Assembly (NCBI GenBank): GCA_019057815.1
Contig: JAHLWR010000021.1
Coordinates: forward strand, 1-64,000
DNA length: 64,000 nucleotides
Origin: Candidatus Heimdallarchaeota archaeon
GTDB taxonomy: Archaea; Asgardarchaeota; Heimdallarchaeia; Heimdallarchaeales; Heimdallarchaeaceae
Direction: 5' to 3'
The notes beneath the pieces are model-generated. The model saw only the letters and a list, made by a program, of their open reading frames with translations, searched no databases and was not told the DNA's origin. This document shows positions 1 through 64,000 of the stretch, one piece after another; position 1 is the first letter of the stretch, and every line of letters begins with the position of its first letter. The translations under genes and the position numbers were made by a program.

Positions 1-360
1 GTTCATTTAATCTTGTACATCCTTCTAATGGTCTTAGATCAATAGAAGATAATTGGTTATAATCCAGACGAAGATAACATAATTCTGCACATCTTGTTAA
101 TGGTTTTAAATCTACATTTTTTAATCGGTTATTATAAAGGTAGAGTTCATTTAATCTTGTACATCCTTCTAATGGTCTTAGATCAATAGAAGATAATTGA
201 TTAGAATTAAGACTGAGATACCATAATTCTACACTCTTTGCTAATGGGCTTAAATCTATAGTCTCCAATTGGTTTTCGGAAAGATCGATCCACTTTAATT
301 TTTTGCACTCTTCTAATGGGCTTAAATCTATAGTCTCCAATTGGTTTTCGGAAAGATCGA
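1..360. repeat. Coding tandem repeats of the LRR gene
   Basis: 1-55 is identical to 145-199; 241-288 is identical to 313-360. Confidence 0.95.
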
Positions 361-442
361 GTTGCTCTAATTCTGTACAATTTTCTATTCTTTCTGTGAA
401 CTCCTTTCCATCGATTGTCTTTCCTGTTATTATTGCACTCAT
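1..442 (-). CDS. Leucine-rich repeat protein, 24-aa LRR units; runs off the window start
   Basis: Manual translation from ATG 442: MSAIITGKTIDGKEFTERIENCTELEQLDLSENQLETIDLSPLEECKKLKWIDLSENQLETIDLSPLAKSVELWYLSLNSNQLSSIDLRPLEGCTRLNELYLYNNRLKNVDLKPL...; LxxLxLxxNxL motif at a 72-bp period. Not in the ORF track. Confidence 0.9.
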   Translation of the reverse strand, partial: MSAIITGKTIDGKEFTERIENCTELEQLDLSENQLETIDLSPLEECKKLKWIDLSENQLETIDLSPLAKSVELWYLSLNSNQLSSIDLRPLEGCTRLNELYLYNNRLKNVDLKPLTRCAELCYLRLDYNQLSSIDLRPLEGCTRLNE

Positions 443-829
443 TCAACCATCCTTCTTTTTCTTTTCTGCTTTCTATTCATGTTCTTGTTAAGATAATCCT
501 TGCTAATTATATTGAAAAACCAAATAAAAACATAATGTTATTGTTACCAGTGTTACTCGTTATAACTATCTGTTCTGTTTCTTTATCGCATTTTCATCAT
601 TTTTATGTGAAACTATGGTGTCTAAATATCGTTCTTCAATATTTCCTTTGCTATGTCAATTGAGGCGTGAAATCTTTTTCCCTACCCCTTCCTACCTTCT
701 ATTCTACTTATCTTCTCTTTACATATTCCTTATAGTGAAATGATCTTTCCCTATTTAGACAATCGAGTTTTGTTACTCTTTACTTGTGAAGAGACAATAA
801 TGCCAAAGAATGACTTAAAAATTTAAAAA

Positions 830-976
830 CTACTCCCTTTTATATGGCTCCATACCTATGGTCATCAGGTATCCTGACTGAAATTTCCCATGTATAAATC
901 TCTGCACTAGTGATGTTTTTCCTACTGCTCCATCTCCTAGTAGTAGCATTTTGAAAGTATATTTGTAGCTTACCAT
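830..976 (-). pseudogene. Truncated Rab/Ras-like small GTPase (G1 and switch I only, 48 aa)
   Basis: MVSYKYTFKMLLLGDGAVGKTSLVQRFIHGKFQSGYLMTIGMEPYKRE*; P-loop GDGAVGKTS and YxxTIG. No WDxxG or NKxD seen downstream. Confidence 0.8.
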
Positions 977-1389
977 TTTTTCTTCCTACTGAGTTCTTAT
1001 CTTGCATTAGTTCTTTATTGTTTATTAGTTTTTCTTTGCTTTCTGTTCTTTTCAACTTTTTTCCGTCAGTTTTCTTTTGATGGAGTTAATCATTCAATTA
1101 ACATAAGTATAATTTACAGATGAATTAGCATAAACAATAGCTAATATGATGAAAATAACCTTTCCTAATACTAACAGTTACTGAAGATTGACGTTCTAAG
1201 AGCTCTTCCATCACGAAACAGTCCTCATGTAATTTGTGTATTTTTTTGAATATAAGAAGATACTAGAACAGATGCTTTTACTTTGAATTGGTTTATAAAC
1301 ATCGAAAAATATTTTGGTTAGGATTATTATTGGAAGAATCTATTGCATAAAATATATATCTAATAGAGAGTTTAATTAAGTGTGGTTTC

Positions 1390-2631
1390 ATGAAAATGAA
1401 AACAATATTAGTTCTACTAATACTGACTTTGTCAATCTACGCATCGAATATCAATGTACAAATAATTGCTGAAGAGAATAATTGTCGACCTACTCCGTTA
1501 GAGTTGACTCCTTATGATCCAATATTCATTACTTCTGATAGTGGTCTGGAAGTTTTTCCAGGCTCAGGAACATCAGAGGATCCTTATGTTATTGAAGGAT
1601 ATAACATTACAACAACAGATATTAGCGGTATTTATATTACTTATACAACAAAATATTTTGTTATTCGTAACTGTTATGTTGACGCTAAATACAGTGGTAT
1701 TTGTATTGGTAATGTAGCTGATGGTACAACATCTGTCATCAACAACACTTGTAACAACAACGACTGGGGTATCAGGATTCAGTCTTCTGTTAGTTCTACT
1801 GTTGCAAACAACACTTTTACTAATTGTGGTTTATATATAAGCGAAGATACCATTGAGGCTTACCTATTGTATACTGTCGAGAATAATTGGGTGAATGGCA
1901 AAAAACTAGGTTTTTACACTAACCTTGACTCTATGATAGTTGCTGAACCAATTTATGGTCAATTAATATTAGTCAATTGTACTAATGTTACAGTACGTGA
2001 CCAAATATTAAATAGCGCTACAAATGGTCTATTTCTCTACTCCTGTACTTATTCAGTTATTATTAATAACACTTGTAACAACAATAGCTTCAGAGGCATC
2101 GTGCTTTTCTCTTCTGTTAGTTCTACTGTTTCCAACAACATTTGTAGCAATAATAACGACTTGGGTATCTTTCTTTATTTTTCTGTTAGTTCTACTGTTT
2201 CCAACAACACTTGCAGTAATAACAACTATGGCATCTATCTTCACTCTTCTGATTTTTGTTTCGTTACTTACAATCTTCTACAAGGAAATGAAGGCTATGG
2301 AATATACTTATTTTCTCGTTCTGATAATCTTATTCACCATAATACCTTTATAGAAAATAATCTAGGAGGAACTTCACAAGCTTGTGATGATGGAGCTAAC
2401 AACACTTGGCATGACTCTACAACACATGAAGGAAACTATTGGTCAGATTGGTCAGGAACAGGTTCTTATTCCCTTGATGGCTCTGCAGGTTCAGAAGATC
2501 TCTATCCTCTCAATGAACCCGCTGAATATTCTACAGATGAAAACCAATTAAACTTCACATTTACTCTCATAATGTTAGTATTTCCCTTAATACTCACAAG
2601 GACAATCTCAAAGAAGGCAAAGAAAGAATAG
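1390..2631 (+). CDS. Secreted parallel beta-helix (NosD/CASH-like) surface protein with C-terminal anchor
   Basis: Signal peptide, GSGTSEDPYVIE motif, NNTCxNN repeats, GNYWSDW, C-terminal TM with basic tail. Confidence 0.85.
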   Translation: MKMKTILVLLILTLSIYASNINVQIIAEENNCRPTPLELTPYDPIFITSDSGLEVFPGSGTSEDPYVIEGYNITTTDISGIYITYTTKYFVIRNCYVDAKYSGICIGNVADGTTSVINNTCNNNDWGIRIQSSVSSTVANNTFTNCGLYISEDTIEAYLLYTVENNWVNGKKLGFYTNLDSMIVAEPIYGQLILVNCTNVTVRDQILNSATNGLFLYSCTYSVIINNTCNNNSFRGIVLFSSVSSTVSNNICSNNNDLGIFLYFSVSSTVSNNTCSNNNYGIYLHSSDFCFVTYNLLQGNEGYGIYLFSRSDNLIHHNTFIENNLGGTSQACDDGANNTWHDSTTHEGNYWSDWSGTGSYSLDGSAGSEDLYPLNEPAEYSTDENQLNFTFTLIMLVFPLILTRTISKKAKKE

Positions 2632-3090
2632 AGCAGCTGTCAGAAACTGCATAGAAAAGAAGTAATAACAAGAGCAAAACCTTCAACACTTCCTTTTTTT
2701 ATATCTTTTATATATGAGACAATAGATATGTAAATGACCTAAACCTAAAGTCTGCTACCTATCTTTTACTCTTAACCCAATAATTAAAGAACTATGATTT
2801 GTGGTAAGTATACCGAGAGTTATTGGGAAAGAAGAGTTAGATCGGAAAGAAAAAGAAGTTTTGGTAAGTGGAAACCGGTTCAGATGAATTTTACAAGCCC
2901 TTTAATATTGATAAAACTTTAACTGGGATAGAAATTCTTGGAGAACCAACAAAAAATGGATGCTAAACGATAACATGGATAGAATTCGGAATAAACATAA
3001 TTGAGATAAATATTGATTCTCAAATTCTATTATCCCTTTTTAGTAAATTTATTAATTACAAAAAAGAAATAAAATATTGCTTTTGTGCAA

Positions 3091-4323
3091 TTAAGTAGTT
3101 ACCAATGGACCATTATTATATACTCCACACTGACCATTCTTGATTCTTTCTTCGATTCTAAATATTACACTATTTAATATCCAATCTTCATCATTTCGCC
3201 AATCCGAATCAATAGTATTAAAGTTATCAACGTAGAAGTGGTAATATATTCCTCTTCTACCAAAGAAATCTAATGAGTACAATTTGTAATCTGAGTAGGT
3301 TGACCAAATTAAGTAGTTGAAATTCGCATCATAGTATGCTGGTAGTTTTATGTTTAGAGCTACTGCATTATCAAGAACATTTATTGATATATTAAACGGT
3401 GGATTCTCTTCTTTAACTAAATAATATAGCTGGGCACCTTCTTTAGAAGATATATTATCAATAAAAAAAGTTCTATGCACGTAACTTTCATAAAATCTTC
3501 GTTCAAAATTCCATCTCGGAGCATATATAATATTCTCTTTTACAAAATTATATTGTTTACCGAAAGCTACCTTAATGGCATCATCAGAACGATTCGCAAA
3601 GAAACTCTCCAAATATGTGAGAAAAGGTTGTGGTAAGTAGTCATTCGCATCTTGAGGTGGGTTTGTTATAAAACCTTTATACCTTTCTATTAATTCTGCT
3701 TGAGGAGTTCTTACATTTCTTCCTATGTCCCGAATAAGAATCAACTGTAATGGTGTAATATTCTCTAGGTTTAAAGGAGTTTTTCTTCTTGGAAACCTTG
3801 TTGGTTTTTCAAGTCTTTTACTGATGAAGTTACCGATATCAAAAGGTTTCGGATCTTGTGTATGACCTGGAGCTGGTTCTGGATTCTCATGACGGTAACC
3901 TAAGGATCTATACGTTGAATATTCCTCACATATTTCTTGTTCAACTAAATAATCAAAGAATTTGAAGAGGAGACCATTACATTTCTGTGGTACGTCAAAC
4001 AAAGCATAACAACCAAAACTTTCTCCGTAAAATTGATTATAGTGACGAGTGTAAGGATGTTCTCTAAAAGCTACTTGTAAATTCGTCATTTGAGCTATAT
4101 TAGCTACTTTAAAGATAGCATGATAACGAGTAAGTGATAGGGTTTCTGGAGTGAATGTTGCAGTAGCTTTTTTTGTTATATTTCTTTCACAAAGTGAGTT
4201 GAACTTTCGTATAAACATCTGCTTAGACATACCTATTCTCTTTGCTAATGAAGAAAATGAATCAAGCGGATGGTTATTCAATGCATTCAATATTTTTCTT
4301 TCTAATAAGTTTAGACTATCCAT
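3091..4323 (-). CDS. Lrp/AsnC-like winged-HTH protein with a probable duplicated HTH-RAM unit
   Basis: N-terminal LERKILNALNNHPLDSFSSLAKRIGMS; second unit LQLILIRDIGRNVRTPQAELIE. Confidence 0.7.
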   Translation of the reverse strand: MDSLNLLERKILNALNNHPLDSFSSLAKRIGMSKQMFIRKFNSLCERNITKKATATFTPETLSLTRYHAIFKVANIAQMTNLQVAFREHPYTRHYNQFYGESFGCYALFDVPQKCNGLLFKFFDYLVEQEICEEYSTYRSLGYRHENPEPAPGHTQDPKPFDIGNFISKRLEKPTRFPRRKTPLNLENITPLQLILIRDIGRNVRTPQAELIERYKGFITNPPQDANDYLPQPFLTYLESFFANRSDDAIKVAFGKQYNFVKENIIYAPRWNFERRFYESYVHRTFFIDNISSKEGAQLYYLVKEENPPFNISINVLDNAVALNIKLPAYYDANFNYLIWSTYSDYKLYSLDFFGRRGIYYHFYVDNFNTIDSDWRNDEDWILNSVIFRIEERIKNGQCGVYNNGPLVTT

Positions 4324-4369
4324 TTTTTTCCCCTTTTAAATATTTGATTTTTCGAACAAACACCTGTTA

Positions 4370-4656
4370 AACATTAGGGAAACCGCCAGATGTTGCTCTG
4401 ATGGCTTCCCTAACGTTCTCTTGAGTGGGTGTTCATTAGACGATTCATGTCTAACCGTGATATTTTTTAAAAAATCCTAAAGCATATCCCCAATATACTT
4501 CTTGGATTCTTCTCGGATGGGTGTTAATCAGACGATTCTGATTAATATTAGTTTATGAAGCAAGATTCCCTCTAGGGATATTTTTCCCCCGATACTCCTA
4601 GAGGTAATTTGCTTTTTGAGTGGGTGTTCATTAGACGATTCTGTCTAATCGCGATA
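4370..4656 (-). repeat. Three-unit tandem array of structured repeats (putative ncRNA or leader)
   Basis: Conserved TGGGTGTT-AT-AGACGATTC core starting at 4426, 4518 and 4621, each adjacent to a 40-57-nt hairpin; G-U pairs form on the minus strand. Confidence 0.75.
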
Positions 4657-4661
4657 CTGGT

Positions 4662-5120
4662 TCAAGGAGATACAGAAACTGAAATTGGTGTATCTGGTTC
4701 TTCTTCTCCTGGTGGATCAAATAGTAAAGAATCACTATAATAGTCAAATTCTCCTATTCTGAAAATATATGCTTTGAGATTGAATATATAATCACCATTT
4801 TCAGGAGCACCGTTTATGAAACTGAATTTGAAAATTTCACCAGCTGTTACTGCACAGTAAAGATAATAACTTCTAAATACATATCCAGATGGCAAAACAA
4901 GCGAAAATAGTAATAATATTCGCGTATATTCCTCTCCTTTCAAATATATACTAGCCTCTGCATAAACGTCGTCTTCAATATTATCTCCGTCGAGATCTGT
5001 GTAATAAGCTGTTATAATTGAAAGTCCAGGTTTTTGAGCTACAGCACTCATAGTTGAACTCATTAACAGTGATAGTAGTATCCCACTTAATATAATACAT
5101 AATTTAAATTTTCTTTTCAT
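4662..5120 (-). CDS. Small secreted beta-rich protein with a DxDxD Ca-binding-like motif
   Basis: Signal peptide; DLDGDNIEDD. Confidence 0.7.
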   Translation of the reverse strand: MKRKFKLCIILSGILLSLLMSSTMSAVAQKPGLSIITAYYTDLDGDNIEDDVYAEASIYLKGEEYTRILLLFSLVLPSGYVFRSYYLYCAVTAGEIFKFSFINGAPENGDYIFNLKAYIFRIGEFDYYSDSLLFDPPGEEEPDTPISVSVSP

Positions 5121-5337
5121 CTAGAACTCACCTAAACCCAAATGTTCTTTGGTAAGTTTATTATGTATCAAAATATATAAAGCTTTTGGAACAAAGTAAT
5201 GGTAAGTCCAAAATTCGCCGGTTATACCGACTATAATAGCATAATTGTGTAATAAGTGTGCAACATTCATCTAAAATTAGAGCAATTTTTATTTTTAAAA
5301 AGGTTAAAGAAAAAAATTCTTTACACTAACCTATTCT

Positions 5338-6720
5338 TTAAAGATTCTTTAGAATTTCATCTATTCCATGTTCAATTCCTTGAAGATGCATGAAACCTCT
5401 GACAGTTTCTCTATATGTTATTTCCCCTGCTACAGGAGTTTGCATCAATCTTTCTACTTCATTAATGTCTCTTGTATGACCTAACACCCATATCAATTTG
5501 GTATAAGCTGCGGAAGGCAACATATTTCCTCCTTCAATCACTCCTCTGGCAAGCATATCTCTTCCCGTTTCATAAACTCGAAGTTGAATAAAACCAGTTA
5601 ATGGTTCAACAACCATTACAACAGGTATTTCTTCTTCTTGGCATCTTTCAAGAGCAGGGTAGACATCTGTACCTACATGACCTAACCCTGTTCCAATGAA
5701 AACTACTCCATGGTAACCCATGTCAACCATAGAATCAAGCATATCGGGATTTTGGCCTGGGTAAAAATATAATATCCCTACACGGTCATCAATTTTAACA
5801 TCCAGTTGAAAGTCTTCTACGGGTGTTCTTGGTTTTACATCCTTCTTAAACCAAGTTACACCTTCGTCATCTATTTTTCCGAGAGGTATATCACTCAGTG
5901 TTCTAAAAGTGTCTCTTCGTGATGAGTGCATTTTTCTACAACGAGTAGCACGATGAATTAGATTATAACTGTCACTTGTTCCACCGTGCATATTGATTAC
6001 AACTTCGGCAAAATTCTCATACCCTGCAAGTTGGGCAGAATATAGAATATTTCTAGCCCCATCTGATGAAGGTCGATCAGAGCTTCTTTGACTACCCACT
6101 AAAACAACTGGAACAGGTAAGTTTCTCAAGAAATAGGCTAAAGCAGCTCCTGTTACACACATGGTATCTGTTCCATGACCTATTATTACTCCATCTGCAC
6201 CGCTTTCAATTTCTTTTGCTATTGATTCTGCTGTCTTTACCCAATAATCAGGACGGAAATTTTCACTTAAAATTTCATAAAGTGTCTTGGGGGTTAGATT
6301 TACTATTGAAGATAGCTCTGGAACTGCAGAAAAAAGTTCTTCTGGTGTGAATGCAGGGATTACAGCTCCTGTTCTGTAATCCAATCTAGAAGCTACAGTA
6401 CCACCTGTGCCGAGAAGTGTTACATTAGGTAATTCTTCTTTAAATTCAACATCAATGTGAGGTAGTTTGTAATTTCCTTTTTGATATCCTATTTCTTCAA
6501 TTATAGTCGCATCATTAACTAATATTCCCAAATTGTAGCCTGTATCAACTTTTAGAGTAATATAATCATCATCTGTGTGTACGCTTCTAGGGAGTAGAAG
6601 ACCTTCATAGGTTGCGTTATCTTTTTTTACTTTTACTTTGCTCCATGTGCGGATATTTTCGCGTATTAATCTTTCTCTAAGTTCTCCTCTATATCCTTCA
6701 GGATCGTTGTTTTGGCTCAT
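5338..6720 (-). CDS. gatD: Glu-tRNA(Gln) amidotransferase subunit D
   Basis: TGGTVASRLDYRTGAV, HGTDTM, GSQRSSDRPSSD, RKMHSSRRDTF. Confidence 0.97.
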   Translation of the reverse strand: MSQNNDPEGYRGELRERLIRENIRTWSKVKVKKDNATYEGLLLPRSVHTDDDYITLKVDTGYNLGILVNDATIIEEIGYQKGNYKLPHIDVEFKEELPNVTLLGTGGTVASRLDYRTGAVIPAFTPEELFSAVPELSSIVNLTPKTLYEILSENFRPDYWVKTAESIAKEIESGADGVIIGHGTDTMCVTGAALAYFLRNLPVPVVLVGSQRSSDRPSSDGARNILYSAQLAGYENFAEVVINMHGGTSDSYNLIHRATRCRKMHSSRRDTFRTLSDIPLGKIDDEGVTWFKKDVKPRTPVEDFQLDVKIDDRVGILYFYPGQNPDMLDSMVDMGYHGVVFIGTGLGHVGTDVYPALERCQEEEIPVVMVVEPLTGFIQLRVYETGRDMLARGVIEGGNMLPSAAYTKLIWVLGHTRDINEVERLMQTPVAGEITYRETVRGFMHLQGIEHGIDEILKNL

Positions 6721-8668
6721 TTATACTACCTCGCTTTATTAAATCAATTACTTTTTCTGCAATATATTTCCCTTCCCGTGAGTAGTTGCTTTTTTCTAAA
6801 ACAAAACCAGTTATCTTAGTTACAGCTATTTTTTGGTTTATTTCATCAATTTTTAAAGATTCCAAATTATACTTGCTTAGAAATGAAAGTATAAATTCTT
6901 CTATTTCTTCATCTGAATGTTTAACCGATTTGATTTCATCTAAAATCTCTTCAAAAGATTTTTCAGGATTTTCAGCTGTTTTGTTAAGAACATTATTAAT
7001 TTGTTGTGCAATTAGAATCTTTTCCGATATTGCATTACCAATCTTTTCTAGCAGTTCATTAGACACTTCTAATCCTTTTCTTCTCCATTCTCTTGGAATA
7101 TTAATAAGAAGTCTATATGCGAGATGACCATTTATTCCCCGATTTTCAGTTAAAGAGTAAAATCTCTTTAGTTGCTCATCTCTAATTAGAAGATCAACTT
7201 TATTTTGAGTAAAATTGTATTTACTATTCAAATCATCGAAAACCTCCCATGGTCTTTTTCCTACCATTTTCTTGTATTCATTTATTTTTTCAAGGGAGAT
7301 TACAATTGGTGGTGTATCAGTATCAGGGTAAATTCTTTCCTTACCATGAATAACTCGTAGAAATTCCGTATTTCCATCTGGTAAGAGCCTTCTGGTCTCT
7401 TGAGGAACTCCATCTAGTGCCATCTTTACCCTTTCAACTATCTTCTTTAAAGCATGAATAGCTTTTCTCTCTGGTCCAGCAGTAATAATAAAAACATCAT
7501 TTGATTTAGGTTTTAGAATCGAACAGATTTGTTGGTATTTTTCATCATTGATATTAAAACTAGAAGGGTATTTTGAGCGTTTTCTTACTGCATTAGCTTC
7601 TAGTTCATCACTGTGAAATTGATTTTCTCGGTGTATTCCAGATATTAACATACTCTTATCAAAAATGTCAAGTCCAAAATCTTTGTTAGGTTGAACTTCA
7701 ACACCAAAGAGACCTTTCATATTAGGGAATACTGTTGCGAAGACCTTCTTCTCTCCAAACTCGAAAAGATGAGAAATATCAATATAGGTATGTTGAAAGT
7801 CTTCTTTCTTGATTCCTCTTTTGTGCATTTCATCCTTTATTTCTATAAGAGCGTGCTGACGCACGACTTCATGCCTACAAAACTTGTCAAACAATTTAAG
7901 ATCTTGAACACCTTTAATCTCAACACGATCACCTCCAGAAATGCTAATGTTAACGTCTTGACGAGCTGATCCTGAACCTCTACGACCTATACCGCTGAGT
8001 CGAAGAACACGTCCAATCTGCTTAGCTACCTCTAATAAATCTTCAGGAGTATTAATATCAAGGTGATCTGTAATAATTTCAGTTAAAGGAAAACCTAAGC
8101 GATCAAGATTAAAATAGACGGTTCTACTTGCTGTATCAGTCCAATTAACTCTTCTAGCAGCATCTTCTTCAATATATACATTAGAAATGCGAACCTTTCT
8201 ATCGTTAGCTAAAGGAACCCAACCATCACGACCAGAAATAAAGGTACGTTGGAAACCTGTAGTAATAGAACCATCAAGGTATTGCTTCCGATTAACTACC
8301 AATTCTTCAGCAAAAGCAGTACAATTAAAGTAAGCAGCAAGAATATAACCTTTCATAATAGCTTCTGGATCAGGACTGAAAGGCGGTGTTTCATCCATCT
8401 CATAAGTGCAAGTATTATGTTCACAAGCATAATAAATGACTTTGTAACCCTTCTCAAATTCAACTAACATACCAGGATCAAAATCGCCCATTTCTCCTAG
8501 TACGGGTCGGAAGTATCTGTAGAAACTATAATCCATATTTTCTGGGTCATCTTCTAAAATTAGTGGGCAATGGCAGAAAAGTTTTCTCTTCGATTTTATC
8601 TGATGGTGAACTTCAATTCCTGCTTGAAATCCTAGTTTTTCGAAGTTGAGGTTATTTGGGTCTAACAT
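6698..8668 (-). CDS. gatE: Glu-tRNA(Gln) amidotransferase subunit E (ATG 8668 preferred over 8779)
   Basis: GIEVHHQI, KLFCHCP, DGSITTGFQRT, LDRLGFPLTEI, RQDVNISI, GVPQETR, RIYPDTDTPP; overlaps gatD. Confidence 0.96.
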   Translation of the reverse strand: MLDPNNLNFEKLGFQAGIEVHHQIKSKRKLFCHCPLILEDDPENMDYSFYRYFRPVLGEMGDFDPGMLVEFEKGYKVIYYACEHNTCTYEMDETPPFSPDPEAIMKGYILAAYFNCTAFAEELVVNRKQYLDGSITTGFQRTFISGRDGWVPLANDRKVRISNVYIEEDAARRVNWTDTASRTVYFNLDRLGFPLTEIITDHLDINTPEDLLEVAKQIGRVLRLSGIGRRGSGSARQDVNISISGGDRVEIKGVQDLKLFDKFCRHEVVRQHALIEIKDEMHKRGIKKEDFQHTYIDISHLFEFGEKKVFATVFPNMKGLFGVEVQPNKDFGLDIFDKSMLISGIHRENQFHSDELEANAVRKRSKYPSSFNINDEKYQQICSILKPKSNDVFIITAGPERKAIHALKKIVERVKMALDGVPQETRRLLPDGNTEFLRVIHGKERIYPDTDTPPIVISLEKINEYKKMVGKRPWEVFDDLNSKYNFTQNKVDLLIRDEQLKRFYSLTENRGINGHLAYRLLINIPREWRRKGLEVSNELLEKIGNAISEKILIAQQINNVLNKTAENPEKSFEEILDEIKSVKHSDEEIEEFILSFLSKYNLESLKIDEINQKIAVTKITGFVLEKSNYSREGKYIAEKVIDLIKRGSINEPKQRS

Positions 8669-8899
8669 TTGACATTCAGACAGATAATAAAACATGTTAA
8701 AAACTTTCTTTCTTTGACAAAGAAAGAGAAAGTAGTTGATATTTACAGTTGAAATAACAGTGTAATTTAAGATTTTCAATCACGTATGGTGTGTGAGTTT
8801 TTACTCCTTCTTTCACAACTAGAGCAGGTTTAAAGCAGCATTTTTCAATGTCAAACTATTAGAAAATAATATAAGGAATAAAACTATATTATTAAACTA

Positions 8900-9904
8900 A
8901 TGAATTCTGGGGTAAAAGATTCTTTAATAAAACTTGGAACCGATGAAACAATTAATATCTTACATATTGATGATGATGATGGGTTCCTAGAACTTACACA
9001 GGCTTATTTAGCACATATAGGAGAATCGAACTTCAAACTCGATAGTATTTCTGATCCAGAACAAGTATCTAACAAAGTAAAAAATGCAGAATATGATATC
9101 ATTGTTTCTGATTACAAAATGCCTATAATTGATGGTCTCGAGTTATTCAACAAGTTAAAAGAGCAAGGAAGCGCTATTCCATTTATACTCTTTACAGGGC
9201 ATAGTAGAGAGGAAATAGCAATTAAAGCACTGAATTTAGGTGTAGATTATTACATTACTAAAGGAATCGATGTAAAAAGTCAATACAAGGAGTTATCACA
9301 TATAATAAAAACAATTGCAAAACATAAGAATGCAGAGAGGAAGTTGCGAAGATCAGAGGAATTACTAAGAACTGTAATTGATAATATACCCCAAATAATT
9401 TTCTGGAAGAATAGGGATTCTGTATATTTAGGATGTAATAAAAACTTTGCACAAGTTTCAGGAGTAGGTACACCTGATTTGATAGTCGGGAAGACAGATT
9501 TTGATTTATCATGGAAAAACTCTGAATCATATACTTGTAGAGAATATGATCGTAACGTAATGGAAAGTGACACTCCTCAGTATCATGTTTTAGAAGAACT
9601 AAGACAGCCTGACGGAACAGATGCATTTTTTGATACTAATAAGATTCCTTTACGTGATGAAAAGGAGAATATCATTGGATTACTTGGTACATATGAAAAT
9701 ATTACAAAAAGAAAAGAATCGGAAGATGCTTTGAAAAAACAGAAAGAGGAGTTAGCAGAATATGTTGATTCTATGAAACGTGATTTATGTGTAAGTTTGA
9801 AAGAAATGGAAGGTCATATTGACATTTTCAAAGAAGAAAAAAATGAAAATTATTTAAATAAAGTAGTTAAAACCATAAATAACCTGAAAAAAATACTCAA
9901 ATGA
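8900..9904 (+). CDS. Receiver + PAS/PAC protein with a degenerate HisKA-like tail
   Basis: [23 protein letters not shown]; [12 protein letters not shown]...IVGKTDFDL...ENITKRK. Confidence 0.85.
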
Positions 9905-9953
9905 TGTTCAAAAATTCTCAATAAATCAATCAAAACCTTTTAGAAGGCTTTTT

Positions 9954-11330
9954 TTGAGTTTTCTTATATTGATTACTAACTTCGATATACGATTGTTTTA
10001 CAGATGTCCCATGCTTCTCTATCTTTCAAAGTATGGTCCTCAGAAAGAGAAAAGAATCCATCCGTTAATTCAATCAAGATCAACAAAGCATCTTCATAAT
10101 TTACCAGTTGAACAAATAATTCATAAGAATATTCGTCAAACATTTTCAAAAATGCAAACAGGTATTAGTGTTTTAAACCACAGTTGGATAGGTTCAGATA
10201 ACTATGTAGCAAAAACTGAACAATTAGTCAAAGTTTCAAAAGAAAGCATTTTCGATTCTTTTGCGTATGTTCCTTTGTTTTACAGGAAGAATCTGCGATT
10301 GAAGAAGTATTTTGTTATGGAAGGAGTTTTTTTGACATTAATTTGTTCAGAAATGCAAGGAACAGAAATAGATTATTTCTTAGTGAAAACAAAGGATGAA
10401 CAACTCCAAATTGATGTTGAAGACAAACTTGATGTTCTAGAGCAAGATCTTCTTCTGATATCGAATATTGTTAACAAAATTACAATTCCAACACCTAACT
10501 ATACTCGAGATTGCAAAATATGTGAATGGAAGCAATATTGCAAGAACCTTGCCAAAGTAACAGGTGATTTAACTTTAATCAGTGGTATTGGAAAAAGGAT
10601 TAAAAGCGAGTTAAAAAAATTAAACATCAACTCTGTTTCTGAATTAGCTTCTGCAAATCTTGAGAATGCTAATCTTGAATTTACAAGTAAAAAACATCTA
10701 GAATATATCCAACTCCAAGCACGTTCTTTCGTAAATGATGAGAACATAATTCGAGAATCCATACAATTCCCTGAAAAAACAACCGAATTATATGTCGACA
10801 TAGAAGGATCACCATATCAAGATTTTGTGTGGATGATAGGCTGTTTAGTAAAGGAAAAGGGCAGTGTTGAACACAAAAATTTCTTAGCTAAATCGCCTAA
10901 AGAAGAACAAAGTATGTTTGAATCTTTCTTAGAGTTCTTAAGAGAATATGATACCAATTACATCCTTTATCACTGGTCACAAGCAGAGCCCCAATATTTT
11001 CGAAATCTTACAAAAAAGCATGCTATCCCATTCTCTAGCCTTAAAACGATTCTTGACAATTCTCTTGATCTTTTCAAGATTTTCAAAGAAAAGACAATTT
11101 TACCTATCAGTTCTTATACTTTAAAAGAGGTAGCAAACTACATAGGCTTTCAATGGGATGAACCTTTATCTGATGGAGCTACAAGTATTGTTTTGTTTGA
11201 CAAATGGTATAACTACGGTGATCAAAAAGCATTACGTAGAGCTATTCTATATAATTCAGATGATTGCAAAGCTTTAATGATTATAAAAAATTTCATTATT
11301 AAACTCCAAAACCCTATAAAAGGGGAATAA
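9954..11330 (+). CDS. TM0106-family RecB/Cas4-like + HhH + RNase H-like protein
   Basis: RCP...CKICEWKQYC, LISGIG, YVDIEG, SYTLKEVANYIGFQW, YNSDDC. Confidence 0.85.
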   Translation: MSFLILITNFDIRLFYRCPMLLYLSKYGPQKEKRIHPLIQSRSTKHLHNLPVEQIIHKNIRQTFSKMQTGISVLNHSWIGSDNYVAKTEQLVKVSKESIFDSFAYVPLFYRKNLRLKKYFVMEGVFLTLICSEMQGTEIDYFLVKTKDEQLQIDVEDKLDVLEQDLLLISNIVNKITIPTPNYTRDCKICEWKQYCKNLAKVTGDLTLISGIGKRIKSELKKLNINSVSELASANLENANLEFTSKKHLEYIQLQARSFVNDENIIRESIQFPEKTTELYVDIEGSPYQDFVWMIGCLVKEKGSVEHKNFLAKSPKEEQSMFESFLEFLREYDTNYILYHWSQAEPQYFRNLTKKHAIPFSSLKTILDNSLDLFKIFKEKTILPISSYTLKEVANYIGFQWDEPLSDGATSIVLFDKWYNYGDQKALRRAILYNSDDCKALMIIKNFIIKLQNPIKGE

Positions 11331-11425
11331 GGGCACCTTATAATGTTTTTAAATGATTTTTCAATAAAAAATCTTGCTAATATAGGATGCAAAAGACATA
11401 TTAGTAAGTAATTTTAGCGAATATT

Positions 11426-12403
11426 ATGTCATCCAAAGAAGACTACCATGGCGATTTAGGAATTATTGGGGGAGGAGTTGGAGGGTTAGGCGCTGCTATC
11501 ATTGGATCATATAAAGGACTTAAAGTTAAGATATTTGAAGGGGGAAGATACGGTGGTATCGTTTCTACATTATATAGCAGAAAAATTGTTGAAAACTACC
11601 CTGGTGCCCCGAGTATACTCGGTAAACGCTTAATAGATGAATTTGTAATTCAATCCCGTGAAGTCCAAGCAGAGATGATCAATGAGCGAGTTATTAATGT
11701 CGAAAAAAAAGATGATGAACTTATAGTGATTACTAATGAAGGCCGATATAAGTTTCGAAGCATAATAATTGCTACTGGTTCCCAACCTTCTGAACTTGGT
11801 ATTACTGGAGAAAGAAAATTTAAAATTAAAGATAGAGGAGTATATAATTTCGTTACTGATCCTGACAGATTTAAGGGTTGCAATGTTCTAATTGTAGGTG
11901 GTGGCGATACTGCCATAGATGCGGTTCATGAAATCAAAGATAAAGCTAAAAAAATATATCTTGTTCATAGACGTGATAGTTTCAGAGCTGCTGAAACAAA
12001 AGTTAATCAAATTGTCAAAGAGAATCTCGCTGAGATAATTTATAACAGTCAAATTCATGAACTTAAAGGCGAAAAAATGCTTGAAGCTGCCGTTTTAGAA
12101 GATATCAACACTCACTTGAAAAGAGAAGTTGAAGTTGATAAGTGTATCCTAGCAGTAGGTATGTCAACAAATCTAGACATATTCTCTGATTTGGGTTTAC
12201 AAACAGAAGGAAAATACATTAAAGTCGACAAAGAGATGCGTACTAATGTACTAGGTGTTTTTGCAATAGGTGATATAGCAACCCAATATCAACTAATAGT
12301 TATTGCTGTAGCCCAAGGAGCTATCGCTGCACATAATTCTTTTGGTATGATACGTAAACCTTATTGGTATAAAGATGAAGGATGGCCAGAAAATATAGAG
12401 TAA
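11426..12403 (+). CDS. TrxR-fold FAD oxidoreductase lacking CxxC, probably ferredoxin-NADP reductase type
   Basis: IIGGGVGG, ENYPG, GGGDTA, HRRDSFRA, FAIGD; YNFVTD occupies the CxxC position. Confidence 0.8.
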   Translation: MSSKEDYHGDLGIIGGGVGGLGAAIIGSYKGLKVKIFEGGRYGGIVSTLYSRKIVENYPGAPSILGKRLIDEFVIQSREVQAEMINERVINVEKKDDELIVITNEGRYKFRSIIIATGSQPSELGITGERKFKIKDRGVYNFVTDPDRFKGCNVLIVGGGDTAIDAVHEIKDKAKKIYLVHRRDSFRAAETKVNQIVKENLAEIIYNSQIHELKGEKMLEAAVLEDINTHLKREVEVDKCILAVGMSTNLDIFSDLGLQTEGKYIKVDKEMRTNVLGVFAIGDIATQYQLIVIAVAQGAIAAHNSFGMIRKPYWYKDEGWPENIE

Positions 12404-12443
12404 GGAATTTACTTATTTTCTTTTTCTAATTCTTTTTCATCTT

Positions 12444-13157
12444 TTAATACTGAAATAAAAGATATAACAACAATGCTACTGATGTTGGGACTGTAAAATT
12501 ATCAATAAACTTGTAATTAAGAGCTTCAATAATCGTTCCCACTAGACTAATTACTAAAATCTTCCAGTAAATGATTTGGTAAAACATGGAGTTAGCAGCA
12601 AAACCTATCAACAATCCAATAAAAATACCGATGAAAACGCTAAGTGAACCCTCTAAACTTTTTTTTTCAATAATTTTATATCTTATCCTCCCAAAAGGTC
12701 TTCCTATCATCTCACCTAAACCATCTCCTAAACTAAGAGAAAGTACAGCTCCTGTATATATATACAAATGATTAATGAATATCATTAGTAACACAAATAC
12801 TGTTGTAGCTGTTAGTGCAGAATTCAAACTCATTTCTAGTTTCGACTCACCACTTCTTGTAGTATATTCAATTACTCTTTGGGTAAATCTTATCTGTGGA
12901 ATAAATGAAATTAAAATGACTATTACTCCCATTATAGTTAAACATATTAACAAATCAAACAAATTATGTAAAAATACAGGAAAAATTGCTAAAGTGGTAT
13001 GTAAAACCATATGAGCTATTTTTCTTCTCTGCCACTCACCAAATTTTAAAACTCTTAAAAAAAAAGGGACGTAAAAACTTGCAAATAGGACTATATTTAC
13101 CACTATAACGAAAACCCAGTCTATCGTAGTTGGATCAAAAAGCATTTCCAGCACCAT
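12444..13157 (-). CDS. CTP-dependent polyprenol/diacylglycerol kinase (SEC59/DGK1/VTE5 family)
   Basis: RRKIAH, GDGLGEMIGRPFG, KSLEGS, DNFTVP; multi-pass membrane protein. Confidence 0.88.
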   Translation of the reverse strand: MVLEMLFDPTTIDWVFVIVVNIVLFASFYVPFFLRVLKFGEWQRRKIAHMVLHTTLAIFPVFLHNLFDLLICLTIMGVIVILISFIPQIRFTQRVIEYTTRSGESKLEMSLNSALTATTVFVLLMIFINHLYIYTGAVLSLSLGDGLGEMIGRPFGRIRYKIIEKKSLEGSLSVFIGIFIGLLIGFAANSMFYQIIYWKILVISLVGTIIEALNYKFIDNFTVPTSVALLLYLLFQY

Positions 13158-13158
13158 T

Positions 13159-13710
13159 TCATGTTTCTTTAGGTTTGCATAGAAGTTCTTTCATTCTTAA
13201 ATCAAAGAACGTGTGGCTGTGTGCAGCTTTTATTAACCAAGCTGTATCTGCTCCTCTCCCTGTTCCTCCAACCGCAATTACATCTCTTATCTTAATAGCA
13301 CCCGCATCTGCTGCCATTAAAACAATCTCCACGCACACTTTTGTTCCTTGTCCAAAAATCCTCAAAGCATCAGCTATTATCTCACTAGTTTCCCATGTTC
13401 CATGCTTCTTACGTATAGCTCTGTCAATACCAGCTAAGGCGTGAGTTGCTGTTACTACGCTAACTCCCTTATTGTGCAATTCTTTAAGAGTCTCATAACT
13501 AATTTCAAGTTCACCTGGATCTTTAAAGCCTGCTTGATGGGTAACAATGACTAAATCGTCTACCGGGAAAAAATTCACTGCTTTCAGCGCTGTTATTCCT
13601 GATGTTGTTGCAACAATGATTTTTTCAACATCCCCTACCTTCCAGCGTTCTTGTACTATTTTAAAGACTTGTTCTGTGTAATGCCCTGGTTTAGGAAAAT
13701 ACATTATCAT
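13159..13710 (-). CDS. Pyruvate-kinase C-terminal-like protein (COG1751 type)
   Basis: VATTSGITA, FGQGTKVCVEIVLMAADAG, GGTGRGADTA. Confidence 0.85.
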   Translation of the reverse strand: MIMYFPKPGHYTEQVFKIVQERWKVGDVEKIIVATTSGITALKAVNFFPVDDLVIVTHQAGFKDPGELEISYETLKELHNKGVSVVTATHALAGIDRAIRKKHGTWETSEIIADALRIFGQGTKVCVEIVLMAADAGAIKIRDVIAVGGTGRGADTAWLIKAAHSHTFFDLRMKELLCKPKET

Positions 13711-13897
13711 AATCTACTTTTGGAACTATATATGTTTTTTTAGAAGTGATTTTATTAAATTATTTTGGAAGTTAGCTGAATAAGTACAATTTTGTTAGAA
13801 ATATTTCTCATTATAGAGTAATTCTTTAGAAATCTTGATTTTAAAAAAGATTTTTTCAAAAAAGATTTATAGATAGCTAAATAATTGACTATTAAGA

Positions 13898-14311
13898 ATG
13901 AGTAAAAAGTTTGATTGTGAACAAGAAAAAGTCAACATTTTAAAAATCAGCACAAGGAATCTCATACCTGATAAAGTAAAAGCTGATATTTTGACTAAAT
14001 TAACAGAATGTGTACTCACAGCTATACCTTTACTTGGTAGAGATTTTATATATTCTATTCTTTTAAAAACAACTAGGGAATGGGAAATTGAGGAAAAGCA
14101 AAGGTTGAATAATTTCAAATTTATTCACGTTAATGAAAGAATGAAAGCCTTTGATAAAATCTTTACTTTTTTTATCTTAACTTTGAATGATTTATTATTT
14201 GAAGCCGTGGACGAACAAACTACAAGTTTCTTACGTAATGCTACTTTAACTAACTACAAAGACTTACTAGAAGCAGAAGGCTATGTTGTCAGTTACCAAA
14301 TTAAAAAATAA
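13898..14311 (+). CDS. Hypothetical helical protein
   Basis: 137-aa ATG-started ORF filling the gap between genes. Confidence 0.6.
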   Translation: MSKKFDCEQEKVNILKISTRNLIPDKVKADILTKLTECVLTAIPLLGRDFIYSILLKTTREWEIEEKQRLNNFKFIHVNERMKAFDKIFTFFILTLNDLLFEAVDEQTTSFLRNATLTNYKDLLEAEGYVVSYQIKK

Positions 14312-14342
14312 TATTAATCTTAAAGTGTTAAGTTATTTCAAT

Positions 14343-14807
14343 TTACTTTTTCTTCCTCTTTTTTGCTTTTTTGATTTTCAATCTTATCCAATCATCTATG
14401 GATTCATCATTTAATAGTTCATCACAATATTGCCAGTGACCTCCTGCTATTAACCCCATTAGAGCTAGTTTCCTTGTTTTGGTTAACCTAGTTGTGGTAA
14501 CAACAATCACAAAAAGGAATCTTGATGCTTCTTCTCTAAGTTTCTTTGTATTCAAATCAGTTCTTAATGATATCTCATCATTTTGTAATGTAATTGCAAT
14601 ATTCCTACTAAGTGAACTCAAGCCTGCAAATTTAACTAATGCTAGTAAGGAGTAGTTCCTTACCCATCTATCCATTGTAGGTCTTTTTACATGACCAAAT
14701 AGTGAATTTAGGCATCCATATTTGATTAATTCTTGAAGAGCTTTTTTTCGAATTTCATCGTCTAGAGAATTATTAAAGACGATTTTGTTATACTCTTCAT
14801 AAGTCAT
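14343..14807 (-). CDS. Hypothetical protein with HEAT-like repeats
   Basis: DDEIRKKAL / DRWVRNYSL / DDWIRLKI repeats. Confidence 0.6.
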   Translation of the reverse strand: MTYEEYNKIVFNNSLDDEIRKKALQELIKYGCLNSLFGHVKRPTMDRWVRNYSLLALVKFAGLSSLSRNIAITLQNDEISLRTDLNTKKLREEASRFLFVIVVTTTRLTKTRKLALMGLIAGGHWQYCDELLNDESIDDWIRLKIKKAKKRKKK

Positions 14808-14891
14808 GTTTTACTATATGCTTCAGAAATAAATGAAGCTTTGCATTCTATTTGCGAAACTTTTTATTGGACTTAGAAGTTTCAACTTATA

Positions 14892-15410
14892 ATGGATTCT
14901 GTAACCCATGGAAGCGTCTCCGTTTTAATAGGATTGATTTTTATCCAATTTTACAAGGATGTTCCTTTAATACTTCTTATATTGGTCATATTTGTTTTTG
15001 GTATTTTAATTGACTATGATCATGTTTTTTATTATAGAAAGAATTACGAAAAAATCAAATTCTGGGATATTCCTGGTTTCATAAGGTTGTATTTCAAAAC
15101 AATTGATCAAAGAGATACGAACATTAACCATAGTTGGTTGCATGAGCCATTTGGTGTTATTATAGTAAGCGGATTGAGTTATCTAATATTTGGCTTTACT
15201 CCTTATCCTGAACTTGTAATCTTAGCAATAAGCTGTTATGTCGGTCATTTTCTTGTTGATTTGATATCGGGGAAAATGAAACCTTTATCCCCATTTAATA
15301 ATAAAATAACTATAGATTTACACATTCTACCGGCTAATTCTTTTACAGCAGCAACTTTATCATTAGTTGCTTTTCTTATAGGTCTGACAATACAGCTATT
15401 ATTATTGTGA
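14892..15410 (+). CDS. Membrane-bound metal-dependent hydrolase (YdjM-like)
   Basis: MDSVTH, DYDH, HSWLH, HFLVD. Confidence 0.8.
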   Translation: MDSVTHGSVSVLIGLIFIQFYKDVPLILLILVIFVFGILIDYDHVFYYRKNYEKIKFWDIPGFIRLYFKTIDQRDTNINHSWLHEPFGVIIVSGLSYLIFGFTPYPELVILAISCYVGHFLVDLISGKMKPLSPFNNKITIDLHILPANSFTAATLSLVAFLIGLTIQLLLL

Positions 15411-15462
15411 ATTTCATTGAAGTCTCGATACATTTTTCAATCAATAAGCTCTAAAATTATTA

Positions 15463-17841
15463 ATGTCTGCAAAAATAGTAGGCAAAGTACCACTTTGGCT
15501 TATCAAAATCTTCATAAGAAGAATCATACATCCAAGACTTAACAAAGATGCTCAAGTTGTACCTCCTGAAATTTGGGAAAATGTAGGCAAAGTAATAGAT
15601 TTTAAAGATACAAAAAAAGGGATTGATTTTGTTCTAGAAAGGGGGAAAATGCGAATATTGTCCTTTAAAGAAGGTATAATTCAAATCCAAATTGTTAAAG
15701 AAGACTTCATTTTCCCTGAATCTTACGCAATAGAATTAGACCCAGAGCACAAACCTTCGCTAACTGTGGAAAAAAGATCTGGTTTTATAATAGTGTCACA
15801 AAATTCGAAGAATAAAGATAAACTTCGTGTAAAAATTAGTAAGAATGATGGTAAATTTAACTTAATATATGGTAAAAACGAGAAGCTATTTGCTAATGCA
15901 ATCCCTTTGATTTCTTCAGATAATTGGTATTCTTTACAATATCATTCAGGATCAAAAGATGATCATTACTTTGGTTTCGGTGAAACAGCTGGAGATTTGG
16001 ATAAAAGAGAGAGTACAATATCCTTCTGGAATAAAGATTCCGTTGCTTATCAAACCACAGAAACGCAACTATATCAAACTCAACCGTTGCAAATTATTGT
16101 AAGAGAAAATGGATTCTGTTATGGTATGATATTTGATAACAGTTACAAAAGCCAATTTAAAAATGAAAAACAAGAAAAATTTTATCAAACTAAGTATTCC
16201 GTAAGCAATCTTGGAATTAACCTATATGTAATTCTAGGACCTACTGTAGACGGTTTGTTCGAGAAATTATCCAAACTTCTTGGAAAAGCTCCTTTTCCAC
16301 CTTTATCGACTTTAGGCAATCACCAAAGTCGATGGTCGTATTATCCAGAAGATGAAGTCAGAAAACTTGCGGATACATTCATAAGTAAAAAGATCCCATT
16401 AGATTTTATCCATCTAGATATCGATTATATGGATGATTATAGAATTTTCACTTGGGATAAAGAAAAGTTTCCTAATCCAAAAAAACTCTCAGATGATTTA
16501 GCAGAACAAGGTATTAAATTAATAGCTATTACTAATCCTGGAGTTAAAATTGATACAGATTCTGTTATGTATCAACAAGGGTTAAAAGAAAAGTATTTTT
16601 GTCTTAATCCAGATAAAACCAGTCCTTTTGTAGGTACAGTCTGGTCAGGAAAATGTCACTTTCCTGATTTTTCAGAAGCGAGAACAAGAGAGTGGTTTGG
16701 TAAACATTATGCTACATTAACTGAAGCAGGAATATCTGGTTTCTGGATTGATATGAATGAGCCTGCATTTTTCTCAACTGAGGAATACCCAATAAATGAT
16801 ATGATTCATTCAAATAATGGGAATTTTACATCTCATGAAGAATTGCATAATGTTTATGGTCATTTAATGGCTCAAGCAACTTTTGAGGGATTACAAAAAA
16901 TCCTTCCAGACAAAAGAATCTTCGTTTTAACGCGTTCAGCTTATCTAGGAACTCATAGATATGCTGGTTCCTGGACTGGTGATAATATAGCTGAGTGGAC
17001 ACATTTGCAAGTTAGTCTTCCTATGTTGATGAACATGGCTGTGAGTGGGCAAATTATGATTGGATCAGACATAGGTGGCTTTATTGGAAAATCATCTGGT
17101 GAGTTGCTTGTGCGATGGTATCAAGCTTCTATTCTATTTCCGTTCTTTAGGAATCATGCAATAAACAAAACTTGCAGTCAGGAACCTTGGAAAGTAGGAA
17201 AAAGGAAGGAAGCGTTGATAAGAAAAACAATAAAACTTCGCTATTCACTAATATTGTATATGTATAATTCAATTAGAATTGCTTGTGAAACTGGGAAACC
17301 CGCTTATAGATCTCTCTGGGTTGATTATCCTGATGATTCTAATGTTTATAAAAAAGAATGGGCGGAAACTGAATATTTACTCGGAGATAAAATGTTAATT
17401 GCTCCAATACTTCACAGAGGAAAGAGAAAAAGAGAGGTTTACCTTCCAAAAGGTATTTGGTATGACTTTGAGGGTAAAGAGTATGAAGGAGGTAAAACCT
17501 ATGAAGTATCAGCACCTCTCGATGCTATTCCTATTTTTGTAAAAGATGGTTCAATCATACCCTTTATTCAGGAATATATACAACATACAGGCGAGATAGA
17601 CAAAGTATCTTTTCTGATTTTTAGTCGCTCTACAGCTGAAGGAACAGTTTATTTGGATGACGGGGATACCCTTGGTTATCTAGATGGTGATTATGAACTA
17701 GTTACTATTTCAGCAAAGAAAAGAGGAAGAACATGGAATGTTCACATAAGTAGAGAAGGACAGAAGAGAAAATACGTTAAAATTGGCTCAATTGATATTG
17801 TTGGTCAAGATCAAGACAACTACGTTATCTTTGAAAAATAA
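15463..17841 (+). CDS. GH31 alpha-glucosidase
   Basis: HLDIDYM, FWIDMNEP, WTGDN, GSDIGGF, FRNH. Confidence 0.95.
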   Translation: MSAKIVGKVPLWLIKIFIRRIIHPRLNKDAQVVPPEIWENVGKVIDFKDTKKGIDFVLERGKMRILSFKEGIIQIQIVKEDFIFPESYAIELDPEHKPSLTVEKRSGFIIVSQNSKNKDKLRVKISKNDGKFNLIYGKNEKLFANAIPLISSDNWYSLQYHSGSKDDHYFGFGETAGDLDKRESTISFWNKDSVAYQTTETQLYQTQPLQIIVRENGFCYGMIFDNSYKSQFKNEKQEKFYQTKYSVSNLGINLYVILGPTVDGLFEKLSKLLGKAPFPPLSTLGNHQSRWSYYPEDEVRKLADTFISKKIPLDFIHLDIDYMDDYRIFTWDKEKFPNPKKLSDDLAEQGIKLIAITNPGVKIDTDSVMYQQGLKEKYFCLNPDKTSPFVGTVWSGKCHFPDFSEARTREWFGKHYATLTEAGISGFWIDMNEPAFFSTEEYPINDMIHSNNGNFTSHEELHNVYGHLMAQATFEGLQKILPDKRIFVLTRSAYLGTHRYAGSWTGDNIAEWTHLQVSLPMLMNMAVSGQIMIGSDIGGFIGKSSGELLVRWYQASILFPFFRNHAINKTCSQEPWKVGKRKEALIRKTIKLRYSLILYMYNSIRIACETGKPAYRSLWVDYPDDSNVYKKEWAETEYLLGDKMLIAPILHRGKRKREVYLPKGIWYDFEGKEYEGGKTYEVSAPLDAIPIFVKDGSIIPFIQEYIQHTGEIDKVSFLIFSRSTAEGTVYLDDGDTLGYLDGDYELVTISAKKRGRTWNVHISREGQKRKYVKIGSIDIVGQDQDNYVIFEK

Positions 17842-17860
17842 GCAAAAAAGGAAGGAAAAT

Positions 17861-19363
17861 CTAAAAGTTATATAATTTAGAATATTTTTCATTTAGGTAA
17901 TCTATCAGATATTTAGGTGTTGGTTCCTCTCCTGTTACTCCCTTAAGTAATTCGGATGGATCATACATGTTTCCTTTTTCATGAATGTTTTCTTTGAACC
18001 AGTTAGTAACGATTTCAATGTTACCATTTTCTAATTCTTCTTTCCAGTTAGGAATGTCTTTTTTAAGTTTAGCAAAAAATTGCGCACCAAAAATGTTTCC
18101 CATTGAGTACGTGGGAAAATAACCTACCATTCCTCCAGACCAATGAACATCTTGCATTACACCTTCAGCATCGTCTTGTACATCGTATCCCAGCATTTCT
18201 CTCATCTTTTCATTCCATACTTTGGGTAAATCTGCTACCTCTATGTTTCCTTCAATCAAATCCTTTTCAATTTCGAATCTGAGTATAATGTGTAAATTAT
18301 AAGTAACTTCATCTGCTTCTACTCTTATAGCTGAAGATTTAACGCTGTTAATAGCGAAGATGAATTGTTCATAAGTGACATCTTCAAAGATTGTGCCAGT
18401 GATTTCTTTAAAGCGTGAAAAGTAGAACTTCCAGAAAGATTCGCTTCTACCAATAATATTCTCATAAAAACGAGAACTCGATTCATGAATGCCCATACTA
18501 CAATAATTACCGATAGGCTGATATCTCCACTCTTTCTTTTGGTTCTGATCATAACATCCATGCCCAGCTTCATGCATAGTTGCAAACAAAGAGCTTGTAA
18601 AATGGTTTTCTAAATATCTGGTTGTAATGCGAACATCATCATAGCTCCCTGTAGTGAAAGGATGAGCTGCTATGTCTAGTCGACCTCTTTTCAAATCATA
18701 ACCAATAAGAGGAATAATGTCATCTGAAATTTTTTTCTGAATTTCAGTTGGACAATGACGGTGAATGATAGTTTCATCTGGTTTATTTGAAGCATTTTGA
18801 CATTTCTTAATTAGCTCTACAGTCGCTACTTTCAGAGGAGTAAAAATCCTAGTATAAGATTCTACAGACATACCAGGTTCGAAAAAGTCTAGCATTACAT
18901 CATAAGGAGAAAGATCTGGATTTAAATAATGAGCATACTTCTTTCCAAATTCAATCATTTTTTCTAGAAAAGGTAAGTAGGTTGCGAAATCATTATTCTT
19001 TCTTGCGTTTTTCCAGATTTCATGCGTTATTACGGATTGTTTAGTAAATTCAGCAACAAAGTCAGTAGGGAGTTTAGTTTTTTTATCATACTCTCTTTTC
19101 ACAAGGTATATGTTCCTTTTCTCAGTTTCAGATATTTTCTCATATTCAGGATGTTCTAGAATTTCCTTAATAATTATGCCAATCAACGGATCTATAGACT
19201 TTAAATGTGCTAGTTTGCTGATATATGCCATCTGATTCCCCCTTTGTTCAACTGACCCCTCAGGTAACATTACTAGTGTATCCCAACCCATTAAACTGGA
19301 AATCTCTTCAATAACTTGAATTTCCTGAGCTTTTGACATTAATTCTTTGTATTTCTCTTTCAT
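17861..19363 (-). CDS. Carboxypeptidase, M32 family
   Basis: HPF, HEAGH, HESSS, IRVEADE, QDVHW, GYFPTY. Confidence 0.96.
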   Translation of the reverse strand: MKEKYKELMSKAQEIQVIEEISSLMGWDTLVMLPEGSVEQRGNQMAYISKLAHLKSIDPLIGIIIKEILEHPEYEKISETEKRNIYLVKREYDKKTKLPTDFVAEFTKQSVITHEIWKNARKNNDFATYLPFLEKMIEFGKKYAHYLNPDLSPYDVMLDFFEPGMSVESYTRIFTPLKVATVELIKKCQNASNKPDETIIHRHCPTEIQKKISDDIIPLIGYDLKRGRLDIAAHPFTTGSYDDVRITTRYLENHFTSSLFATMHEAGHGCYDQNQKKEWRYQPIGNYCSMGIHESSSRFYENIIGRSESFWKFYFSRFKEITGTIFEDVTYEQFIFAINSVKSSAIRVEADEVTYNLHIILRFEIEKDLIEGNIEVADLPKVWNEKMREMLGYDVQDDAEGVMQDVHWSGGMVGYFPTYSMGNIFGAQFFAKLKKDIPNWKEELENGNIEIVTNWFKENIHEKGNMYDPSELLKGVTGEEPTPKYLIDYLNEKYSKLYNF

Positions 19364-19512
19364 TCGAATATATCTCTTTTTGATAACTTCCATTGGCGCA
19401 ACTGATAAATTTTTGGAATTAGCATATTAGTACTATTTTAAATAGAAGATTATTCATATTCTTCTTTGTAACATGATTATTTGCAAATAATTGATGTTAG
19501 AAGTGGTAATTA

Positions 19513-20310
19513 ATGAGAAAAAGATCTAAAGTGCTAGTATTGTTCTTTATATTCGGTTTAGTATTGACCTCATTGAACTCAATTTCAGCAATGGTCGAGA
19601 TTGAAATTGATTCTCTTATATTCCACGAATCAGTAGAAAAAGATGCTGTATTCAATTGGGAAATAAAGAAATTCACATTTGAAGGTGAAATATTTAGTAC
19701 AACTACATTTCCAATGCCTTATCAAGAGGGGGACATATTAACATTAAAGGTCATTAAAGATCCCTCTGAAGCTAACCTTTCATCATCAAACTTGGGGATA
19801 TTTGAATATCAAATTAATGGAACACCGGTTACTACAGATTTTTTTGTGGAACCCGGATTTTCTCTCCTTGGTATAACTTATTTTGGTTTTTTTATTTCCT
19901 CACTGTTACCTCTCCAATTTACTAATAGCAGTGGTACATACGACTTTTTCGAATTTTACTATGAAATGCTATTATGGCAGAAAGAAATAATAGAATCACA
20001 ACTTGAAAACACAACAATGACAGTTGAGCTAGATAGCAAATATCTAACTAACACACAAGATCTTGTTATGGACGGAGACGATTATTCAATTGAAAGTTAT
20101 AGTACTATTAAATGGAATAGAAAGACTGGCTTTCTTGAGAAATCTGAAGGTTACACTGAGATAAACTTTAGTGGTAGTCTAGTAACTTCTGAAGTATTAA
20201 TAGAATTGCAGAAATTCATTAGCATTCCATTCAATTGGTATTATAGTTTATTCTCCGTGTTTATTATTGGTATGTTTGTTCTTGTTTTGAGGAAAAAGAA
20301 AATTGTCTAA
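19513..20310 (+). CDS. Secreted protein with C-terminal membrane anchor
   Basis: Signal peptide; IPF-TM-RKKK tail. Confidence 0.7.
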   Translation: MRKRSKVLVLFFIFGLVLTSLNSISAMVEIEIDSLIFHESVEKDAVFNWEIKKFTFEGEIFSTTTFPMPYQEGDILTLKVIKDPSEANLSSSNLGIFEYQINGTPVTTDFFVEPGFSLLGITYFGFFISSLLPLQFTNSSGTYDFFEFYYEMLLWQKEIIESQLENTTMTVELDSKYLTNTQDLVMDGDDYSIESYSTIKWNRKTGFLEKSEGYTEINFSGSLVTSEVLIELQKFISIPFNWYYSLFSVFIIGMFVLVLRKKKIV

Positions 20311-20430
20311 AATCTTTTCCTTTTTTCATCTTCAAATTAGAAATATTACCAACAATTTGCGATTCAATCCTACATTTGTTTTTTTCAGTATAAATAAATA
20401 GTAGTGTTTTTCACTTTGTAATGGATAATT

Positions 20431-21330
20431 ATGCTTCAAATAATTAGAATTGATAAATCAAAATGTATCAAGTGTCAAAAATGTGTGGATGTATGTCCCG
20501 TTTCTTTATATTCTGTTAAGAGAGACGAAAAGAAAATGAAAAAAAGTATAGTTTTTAGTGACACTTTGGGTAAATGTATTAGATGTGGACATTGCATAGC
20601 AATTTGCCCAACAGAGGCTATAGAATACAAGGGAACTGATCTTACATTTAATTTTGAAGAAGCAAGCTATCCTGAGGAGCTACTAAATTTTGATGATTTT
20701 ATTAAACTTATAAGAAGTCGAAGATCAATAAGAGTATTTGAAGACAAACCTGTTTCTAAAGAAAAAATCGGATCTATTTTAGAATCCATGAGATATGCCC
20801 CTAGCGCAAGTAATAAACAAAGTAGAAAATATATAGTTATAACTAATCAGAATGAAATAGACAATCTATCAAAAAAAATTGCGAATATGATTATTAAAGC
20901 AAGATTTCTCTTTAAGCTACGATACATTTTGTTTCCCTTTATTAAAGGTGTATTAAGAAAACGTTTACTAAATCCAAAAACTAAACATAGTCTGAAAATG
21001 TTTCTAGAAGAAACTACAAAAGGTAGAGATCTGATTTTTTTCAACGCTCCATGTGTCATAATTTTATATGCACCTAAATATAGTCAAATGACAGGTCCTG
21101 ATGCAGGAATAGCTCTTACTCACGGAATGTTTGCTGCTCAAGCTCTCGGATTAGGAACTTGTTGGATTGGTTTTGCTCAAGAGTATCTCTGGAGAAGTAA
21201 AAAAACTAGAAAACAGCTTGGAATTTCATCATGGTGTAATGTCTATGGTGTAATGATAATTGGGTATCCTAAACATAGATTTGAAAGAGCTCCACCAAGA
21301 AAACGCTTGACAGTGCAGTGGTTAGAGTGA
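20431..21330 (+). CDS. Nitroreductase with an N-terminal 2x[4Fe-4S] ferredoxin domain
   Basis: Two CxxCxxCxxxCP motifs; RRSIR, APSASN, GLGTCWIG. Confidence 0.93.
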   Translation: MLQIIRIDKSKCIKCQKCVDVCPVSLYSVKRDEKKMKKSIVFSDTLGKCIRCGHCIAICPTEAIEYKGTDLTFNFEEASYPEELLNFDDFIKLIRSRRSIRVFEDKPVSKEKIGSILESMRYAPSASNKQSRKYIVITNQNEIDNLSKKIANMIIKARFLFKLRYILFPFIKGVLRKRLLNPKTKHSLKMFLEETTKGRDLIFFNAPCVIILYAPKYSQMTGPDAGIALTHGMFAAQALGLGTCWIGFAQEYLWRSKKTRKQLGISSWCNVYGVMIIGYPKHRFERAPPRKRLTVQWLE

Positions 21331-21374
21331 TGATTTCTCAATTTTAGCAAATTGAAGGAATGGATGGGTGTAGA

Positions 21375-21773
21375 TTATTCCGTCACTCTAGGATCGGTAA
21401 CTATCTGAACCGAATTACCTTCTGAATCTGTTAAATTGAAGTAAGAAACCATCTTTGGAATATCGACAATGTCTGTTGTTTTAACTCCTTTACTTTCCAA
21501 ATATTCTTTAGTATCTTCTAAATTTTCTACTGCAATTGTAAACGTTCCCGAACTTGGTTGAAGCTCCTCTGATTCTTTAATAGTATTTAATCCAAGTTTA
21601 GGTGTTCCCCCAGGTAAATCTAATTCACACCACCCAGCTTCAGGTGACATATACCAAGATACTTTAAAGTTAAATATGTCCTCATAGAATTTTTTAGCTC
21701 TATCTAAATCCTTGACCTTTAGTTGGAAATACATTCTGCTGAAAACAATAGGATTGTCTTTTTTTTCTGACAT
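21375..21773 (-). CDS. VOC/glyoxalase family protein
   Basis: VKDLDRAKKFYEDIF; DSEGN. Confidence 0.88.
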   Translation of the reverse strand: MSEKKDNPIVFSRMYFQLKVKDLDRAKKFYEDIFNFKVSWYMSPEAGWCELDLPGGTPKLGLNTIKESEELQPSSGTFTIAVENLEDTKEYLESKGVKTTDIVDIPKMVSYFNLTDSEGNSVQIVTDPRVTE

Positions 21774-22092
21774 GAAAGAGGATGCAGATTTAAACATATA
21801 AGGATGTTCTATTACCAAAAGAAATATTCTAGATTTATCTAGAAATATCTCTCTTTTTATTATAGATTCACTGCTGAATAAAACGCGATAAATATCCCGA
21901 CATAAATATTATTAACGTATTTTAAACGTATTATTTGTAAAATTCAATATTAGAAATTTGAAAACTAGAGCTTCTCTAGTTTTATTGCCTTAAATTACGT
22001 CTAGAAATTTTTGTCGATAAGTTTTTGCACTTTTTTTCTTACTTGATTAGTAAAAGTTATATTATCTAAAACTTAGTTATCGTTGATAATAA

Positions 22093-22953
22093 ATGACATT
22101 TTCAATCGTTGCTTATGATCCAAAGAAAAAAGAATGGGGAGTAGCAGTTCAATCAAAGTTCATTGCAGTAGGTGCAATTGTTCCTTATGCTAAAGCAAAT
22201 GTTGGAGCTATTGCAACACAAGCTTGGTGCAATACTAGCTATGGTCCAAAGGGTTTAGCTTTACTAGAGCAAGGATTTACAGCTGAAGAAACAGTACAAA
22301 CCTTAACTAGATATGATCCAAAACGAGAGCACAGACAAGTTGGAATAGTTGATTCCTTTGGTGATGTTGATTCCTTTACAGGAAAAGAATGTTTTGAATG
22401 GGCTGGAACCATTGAAGGTGAAAATTATACTTGTCAAGGTAACATTCTAGCATCAGAAGATGTAGTTCTAGCTATGTCTCAAGCATATAAAGAAACTAAA
22501 GGAGATTTAGTAGATCGTCTTCTTGTAGCCTTAGAAGCGGGACAAGAAGAGGGAGGAGATAAAAGAGGAAAACAGTCTGCTGCAATTCTGATTGTGAAAG
22601 AGAAAGGAGTTTACGATGGTGGGACTGACAATTACATCAATATCAGAGTAGATGACCATCCAACACCTATCAAAGAAGCAAGACGCATTTTCACACTTTA
22701 TGACTTGAGCCTTTTAAAAAGAGATGATCCTGAAGACATAGTTAAATTGGAAGGAGATGTGTTGAAAACAATCAAAAAAGTACTAAAAACAGATGGTTTC
22801 TATGAAGGAGCTATTGACGCTAAGTTAGATATAATAACAAAAGATTCTTTAAGGAAGTGGATGCATACAAATAACTTTGAAGTTAAAGAGAGAGAAGACA
22901 AGTATATGTGGGGTGCGGTATACAGATATATTCAAAAACGAAAAGAAGAGTGA
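22093..22953 (+). CDS. DUF1028 Ntn-hydrolase-like protein
   Basis: MTFSIVA, GAIATQA, QGNIL, GGDKRGKQSA, RVDDH. Confidence 0.92.
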   Translation: MTFSIVAYDPKKKEWGVAVQSKFIAVGAIVPYAKANVGAIATQAWCNTSYGPKGLALLEQGFTAEETVQTLTRYDPKREHRQVGIVDSFGDVDSFTGKECFEWAGTIEGENYTCQGNILASEDVVLAMSQAYKETKGDLVDRLLVALEAGQEEGGDKRGKQSAAILIVKEKGVYDGGTDNYINIRVDDHPTPIKEARRIFTLYDLSLLKRDDPEDIVKLEGDVLKTIKKVLKTDGFYEGAIDAKLDIITKDSLRKWMHTNNFEVKEREDKYMWGAVYRYIQKRKEE

Positions 22954-23137
22954 AATACTCACTCTATTTTTTATTCATAAAAGCTGTAACCAGAAAAAAT
23001 CGGTTAATTTGCTTTTTTAAGGATTATTTCACATTGTCGTTGTGTAGCCATATTTGACGTTTAAATGACAGAATCAAACCATGCATATAAAGACATGATA
23101 ATAAAACGTTTTAAAGATTACAAAATGATATGCAAAT

Positions 23138-23587
23138 ATGAGAATACCAACTCAAGTGTTAGTATATCCTGTAAGATACAAAGATGATAAGTGGGAGTAC
23201 CTTTTACTCAGAAGAATAGAGGTAAGGGGAGGGTTTTGGCAAGGAGTTACAGGTGCTACAGAGAGAGGTGAAAAGTTGATAGATGGTGCAAAAAGAGAAT
23301 TGCTAGAAGAAACAAGTTTTGTACCAAATTTCATTTTTCATACTGATTTTTCATATACCATTCAATTAGATGAAAACCATGCAGAAGACTATCTTCCAGG
23401 TACAAAAGAAATTCTTGAGTACGTATTTATCGCAAGAATAGATCACACAGATAATCCTACACTTGATCCACTTGAACATAATGATTGGAAATGGTGCTCT
23501 TTTGATGAAGCATTAGACTTACTTCTCTGGGAGACTAATAAGGAAGCTTTAATCTATTGTAACAATTATCTAACAGAACAAAAATAA
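23138..23587 (+). CDS. Nudix hydrolase (NudB-like)
   Basis: FWQGVTG...AKRELLEET; EH. Confidence 0.88.
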   Translation: MRIPTQVLVYPVRYKDDKWEYLLLRRIEVRGGFWQGVTGATERGEKLIDGAKRELLEETSFVPNFIFHTDFSYTIQLDENHAEDYLPGTKEILEYVFIARIDHTDNPTLDPLEHNDWKWCSFDEALDLLLWETNKEALIYCNNYLTEQK

Positions 23588-23616
23588 AAAAACTCCCCCT
23601 CTCAAAAGTGTAATTT

Positions 23617-25266
23617 TTATTTTCTTCTCTGCATTGATTTTAAGCTGACTAGTGCAGTAATACCAATCAAAATCATCATTGTTGTAAACGGCGATGTTTT
23701 TGTATCACCTGTTGTTGTTTCTGTAGATATTGTTGTATCTGATGTTATTATATCATTATTAGCTTCTAAGTCTATATCTAGTAGAAATTCAACTACATTC
23801 CAAATTAGATTTTTATTGTCTCTATCACTTAAAGCAAAATCATAATCTGACCATGTAGTAGCTGCGAAAACAGCCATAGAAGCTGTGTTATTTATCTCAA
23901 TACCTGCCAATGGAATTGCCGTACCTCCTGTATTATCATTTGTGTCATCGTAAATTACTTCTATGGCTGGCGGGCTTCTGTCATCTTGATAGAACATTCT
24001 TTCCCCATATATTAACCAATGAGTGTCAAGAGAATCAGCTTGACTGTACAATGAACAAGGTGCGTAGAATTGTACTTTTTTATTTAAAGTTGAAACGATT
24101 TCTGAAATTTCTGCATCAGTTCCATATTCATTTGTGTTACAATACCAATCAGCATAATACTCAGGATCTGCAGATGTTGTGTAAACACTGTCATCATTTA
24201 TTCTAATATCTGATCCTATAGATTCTAGCAATTGATTTAGTGCTTCGTGATTCACATCATAGTAGAAATCGCTCTTGGAACTTATTATTAAATGCCCACC
24301 AGTATGATACCAGTTTGTTATAGCTTCTAATTCTGTAGCAGAGAAAAAGGTTGTATTATCGAATATAGCAGTTATTACTAACAAGTCTATGTCTATTAGT
24401 GCAAGTGTTGTTATTTCAGCTTCATTGAAAACTACTTCTACAATATCTCTATCTAGTGTATCCACAAAACCTGAAAGTGAATTATCTGTAGTATAATCAT
24501 TGTCATGATATTTATCTACCATAACTTTTGCTACATCTGTTACTTCTTCAATTACCGGCGGTGTTAGTTCTGAAATGGTGTATTCCCATATTGCTATTAT
24601 AGCGCCGATAGCTCTCCCTAATTGTTCCTCAGTTTCTGCTCTGATTGTAGAATTAGATGATAACACATCTGTTTCAGTACCTGTTGGATAAGCATTTCCT
24701 ATGTCCCAATAATATTGATGAGCATGAGTAGCACAATCAATAATGAACTGAACAGGGTCGGTTATTTCACCAAAGTCATGTACAGAAACGGTGAGAGAGT
24801 CTAATTCGCTATTGATGTCACTTTCATAAGTAAGATGACCAGGCCAGAAGAGATCTGTGTGGACTGGAATGTTGATATCGGAAGTGTAATGGGAAACAAC
24901 TCCTAGAAAGAAGAATACATTATCCCAGTCTTCATTATCAGCAAAATTCTTGATAGCATCAATGGTTTCATTAACTTTCCATGGCGCATTGTATTCTTGA
25001 CTAATCGGATAATAGAGGTGATTATCCCAATCTTGTAGAACCTGATCTGGATAAGTACTACCCCCGACTATTTCTGGTCCATAATAAGCGAAGGCTTCTT
25101 GCCATTCTGTGGATATATAGTCAGCTGCAATGTCAACCATAAATTGATGAGTAGCCAATCCCCATGCATAAGTTTGTGTAGCAGATTGATTTTGAAAAGT
25201 CAAACTAGAAAATATTAAACATGGAAGAATAAATAGAAAAACTCTTTTACGGTTCATGAGCAACAT
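23617..25266 (-). CDS. Secreted zinc-dependent phospholipase C/S1-P1-like protein with a second domain and C-terminal anchor
   Basis: Predicted mature N-terminus WGLATH, PD, HYTSD, PVH, H-x-x-YE; SPF-TM-RRK tail. Confidence 0.8.
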   Translation of the reverse strand: MLLMNRKRVFLFILPCLIFSSLTFQNQSATQTYAWGLATHQFMVDIAADYISTEWQEAFAYYGPEIVGGSTYPDQVLQDWDNHLYYPISQEYNAPWKVNETIDAIKNFADNEDWDNVFFFLGVVSHYTSDINIPVHTDLFWPGHLTYESDINSELDSLTVSVHDFGEITDPVQFIIDCATHAHQYYWDIGNAYPTGTETDVLSSNSTIRAETEEQLGRAIGAIIAIWEYTISELTPPVIEEVTDVAKVMVDKYHDNDYTTDNSLSGFVDTLDRDIVEVVFNEAEITTLALIDIDLLVITAIFDNTTFFSATELEAITNWYHTGGHLIISSKSDFYYDVNHEALNQLLESIGSDIRINDDSVYTTSADPEYYADWYCNTNEYGTDAEISEIVSTLNKKVQFYAPCSLYSQADSLDTHWLIYGERMFYQDDRSPPAIEVIYDDTNDNTGGTAIPLAGIEINNTASMAVFAATTWSDYDFALSDRDNKNLIWNVVEFLLDIDLEANNDIITSDTTISTETTTGDTKTSPFTTMMILIGITALVSLKSMQRRK

Positions 25267-25339
25267 AGAATAGTTGGTTAAAAAATATTACGGGAAAAAA
25301 CGAGAAGGAAAAGAAAATAGCAAATCTATTTTCCCCCTA

Positions 25340-25810
25340 TTATTCACTTTGTTTGAAAGATTTAACGATTTGATAAGCTCTTATACTGGCATATGTAGCT
25401 CCTATCACTAACGCTATCGAACCATATATGAGACTGGAAAGAGGGAAAAGCAAGAAGTAGAAGAGAATTGTTATAATAGCACTCATACCAAGAAAACCTC
25501 CAAAAATCCCCAAAGAAGGAACAAGCCATCCTCGTATAACATATACTTCTGTAAGTATCCCTAGTTTTATGTTTCGGAGATTTGCATATTTCTCAGGTAA
25601 GTAGTATTTATTGTTTTTATTTTTTTCTAGTAAACCCAATTGTTCAAGTCTCTGAAGATGATATTGTGCATGACTAGCCGTTTTTAATCCTAAACGCCTT
25701 TGAGATTCTCTTACTCCAATATTCTTCCCTTCCTTAACAGCATAAACGAATACACGTAAGGATGTTCCTTTTAAGGAAGAAATTATATCTTCATTAATAT
25801 CAGTTACCAT
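25340..25810 (-). CDS. wHTH protein with two C-terminal TM helices
   Basis: GVRESQRRLGLKTASHAQYHLQRL; hydrophobic C-terminus. Confidence 0.8.
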   Translation of the reverse strand: MVTDINEDIISSLKGTSLRVFVYAVKEGKNIGVRESQRRLGLKTASHAQYHLQRLEQLGLLEKNKNNKYYLPEKYANLRNIKLGILTEVYVIRGWLVPSLGIFGGFLGMSAIITILFYFLLFPLSSLIYGSIALVIGATYASIRAYQIVKSFKQSE

Positions 25811-25820
25811 TTACTTACAC

Positions 25821-28391
25821 CTAAACATCTAAATGGGGCGCAAAGATTATTTGAAGAGTTGATAAGAGATCGTTAAAAGCACTTTCAGGTTCAAGTATGT
25901 CTGCTCCAATCATATTGGTATCTCCTGTCCACCGTGTTACAAATATTAATCCATCTTCTAAGATTAGTAGTTGTATTACTGTTGTATTTGCTAAGTATAA
26001 CTGTATTCCCCAATAAATATTTGCTGTGTATCCCATTGTTTCATAGTCATAAGGAGCAACACCATATGTCCCTATTTTAGTTGTATTGCTAACTGAAGTG
26101 AAAAGGCTCTCAGCTATATTGGTAATATCAGGTTCGTAGATTATGAAATTTGTTTCACCTCCAACAGGGGTGCCATTAACAAAGTCAAGTGTTTGAGCAC
26201 TTACATTCCAGGTTAATAATTCACTTTCCTCAACTCTATCCATTGTAGCCCAAATCAATCTAGAATGTATAGCAATTGTGCCATTACCAACAATTTCAAC
26301 ATGCACAACTTCAGGAATTAAATCCCTTATAGCCATTCCGAGAGCAGTAGTATAGGATGAATCATTATCTGGAATATTATCATCTAAACTAAAATGTAAA
26401 GTGATTCCAACTACACTTCCAAGAACAATAGCTCCCATTATACCAATCGCAATCCCTTTAATAAAATCCCGTCTTAAATTGTTCGAAATAATGTTATAAA
26501 ACGTTTTTTTCTTCTTTGGAGCTTTAGTGATTTTCTTTCTTTTCAGAACAGTTGTCTTAGATTTTTCTAGAGGTTTATGTTTTTTAAGCTTATTTTTCTT
26601 CTTGTTATAATAGAAATAAGCACCAAACGCTAATACTACAAAGGGGATTATTAGAAACAATAACCATAGCTTTGATACAATTTCTGATTCGTATCCTTCA
26701 GGTGCAACTTTAGGTTTAAGTAGAGGATAAATGTCTTCGGAATGTGATTCTCCATCGATTTTGTATGTACTTTTCCACCCTAAATCTGACCAGTAGTTGC
26801 CCTCTTTAAATGTAGGTTCGTACCATGTAGTATTTTCACCATCATCATAACATTGTGAGAAACTTATCGATTGAAGCTCCTCTGCGACATTATCTATGAA
26901 ACTATTGTAGAAAATAATGTTATTTTTAGAATTACTATTCACATAAATAGCTTCATAGACGTTCTCTTGGAAGATATTGTTGTAAATATAGCTGCTATTA
27001 GATGCAAAAAGGAAAATTCCTTGGTGTTTGTTAAAACTAATAGTATTATTTCTGATAAGTGAGGATTCTGTATATGCTAACGTGATTGCGACATCATTGT
27101 AACATATACTATTGTTTACCAGTAAGACAAAACCAACATTTCTTAACCGCACTCCATTTTGGGTGTTATTTTCAATAATACAACTATAAATATATACTTC
27201 GTCTGATGTTTCGATAACAAGAGCTTCCTCATTGTCTGAAATTGTATTTTCTACTAGAAATATAAATTCTGAATAACGAATTAGCACTGCTTTTCTATTA
27301 GGACTGTTATTGTTACAAGTATTTTTTTCTAACATCACGGTATGTGCTTTTTCGAGTATTACAGCATTTTTATTATAATTGCACGTGTTGTTTCTAAGAG
27401 TTAACTGAGAACTGTAAACAGAAAATATTCCATATCTATTATTATTACAAACGTTATCTATAACCTCACATTCAGTGCAGAATATTAGTTCAATTCCAAC
27501 GTCTAGTTCCGTAAGATATTGATTTTTAATAGTTATATTGGTACAATTAATTAGTATAATCTGTCCATATTCTGATGATGAAATAGTGTCATTATGTGAA
27601 TTAACTAACACTAACATCTCTTTTCCTTTTATGTAATTACCATAGATTTCATTGGATAAATACATATCAAGAATTTCGTTTTTATAATCATCGGGAAATA
27701 TCATGGGATTACGTAGGAATATCCCCCCCTTGTTGAAAGAGTTATTTGCTATCACTGAATCCTGCAATGCAAAAGTATCTATACCAAATTCTGATGTAAA
27801 ATTATTATTGCTGATATTAGCAAATCTTGAGTCAAATACTATTATACCGACATAATTTCCGCTAATTGTATTGTCAGATATTAAAACACCATTAGCTTCT
27901 TGTAAGTCTATACTTGCTGTAATAGCTTGCTCACTTGAAACAGTATTATTACAAATCTCAGCTGTTCCATTTTCAACCATCCAAAGACTTATAGCTGCAT
28001 AATAAGAGTCTATCACACAATTTTGAATGACAAAATATCTTGTTGTTCCGCTGATGAATATTCCAGTTGTAGTCGAAACAATGTGGTAATTTTCAATACG
28101 ATAAGGATTTTCTGCTGTTCCATTTCCTAGAAAATCATTTAGTGCAAAATCCTCATCAGAAGTGATTGAAATTGGTCCTCTTTCCAAAATATCTTTTTTT
28201 GGGAAAGATTGTTCAATTATCTGAGAACTATCTATTATCTCTCTGTTCTGATCAAAGTATCCCTCATGTCCAGTATCACCAACTAAGGTTGTTTGTATTA
28301 ACTGCAATTCTACTGAAAGAATAAATAACGAGATGATCCCAATTGATATGAGTGTTTTCTTATTTGTGAATATTTGTTTCATTTTTTCCAC
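25821..28391 (-). CDS. Parallel beta-helix (NosD-like) surface protein with two internal TMs and an extra C-terminal domain
   Basis: GNGTAENPYRIE, NNTC repeats, GNYWSD; TM-basic loop-TM. Confidence 0.8.
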   Translation of the reverse strand: MEKMKQIFTNKKTLISIGIISLFILSVELQLIQTTLVGDTGHEGYFDQNREIIDSSQIIEQSFPKKDILERGPISITSDEDFALNDFLGNGTAENPYRIENYHIVSTTTGIFISGTTRYFVIQNCVIDSYYAAISLWMVENGTAEICNNTVSSEQAITASIDLQEANGVLISDNTISGNYVGIIVFDSRFANISNNNFTSEFGIDTFALQDSVIANNSFNKGGIFLRNPMIFPDDYKNEILDMYLSNEIYGNYIKGKEMLVLVNSHNDTISSSEYGQIILINCTNITIKNQYLTELDVGIELIFCTECEVIDNVCNNNRYGIFSVYSSQLTLRNNTCNYNKNAVILEKAHTVMLEKNTCNNNSPNRKAVLIRYSEFIFLVENTISDNEEALVIETSDEVYIYSCIIENNTQNGVRLRNVGFVLLVNNSICYNDVAITLAYTESSLIRNNTISFNKHQGIFLFASNSSYIYNNIFQENVYEAIYVNSNSKNNIIFYNSFIDNVAEELQSISFSQCYDDGENTTWYEPTFKEGNYWSDLGWKSTYKIDGESHSEDIYPLLKPKVAPEGYESEIVSKLWLLFLIIPFVVLAFGAYFYYNKKKNKLKKHKPLEKSKTTVLKRKKITKAPKKKKTFYNIISNNLRRDFIKGIAIGIMGAIVLGSVVGITLHFSLDDNIPDNDSSYTTALGMAIRDLIPEVVHVEIVGNGTIAIHSRLIWATMDRVEESELLTWNVSAQTLDFVNGTPVGGETNFIIYEPDITNIAESLFTSVSNTTKIGTYGVAPYDYETMGYTANIYWGIQLYLANTTVIQLLILEDGLIFVTRWTGDTNMIGADILEPESAFNDLLSTLQIIFAPHLDV

Positions 28392-28426
28392 AATGTCTGT
28401 TTAATTTCAGAGTTATATAATAAAAG

Positions 28427-28461
28427 GCTTTGTACAGAGCAATTGCTTTACTGTACAAAGC
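28427..28461. promoter_or_regulatory. Inverted repeat just upstream of a TATA-like box (operator or terminator)
   Basis: GCTTTGTACAG-N13-CTGTACAAAGC with an internal AGCAATTGCT palindrome. Confidence 0.5.
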
Positions 28462-28482
28462 TTTGAAAGCTAGATGAAACAC

Positions 28483-29271
28483 TTAGATTATTTTATCTAA
28501 GAATGGTTCTAAGAAATTATCAAGAAACATCATTATGACGAATCCAGCTATAATTCCGAAAGTTACTTGTCTTGAATATTTTTTTCCATGTGTTTCAGGG
28601 ATTATTTCATCTGCAACTACAAAAATCATTGCTCCTGCTGCAAAAGCCATTCCAAATCCTAAGAGGAATTTAGTGACTGATACTGCTGCTACACCTAAGA
28701 ATGCTCCAATAGGTTCAACAAGTCCTGTAAATGCTGCGATGAGAAAAGCTTTTTTTCTTGAGTAACCCTCTCGTAATAAAGGCATGGCTACTGCTGTTCC
28801 TTCAGGAATATTCTGTAAACCTATTGCAATTGCTATAACGAGACCTGCAGTCAATTCATCGGTTCCAAAACTTACACCAACAGCTAAACCTTCAGGAAAA
28901 TTATGTATTGTAATAGCAATGATAAATAGCCATGTTGCGGCTAATCTTTTAGATACCTTTCCTTCTGGACCAGAAACAAAATGTTTGTGTGGTGCCCATT
29001 TGTCTATTACAGCAATAAAAACAGCTCCAACGAGAACTCCAGCTGATACAATCCATACTCCTCCACCTAGTGATGGGTCTAATTCCAAAGCTGGAACAAG
29101 CAAGCTAAAAGCTGAAGCTGCGAGCATAACACCAGCAGCGAAACCAAGTAATAAATCTAATGTCTTATCTGAAATGCTCTTTTTGAAAAATACTGGGAGT
29201 GCTCCGAGAGCTGTAGCTAAGCCTGCACAAAGTGAAGCTAATGTTCCTATTAGAATAATCCACCAATCCAT
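28483..29271 (-). CDS. ZIP family metal transporter (ZupT/GufA-like)
   Basis: GFAAGVML, HNFPEG, QNIPEG, GLVEP, EIIPE. Confidence 0.95.
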   Translation of the reverse strand: MDWWIILIGTLASLCAGLATALGALPVFFKKSISDKTLDLLLGFAAGVMLAASAFSLLVPALELDPSLGGGVWIVSAGVLVGAVFIAVIDKWAPHKHFVSGPEGKVSKRLAATWLFIIAITIHNFPEGLAVGVSFGTDELTAGLVIAIAIGLQNIPEGTAVAMPLLREGYSRKKAFLIAAFTGLVEPIGAFLGVAAVSVTKFLLGFGMAFAAGAMIFVVADEIIPETHGKKYSRQVTFGIIAGFVIMMFLDNFLEPFLDKII

Positions 29272-29496
29272 TGAATCAGCTCAACCTTACTAACTTCTTT
29301 TTCATTTGAGAATATTAATGTTTCACAGATTTTCATCTCCAAATATTGTTACTCTTCAAGATAAATCAATGACATCTTCAGAAGATAGAGGGGTATTCCT
29401 TGATTATTAAATGAGATTTCTTCTCTGATCCTTTAATTTTGGTAAAATGAAAGAATCTACCATAAATTTTTTTATTATGACTTCTATTTCCAAAAC

Positions 29497-30999
29497 ATGA
29501 ATATTTCCACTTTAATTGCTAATATTGGAGAAATTGATGCTCCCATTGTTTTAATCGGTGTTTTTGAGGATGAAGAAAATCAGGTTAGCGTTGATGATTC
29601 AGATTCATTTTCAAAACTAATCAAAGAAGTAATAGAACTTGGTGATTTTAGAGGTAAAAAGGGAGATTTCTCAGTTCTTTATACACGAGGAGTCATAAAA
29701 TCCCCTAGAATCATGCTTGTAGGTTTAGGAAAAGAAGATAAACATAATCTTGAGAATATTCGGAAAACTTTGGGTAATGCATCTAGAAAAGTTAGAGATC
29801 TAGGTACTGGAAAACTAGCAGTATGTTTAGACCATTTTATAGTAGAAAAGATGTGTAATGAGAAAGCTACCGAAGCTATTATTCAGGGTATAATTATGGG
29901 TAGTTATCAGAATCTAACTTATCGGACAAAAGATTTGGACAAATATAAGCACTTAGACGAAATTGTGGTGTTTAGTTCGATTACAGAAGAATCTGTACTA
30001 CGAAAAGGAGCTGAGAGTGGAAAAATTATAGCAGAATCTGTAAACTTCTGTAGATCATTAGCTTGGGGTCCTGCTAATTATATAACCCCAACAAAACTTG
30101 CAGAAGAAGCAGAAAGATTATCAAAAGAGCTTGGTGTAAAAACAACCATCTTTGAGCGAGAGGAAGCGAAAAATGTAGGACTTCATAGTTTCATAGCAGT
30201 AGCAAAAGGAACAGATGAACCTCCTAAATTCATCATTATGGAATATGGAGCCAATAAGAAAGACGTCGATACAGTTGCAATAATAGGCAAAGCCATAACA
30301 TTTGATAGTGGTGGAATAAGCATTAAACCTAGTCTAGGTATGGAAAGAATGAAATGTGATATGACTGGTGGAGCTGTTGTTATTGCAGCGATGGAAGCAA
30401 TTGCTAGATTGGATATTAACCTTCATGTGGTCGCCATTGTTCCAGCTACAGATAACATGCCTTCAGGAAAAGCCTACCATCCAGGTGATGTAATTAAAAG
30501 TTATAGTGGTCAGACAATCGAAGTTATTAGTACTGACGCAGAAGGAAGAATGGTTCTTAACGATGCTCTAACTTATGCAGCAAAAAATTATAATCCAAAA
30601 GCAATGTTTGATTTTGCAACTCTTACTGGGGCAATGGTGATAGCTTTAGGTGAGCATGCTATTGGATACTTTGCAAATGATGACAAAGTTGCAGATATAT
30701 TAGAAAAGGCTTCTAATACTAGTGGTGATGCTGTGTGGAGAATGCCCCTCTGGAAAGTTTATGATCAACAACTCAAAAGCAGTGTTGCTGATATGAAACA
30801 TTCTGGTGGAAGACCAGGAGGAGCAATTACTGCAGCAAGATTCCTAAGTAAATTTGTTATGGATGTTCCTTGGGCTCATCTTGATATAGCAGGATTAATG
30901 GAACAGACGAGTGATAAAGGTTACAATCCCAAGGGGAGTAAAGGAGCAGGTGTTAGGCTTATCATAGACGTTCTTAGAAATTGGACAGACATTCAATAA
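29497..30999 (+). CDS. pepA: Leucyl aminopeptidase, M17 family
   Basis: GKAITFDSGG, MKCDMTG, STDAEGR, ATLTGA, WAHLDIAG. Confidence 0.96.
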   Translation: MNISTLIANIGEIDAPIVLIGVFEDEENQVSVDDSDSFSKLIKEVIELGDFRGKKGDFSVLYTRGVIKSPRIMLVGLGKEDKHNLENIRKTLGNASRKVRDLGTGKLAVCLDHFIVEKMCNEKATEAIIQGIIMGSYQNLTYRTKDLDKYKHLDEIVVFSSITEESVLRKGAESGKIIAESVNFCRSLAWGPANYITPTKLAEEAERLSKELGVKTTIFEREEAKNVGLHSFIAVAKGTDEPPKFIIMEYGANKKDVDTVAIIGKAITFDSGGISIKPSLGMERMKCDMTGGAVVIAAMEAIARLDINLHVVAIVPATDNMPSGKAYHPGDVIKSYSGQTIEVISTDAEGRMVLNDALTYAAKNYNPKAMFDFATLTGAMVIALGEHAIGYFANDDKVADILEKASNTSGDAVWRMPLWKVYDQQLKSSVADMKHSGGRPGGAITAARFLSKFVMDVPWAHLDIAGLMEQTSDKGYNPKGSKGAGVRLIIDVLRNWTDIQ

Positions 31000-31090
31000 A
31001 TCCCTCTCTAAGAACTGCTACAATTTTTTTTTCTTATTCATTTAAGGAGATTTAGAAAATTTTATTAACGACATGTAATTGAGTTTCTGT

Positions 31091-31792
31091 ATGGCATTCT
31101 CATCAAAAGATCCCTTCAAACCCTTTCAAAGCAGCGGAATAACTCTCCTATCCGGTAGATTATTCCTAATTCTTTACTTGGGTATTGTAATGTTAATTTG
31201 GCAACTAAAGGGTATGAATATTGATACTTATCTCATTTTGAGTATGTGTCTTAATCAAATCTTTTTACTAATAATACTAGTAATAACGATAATATTCATC
31301 ACTATTGGATTATCAAGATTATTAAACTCTTCAAATCAAGGAAGTACAATATCAAACCTTAAACTAGGAATTGGTTTGTGTTACGCTATTTCTATTCTTG
31401 CTTTACTACAAATAGTAGGTAATATAATTATACTAAATGCAGAAAAAGAAAATGTTCTGAAAATAACCGCAATAGTTACCGGTGTAATTGCTTTGTTAGT
31501 TATTTTATTCATCTTACTAATAATTATATTGGTTTACATTTTGTTTAAAAACTATACAGAACTTGGGAAATCAAGATTTTTAAAATCTTTTATTCTAGCC
31601 TTTGGAATATTGGAATTCATATCGCTGACTCTAATAACTATACCACAATACTTCCCAGTTACTTTTACAGCTGAGGGTTATTCAATTTTTTACTTCATTT
31701 TTACTTCATTTAGTAGTTGTGCTGGAGTATTAGAAGTCATAACAGCAGTTGCTTTGATTATCTATGCTAGGAAATTAGGTTCTAAAACCTAA
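31091..31792 (+). CDS. Hypothetical multi-pass membrane protein
   Basis: About six hydrophobic segments. Confidence 0.65.
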   Translation: MAFSSKDPFKPFQSSGITLLSGRLFLILYLGIVMLIWQLKGMNIDTYLILSMCLNQIFLLIILVITIIFITIGLSRLLNSSNQGSTISNLKLGIGLCYAISILALLQIVGNIIILNAEKENVLKITAIVTGVIALLVILFILLIIILVYILFKNYTELGKSRFLKSFILAFGILEFISLTLITIPQYFPVTFTAEGYSIFYFIFTSFSSCAGVLEVITAVALIIYARKLGSKT

Positions 31793-32139
31793 TTTTTCTC
31801 TGATAATCATCTGATGTAAGATAGATAATTGATGTTCTAAGGACTTGGAAATGAAGAATATTCTATCATTCTACTCATACAAGGTTGTTAGTTCTTCAAC
31901 ACTCTTTTTTGGTTGAGGGTATGTAGTGTCCCCATGAAGTCAATTAAGCACTTCCACAGGATTTGTACAAAATTCATGTAATAGCTTCATTGAATTACAC
32001 AAATTTTTTTTTGAATAGAACTTTAATGGTTTATCTCAAAACTGTGTAAAATTAACAAATTGCCTCTTAAAGAGTTAAGAACTAGATAATGTTTTTGCGG
32101 TGTTTATATATAATTACATAGAGAAAAAGAGTGAGGGTT

Positions 32140-32310
32140 ATGAAAATTCTTAATCTTGTAAGATATCTAAAACATAGAAAAAAAGGTTCTCCTATTCTAG
32201 AGGAGATTCTACTCATTGGTATTGCTGTCTTTATTTTCGTAATTATCTTTGGAATAATAGCCAACTTGCTTAATTGGACAGAATCGGGTATAACTGATTT
32301 CTTCTCCTAA
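32140..32310 (+). CDS. 56-aa type IV pilin-like protein with a class III signal peptide
   Basis: MKILNLVRYLKHRKKG|SPILEEILLIGIAVFIFVIIFGIIANLLNWTESGITDFFS*; GTGAGG upstream; below the ORF-track cutoff. Confidence 0.75.
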   Translation: MKILNLVRYLKHRKKGSPILEEILLIGIAVFIFVIIFGIIANLLNWTESGITDFFS

Positions 32311-32332
32311 AACGTTTAAACGTGTTGATTAA

Positions 32333-32364
32333 TGAACTACCCCTACCTTAAGGAAGGTGAATTC
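32333..32364. mobile_element. Degenerate IS200/IS605-type end hairpin
   Basis: TGAACTACCCCTACCTTAAGGAAGGTGAATTC resembles the GAACTACCCC-hairpin-GGGGCTTC ends of IS605/IS1341 elements. Confidence 0.5.
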
Positions 32365-32437
32365 TGCTATCAACAGTAGAGAACTAACGTAAAACTATCA
32401 GAAGAGGCTTGTAAGCTTGTAGGAAACCTGATTTTTT

Positions 32438-32959
32438 CTAATAATCGTCAGATGCTACTGCTTTGATTCTTTCTATCCCCTTGCATTTTTTCATTAATTC
32501 AACTACATTCTTTGGAACGCTTGATTCCCATTCTTCTCCACTTTTCATTCTTTCTCTAATTTTCTTACCGCTGTAGTGTTCACGATTTATTAATGGTATC
32601 TGCCTGACTTCCTTATTTGATAAATTCTTGAATAATTGTTGTACAAGTGGATTGTTTGTAAAAATAACTTCAAATAACGGGACTAAGTCGATTACGTTCG
32701 CTGGCCAGATTGTATTTCTGTTTATGTCTGGTATTGCCATGATGTAGAATTTGCTAATATCGAAGTTATCACTAACAAGCGTTTTTACCATTTCAACTCT
32801 CTCTCCTCCAGTGAATGGGTTTAATAAAGAGTAAGCTTTTTCTCCACTTCCAATTAAGATAATAATTTCATCGATATCTGGCAAATTTAGTATATATTCA
32901 ATCGCTTTAACATGTCCTTTATGAGGTGGATTGAAGCGACCCAAATACAAAGCTCTCAT
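32438..32959 (-). CDS. nadM: Nicotinamide-nucleotide adenylyltransferase (archaeal NMNAT)
   Basis: GRFNPPHKGH, NPFTGGER, SGKKIR. Confidence 0.92.
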   Translation of the reverse strand: MRALYLGRFNPPHKGHVKAIEYILNLPDIDEIIILIGSGEKAYSLLNPFTGGERVEMVKTLVSDNFDISKFYIMAIPDINRNTIWPANVIDLVPLFEVIFTNNPLVQQLFKNLSNKEVRQIPLINREHYSGKKIRERMKSGEEWESSVPKNVVELMKKCKGIERIKAVASDDY

Positions 32960-33204
32960 TCTAAGAAGAGTTAGGATTTACAGATAATAATAGTTTTTGC
33001 TAAATAGATGAAAAATTCAAGATTTTGAATACAATATTGTAAAAAAAGTATCCAGAAGGTGTTTTAGACTGCTCCATTCATATCATCCTTTGAAGCGTTT
33101 CAATTGTTTTTTCTACTGATTAAGAATCTGATAGATTTTGTAAAAAAAATAAATATTAATACTAAACATTCCTTTTCCAATATAATAACAAGTATAGTGA
33201 TTAT

Positions 33205-34020
33205 ATGGATTACTCCAAAGATATTTCCGTTAATAATAATTCAAAAGACTGCTTGCTTATTCTGCATGGTATCGCGGGTACTCCTTATGACAAGAAAGAG
33301 ATGGTTGAAGCATTAAGTGATCTTCCTTTTGATATTTATGTACCATTACTTCCTTATCATGGGGTTAATTACAAGGAACTAACTAAACCTGATAATGCAC
33401 AAGAATTTTATGACTGGGGAAGGGAATTAATAGCTAACAAGCAAAAAGAATACAACCGCGTATTTGTAATAGGTTTTTCCTTTGGAGCAGGTATAATCTT
33501 TCATTACATAACGCATCATTCCCCTTTAGATGCCATGATTCTTTTAGGAACAGGTGGTATCTTTTCCAAAGCTCTTACATTTATTGCATGGCTATCCAAA
33601 TTTATCGGAATTAGATATCTTCGAGTGCCCTATAAAAAAATAAGAGAAAATTCGTTTCTTCCTGAAGAATATTTAGAGTGGAAAGCAGAAAACTTTCCTA
33701 AAATACCCCTAAAGATGCTTTTTAAAGAAATAAGGAAATCAAAAAAAGAAAATTATTTAATAAGGAAGATTTCTTCTCCCTTTTTAATAATAAATGGTTT
33801 AAAAGATCCTATGACAAGTAAACAAGCGATTCCTATTATTCTTGATCAAGCAGTTTCTTTGAAAAAAAGGGGCATATTGGTTCATGGTGTTGGTCACTTT
33901 GTTTTAGAGTCACATCGGAGAAATGAGATTATTTCACTTGTTAAAAAATTCATCAAAGAAATCTATGAAGAGTATGAAAATGGAGAAATAACAAGCGAAA
34001 GATCATTAATAACTATATAG
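33205..34020 (+). CDS. Alpha/beta hydrolase (carboxylesterase/lysophospholipase-like), paralog 1
   Basis: LHG, LPYHG, GFSFG, GLKDP, GH. Confidence 0.88.
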   Translation: MDYSKDISVNNNSKDCLLILHGIAGTPYDKKEMVEALSDLPFDIYVPLLPYHGVNYKELTKPDNAQEFYDWGRELIANKQKEYNRVFVIGFSFGAGIIFHYITHHSPLDAMILLGTGGIFSKALTFIAWLSKFIGIRYLRVPYKKIRENSFLPEEYLEWKAENFPKIPLKMLFKEIRKSKKENYLIRKISSPFLIINGLKDPMTSKQAIPIILDQAVSLKKRGILVHGVGHFVLESHRRNEIISLVKKFIKEIYEEYENGEITSERSLITI

Positions 34021-34104
34021 TTCCTTTTTTCGGAATAATGATACCTTTATTAAAGTAGATTCTTACAGATTTCAACAATAATTTTTCTGTAGGAATTCAA
34101 AATA

Positions 34105-36021
34105 ATGACACTTAAGACCTCTACCTCTACTTCTACTTTAGAAACTCCAGAAAAATCAAAACGTTTTTATTTTCTAAACAAAAGATGGTACTCTAAAAAG
34201 CACAAATATTGGCTTTTAGGTCATATTTTTGTTCACAAAGGTAAAATTGTTATTATCACAGCTTGTTCTCTTGGAGGTATAGTTCTACAGATTTTTATTC
34301 CATTTATATTAGGTGATGTTTTTGAACTATATATCCCATCAAAAGATTTAGAATTAATTATAAGGATGGCTCTATTTATTTTAGGCTTAGGTTTGACAAG
34401 GTTAGTTATTAATTTCATCGCTTCTGCGTTAAACGAAATAATGGCTCAACATGTAGAGATGAAAATCCGGTTAGAATTATATGAGAATTTACAAACAAAA
34501 AGCATGGATTTTCACGATAGTGCAAAGATTGGCGATTTAATGAGCATGGCAACAGCTGATACTCGCATGATTAATGCATCTGTTTCTCCTGGAGTTAGAA
34601 TGATGAGTACAACGTTATTCACTTTAGTAGCCACTTTCATTGCTATGTGGGTATCTTCACCAACGTTATCGCTAGTGTTTCTACTCGCTATGCCCTTTTA
34701 CTTCTACTTCCTTTATAAGTTTGGTAAAAAACTGCTTCCTCTCAGTATTAAACGTCAATCTAGTGTTGCTAAAATGAACGCGGAACTCCAAGAAAATCTT
34801 ACTGGTGTCAGAGTTGTTAGAACTTTCAGTGGTCAAGAAAGGGAGAAAAAGAAATTTAATAAAACCATCAAAGAATTAGAAGAAATTCTTGTAACAAGAG
34901 GTATAGCCTCAGCTTATTATATTCCAAGTTTAATAATAAGCGTAGTAACCGCTTCTATCTTTTTGGGTGCTGCATATCTTATCGAAGCATCAGTTATTGG
35001 ACCAATTTTGTTTAACCTCTTTGGTTGGCAGTTAACAATTCAACCAATTCAGATAGGAGAATTAATTACCTTCTTGACTTTAGCTGGGTTTCTTGGAATG
35101 CCGACGATGTTTTTGAGATGGGTATTAGATATGACTTTATTGGGGTTAGCGGGAGCAGAAAGAATATTTAGAGTGCTTTCAGTGGAGTCTGAGGAAGAGG
35201 GAGGAGAAACTATTTTAGATGATCTTGAAGGCTCAATCGAATTTACCAACGTTTCTTTTTCTTATAAAGAAGATAGTCTTTTTGTTGTTAATGATGTATC
35301 TTTAAAAATAGAGCCTGGAGAAACTATTGCAATTTTAGGACCAACAGGTTGCGGAAAAACCACTTTAAGTAAACTTCTTTTAAGATTATATAATCCTACT
35401 AAAGGTTCAATTTTAGTCGATGGTGTTAATATTCAAGAATGGGACATTACCGCTCTTCGAAGTATAATAGGGGTTATAGAACAAGATACTTTCCTTTTTT
35501 CCACAACAATTGGCTCTAACATTTCTTATGGAAAAGGCGATGCAACAAAAGAAGAGATTATTGAAGCAGCTAAAGCTGCTCAAGCTCATGATTTTATAAT
35601 GAGTTTTGCTGATGGTTACGAAACGATGGTAGGAGAAAGGGGTGTTACTTTATCTGGAGGACAAAAGCAAAGAATTGCTATGGCTAGAGGTTTTATTTTA
35701 AACCCTAAGATATTGATAATGGATGCATCTGCTAGTGCTATAGATGCTCAAACAGAAGCCAAAATACAGAAAGCTATCGAGAAACTCTTGATTGGGAGAA
35801 CAACAATAATCATAACGCATAGGCTTTCTTCACTTAAAACTGCCACAAAAATCGTTTTTATGGATAAAGGGCGTATTTTAAAAGTAGGACATCATGATGA
35901 TCTAATCAGAACCTTCCAACCATATCGAGATATTTTCAAGAGATACACAGAGTTACCACCTTTAGAAGCAGACAATATAACGAGTGAATCTGTTGCAGAG
36001 AATGAAGGAGGTTCTAAATAA
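34105..36021 (+). CDS. Heterodimeric ABC exporter, subunit 1
   Basis: 6-TM domain; GPTGCGKT, LSGGQ, degenerate Walker B MDAS. Confidence 0.93.
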   Translation: MTLKTSTSTSTLETPEKSKRFYFLNKRWYSKKHKYWLLGHIFVHKGKIVIITACSLGGIVLQIFIPFILGDVFELYIPSKDLELIIRMALFILGLGLTRLVINFIASALNEIMAQHVEMKIRLELYENLQTKSMDFHDSAKIGDLMSMATADTRMINASVSPGVRMMSTTLFTLVATFIAMWVSSPTLSLVFLLAMPFYFYFLYKFGKKLLPLSIKRQSSVAKMNAELQENLTGVRVVRTFSGQEREKKKFNKTIKELEEILVTRGIASAYYIPSLIISVVTASIFLGAAYLIEASVIGPILFNLFGWQLTIQPIQIGELITFLTLAGFLGMPTMFLRWVLDMTLLGLAGAERIFRVLSVESEEEGGETILDDLEGSIEFTNVSFSYKEDSLFVVNDVSLKIEPGETIAILGPTGCGKTTLSKLLLRLYNPTKGSILVDGVNIQEWDITALRSIIGVIEQDTFLFSTTIGSNISYGKGDATKEEIIEAAKAAQAHDFIMSFADGYETMVGERGVTLSGGQKQRIAMARGFILNPKILIMDASASAIDAQTEAKIQKAIEKLLIGRTTIIITHRLSSLKTATKIVFMDKGRILKVGHHDDLIRTFQPYRDIFKRYTELPPLEADNITSESVAENEGGSK

Positions 36022-37808
36022 TGTCACATACTTTTGGGCGTGCAGAAAAAGCTTATTATGATAGAGATTATAGCTTTGGGGAAGTAATCAAACGATTATG
36101 GCTTTTTTCTCGATCAGAGAAAAAAATGTTGTTTATACTCCTTCTAGCCTTTGCTTTTAACACTGGTATTAGTATTGGTGTTCCCTTGTTTCTTAGAGTA
36201 GCTATAGATGAAATAGCAAAAACAGTTGGTGTCAATTTTGTAAATGTAAAGCTTTACGGTTGGTTTTATTTTGCCGGTACAATCATTACTTGGATTACAA
36301 TGTATTTAATAATTAGAATAGAATGGACTATCATTTCAAGAACTGTAACAAAACTTCGTAATGATATGTTCATCCAATTGCAAGAACATGATCTTTCATT
36401 CTTCGATAGGAATAAAACAGGAAGAATTATGTCCCGTGTTGTAAACGACACTTGGGAATTGGGCAATTTTATGCTTATTTTTGTAGAGATTACAGTCAAT
36501 TTTCTAAATCTAGTTGTCATGCTAGTTATTATGTTTGCTATTGAGTGGAGATTAACTCTTGGAATTTTAATTATAGCTCCTTTCATTTTCATTGTGATGG
36601 GCGTTATGGGTTATTTCTTGATGAAATTTAGTCGAGAATCACGTTTGACTGTAGCTGCTGTTAATGGAGCGATGCAAGAAAGCATTGCAGGTATAGCTAT
36701 AGCTAAAAACTTTGCTCGAGAAGCAAAAAACAAACAAGAATTTTATGATTTAAATAAAACAAACTTAAGGGCTAATATTAAAAGAAGTCTAACCTTTTCA
36801 ATATTATTTCCGATATTTGATTTTATCGCATCTGCAATTATTTTTATTATTATTTTTCAAGGTGCTAGATATGTTGTGAGTGCTGTAATATCAGTCGGTG
36901 ATCTCTATCTCTTCTACATGTATTCTTTGAATCTCATGGGTCCATTGATAGGTGTTTCACAACAGGTTGCACAGTTTCAGGCTGGTAGAGCATCTGCTGA
37001 AAGGATTTTTTCTATACTAGAAGTCCCGAGTTTAATGATTAGTGGAACAAAAGATCTTGGTGAAATTAAAGGTCAAATAGAATTTAAAGATGTTTTATTT
37101 GGTTATTCAGATGAAAAAACTCTATTTGATGGGATTAACTTGTTCATACCTGCAGGGCAGAATGTAGCAATCGTTGGTCATACTGGATCGGGTAAAACTT
37201 CTCTAATCTCTATTCTTGCTCATTTTTATGAAATTATCAGTGGAGAAATTCTTATCGATGGAAACAATATTCGCGATTTAGACATTGACAAATATAGAAA
37301 GCATTTAGGTATAGTTCTTCAAGATCCCTATCTTTTCTCGGGTAACATTAAAGATAACATTCTCTATGGAAACCCAGAAGCAACAGAAAAGGAATTAGAA
37401 CAAGCTGTAAGCGCTAGTCATGTAACAGATTTTGTAGAATTCTTACCAGAAGGTTTGGAAACCGATGTAGGTGAAAGAGGTTCTAAACTATCCATGGGTC
37501 AAAGACAACTAATTTCTATGTCAAGAGCATTAATAGCTAACCCCCGAATTCTTATCTTGGATGAAGCCACTGCATCCGTAGATGCCTATACTGAAAGTTT
37601 AATTCAAGATGGTTTGGAAGAGTTATTCAAAAATAGAACAAGTATTGTGATAGCACATAGATTGTCTACTGTAATTGGGGCTGATAGAATATTAGTTTTT
37701 GAAGAAGGAAAGATAGTTGGTGATGGAACTCACACTGAATTGATGAAACACAATAAAGCATATCAGGAACTATATAAGACCTACTACGAGTTCCAAGGAG
37801 TGTTTTAA
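36021..37808 (+). CDS. Heterodimeric ABC exporter, subunit 2
   Basis: GHTGSGKT, LSMGQ, LDEAT, AHRL; start overlaps the stop of subunit 1. Confidence 0.93.
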   Translation: MSHTFGRAEKAYYDRDYSFGEVIKRLWLFSRSEKKMLFILLLAFAFNTGISIGVPLFLRVAIDEIAKTVGVNFVNVKLYGWFYFAGTIITWITMYLIIRIEWTIISRTVTKLRNDMFIQLQEHDLSFFDRNKTGRIMSRVVNDTWELGNFMLIFVEITVNFLNLVVMLVIMFAIEWRLTLGILIIAPFIFIVMGVMGYFLMKFSRESRLTVAAVNGAMQESIAGIAIAKNFAREAKNKQEFYDLNKTNLRANIKRSLTFSILFPIFDFIASAIIFIIIFQGARYVVSAVISVGDLYLFYMYSLNLMGPLIGVSQQVAQFQAGRASAERIFSILEVPSLMISGTKDLGEIKGQIEFKDVLFGYSDEKTLFDGINLFIPAGQNVAIVGHTGSGKTSLISILAHFYEIISGEILIDGNNIRDLDIDKYRKHLGIVLQDPYLFSGNIKDNILYGNPEATEKELEQAVSASHVTDFVEFLPEGLETDVGERGSKLSMGQRQLISMSRALIANPRILILDEATASVDAYTESLIQDGLEELFKNRTSIVIAHRLSTVIGADRILVFEEGKIVGDGTHTELMKHNKAYQELYKTYYEFQGVF

Positions 37809-37878
37809 TCAAATTTAGATTTCTTCAAGTTCTTCCAATATCCTTAAAGTAGAGAAAATATTGCTTGGGTTTGGTTAT

Positions 37879-38724
37879 ATGGGTAATATTAAGAAAGATC
37901 AAAATAATGTTTTTAGCCGAAATATAGAATATAAAAGTGATTCTTCAACCTGTGTTTTGATTTTTCATGGTTTATCCTCTACGCCTTATGATATGCGAGA
38001 AATGGCTGAAGAAATACATCAATTGGGAGTAAATGTTTTCGTCCCACTTCTACCATACCACGGTATCAATTATCAAGAAATAAATAGAATAGAAGATAGT
38101 GAAGCTGTGTATAGATGGGGATTTGATTTAATTGAATCTATGAAACAAGAATTTGAGAAATTGATAATAATTGGTTTCTCATATGGATCTGGTATCACTC
38201 TTTATTCACAAGGAAAAAAAATGGAAACTGATGGTATTATTTTATTTTCTGTTGGAAGTAAGTTTTCAATTAAAGTGCGCTTTCTTGCTATTTTGGCCAA
38301 ATTATTTGGTTTAAAAAGCATCACTAGAGAACAAAGCGAATATTACACACATGGTGTGTTTTCAGATGAATATATTAATTGGAGAAGAACACATTTTTCC
38401 AAATTTCCCATTTCGCAGCTTGTATTTGCTGTTAAATATGTTCGGAAGCATAATCGTAAGTTAGAAAATATAACAGCACCAATTATGATAATCCATGGCA
38501 CCAAAGATGCAATTACAAGCCTAAAAGCTCCTAAATTTATCATGAAAAGAGTAAAATCAAGAACAAAACTAACTATTTACATACAAGAAGGAAAACACTC
38601 TATCCATCTTTCGAATTACAGATTTAAAATATATGAACATATGAGACAATTCATCACTGAAATTCTAGATGAATCACAATCCTTGGAAACTGAAAGAATT
38701 ATTACAATAAGCTCAATGTTTTAG
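37879..38724 (+). CDS. Alpha/beta hydrolase, paralog 2
   Basis: FHG, LPYHG, GFSYG, HGTKD, GKH. Confidence 0.88.
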   Translation: MGNIKKDQNNVFSRNIEYKSDSSTCVLIFHGLSSTPYDMREMAEEIHQLGVNVFVPLLPYHGINYQEINRIEDSEAVYRWGFDLIESMKQEFEKLIIIGFSYGSGITLYSQGKKMETDGIILFSVGSKFSIKVRFLAILAKLFGLKSITREQSEYYTHGVFSDEYINWRRTHFSKFPISQLVFAVKYVRKHNRKLENITAPIMIIHGTKDAITSLKAPKFIMKRVKSRTKLTIYIQEGKHSIHLSNYRFKIYEHMRQFITEILDESQSLETERIITISSMF

Positions 38725-38836
38725 GAAAGATTACACAGTAAAAGAAGGAAAAAGATATTATTAGAATTTCATCAGATTATCCTAATAGAACAAATTTTGT
38801 ATGAAAATAAAAGAAGATTAGAGAGAGCGAAGTATG

Positions 38837-39676
38837 TTATTTAGCTACAAGCGTAGATGAGATTTTCATTTGTTCAACATATTTTTTGAGTATCTCATAA
38901 TCTTCCGGAAGATCCATGTCCATAGCAAAACCCGGGTCTTCAACTAATATTATATCCACTTTACATTTGAATGCTATTTCAACGGCAATTATAGCATCTC
39001 TTACCTTTGCTACTTTGAGCAAGACTTTCAGAATCCTGTACCATGATCTAGGAGCTCGAGCAACGAATCTTAGCATTACAGTAAACGGTCTTTGTTTTCT
39101 TCTATTTGACAAATCTTCGACCATGTCTCCTTGTTCTTCTATAATTCTAGGTCTAATTGCTTGCATCTCTCCTTGAACCAAATTATAATCTCTAAATTTA
39201 GCCGCTTTTTTTGCGTCTGGAAAAGCTAGCTCAACTATTTCTTGTTCAACAGCACCTAGAAGAACATCATGTTTTTCGTATTTTTGTAACTGTGAGTAGA
39301 ATGAGTTAATACCTTGGACATCGATTCCTGGGACATCAGCAGTCACAAAAACTATTTTTTCAGGATATTCACCTTTATTCTTCAAATATTCTAATCCTTC
39401 TTTAGCTTTAACAACAAAATTAGATGCAGTTTCGACAGGAATGAACTCTACATCTCCTTTCAATTCAACGTCCTCTTCTTTTAAACCCACTACATATATT
39501 TTCTCTACAAATTGTGATTTTAATAATTCGTCTAGAACCCATTGAATTATAGGTTTTCCTAACATTGGTAGTAAAATTTTAGATTTGTATTTCTCTTCGG
39601 GATCTAGAACTTCCATAATCTTTCTTCTCTTTACATCACTCCCAGCCATTAAAAAAACAGGATATTTGACTACCAT
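38837..39676 (-). CDS. MobA-like NTP transferase domain protein
   Basis: LMAG, K...GKPIIQWV, TADVP, MDMDLPED. Confidence 0.8.
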   Translation of the reverse strand: MVVKYPVFLMAGSDVKRRKIMEVLDPEEKYKSKILLPMLGKPIIQWVLDELLKSQFVEKIYVVGLKEEDVELKGDVEFIPVETASNFVVKAKEGLEYLKNKGEYPEKIVFVTADVPGIDVQGINSFYSQLQKYEKHDVLLGAVEQEIVELAFPDAKKAAKFRDYNLVQGEMQAIRPRIIEEQGDMVEDLSNRRKQRPFTVMLRFVARAPRSWYRILKVLLKVAKVRDAIIAVEIAFKCKVDIILVEDPGFAMDMDLPEDYEILKKYVEQMKISSTLVAK

Positions 39677-39751
39677 ATTAAACCACAATTTCCTTTTTTA
39701 TAGATAAAACTATCTGTTGACTTTCAGATTTAAAAAATACAAATAAATTAA

Positions 39752-39817
39752 ACAATTTATCACTGAAATTCTAGATGAATCACAATCCTTGGAAACTGAA
39801 AGCATTATTACAATAAG
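39752..39817 (+). repeat. 66-bp copy of the 3' end of hydrolase paralog 2 (38646-38711)
   Basis: 64 of 66 positions identical; weaker similarity extends about 27 bp upstream. Confidence 0.9.
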
Positions 39818-39850
39818 ATGAATGAAGCTCACTTTTACAAATAAGTACTA

Positions 39851-39875
39851 AAGCCATGTCCTTTTTAGGGCATGT
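39851..39875 (+). mobile_element. Degenerate IS200/IS605-type end hairpin
   Basis: AAGCCATGTCCTTTTTAGGGCATG resembles the AAGCC-stem-CTTTAG-stem ends of this family. Confidence 0.45.
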
Positions 39876-40093
39876 ACTAGTGTGGACAAATCACAACGGA
39901 AAAGGAAAGAAACAAGAGATATAAAACTTTAAGAAGCGGTTTAATACTTAAATTTCTTCTAAGTTTTTTTAATTAAGGATTCAGTCAGTCAAATGTTTTT
40001 TTTAAATTAAAGGGTAAGGATTAAAGAGATTAAGCTAATACTTAGAAAACTTCAAAAGGTTAGATTAGTTATATAATAACTTGATACATACAC

Positions 40094-40903
40094 ATGTCAA
40101 TCTCTACTTACGCTCAAGAAATAAAATTTGAAAAGGGTTCAAAAACATGCATATTAATTTTCCATGGTTTAGCTGATACCCCATTTGAAATGAGAGAATT
40201 AGGTGAAAGTTTGTTTTCTTTAGCTGATGTCTATATTCCTTTGCTTCCTCGACATGGAATAGATGCGGAGTATCTTGCACTTATTACAAGAGAGGAAATA
40301 GATAACTGGGCCCTAGATTTGGTTTCTGAAATAAAAGATAAATATAAGCGAGTAATCATTGTGGGTCACTCTTGTGGAGCTGGATTAACCCTTCTTTCAA
40401 CTATTAAGACAGCTATACCAGCTGCAATCGTGCTGTCTAGTGTAGGGGGAATTGTTACAAGAAAATTAAAATTCTTTGTTTGGGTGGTTAAGAAGTTCAA
40501 ACTTAAATTTCTGCGATATTCTTACAAGAAAGAAAGAAAGATAAAAGCATGGCCAGAAGAGTACATCCAATGGAGAGAAAAGAATTTTCGTAAAGCTCCT
40601 GTAAATTTATTCATATCAGCAATCAGTATTTGGCCCAAAATAGCAAAAGATATAGGAAAAATATCTGTTCCAATAATGGTTGTAAATGGAACAAAAGATA
40701 TCATCAGCCCTGTAGAAGTGGTAGATATCTTAATGCAAAAAGTTTCTTCTAGAAAAAAGAAAGGAATAATAGTAAAGGGAGTAGGACATGCAGTGTTTGC
40801 TTCAGAGTACCGTTATGAGATTATTGAACATATTAAATTATTTATTTCCGAAGTTTTAGATGAAAAAACAAAGGAAGGAAAGGAGGTTTTTGTAATTGGA
40901 TAA
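40094..40903 (+). CDS. Alpha/beta hydrolase, paralog 3
   Basis: FHG, LPRHG, GHSCG, NGTKD, GH. Confidence 0.88.
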   Translation: MSISTYAQEIKFEKGSKTCILIFHGLADTPFEMRELGESLFSLADVYIPLLPRHGIDAEYLALITREEIDNWALDLVSEIKDKYKRVIIVGHSCGAGLTLLSTIKTAIPAAIVLSSVGGIVTRKLKFFVWVVKKFKLKFLRYSYKKERKIKAWPEEYIQWREKNFRKAPVNLFISAISIWPKIAKDIGKISVPIMVVNGTKDIISPVEVVDILMQKVSSRKKKGIIVKGVGHAVFASEYRYEIIEHIKLFISEVLDEKTKEGKEVFVIG

Positions 40904-40930
40904 TCAGAAACTGTGTGTAGTAAATATCTC

Positions 40931-41680
40931 TCAAACCTTTTGTATTTTTTTGTGATCAAATAGTTTCTTAAACCAAGATGGTTGAAAATACCCAATAAAC
41001 GCAAAAGGGGCTGAAATCAGTAAGAATGAATGTCCAATGAAATAATAAATTGTGTAATCACCAAAATTTTTTGAATAAAAAACATCAAGAACAACAAAAA
41101 TAAACGAAATAATATTGATTAAACCATAATAACCAATAAATTGAGCAGAAACTTTTCTAAGAACATTCTTCTCTCTATAAGCAGCACGAAATGCATAAAA
41201 GAATGTGAGTCCACAACAGATGATTGAAATAACCCCATAGATTCCATTTACAATAACGCCCATTGCAGCTTCATGTCCTGACCCCTGCTCATAAATTGGG
41301 TAAATTATTAATTGAACAAGCATAGAACCAAAACTAAGACCTAAGAAAAAACTAACCATCAATAGAATAGATTTGTTATTCCTAAAGAACAATTGTTGAA
41401 GGAATGCAATAATAAAGAAATTTCCTATTACACTGCATAGAATCCCAAAAACAGCGAAAGGGTGTGTATAATAATTCTCAATTTCATATAAATAAACAGC
41501 AAATCTACCTAAAAAAATTGATAAAATTCCGAATAAATACCAACTGAAAGATAGTAAAAGAAGAAGTGTAATATTTGATTTTTTAAGAACATAGCGTTTT
41601 ACTAGGTAAAATACTATAATTGCTCCAATAATGAAAGTAATTCCTTCTATAATTACCGCGCCAATTGGAATGGAACTCAT
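40931..41680 (-). CDS. 7TM membrane protein
   Basis: Seven hydrophobic segments; GYFQPSWFKK amphipathic tail. Confidence 0.75.
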   Translation of the reverse strand: MSSIPIGAVIIEGITFIIGAIIVFYLVKRYVLKKSNITLLLLLSFSWYLFGILSIFLGRFAVYLYEIENYYTHPFAVFGILCSVIGNFFIIAFLQQLFFRNNKSILLMVSFFLGLSFGSMLVQLIIYPIYEQGSGHEAAMGVIVNGIYGVISIICCGLTFFYAFRAAYREKNVLRKVSAQFIGYYGLINIISFIFVVLDVFYSKNFGDYTIYYFIGHSFLLISAPFAFIGYFQPSWFKKLFDHKKIQKV

Positions 41681-41681
41681 A

Positions 41682-42311
41682 TTATTTCCTCTCCAATAAA
41701 TAAGAACTACTAAATTGATAAATTAAGAAACAAGCAACTATAACATATGATCGAGTAGCGATATACTCAAAAATGGGATTTCCTTGAATGATTGAAAAGA
41801 TGAAAAAGAATATTGAAATATTAGAGAAAAGGTTAAAACCAATAAATGGTAAAACCTTGTGAAAATAGCTTTTTTGATTGCGTAATCTTAAAATTAAATT
41901 AATATATACAATCACTGAGGGAATAGTGATGAAAGTATAAACTACTAATAAAAGTGTAACGTTCAAATCTTGTTGATTATCAAGAAACACAGCTAATAGT
42001 GTGCCGAGAGCACCCGTAAGTATAAAAAGCAATCCTGAACCCATAATAAGATTCCTAGGGAGATAGAGTGTTTTTAATAATAAGATAGTCCAAAGGAATT
42101 GATGGGCAAACCAAACAAATAATATTACTACTGTGTCATCTATGAATAATTGCATGATTGAGGAACAAATATAAGCTGATATCCATAAACAACCAAGCAA
42201 TGATAACATACGGCGTTTAGTAATTACTTTATAAATTAAAAAAAACAGATAAATAATTGATAAGGTTGTAACAACATAGATGTTGACGATGAGTTGAATG
42301 CTAACAGCCAT
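41682..42311 (-). CDS. 7TM membrane protein
   Basis: About seven hydrophobic segments; tightly packed against both neighbours. Confidence 0.7.
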   Translation of the reverse strand: MAVSIQLIVNIYVVTTLSIIYLFFLIYKVITKRRMLSLLGCLWISAYICSSIMQLFIDDTVVILFVWFAHQFLWTILLLKTLYLPRNLIMGSGLLFILTGALGTLLAVFLDNQQDLNVTLLLVVYTFITIPSVIVYINLILRLRNQKSYFHKVLPFIGFNLFSNISIFFFIFSIIQGNPIFEYIATRSYVIVACFLIYQFSSSYLLERK

Positions 42312-42316
42312 CAGCC

Positions 42317-42808
42317 TCACCAAAGAGCATCATCAAGTAAATCTAATCCTGTTTTCTCTTCTTCTTGATTTCCAATAGATAATTCAAAGGAGACGTCTTC
42401 AGATAAGTCTATATTTATCGTGGATTGTTCAAAAATTCGATGTAATTGAGGAAGAATTTTTTTAAGGGAATCAATTGTAATTAAATTGTGAAGTTCAAGT
42501 TGAGCTACTAACTGCTCTAGAATACTACGATAAGGAACAGCATTTTCATCTCTTTCTAGTAAAAAACCAATAGAAACAAAAATATCGCGAGGATCCAAAA
42601 CACCTTCGGGAGCAGGAACAGTAAGCAAAAGACTAGCTATCTGATAATTACCAAGATGAACAGAAATAAAATCACCTTTATTACCTGCCATAGGCATACT
42701 TTTTAGTGATATTTCTTTCTCCTCACTTTCAGAAAATGACATTCTTGGTATTGTTAATATTATTTTAGGTCCCATTGTTAAGAATGCAGTAAGAAAAACT
42801 GCTTTCAT
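42317..42808 (-). CDS. Longin/uDENN-like domain protein
   Basis: N-terminal VFLTAFLTMGPKIILTIP resembles the NPRL2/uDENN F-x3/4-GP-x5-P hairpin, followed by a helix ending in MP and three strands. Confidence 0.55.
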   Translation of the reverse strand: MKAVFLTAFLTMGPKIILTIPRMSFSESEEKEISLKSMPMAGNKGDFISVHLGNYQIASLLLTVPAPEGVLDPRDIFVSIGFLLERDENAVPYRSILEQLVAQLELHNLITIDSLKKILPQLHRIFEQSTINIDLSEDVSFELSIGNQEEEKTGLDLLDDALW

Positions 42809-42962
42809 AACCTCTAAAAGTGTATATTTATTATAAAAGTTTGCGAAATGTTTTTCTGAATTCTTCTATTTTTCTTTTTATCAGTATTATTTTGTTTTCT
42901 TTTTTGTAACAGAAGATACTTTAATTAGAAAAATTGATATGTTCATATAATCTATTATATCT

Positions 42963-44171
42963 ATGAAGGCTAAGTATCTTTTTTTCCTAATAATCTCTTT
43001 TATTCTAATGTCTAGCTTGACTAATGGTAATACCATGGAACATCCTGAAGTTATTGAAGAATCAAATCTTTCATTTTATTCAGATTTAGGTTGGCATCTT
43101 AAAAGAATAGATGTAGAAGGAGCCTGGGAGATTACAAAAGGTTCAAAGAACATTGTTGTCGCAGTTATCGATTCAGGGATAGATTTTTCACATCCTGATT
43201 TAATTGGTATTGAGTGGATAAATACGGGAGAAGTTGCAAATAATAGCATTGATGATGATGGTAATGGCTTTGTTGATGATATGAATGGCTGGGATTTCGT
43301 TTCAGGTGATAATATTCCTGGACCAGAAGATATCGATCCTATCCACTGGCATGCAACCTTTATAGCAGGTATAATTGCAGCACCAGCAGATAACTATGGT
43401 GTGGTCGGTGTTGCTCCTAATGTTACAATTATGGATATAAGAGTTTTAAAAGCAGATAATTACAAGGGAACAACTTATGAGGGTTTTGGTGACTCTATAA
43501 GGTATGCTGTTGATAATGGTGCAGATGTTATAAGCATGAGTCTGCATTACTATGCTAATGATTCTTCTTATTACGACGATATACAGTACGCTTATGAAAA
43601 TAATGTATCACTGGTTTCAATAACTGGAAATAATAACGTTGAATATGGAGGAGGATTTGAATATCAGTCTTTTCCAGGAGGATATGACGAAGTTATATCC
43701 GTTGGTGCAACAAATTTTTTTAATGAGAAAGCTGACTACAGCAACTATGGTAATTGGACAGAGCTAGTAGCTCCTGTAGGTGATCAAGAATATGATGTAA
43801 TAAATCAATTAATTCGAAGCTGTCACACTCCATATGATGTTGATCCTTATTATTATGGTTATGGAACATCGTTTGCATGTCCTCAGGTTGCAGGAGTGAT
43901 AGCTTTAATGAAATCGCTGAAACAGGATTTAAGTAACGATGAAGTTAGAGAAATTCTAATCAAAACGGCTATTGATTTGGGAGATCCAGGTAAAGATGAT
44001 TTCTTCGGTTACGGAATGGTCAACGCTTCTGCTGCAGTATTAGAGGTATACGAAAGATACATACAGATTGAAACTACAACAGAAACAACATTGCCGTTTG
44101 CTTTTTCTTGTTTTGTAATAGCTCCTTTAATAGTAATTGTAATTACTATAATAAAGAGGAAAAAGAACTAA
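42963..44171 (+). CDS. Membrane-anchored S8 subtilase
   Basis: VIDSG, HATFIAG, GTSFACP; LPF-TM-KRKK tail. Confidence 0.93.
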   Translation: MKAKYLFFLIISFILMSSLTNGNTMEHPEVIEESNLSFYSDLGWHLKRIDVEGAWEITKGSKNIVVAVIDSGIDFSHPDLIGIEWINTGEVANNSIDDDGNGFVDDMNGWDFVSGDNIPGPEDIDPIHWHATFIAGIIAAPADNYGVVGVAPNVTIMDIRVLKADNYKGTTYEGFGDSIRYAVDNGADVISMSLHYYANDSSYYDDIQYAYENNVSLVSITGNNNVEYGGGFEYQSFPGGYDEVISVGATNFFNEKADYSNYGNWTELVAPVGDQEYDVINQLIRSCHTPYDVDPYYYGYGTSFACPQVAGVIALMKSLKQDLSNDEVREILIKTAIDLGDPGKDDFFGYGMVNASAAVLEVYERYIQIETTTETTLPFAFSCFVIAPLIVIVITIIKRKKN

Positions 44172-44193
44172 CTTTCCTTTTCCTCTTTTTTTG

Positions 44194-44212
44194 TGTGTCC
44201 CTAGAAACACAA
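44194..44212. promoter_or_regulatory. Putative palindromic operator TGTGT-N8-ACACA, copy 1
   Basis: TGTGTCCCTAGAAACACAA; same motif at 46515-46533. Confidence 0.55.
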
Positions 44213-44271
44213 GAAGAATTATTATTGTTTTATTTATTAAGTATACTAATAATAGTAAAAGGTAATGTATA

Positions 44272-46470
44272 ATGAGCAAAATTAGTAGTGTACTTCAGAA
44301 GAAGATTATTATTCCTATTGTATCTGTTGTAGCAACAGTAGTTATTATTACAAGTTTAATAATCTATATTCCACAACTTCAAGATAATGGTAATGGTAAT
44401 GGTGATACAAGTTCTTTTCTTATTCCTAATACAGCTTCAACACATCTTATTATTAGTACTTTAGAAACACCTTTTGGAACATATTCTCCCTTAACCTTGG
44501 ATTATGATCCATCAATAATTCCTACCGAAATTAACGCTGGTTTATCAAATGTTGATAAACAAGGATTGCATTTTTCATCTGAAGTTGAAGCTCTTCTAGA
44601 GCAATATGGATTTGCGCTTGTTGACGAGGGAGTGCAGGATATTTTTGAACTCTATAATGGTGAAACATATAATATACCTAAATTCATTACAACTGATTTA
44701 TGTTTACATACGTATCACGTGTTGTATGATATAAGCTTAAGAATACTCGAAGTAGAACACTTCTTTGATGATTTTGAAACTATGCTTTTTGCGCTTCGTG
44801 ATTCACAGATAAATCTAAAATCTACAGTAAGCAACCCAGAAGTAATTAATGCTTTAAACAAAAATATTGCTTATCTATCAATTATGCTATATCTCCTAAA
44901 TGAAACTAATTCAATACCAAGTGAAATAAGTGGTTTAGTTTCTGCGGAATTAGATAAAATAGATCAAGGTGTTAGAGCTGAATCAGCAATCTTCGGATAT
45001 GATGAGGATTTCACCCAGTATAAAATCAGAGGGCACTATACAAGAAATGATATCCTAGGTAATTATTTCAAAGCCATGATGTATGCCGGTAGAATGAGTT
45101 TCTTGCTTCAAAGCCCAGGTGGAGATCCTGAAATGGGGATTGACCATACTCGTATGGCTATGTTGTTAATATCAAGTTTTAATACATCAATCGCTTTAGA
45201 TACTGTTTGGGATTACTGGGATAAACTTTATCAACCAACAGCATTCTATGTAGGTGCTTGTGACGATTTAACTCCCTATGAATATTACAGAATTTGGCTT
45301 AATCATAGCTCTCCCATCGGTGATTCACTGGCTGATGAAGATTTAATACTTGAAATAATTGAAGATGCTAAGAATTATAGAAAACCCAAAATCAACTCAA
45401 TGGTTGGAATTGTTAGCAATGCTGAAGATAATACTCAAGGATTTAGACTAATGGGACAAAGGTTCATACCTGATTCTTATATTTTCCAACAGTTAGTTGA
45501 TGACAAAGTAGGTGGAAGACTTATGCCAACAGGGTTAGATGTTTTCTCAGTATTTGGAAGTCCAAGAGCTGATTATTATATGAGAGCAGAGAATGAAACA
45601 TACCCTAATTATGATGATCAAATTTTCAAACTCCGTGTAGAATTTGGAAATCTTACTGATTATGATTGGACACAAAATCTCTACTGGTTGTGGTTATACT
45701 CTCTCTTTCCACTTCTAGAACCTGCTGAAGTAGGTTATCCTGGATTCATGCTCAGTGATGCCTGGTCAGACAAAGCTCTTATGACAGCTATGGGGTCATG
45801 GGCTGAACTCAGACACGATACCATACTCTATGCTAAACAATCTTATACGCTGGAAGCTGCTGCTTTTGTTTCAGGTTACTTAGAGCCTTATCCTGAAGTT
45901 TATGCGAGGTTAGCTAGCTTGGTTCGATTGATGCAAGATGGATTAGACAGTAGAGGTTTATTATCTACAGTTTTTGAAAGCAAGTTCGAAAGTTTAGCTA
46001 ATATTTTTGATAGATTTGTTGAAATCAGTATTAAAGAGCTTCAGAATCAACCCTTGAACGGATCAGAATTGGTTTTCATAAATAGAGTGGGTGAAACATT
46101 AGGATATATTGCAAGTTTTTACGATCCAGAAATCGATCCTTATACGAGTGAAGCTGATGACAGAACAGCTGTAATTGCAGCTGTACATACCGATCCTAAC
46201 TCTGGCACAGTTTTAGAGGTAGGAGTAGGTAATCCTTATACTATCTATGTTGTAGTTCAGGATTCTGATGGTAATTTGAAACTTACAAGAGGTGGAACAT
46301 TTAGCTATTATGAATTCACTCAACCCATGGAAGACAGATTAACCGACGAGCAATGGCAGGAAATGCTAGATACGACTCCACCTGACATTCCTGATTGGAT
46401 GCAAGAAGAACTTCCTATTACTCTTCAAGGTGCTTTAGTTTCAATGGTTATTTCAAGAAAAGAATCTTAA
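44272..46470 (+). CDS. DUF3160 domain protein, paralog 1
   Basis: FITTD, RGHYT, FRLMGQRFIPD, SWAELRHDTILYAKQ, RLTDEQW. Confidence 0.9.
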   Translation: MSKISSVLQKKIIIPIVSVVATVVIITSLIIYIPQLQDNGNGNGDTSSFLIPNTASTHLIISTLETPFGTYSPLTLDYDPSIIPTEINAGLSNVDKQGLHFSSEVEALLEQYGFALVDEGVQDIFELYNGETYNIPKFITTDLCLHTYHVLYDISLRILEVEHFFDDFETMLFALRDSQINLKSTVSNPEVINALNKNIAYLSIMLYLLNETNSIPSEISGLVSAELDKIDQGVRAESAIFGYDEDFTQYKIRGHYTRNDILGNYFKAMMYAGRMSFLLQSPGGDPEMGIDHTRMAMLLISSFNTSIALDTVWDYWDKLYQPTAFYVGACDDLTPYEYYRIWLNHSSPIGDSLADEDLILEIIEDAKNYRKPKINSMVGIVSNAEDNTQGFRLMGQRFIPDSYIFQQLVDDKVGGRLMPTGLDVFSVFGSPRADYYMRAENETYPNYDDQIFKLRVEFGNLTDYDWTQNLYWLWLYSLFPLLEPAEVGYPGFMLSDAWSDKALMTAMGSWAELRHDTILYAKQSYTLEAAAFVSGYLEPYPEVYARLASLVRLMQDGLDSRGLLSTVFESKFESLANIFDRFVEISIKELQNQPLNGSELVFINRVGETLGYIASFYDPEIDPYTSEADDRTAVIAAVHTDPNSGTVLEVGVGNPYTIYVVVQDSDGNLKLTRGGTFSYYEFTQPMEDRLTDEQWQEMLDTTPPDIPDWMQEELPITLQGALVSMVISRKES

Positions 46471-46514
46471 TTTCTTAACTCTTCTTTTTTCTTTTCCTTT
46501 TAATAAGTTGCATT

Positions 46515-46533
46515 TGTGTCTTCTTAAACACAA
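46515..46533. promoter_or_regulatory. Putative palindromic operator TGTGT-N8-ACACA, copy 2
   Basis: TGTGTCTTCTTAAACACAA. Confidence 0.55.
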
Positions 46534-46582
46534 TAAGTGTTAATAGTTATTCTCATAATTGTAATTTAAGTAGGTATTTAGT

Positions 46583-48778
46583 ATGAAAATCCTCCATAAA
46601 AGATTATTGTATATTCTATCTTCTTTAGTAGTTTCTGCAGCAATAATAACAAATTTGGTTATTTTCTTACCACATAATCAAACACCTAATTTGTTTGATT
46701 GGGAAGGTGAACCAATTATTGCTAATACAGCTGCTAAATTCCAAATATCTTCTTCCGTGTCAACTTCCTTTGGGTCTTATAATCCATCTAGTTTAGATTA
46801 TATTCCTTCCGTGGTTGTTACTGAGGAAGTTAAACCAGGTCTTGAAAATGTTGATCTGCAGGGATTATCTGTTTCACCAGAAATAGCGGAATTACTAGCA
46901 CAGTATCATTTCGCTATTGACGCTTCTACGACCGTAAAAGATATCTATGAAGTCTATGATTCAGAAAACGCTGATCCATTCTTTATTACAACAGATTTGT
47001 GTTTACACACTTACCATGTATTATATGATATTAGTTTAAGAATAATGGAAGCTGAAAAATTCTTCGATGATTTTGAATTAATGCTTATGACATTAAGAAA
47101 TTCCCAAATTGTGCTAAATGGAACGGTTTCTGAAAATATTGTTCATGATGCAATTAACAAAAATGTCGCTTTTCTTTCAGTTATGCTCTATCTTCTAAAT
47201 GAAACGAATACAATCCCTATTGAAGTATATGATTTGACTACTACTGAACTTGCAAATATTAATAAAAGTGTAGGGGCTACTTCAGCAATCTTTGGTTATG
47301 AAGAAGATTTTACTCAATATAAAGTCAGAGGGCATTACACTCGAACTGAAACGTTAGGAAATTACTTTCAAGCAATGATGTATGCTGGGAGAATGGGTTT
47401 TCTGTTGCAAAGTCCTACTGGAGATCCCGAAATGGGTATAGAACATACTCGTATGGCTATGTTGTTAATTTCAGGTTTTAACGATTCTATAGGCGATTTT
47501 ACAGTCTGGGATTACTGGAATAGAATTTACGATCCTACTGTATTCTATGTTGGAGCAAGTGACGATTTAATGGCTTTAGAGTATTATCAAATTTGGATAA
47601 ACAATTCTGCTCCTGAGGGTGATGCTTTAGCTGAAGAATTAGTAGTCCAACAGATAATTTCTGATGCTAAAAATTACAGGAAACCGCAAATAAATTCTAT
47701 GTTTATTTTTGAAACTGAAGATCATGAAGAAGTTACTCAAGGATTCCGATTGATGGGTCAACGATTTATCCCCGATTCTTACATCTTCCAACAACTAGTG
47801 CATACTAAAGTAAATGGGAGACTTATGCCTTCTGGTTTGGATGTTTTCTCAGTTTTTGGTAGCCCAAGAGCTGCTTATTATCAACAAACTGAAAATGAAA
47901 CTTATCCAGATTATCATCAGCAAGTGCTAAAACTTCGTCACGAATTCAACAACCTAACAGTATATGATTGGACTCAGAACCTCTACTGGTTGTGGTTGTA
48001 CTCTCTCTTTCCCCTCCTAGAACCTGCATCAGAGGGTTATCCTGGATTCATGTTAAATGATGCTTGGTCAGATAAAGCTTTGATGACTGCTTTAAGTTCA
48101 TGGGCAGAATTACGTCATGATACTATTCTATATGCTAAGCAATCATACACTTATGCAACTGGAATTCCAACTCCACCCCCAACTAGAACAGGTTATATAG
48201 AACCTTACCCTGAAGTTTATGCTAGGCTAGCAAGCTTAGTAAGATTAATGCAAAATGGTTTAAGTTCTAGAGGTCTGTTATTAGAACAATTTGTTTCTAA
48301 ACTCTCAAATCTCGCTGATTATCTGGACAAATTAACTGAACTTAGTATTAAAGAATTGAAAAATGAAGACCTAAATGAGCAAGATATTGAGTTTATTGAG
48401 AATATTGGAGATTCTATGGCTAGTATAGTTGATTTTGCCAGTTTAAATGCAGATCCTTATACTTCAGAAGCAGATGAGAGGACGGCTATAATTGCTGATG
48501 TGCATACTGACCCAAATTCAGGAACAGTTCTTGAGGTTGGTACCGGGAATCCTTTCATCATTTATGTCATAGTTCAAGATCAAGATGGTAACTATAGGCT
48601 GACTAGAGGAGCAGTTTTCTCCTACTATGAATTTACTCATCCAATGAATGACAGACTAACTGACGAACAATGGCAAGAAATGCTTGATACTAACCCTCCC
48701 GAATTACCTTCGTGGATAACAGAATCTCTACCAATGAGCACAATTTCTACAATTGTTATGGTTAGAAAAGAAGACTAA
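46583..48778 (+). CDS. DUF3160 domain protein, paralog 2
   Basis: Same motifs as paralog 1; tandem duplicate. Confidence 0.9.
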   Translation: MKILHKRLLYILSSLVVSAAIITNLVIFLPHNQTPNLFDWEGEPIIANTAAKFQISSSVSTSFGSYNPSSLDYIPSVVVTEEVKPGLENVDLQGLSVSPEIAELLAQYHFAIDASTTVKDIYEVYDSENADPFFITTDLCLHTYHVLYDISLRIMEAEKFFDDFELMLMTLRNSQIVLNGTVSENIVHDAINKNVAFLSVMLYLLNETNTIPIEVYDLTTTELANINKSVGATSAIFGYEEDFTQYKVRGHYTRTETLGNYFQAMMYAGRMGFLLQSPTGDPEMGIEHTRMAMLLISGFNDSIGDFTVWDYWNRIYDPTVFYVGASDDLMALEYYQIWINNSAPEGDALAEELVVQQIISDAKNYRKPQINSMFIFETEDHEEVTQGFRLMGQRFIPDSYIFQQLVHTKVNGRLMPSGLDVFSVFGSPRAAYYQQTENETYPDYHQQVLKLRHEFNNLTVYDWTQNLYWLWLYSLFPLLEPASEGYPGFMLNDAWSDKALMTALSSWAELRHDTILYAKQSYTYATGIPTPPPTRTGYIEPYPEVYARLASLVRLMQNGLSSRGLLLEQFVSKLSNLADYLDKLTELSIKELKNEDLNEQDIEFIENIGDSMASIVDFASLNADPYTSEADERTAIIADVHTDPNSGTVLEVGTGNPFIIYVIVQDQDGNYRLTRGAVFSYYEFTHPMNDRLTDEQWQEMLDTNPPELPSWITESLPMSTISTIVMVRKED

Positions 48779-48876
48779 GTTTTCCTTCTTTTATCTGTTT
48801 TTTTCTTTTTTCAAGAAAAATTGATATATTGTAAATTTAAAAACTGTTTTACAGAGGAATTATTTGAGGAATAGTA

Positions 48877-49536
48877 TTGAATAATGATGCCCTATTAGAA
48901 AAAATTCAGAATCAAATCCCTAATTTCAGAGATTTGGCTGAATTCAATCATTCTTATATCAAACCGAATATGATTTACAGATCCTCATCGCCTATATTTT
49001 ATCAATCCCTAGAACTTCTTGAGGATTTTCGTAGTTTGGGAATTCGGAATATAATGGATTTGCGGTCTGTTATTGAAATAGGTAATTCCTCATATGATGA
49101 TTTTTTTATTAGTGCAATCAAATACAATTGGATACATTTAGATATAAGCTTCCCTCCTAAAATAATGGCTGAAAAGGGTTTAACTCATCTATCTTTGTAC
49201 AAACAATTTTGCTGGTATACCCTTTTTTACAATAAAACCCAGATTAGAAAAATATTCTCCCTTCTAGCTGATGATTTGAGTTATAGAATAATAATTCATT
49301 GCCATGCAGGAAGGGATAGAACGGGAGTAGTCTCTTCCCTGATACTTTTGCTTATGAGAGCTCCTGTTGTTAATATTATTCAAGATTACCTAGCTACTGA
49401 TACACTTACAAAGAGTGAAGACATCGAATATATCTTAAAGATGGTTGAAGAAGTTGGGGGAATCAATGCCTATCTTAATGATTGTGGCATTGATGGAGCT
49501 GTTCAACAAAAAATTAGGCAATATTTACTACCATGA
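48877..49536 (+). CDS. Tyrosine/lipid phosphatase (IphP/Y_phosphatase3-like)
   Basis: NFRDL, YRSS, DLRS, HCHAGRDRTG, DYLAT. Confidence 0.9.
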   Translation: MNNDALLEKIQNQIPNFRDLAEFNHSYIKPNMIYRSSSPIFYQSLELLEDFRSLGIRNIMDLRSVIEIGNSSYDDFFISAIKYNWIHLDISFPPKIMAEKGLTHLSLYKQFCWYTLFYNKTQIRKIFSLLADDLSYRIIIHCHAGRDRTGVVSSLILLLMRAPVVNIIQDYLATDTLTKSEDIEYILKMVEEVGGINAYLNDCGIDGAVQQKIRQYLLP

Positions 49537-50014
49537 TTTTCTTTCTATGTCTGCGAATAGTTTTCTTAGTGCTAGATTTCTTTACATCTGTCCTTTTCTA
49601 GAGTGTGAAATGAATTGCAGAAAGATGATATATCAAAATATACTGGATCTACCAAAGATAAATCAATTTCTGAATTGGAAATCTAGGCTACTATTATTCT
49701 CAATATCTGGTTCAGTTAGCTGATATAGCGATTGTCAAGATGGGTAAATGGTCAGCAATCGTTCTATTCCTTTGCATTGTGACCTCAGGTCGCTTTTTAG
49801 CTTCTCTAGGTTTTCTCTTTATTAAAGAACCAGAAAAAACGATTCTAACTTAGTTTCTTGTTATTACATTATTTTAACCTCTCAGCAATTTAATAGAAAA
49901 TTAATATCAGATGAAAAAGTATTAGAAATACTAAATGAATGTATATATTGCCATATTTTGGGTACTCTCTACTTAATAAAAGATAACTGGAATTAATATG
50001 GTGATTGTGATAAC

Positions 50015-50212
50015 ATGGGTCACTTTGAAGGGTATATAAAAATAAAGATTAAAGAATTAGAAGATTTAGAAGCCCTAGCAAAAGAATACGAAAGAAAAGC
50101 TCAAAATTTGTTTGACCAAGGTAAGAAAATTGCTGCAGATGAGATGTTAAAGAAGAGAGCTAAAATTCTGAAACGAATTTCTAAACAAAAAGCACGTTTT
50201 GAGAAAGTTTAA
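50015..50212 (+). CDS. Small basic helical-hairpin protein
   Basis: 65 aa; GGTGA upstream; coiled-coil pattern. Confidence 0.65.
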   Translation: MGHFEGYIKIKIKELEDLEALAKEYERKAQNLFDQGKKIAADEMLKKRAKILKRISKQKARFEKV

Positions 50213-50340
50213 AATTCTTAAGAAACCAGTTCTTCAAGAGCTTAACTGATTTCTAATCCAAGTAGTGTAGAATTATTGATCTTTGCATTGAGAATAAGAA
50301 TGAATTTATATTTGATGGTTGATAGATTCCTTTGGATATC

Positions 50341-59597: not shown

Positions 59598-61320
59598 TTT
59601 TTGTCCTCCTTGTAACAAATCTAAGTACTATTAGCAAAATAAAGGAAATCACAATTAAAATTGTTGCTGCAAACGCTGCTGCCGGAAATGTTGATGCTTC
59701 AAAAAAATCTACTAGTAGAACAGGAATGGTTCTTTCAGTACCCATACAGATAATAGTCGCTCCTGTTTCACTCATCGACCTAGTAAAAGTCATAATAGCA
59801 GCTGCAATAAGACCATTTCTCAAAAATGGCATCGTTACTGTTCTGAATGTTGTTATTTTTGAAGCTCCAAAAACTGAAGATGCTTCATCATACATTGTGG
59901 GTATAGCGTCAAATGATCCGATTAATGGACGTACACAATACGCATATGTGAATGAAACATGAGCTATAATCATCATCATAAAACCTGGGGATAGTATATG
60001 CATTCCATTCGAGCCCCATAGGAAGAAAATACTAAATCCCAGAGCTGAACTAGGGATTACTAGTGGTATATCTACTAATGTGTCCAAGAATCCTTTTAAC
60101 TTCTGATTTTTCATTTTCGAAATTAAAAGAGCCATAGGGGTAGCTATAATTATCGTAATGATTGTAACAATTAATGCGATTTCAAGCGATGTTACCAGCG
60201 CTTGAGTTATATCTGCTAATTTCCGGTCAGGAGCTTGAAAAACTTGGTAAATCATTCCTGCTTGAGGGTCACCTGAAAAAGGGGATTTATTCCACCATTG
60301 GAATAGAAAGAGAATAACAAATAATGCGGGTATGAAAACAAATACAAAGAATAAGAGCAATGAAACACCGTTTCTTGTTCTAGCCACTTTCTTAGAACTT
60401 AATTTTCTTTCAAAACGTGGAAATACTTTATTCCAAGGTAATCCTACTTTTCGAGCAAATATTCTGACTGATGTTAACAATAGCAAACTAATAATTATTA
60501 ATATAAACGCCAAAAAGGCTGTTGTAGGTATTTTTAATCCTTTCATCCAGCTAACAATTACAACAGGGGCCGTTTGATAAACACCACTAACAATTAAAGT
60601 TGCTCCTGTTTCACCTAAAGATCTTGTAAAAGCTAAAATAGTTCCTGCTAGCAACCCTTCTTTTACCATTGGGAGTGATATCATTCTTGCTATCGTAAAA
60701 GGAGGTGCACCCAGAGTTCTTGATGCTTTTTCTAGTTTCAGGTCTAAATCCATAATTATTCCCTTAATCGACCTTGTAACATATGGAAAAGTAAATGCAA
60801 CATGTGCAAGGATTATAAGCATAGTCCCTTGAGAAGTAAATCCTACTTGAGAATTGTATAATCTTGATATTCCATTGTTCGTTCCCCAGAAAAGATAAAT
60901 GGAAAACCCTAAAGCACTCGTTGGAACAGCCATGGGCATGTCGACTAAAGTATCGAGAATATTCTTGCCTTTGAAATTATATCTAGCTAATATCCAAGCA
61001 ATAGGAACACCTACAATAATATCAAAAACGGTAACAATTGCAGCAATTTTAAGTGAAAGACCTATTGATTTTAACATTATGGTAAAGGTTTCATTTCCAA
61101 GTATGGGGTCGTTGAAAACGGATGTCTGAATCTCTTTCCAATTGACTATGATTTGTAATAAGAGATATAAGATTGGACCTAAGACAATTAAGATAAAAAT
61201 AGTAACTGTAAGTATTTTACCTATTGAAAGAACTGTTTTTTTAGATAACCAACTTTCAGCAGCAAGGAGCGTTCGTCTAAGTTTTAACTCGATATCCAAT
61301 TTCCGTTTTTCAACAGTCAT
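59590..61320 (-). CDS. Fused double ABC permease (CysT/ModB/FbpB-like)
   Basis: Two halves, each with LDTLVD.P...P.SALG, an EAA loop and FTRS..ETGAT. Confidence 0.9.
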   Translation of the reverse strand: MTVEKRKLDIELKLRRTLLAAESWLSKKTVLSIGKILTVTIFILIVLGPILYLLLQIIVNWKEIQTSVFNDPILGNETFTIMLKSIGLSLKIAAIVTVFDIIVGVPIAWILARYNFKGKNILDTLVDMPMAVPTSALGFSIYLFWGTNNGISRLYNSQVGFTSQGTMLIILAHVAFTFPYVTRSIKGIIMDLDLKLEKASRTLGAPPFTIARMISLPMVKEGLLAGTILAFTRSLGETGATLIVSGVYQTAPVVIVSWMKGLKIPTTAFLAFILIIISLLLLTSVRIFARKVGLPWNKVFPRFERKLSSKKVARTRNGVSLLLFFVFVFIPALFVILFLFQWWNKSPFSGDPQAGMIYQVFQAPDRKLADITQALVTSLEIALIVTIITIIIATPMALLISKMKNQKLKGFLDTLVDIPLVIPSSALGFSIFFLWGSNGMHILSPGFMMMIIAHVSFTYAYCVRPLIGSFDAIPTMYDEASSVFGASKITTFRTVTMPFLRNGLIAAAIMTFTRSMSETGATIICMGTERTIPVLLVDFFEASTFPAAAFAATILIVISFILLIVLRFVTRRTKNE

Positions 61321-62570
61321 TTTCTCACCCTCCCTCTTTTTCTGAAAACAGCTAGAATTATCAAGGTTCCAAGAGTTAATTGCAAAATAGTACTAAGTTC
61401 CAGTCCTACTTGCCAGTATTCAGCGTCTTCATCCCTTTCGAGCGTAGTGGCTCGTGTTTTTAACCATAAATCAGGAATTCTGTCTAATAGCTCTCCATCC
61501 GTTGGAGTATTAAATTTAGGAATGGTTAAATTTAATGAAACTCCACTCTCTGATTTGAAAACCTGTTGCATCTCATTAATAATATCGGTATCATTTACTA
61601 GTGTCTCATTTCCTGGACGAAAACCGAAAGGTACTGCTTGAAGCTGTACTTCTTTACTTAGAAGGTATTTCTCAAATTCTGATGCTGCAAAAGCTTCTTC
61701 GGGTGAAACCCAGGAAGCATTTAAGATTGCGATAGGGTGGTCACTCCAAAGCGTTCCTTCTTCTGGATAAACAGCTATAAGATTTTCACCCCATTTTGCG
61801 AAAGCTTCACCATCCCTAGCTGTTTCAATTATAAGATTTTCATACAATATTACCACATTAATCGCAGAAGGTCCCAGTTGAACTGCTTGTTTTGCTAAAA
61901 ATCCTGTTGATGTACCGTAAAGAACGGCTTTAGATTCAACTTTCTCTAACCAGCTTTGAATTGTAATGTTTTCTAGATCTGGTAAAAGTATCTGATCTGG
62001 AGGTTTACCACAAGCTGCAGAAACTTCTAGTAAAACAGCCATAAAACCAGAATTTGATTCTTGGGCGGAAGTATGAGCAAGCTTAAGATTGGTATCTGCT
62101 AAAGTGTGGAGATCTTGCCATGAAGTAAAATTGTTTTCTTCTTGAAAGCTTTCCCATGTTCCTATAACAATTGGGGATGCTACTAGAGATTTTATTTGAT
62201 CATAGTTTAAGATTGACTCTCCAAACTTATTCTCCCATTCCCAATCAAACAAAGGAATCCATACTGATGCTGCAGGACTCCAAATCGTAGGCTTACTTTC
62301 ACCTGAAAGTATTGATAGCATTGTTGTTCTAGTTCCCTGAATCTCAAATCGTAAACGTACCTTTTTATCTGGATTTCGATTTGAAAACCATTCAGGAAAT
62401 TCAGGCGCAATAGAATTTATCCACCCTTTCTTTTCACTTGTATATAGAATATTTAATACAATTTCACCCTTTTCAGATCCAAATTGATATTGACGGTAAA
62501 CATCAAGAGCAATAATAGACGCAATTAACAAACCTAATACTATGAGGGTAGAAAATTTATGTTTACCCAA
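61317..62570 (-). CDS. Extracellular solute-binding protein with N- and C-terminal TMs
   Basis: PTIWSPA, SPIVI, SNSG, STG, YEN, YPEEGTLWSDHP, GFRP. Confidence 0.8.
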   Translation of the reverse strand: MGKHKFSTLIVLGLLIASIIALDVYRQYQFGSEKGEIVLNILYTSEKKGWINSIAPEFPEWFSNRNPDKKVRLRFEIQGTRTTMLSILSGESKPTIWSPAASVWIPLFDWEWENKFGESILNYDQIKSLVASPIVIGTWESFQEENNFTSWQDLHTLADTNLKLAHTSAQESNSGFMAVLLEVSAACGKPPDQILLPDLENITIQSWLEKVESKAVLYGTSTGFLAKQAVQLGPSAINVVILYENLIIETARDGEAFAKWGENLIAVYPEEGTLWSDHPIAILNASWVSPEEAFAASEFEKYLLSKEVQLQAVPFGFRPGNETLVNDTDIINEMQQVFKSESGVSLNLTIPKFNTPTDGELLDRIPDLWLKTRATTLERDEDAEYWQVGLELSTILQLTLGTLIILAVFRKRGRVRK

Positions 62571-62714
62571 TTGTAATCCTCTAATTTCAGTTTATTATTT
62601 TTTGAACAATGTTTTATCTGCTTGTTAATAAATAATATGCAAAGTAGAAGATTTTGTAATTTTTATCTTGAGATAGAAATATATAGTCTAATCGGCTTAT
62701 CATATCATCTAGCG

Positions 62715-63551
62715 ATGACAGACGATACTAAACTTCAATCTGCAATATTCGAAGCTCTATCTCATCCTGTTAGACGTAAGATTTTCGAAGAAATAGCAGA
62801 TAAAAAGGAAGTATCGTACACCAACCTTGTCGAATTATTGGATATCAAGGCAGGACCTCTTTACCATCATATTAAGAAAATGAACAAGTTTGTGGACCAA
62901 ACTGATGATAAAAAATACATATTGACTGAACAAGGACAAAAAGCAATTGCGATTTTAAGAGCTAGTGAGATTGATGATATTCAAAAGCTAAGTGGGCTAC
63001 AAGAGAAGAAAATATTGACCTTCTATGGTATTAGTTTAAAGCCTGTAATAAGCTATTTTTCAGAAAAACCTCTAAGAACTTTAGTGGAATTTCTTATAAT
63101 TGCTGTTATTAGTGGCTATCTTGCTAGTAATCAAAGTATTCTTCTAATAGGTAATTTTACAATATATTATGAAACAAATCTGTTTTTTTATTATCTAAGC
63201 ATAGTTGCAAGTTGGCTATTTCTGGGAGGAGTAACAGAATTAATAGCAAGGTTTGTTTTCAAGAAGAAAAGGAAAAGTATTCATTTAATAAGTGTTTCAA
63301 GTATTGTCTTTCTACCAATTTTTCTATTCTTTGTCATTTTATGGTTTATTGGTCTTTTTACCGCTTCAGTTGTTGTTCTCCCAGCGATTGTGTTATTAAT
63401 AATGCATGGGATATTCCAAGTTTGGACTTTTATGGTTCTTGCTACATCTTTAGGTGTATTGAAAAAAATGTCAATCGAAAGAGCAGCTATTTCAGCTATG
63501 TTTGTAAGTTATATTCAAATCATGATTACAATTTTCGTCCTAATAAGTTAA
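62715..63551 (+). CDS. ArsR-type wHTH fused to a multi-pass membrane domain
   Basis: IFEALSHPVRRKI, LYHH, YILTEQG; about five TMs. Confidence 0.82.
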   Translation: MTDDTKLQSAIFEALSHPVRRKIFEEIADKKEVSYTNLVELLDIKAGPLYHHIKKMNKFVDQTDDKKYILTEQGQKAIAILRASEIDDIQKLSGLQEKKILTFYGISLKPVISYFSEKPLRTLVEFLIIAVISGYLASNQSILLIGNFTIYYETNLFFYYLSIVASWLFLGGVTELIARFVFKKKRKSIHLISVSSIVFLPIFLFFVILWFIGLFTASVVVLPAIVLLIMHGIFQVWTFMVLATSLGVLKKMSIERAAISAMFVSYIQIMITIFVLIS

Positions 63552-63735
63552 CCCCCAAAAAAAGGCACTCTTAAGCGTCTCTAAGAACAAATCTACACAA
63601 GTGTGTAACTAGAGCTACACAAAACTGTAAGAAAAACTATTTAATAGTGTAAGTGAAACTCTAATAGGCTATAAGAAAAGTGATATATATAGGTGATTAC
63701 TAAAGTATACTTACCACAAATAGGGTGAACAAACT

Positions 63736-64000
63736 ATGTCAAAAATGAAAACTTTGCATAAAAAGAAACTCCTGATAGGTAGCATGTTCATTATACTATT
63801 CTTCTCTGCTATTGTACTTATACCTGTAGCAGCTGATGATGCCGATGATCTTACCGATTTTATAGATGACGATGACGATGGTGTAGGCGACGAGGAAGAA
63901 GAGTTAAATGAACGAGAACTTCATGTAGATGTTAGTGACACAGAAGTCCGAATTGAATCTCAACTTAAAACAGGTGAAGTGAAGAACGAATTCAGTATTA
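63736..64000 (+). CDS. Secreted acidic protein (partial)
   Basis: MSKMKTLHKKKLLIGSMFIILFFSAIVLIPVAADDADD...DDDDDGVGDEEEE; open to the window end; GGTGA upstream. Confidence 0.8.
   Translation, partial: MSKMKTLHKKKLLIGSMFIILFFSAIVLIPVAADDADDLTDFIDDDDDGVGDEEEELNERELHVDVSDTEVRIESQLKTGEVKNEFSI

Follow-up and report, generated by a model that had tools for sequence, protein, structure and literature searches.

A candidate cis-acting intercistronic RNA of three tandem units between a secreted-protein gene and a double Lrp-like gene in a Heimdallarchaeota archaeon

To our knowledge, archaea have so far yielded few structured non-coding or cis-regulatory RNAs, and a full-text literature search found no report of one in the Heimdall group of the Asgard archaea, the closest known relatives of eukaryotes. 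Tandem glycine aptamers and the TRAP and HutP sites of Bacillus are repeated structured leader RNAs lying ahead of the regulated gene. Sponge RNAs of the CsrB/RsmZ type carry several hairpins with purine-rich, Shine-Dalgarno-like runs in their loops; we know of no CsrA-like protein in archaea. At the DNA level, archaeal Lrp operators of the Ss-LrpB type consist of palindromes a few helical turns apart. In ToxI/ToxN loci, short (about 34-36 nt), near-identical repeats lie with the gene of an endoribonuclease. Finally, internal-operon terminators (ioTTS) have been found in Methanococcus maripaludis, where they lower expression of the downstream gene (PMC10450193).

The locus described here lies on the minus strand of the window, that is, the whole 64,000-nt stretch analysed, whose positions are used throughout. 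Two co-oriented genes, one for a 152-aa protein (4662..5120) and one for a 410-aa protein (3091..4323), are separated by 338 nt between stop codon and ATG, and three tandem units span positions 4353-4655, with start-to-start distances of 103 and 92 nt. Like the archaeal ioTTS (PMC10450193), this array separates two genes of one probable operon that point the same way, has a U tract behind one of its hairpins and would be expected to give more upstream product and less downstream regulator. However, at about 300 nt it is far longer, consists of three duplicated modules with a sequence-conserved 5' part and has sister-genus homologues with covarying multi-helix folds. With tandem riboswitches and protein-binding leaders it shares repeated structured units on the sense strand, in which conserved unpaired bases stand beside stems kept in shape; unlike them, it has no Rfam match, its units are about 100 nt apart and it starts after a stop codon, not a promoter. 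Hairpins with purine-rich loop runs recall CsrB/RsmZ, but the G run is found in two of the three loops and the array is inside an operon instead of forming a separate gene. Three palindromes before an Lrp-like gene recall the Ss-LrpB operators, whereas here the half-sites and dyads are unconserved, the spacing is about 100 bp and the long hairpins bear an RNA-strand signature. Direct RNA-like repeats immediately upstream of a same-strand gene are also the layout of ToxI/ToxN, but the protein encoded at this locus is Lrp-like.

An earlier note on this DNA had described three units with periods of 92 and 103, each made of a short hairpin, a linker and a long hairpin, and all of these descriptive statements hold. 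The units share a 38-nt core (4417-4454, 4509-4546 and 4612-4649; copies 66-79% identical), and the 16-mer GTCTRAYNAACACCCA has exactly three matches against a chance expectation of 0.26; Tandem Repeats Finder reported no array. The borders had also been placed correctly: the upstream gene has its stop codon at 4662-4664, the conserved block begins at 4655, and about 46 nt lie between the end of long hairpin 3 and the ATG (4321-4323). The first conserved motif, AUCGCG (4650..4655), is found 6 nt past the stop codon. It reads AUCACG in the other arrays and in sister genera, and AUCACG occurs again ahead of unit 3 (4456-4461). By predicted folding, unit 1 then comprises short hairpin 1 (4630..4649; AUUAGAC/GUCUAAU, loop AGAAUC), the linker AACACCCA (4621..4628) and long hairpin 1 (4558..4614; loop CGGGGGAAAAAU). 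In unit 2 the order is repeated with short hairpin 2 (4524..4545; UUAAUCAGA/UCUGAUUAA, loop AUCG), whose stem register relative to the conserved GAAUCGUCU differs from that of hairpins 1 and 3, the same linker (4518..4525) and long hairpin 2 (4469..4512; loop UUGGGGA), which has many G.U pairs. The 3' arm of long hairpin 2 runs into a U6 tract (4469-4474) and is terminator-like in appearance; this tract reads UUUCUUUU in arrays of the type found at a second locus, on contig C39 (see below). Unit 3 consists of short hairpin 3 (4435..4455; GUUAGAC/GUCUAAU, loop AUGAAUC), the linker (4426..4433) and long hairpin 3 (4369..4418; loop GCAACA). Here the linker is predicted to serve as the 5' strand of a closing helix around long hairpin 3, whose 3' strand is GGUGUUUGUUC (4354..4364), without variation in six of six arrays. 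A downstream pairing had been proposed for this last unit, and it is present in the minimum-energy fold, where GAACA..CACC (4424-4434) pairs with GGUG..UGUUC (4354-4364). The G-run loops noted for two long hairpins are there as well (GGGGG in the first, GGGG in the second), and the bases of the proposed loop-linker pseudoknots do not vary among the arrays compared. A conserved A/U-rich stretch (4324..4353) with a Shine-Dalgarno-like GGGG run (4330-4333) precedes the ATG, and about 20 nt separate the end of the unit 3 fold from this ribosome-binding run. Coding potential was searched for within the array on both strands, and no credible ORF was found. As a separate observation, the last codons of the upstream gene (UCUCCUUGA, 4662-4670) can pair in the minimum-energy fold with the AAGGGGA run of the regulator gene (4327-4335); C39-type arrays are without this pairing, and their post-stop flank can pair with a GGUGUUUGUU segment instead.

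The element has the properties of a structured RNA encoded on the minus (sense) strand, not of an array of DNA palindromes. As minus-strand RNA, the whole 304-nt array has a folding energy of -100 kcal/mol, where dinucleotide shuffles give -61.6 +/- 5.2 (z -7.4); the plus strand reaches -92 kcal/mol (z -4.7). Minus-strand z values of the single units were -3.4, -4.2 and -8.1 for units 1, 2 and 3, respectively, and long hairpin 2 is absent from the plus-strand fold (z -1.6). Unit 1 is an exception, with the plus strand slightly better (-32.3 vs -27.8 kcal/mol on the minus strand). Several positions that are G-U on the minus strand and A-C on the plus strand had been taken to favour an RNA over a DNA operator. 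This reading is supported by the z scores, by the minus-only long hairpin 2 and by the wobble count, in which the bias holds: over all in-register stem positions of six arrays, counting mismatches too, the minus strand shows G.U at 20 and A.C at 7, the latter being G.U when read from the plus strand. At polymorphic positions, changes between Watson-Crick and G.U pairs number 14 vs 4 between Watson-Crick and A.C (p about 0.015). This G.U excess is a signature of selection on sense-strand RNA, not on duplex DNA. The six arrays derive from three or more assemblies, and 97.9% of the cells in their 86 predicted pairs are paired; shuffle controls were flat. The covariation set consisted of these six arrays, and protein clusters point to about 18 further near-identical loci. 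None of the 86 pairs has a compensatory double change within the genus, because the arrays are only 7-13% diverged. The structure of the window array therefore rests on thermodynamics, the wobble bias and homology.

Searches for known families support the view, already voiced in the earlier note, that the element belongs to no recognisable RNA family: none of the 4227 families of Rfam 15, described riboswitch classes included, matched the window array or seven related loci. The only ToxI match (18.3 bits, E 2.6) falls outside the array, in plus-strand orientation within a coding sequence (4682-4722), and ARAGORN detected no tRNA-like gene. A scan for intrinsic terminators and sigma-70 consensus sequences, which is not designed for archaea, gave nothing useful. 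H/ACA and C/D box RNAs, K-turns, BHB motifs and integron attC sites were dropped on inspection by eye, their pockets, boxes, bulges or core-site order being unfit. Fold-back of the array onto the ribosome-binding leader of the upstream gene found no support either: the best duplexes were inconsistent and four of five loci did no better than shuffles. On sequence grounds, the element is best read as an undescribed cis-acting intercistronic RNA.

The distribution of the element is narrow. BLASTN found the array only within its own genus (g1 below), and a covariance model of the 5' module (R1) matched both arrays of this genome, those of the genus's one other genome and a single seed unit from genus g5, with no further copy across 31 genomes of the family; viral contigs held no copies. 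In the same genome (3.7 Mb) there are six units in two arrays, one in the window and one on contig C39, both between the same kind of gene pair. A dispersed repeat of REP/MITE type, which would have scattered copies irrespective of neighbouring genes, is thus rejected: the copies are confined to two paralogous operons, and neither the genome nor the 31 family genomes show dispersal. One sequence resembling the unit core, ATCGTCTGTGAACCCCAC, occurs at contig C43:23758-23775 of genome G000 and C161:863-880 of G001, identical in both genomes of the genus, about 230 nt ahead of a thermosome-like gene, in its divergent promoter region. No hairpin goes with it, and its likeness to the core is probably due to chance.

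The upstream protein (152 aa) carries an N-terminal signal peptide and a C-terminal FDPPG motif, and no family was found for it in Pfam, NCBIfam or PADLOC. Its gene has a canonical TTTATATA box about 55 nt upstream of the start and a GGUGA Shine-Dalgarno sequence about 10 nt upstream. The downstream protein had been called double Lrp-like, and its AlphaFold2 model (pLDDT 84.5) confirms this, with two copies of an HTH plus RAM-like module fused in one chain. In Pfam this protein gives only weak HTH_24 and HTH_AsnC matches, but the top structural match of the model is NirDL, a fused siroheme decarboxylase (4ch7; E 3e-9, 397 aligned columns), and many Lrp/AsnC regulators match stretches of about 140 residues, about one Lrp monomer. 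The family to which it belongs is multi-copy throughout the class. PADLOC gave no defence or toxin match for either neighbouring protein, and there are no cas genes near the array. Elsewhere in the window, a NosD-like beta-helix protein is encoded on the plus strand (1390-2631) and an archaeal GatD/GatE amidotransferase pair on the minus strand (5338-8779); nothing links these genes to the array.

At the second array, on contig C39, the order is a gene for a 157-aa secreted protein, the array and a gene for a 403-aa double-Lrp paralogue. The two arrays are about 90% identical, whereas the flanking proteins are 41-46% identical and third codon positions, at 41-44%, are saturated. The regulators themselves are 43% identical overall, with many differences at the presumed recognition helix. 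In the protein tree, the window regulator is sister to a third paralogue without an array, and the C39 regulator branches as deep as the sister genus. Further arrays of both locus types are found in public metagenomes, and they cluster by locus type (91-98% identity within a type, 86-91% between types). Because the arrays are about 90% alike and the flanking genes saturated, the spacer must have been copied between operons as a cassette; from these sequence comparisons, a common ancestor of the spacers far younger than the gene duplication, and copying of an intergenic cassette from operon to operon, are robust conclusions. The copied segment ends at the stop codon of the upstream gene and at the start codon of the downstream gene, and the copying, putatively by gene conversion or replacement, took place shortly before these species split. 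Between close species, arrays are 91-93% identical vs 87-94% at third codon positions of orthologous genes; they diverge about as fast as these positions, and constraint on most of the array is thus mild. The 5' module is almost invariant across all 16 copies of the unit in g1. The surrounding C39 cluster (81732-85147) holds two double-Lrp paralogues, of 405 and 403 aa; the 405-aa paralogue is 53% identical to the window protein, has no array upstream and precedes the 157-aa gene.

Relatives of the element are found in sister genera. Orthologous gene pairs in the family have retained a long spacer, and in genera g3 and g5 the 5' module is present at the same syntenic spot, right after the stop codon of the small secreted protein. 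The g5 spacer holds a single unit, with AUUACG, a CUGAC/GUCAG hairpin whose loop ends in AAUC and an A-rich linker with ACC, followed by a long hairpin and a U tract. The g3 spacer opens with AUYACG, CUGAC...AAUC-GCCAG, an A run and CCCCACCCC, which head a multi-helix element of about 150 nt. A model of this g3 element (R2) found exactly one copy each in 18 of 25 g3 genomes, always at the double-Lrp locus, and no match elsewhere among 81 relatives. In its model-based alignment, 12 pairs and 47 cells have compensatory changes on both sides. The covariation score of 0.296 was reached by none of 500 shuffles (0.163 +/- 0.012), and slid-partner controls gave at most 0.13. Junction and loop bases are invariant while the stems covary; in one hairpin, the RAGGUC loop does not change over at least six different stem sequences. 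The syntenic position therefore holds a genuine structured RNA in g3. The g3 element and the window array share position, strand, AUYACG, a hairpin ending in AAUC, AUCGYC, an A run and a C run; unlike the array, the g3 element is single-copy and forms a multi-helix junction instead of three hairpin units. Neither R1 nor R2 finds the other's elements, so homology between the genera rests on the short module and on synteny. The short hairpin itself changes from UUAGAC/GUCUAA to CUGAC/GUCAG between genera with the AAUC of the loop kept, and in five g3 species the hairpin is absent and the flanking motifs are kept. The window array has the look of an opening module plus hairpin that was triplicated in this genus only. 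In a second clade, the two genes of this pair are only 72-78 nt apart; the pair is therefore probably an operon, and one that probably acquired its long folded spacer in the window's clade.

Altogether, the reading somewhat favoured here is that the spacer is a cis-acting intercistronic RNA of the operon for the secreted protein and the double-Lrp regulator, which would be transcribed, act in cis and be bound by a factor. The three modules would have arisen by tandem duplication and be read as minus-strand RNA. Their 5' third, constant in sequence (AUCACG, a short hairpin with AAUC in the loop, and an A-rich linker with a C run), is probably the recognition site for a trans factor, and the 3' two-thirds, the long hairpin, would be constrained mainly in shape. 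The hairpins may insulate the upstream message and make it more stable; some transcription may end at long hairpin 2 and its U tract; and the amount of regulator made may be set by the unit 3 fold, which is very stable and lies shortly before the ribosome-binding site. Near-invariant 5' modules call for a specific binding partner, for which the downstream 410-aa protein is an obvious candidate. On the other side, the A/T-rich sequence ahead of unit 3 may serve as a promoter, in which case short hairpin 3 would belong to the DNA and not to the transcript. The suggestion of a triple cis-regulatory element remains a fair description of the locus; the comparison with type III toxin-antitoxin systems and with known tandem riboswitches (no Rfam match) is not supported.

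A bolder version, to which only a rather small chance is given, takes the array for a new archaeal riboregulator whose units serve in binding or sensing, either as sites for an RNA-binding factor or as aptamers, on a portable cassette swapped between paralogous operons. In the first case, AUCACG-hairpin-CACCC on RNA would be the target of some factor, perhaps of the double-Lrp protein through its RAM domains, and with that protein this would amount to Lrp-family autoregulation through RNA; alternatively, three aptamers might sense a signal tied to the secreted protein. A narrow distribution, specificity for its locus, a modular build, the link it makes between a secreted protein and an Lrp-type regulator, and a sister-genus homologue with real covariation make the element a concrete candidate for experiment. 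Since it was copied between operons of long-diverged genes, the spacer behaves as a self-contained functional cassette. If the regulator or a small molecule binds it, it would represent a new way of controlling genes among the Asgard archaea; if nothing does, it would be a tidy example of operon punctuation.

Among the other explanations, it is rather doubtful that the array acts in trans, as a stable small RNA or multi-site sponge in the manner of CsrB/RsmZ, whole or as processed units, with the repeated 5' modules or the G-rich loops titrating a protein or pairing with other messages. The threefold presence of the same 33-38-nt module is what a multivalent binding RNA would have, two loops carry GGGG(G)A runs like the GGGG ribosome-binding run of the next gene, and copying of the whole cassette unchanged to a second operon would keep both operons under one trans factor. 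However, there is no recognisable promoter before unit 1 and no module-like target or further copy elsewhere in the genome. The long hairpin 1 loop was also considered as a mimic of the ribosome-binding site, and its likeness (11 of 12 bases) is judged, by our own rough estimate from the length and composition of the sequence, to be at chance level in A-rich sequence; the corresponding loop motif in g3 does not follow the changes in the g3 ribosome-binding site.

Control at the DNA level is unlikely. By this account the Lrp-like protein or another dimeric regulator would use the short palindromes as operators, the A/T-rich sequences ahead of units 2 and 3 would serve as TATA boxes, and the long hairpins would be incidental or mark the 5' ends or terminators of short transcripts. 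Autoregulation via several palindromic sites is common among Lrp-family regulators, every short hairpin is a near-perfect inverted repeat, an A/T-rich UUUUUUAAAAAAUAU lies just ahead of unit 3, and the spacings of 92 and 103 bp are near whole helical turns. Yet the fixed half-site geometry of an Lrp/AsnC operator array was not found: the half-sites vary (UUAAUCAGA in unit 2 vs UUAGAC in units 1 and 3), the dyad centre of unit 2 is about 2 nt off relative to the conserved GAAUCGUC, and the arms covary between genera. It is the loop that is conserved and not the arms, as the five g3 species that keep the flanking motifs without the hairpin also indicate. In C39-type arrays, unit 1 comes after coding sequence with no TATA-like box, and the regulators behind identical palindromes, 43% identical, differ in their presumed recognition helix. 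The minus-strand wobble bias of the long hairpins is likewise not expected from a DNA function.

It is also quite unlikely that the hairpins and U tract are passive punctuation, that is, ordinary internal-operon terminators or 3' stabilisers whose repeats arose by slippage or duplication. In an archaeon, terminators within operons that reduce expression of the downstream gene occur commonly (PMC10450193), hairpin and U-tract elements follow the small gene in g4 and g5 too, and divergence between species is near neutral. Against this, the 5' module is near-invariant in 16 of 16 g1 copies and its core motifs persist over three genera amid changed surroundings, and the invariant junction and loop bases and covarying stems of the g3 homologue exceed what a terminator needs. 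A processed array of type III toxin-antitoxin or CRISPR kind, with units cut out and held by the neighbouring protein (the toxin-antitoxin analogy being that of the earlier note), has the layout of direct RNA-like repeats just upstream of a same-strand gene in its favour and is very improbable, given units of 92-103 nt in which the repeat is limited to the 38-nt core of the 5' third (66-79% identity), 'variable' hairpins that are fixed between species and loci, a double Lrp/AsnC fold instead of a ToxN/AbiQ-type nuclease, the lack of PADLOC matches and of cas genes nearby, and a sole ToxI match that is weak and outside the array.

Some further features of the orthologous spacers were observed. 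At the g4 loci (L023 and L025, complete genomes) the spacer is about 200 nt long and is without the AUCACG/AAUCG module; it has a strong hairpin, with CGUCGCUCUCCCCC in its loop, and then a U-rich run. In g3 spacers (L009-L024, L032 and L062-L079), two or three copies of a CTTGTACAAG palindrome lie 3' of the covarying element. These copies can pair mutually as a long hairpin, and they may be operators or a further RNA stem. Gene callers add 30-70 codons upstream to the g3 orthologues P0003-P0011, extending them into the structured spacer and giving lengths of 437-475 aa; these extensions are probably annotation artefacts, because the indels found there are not multiples of three.
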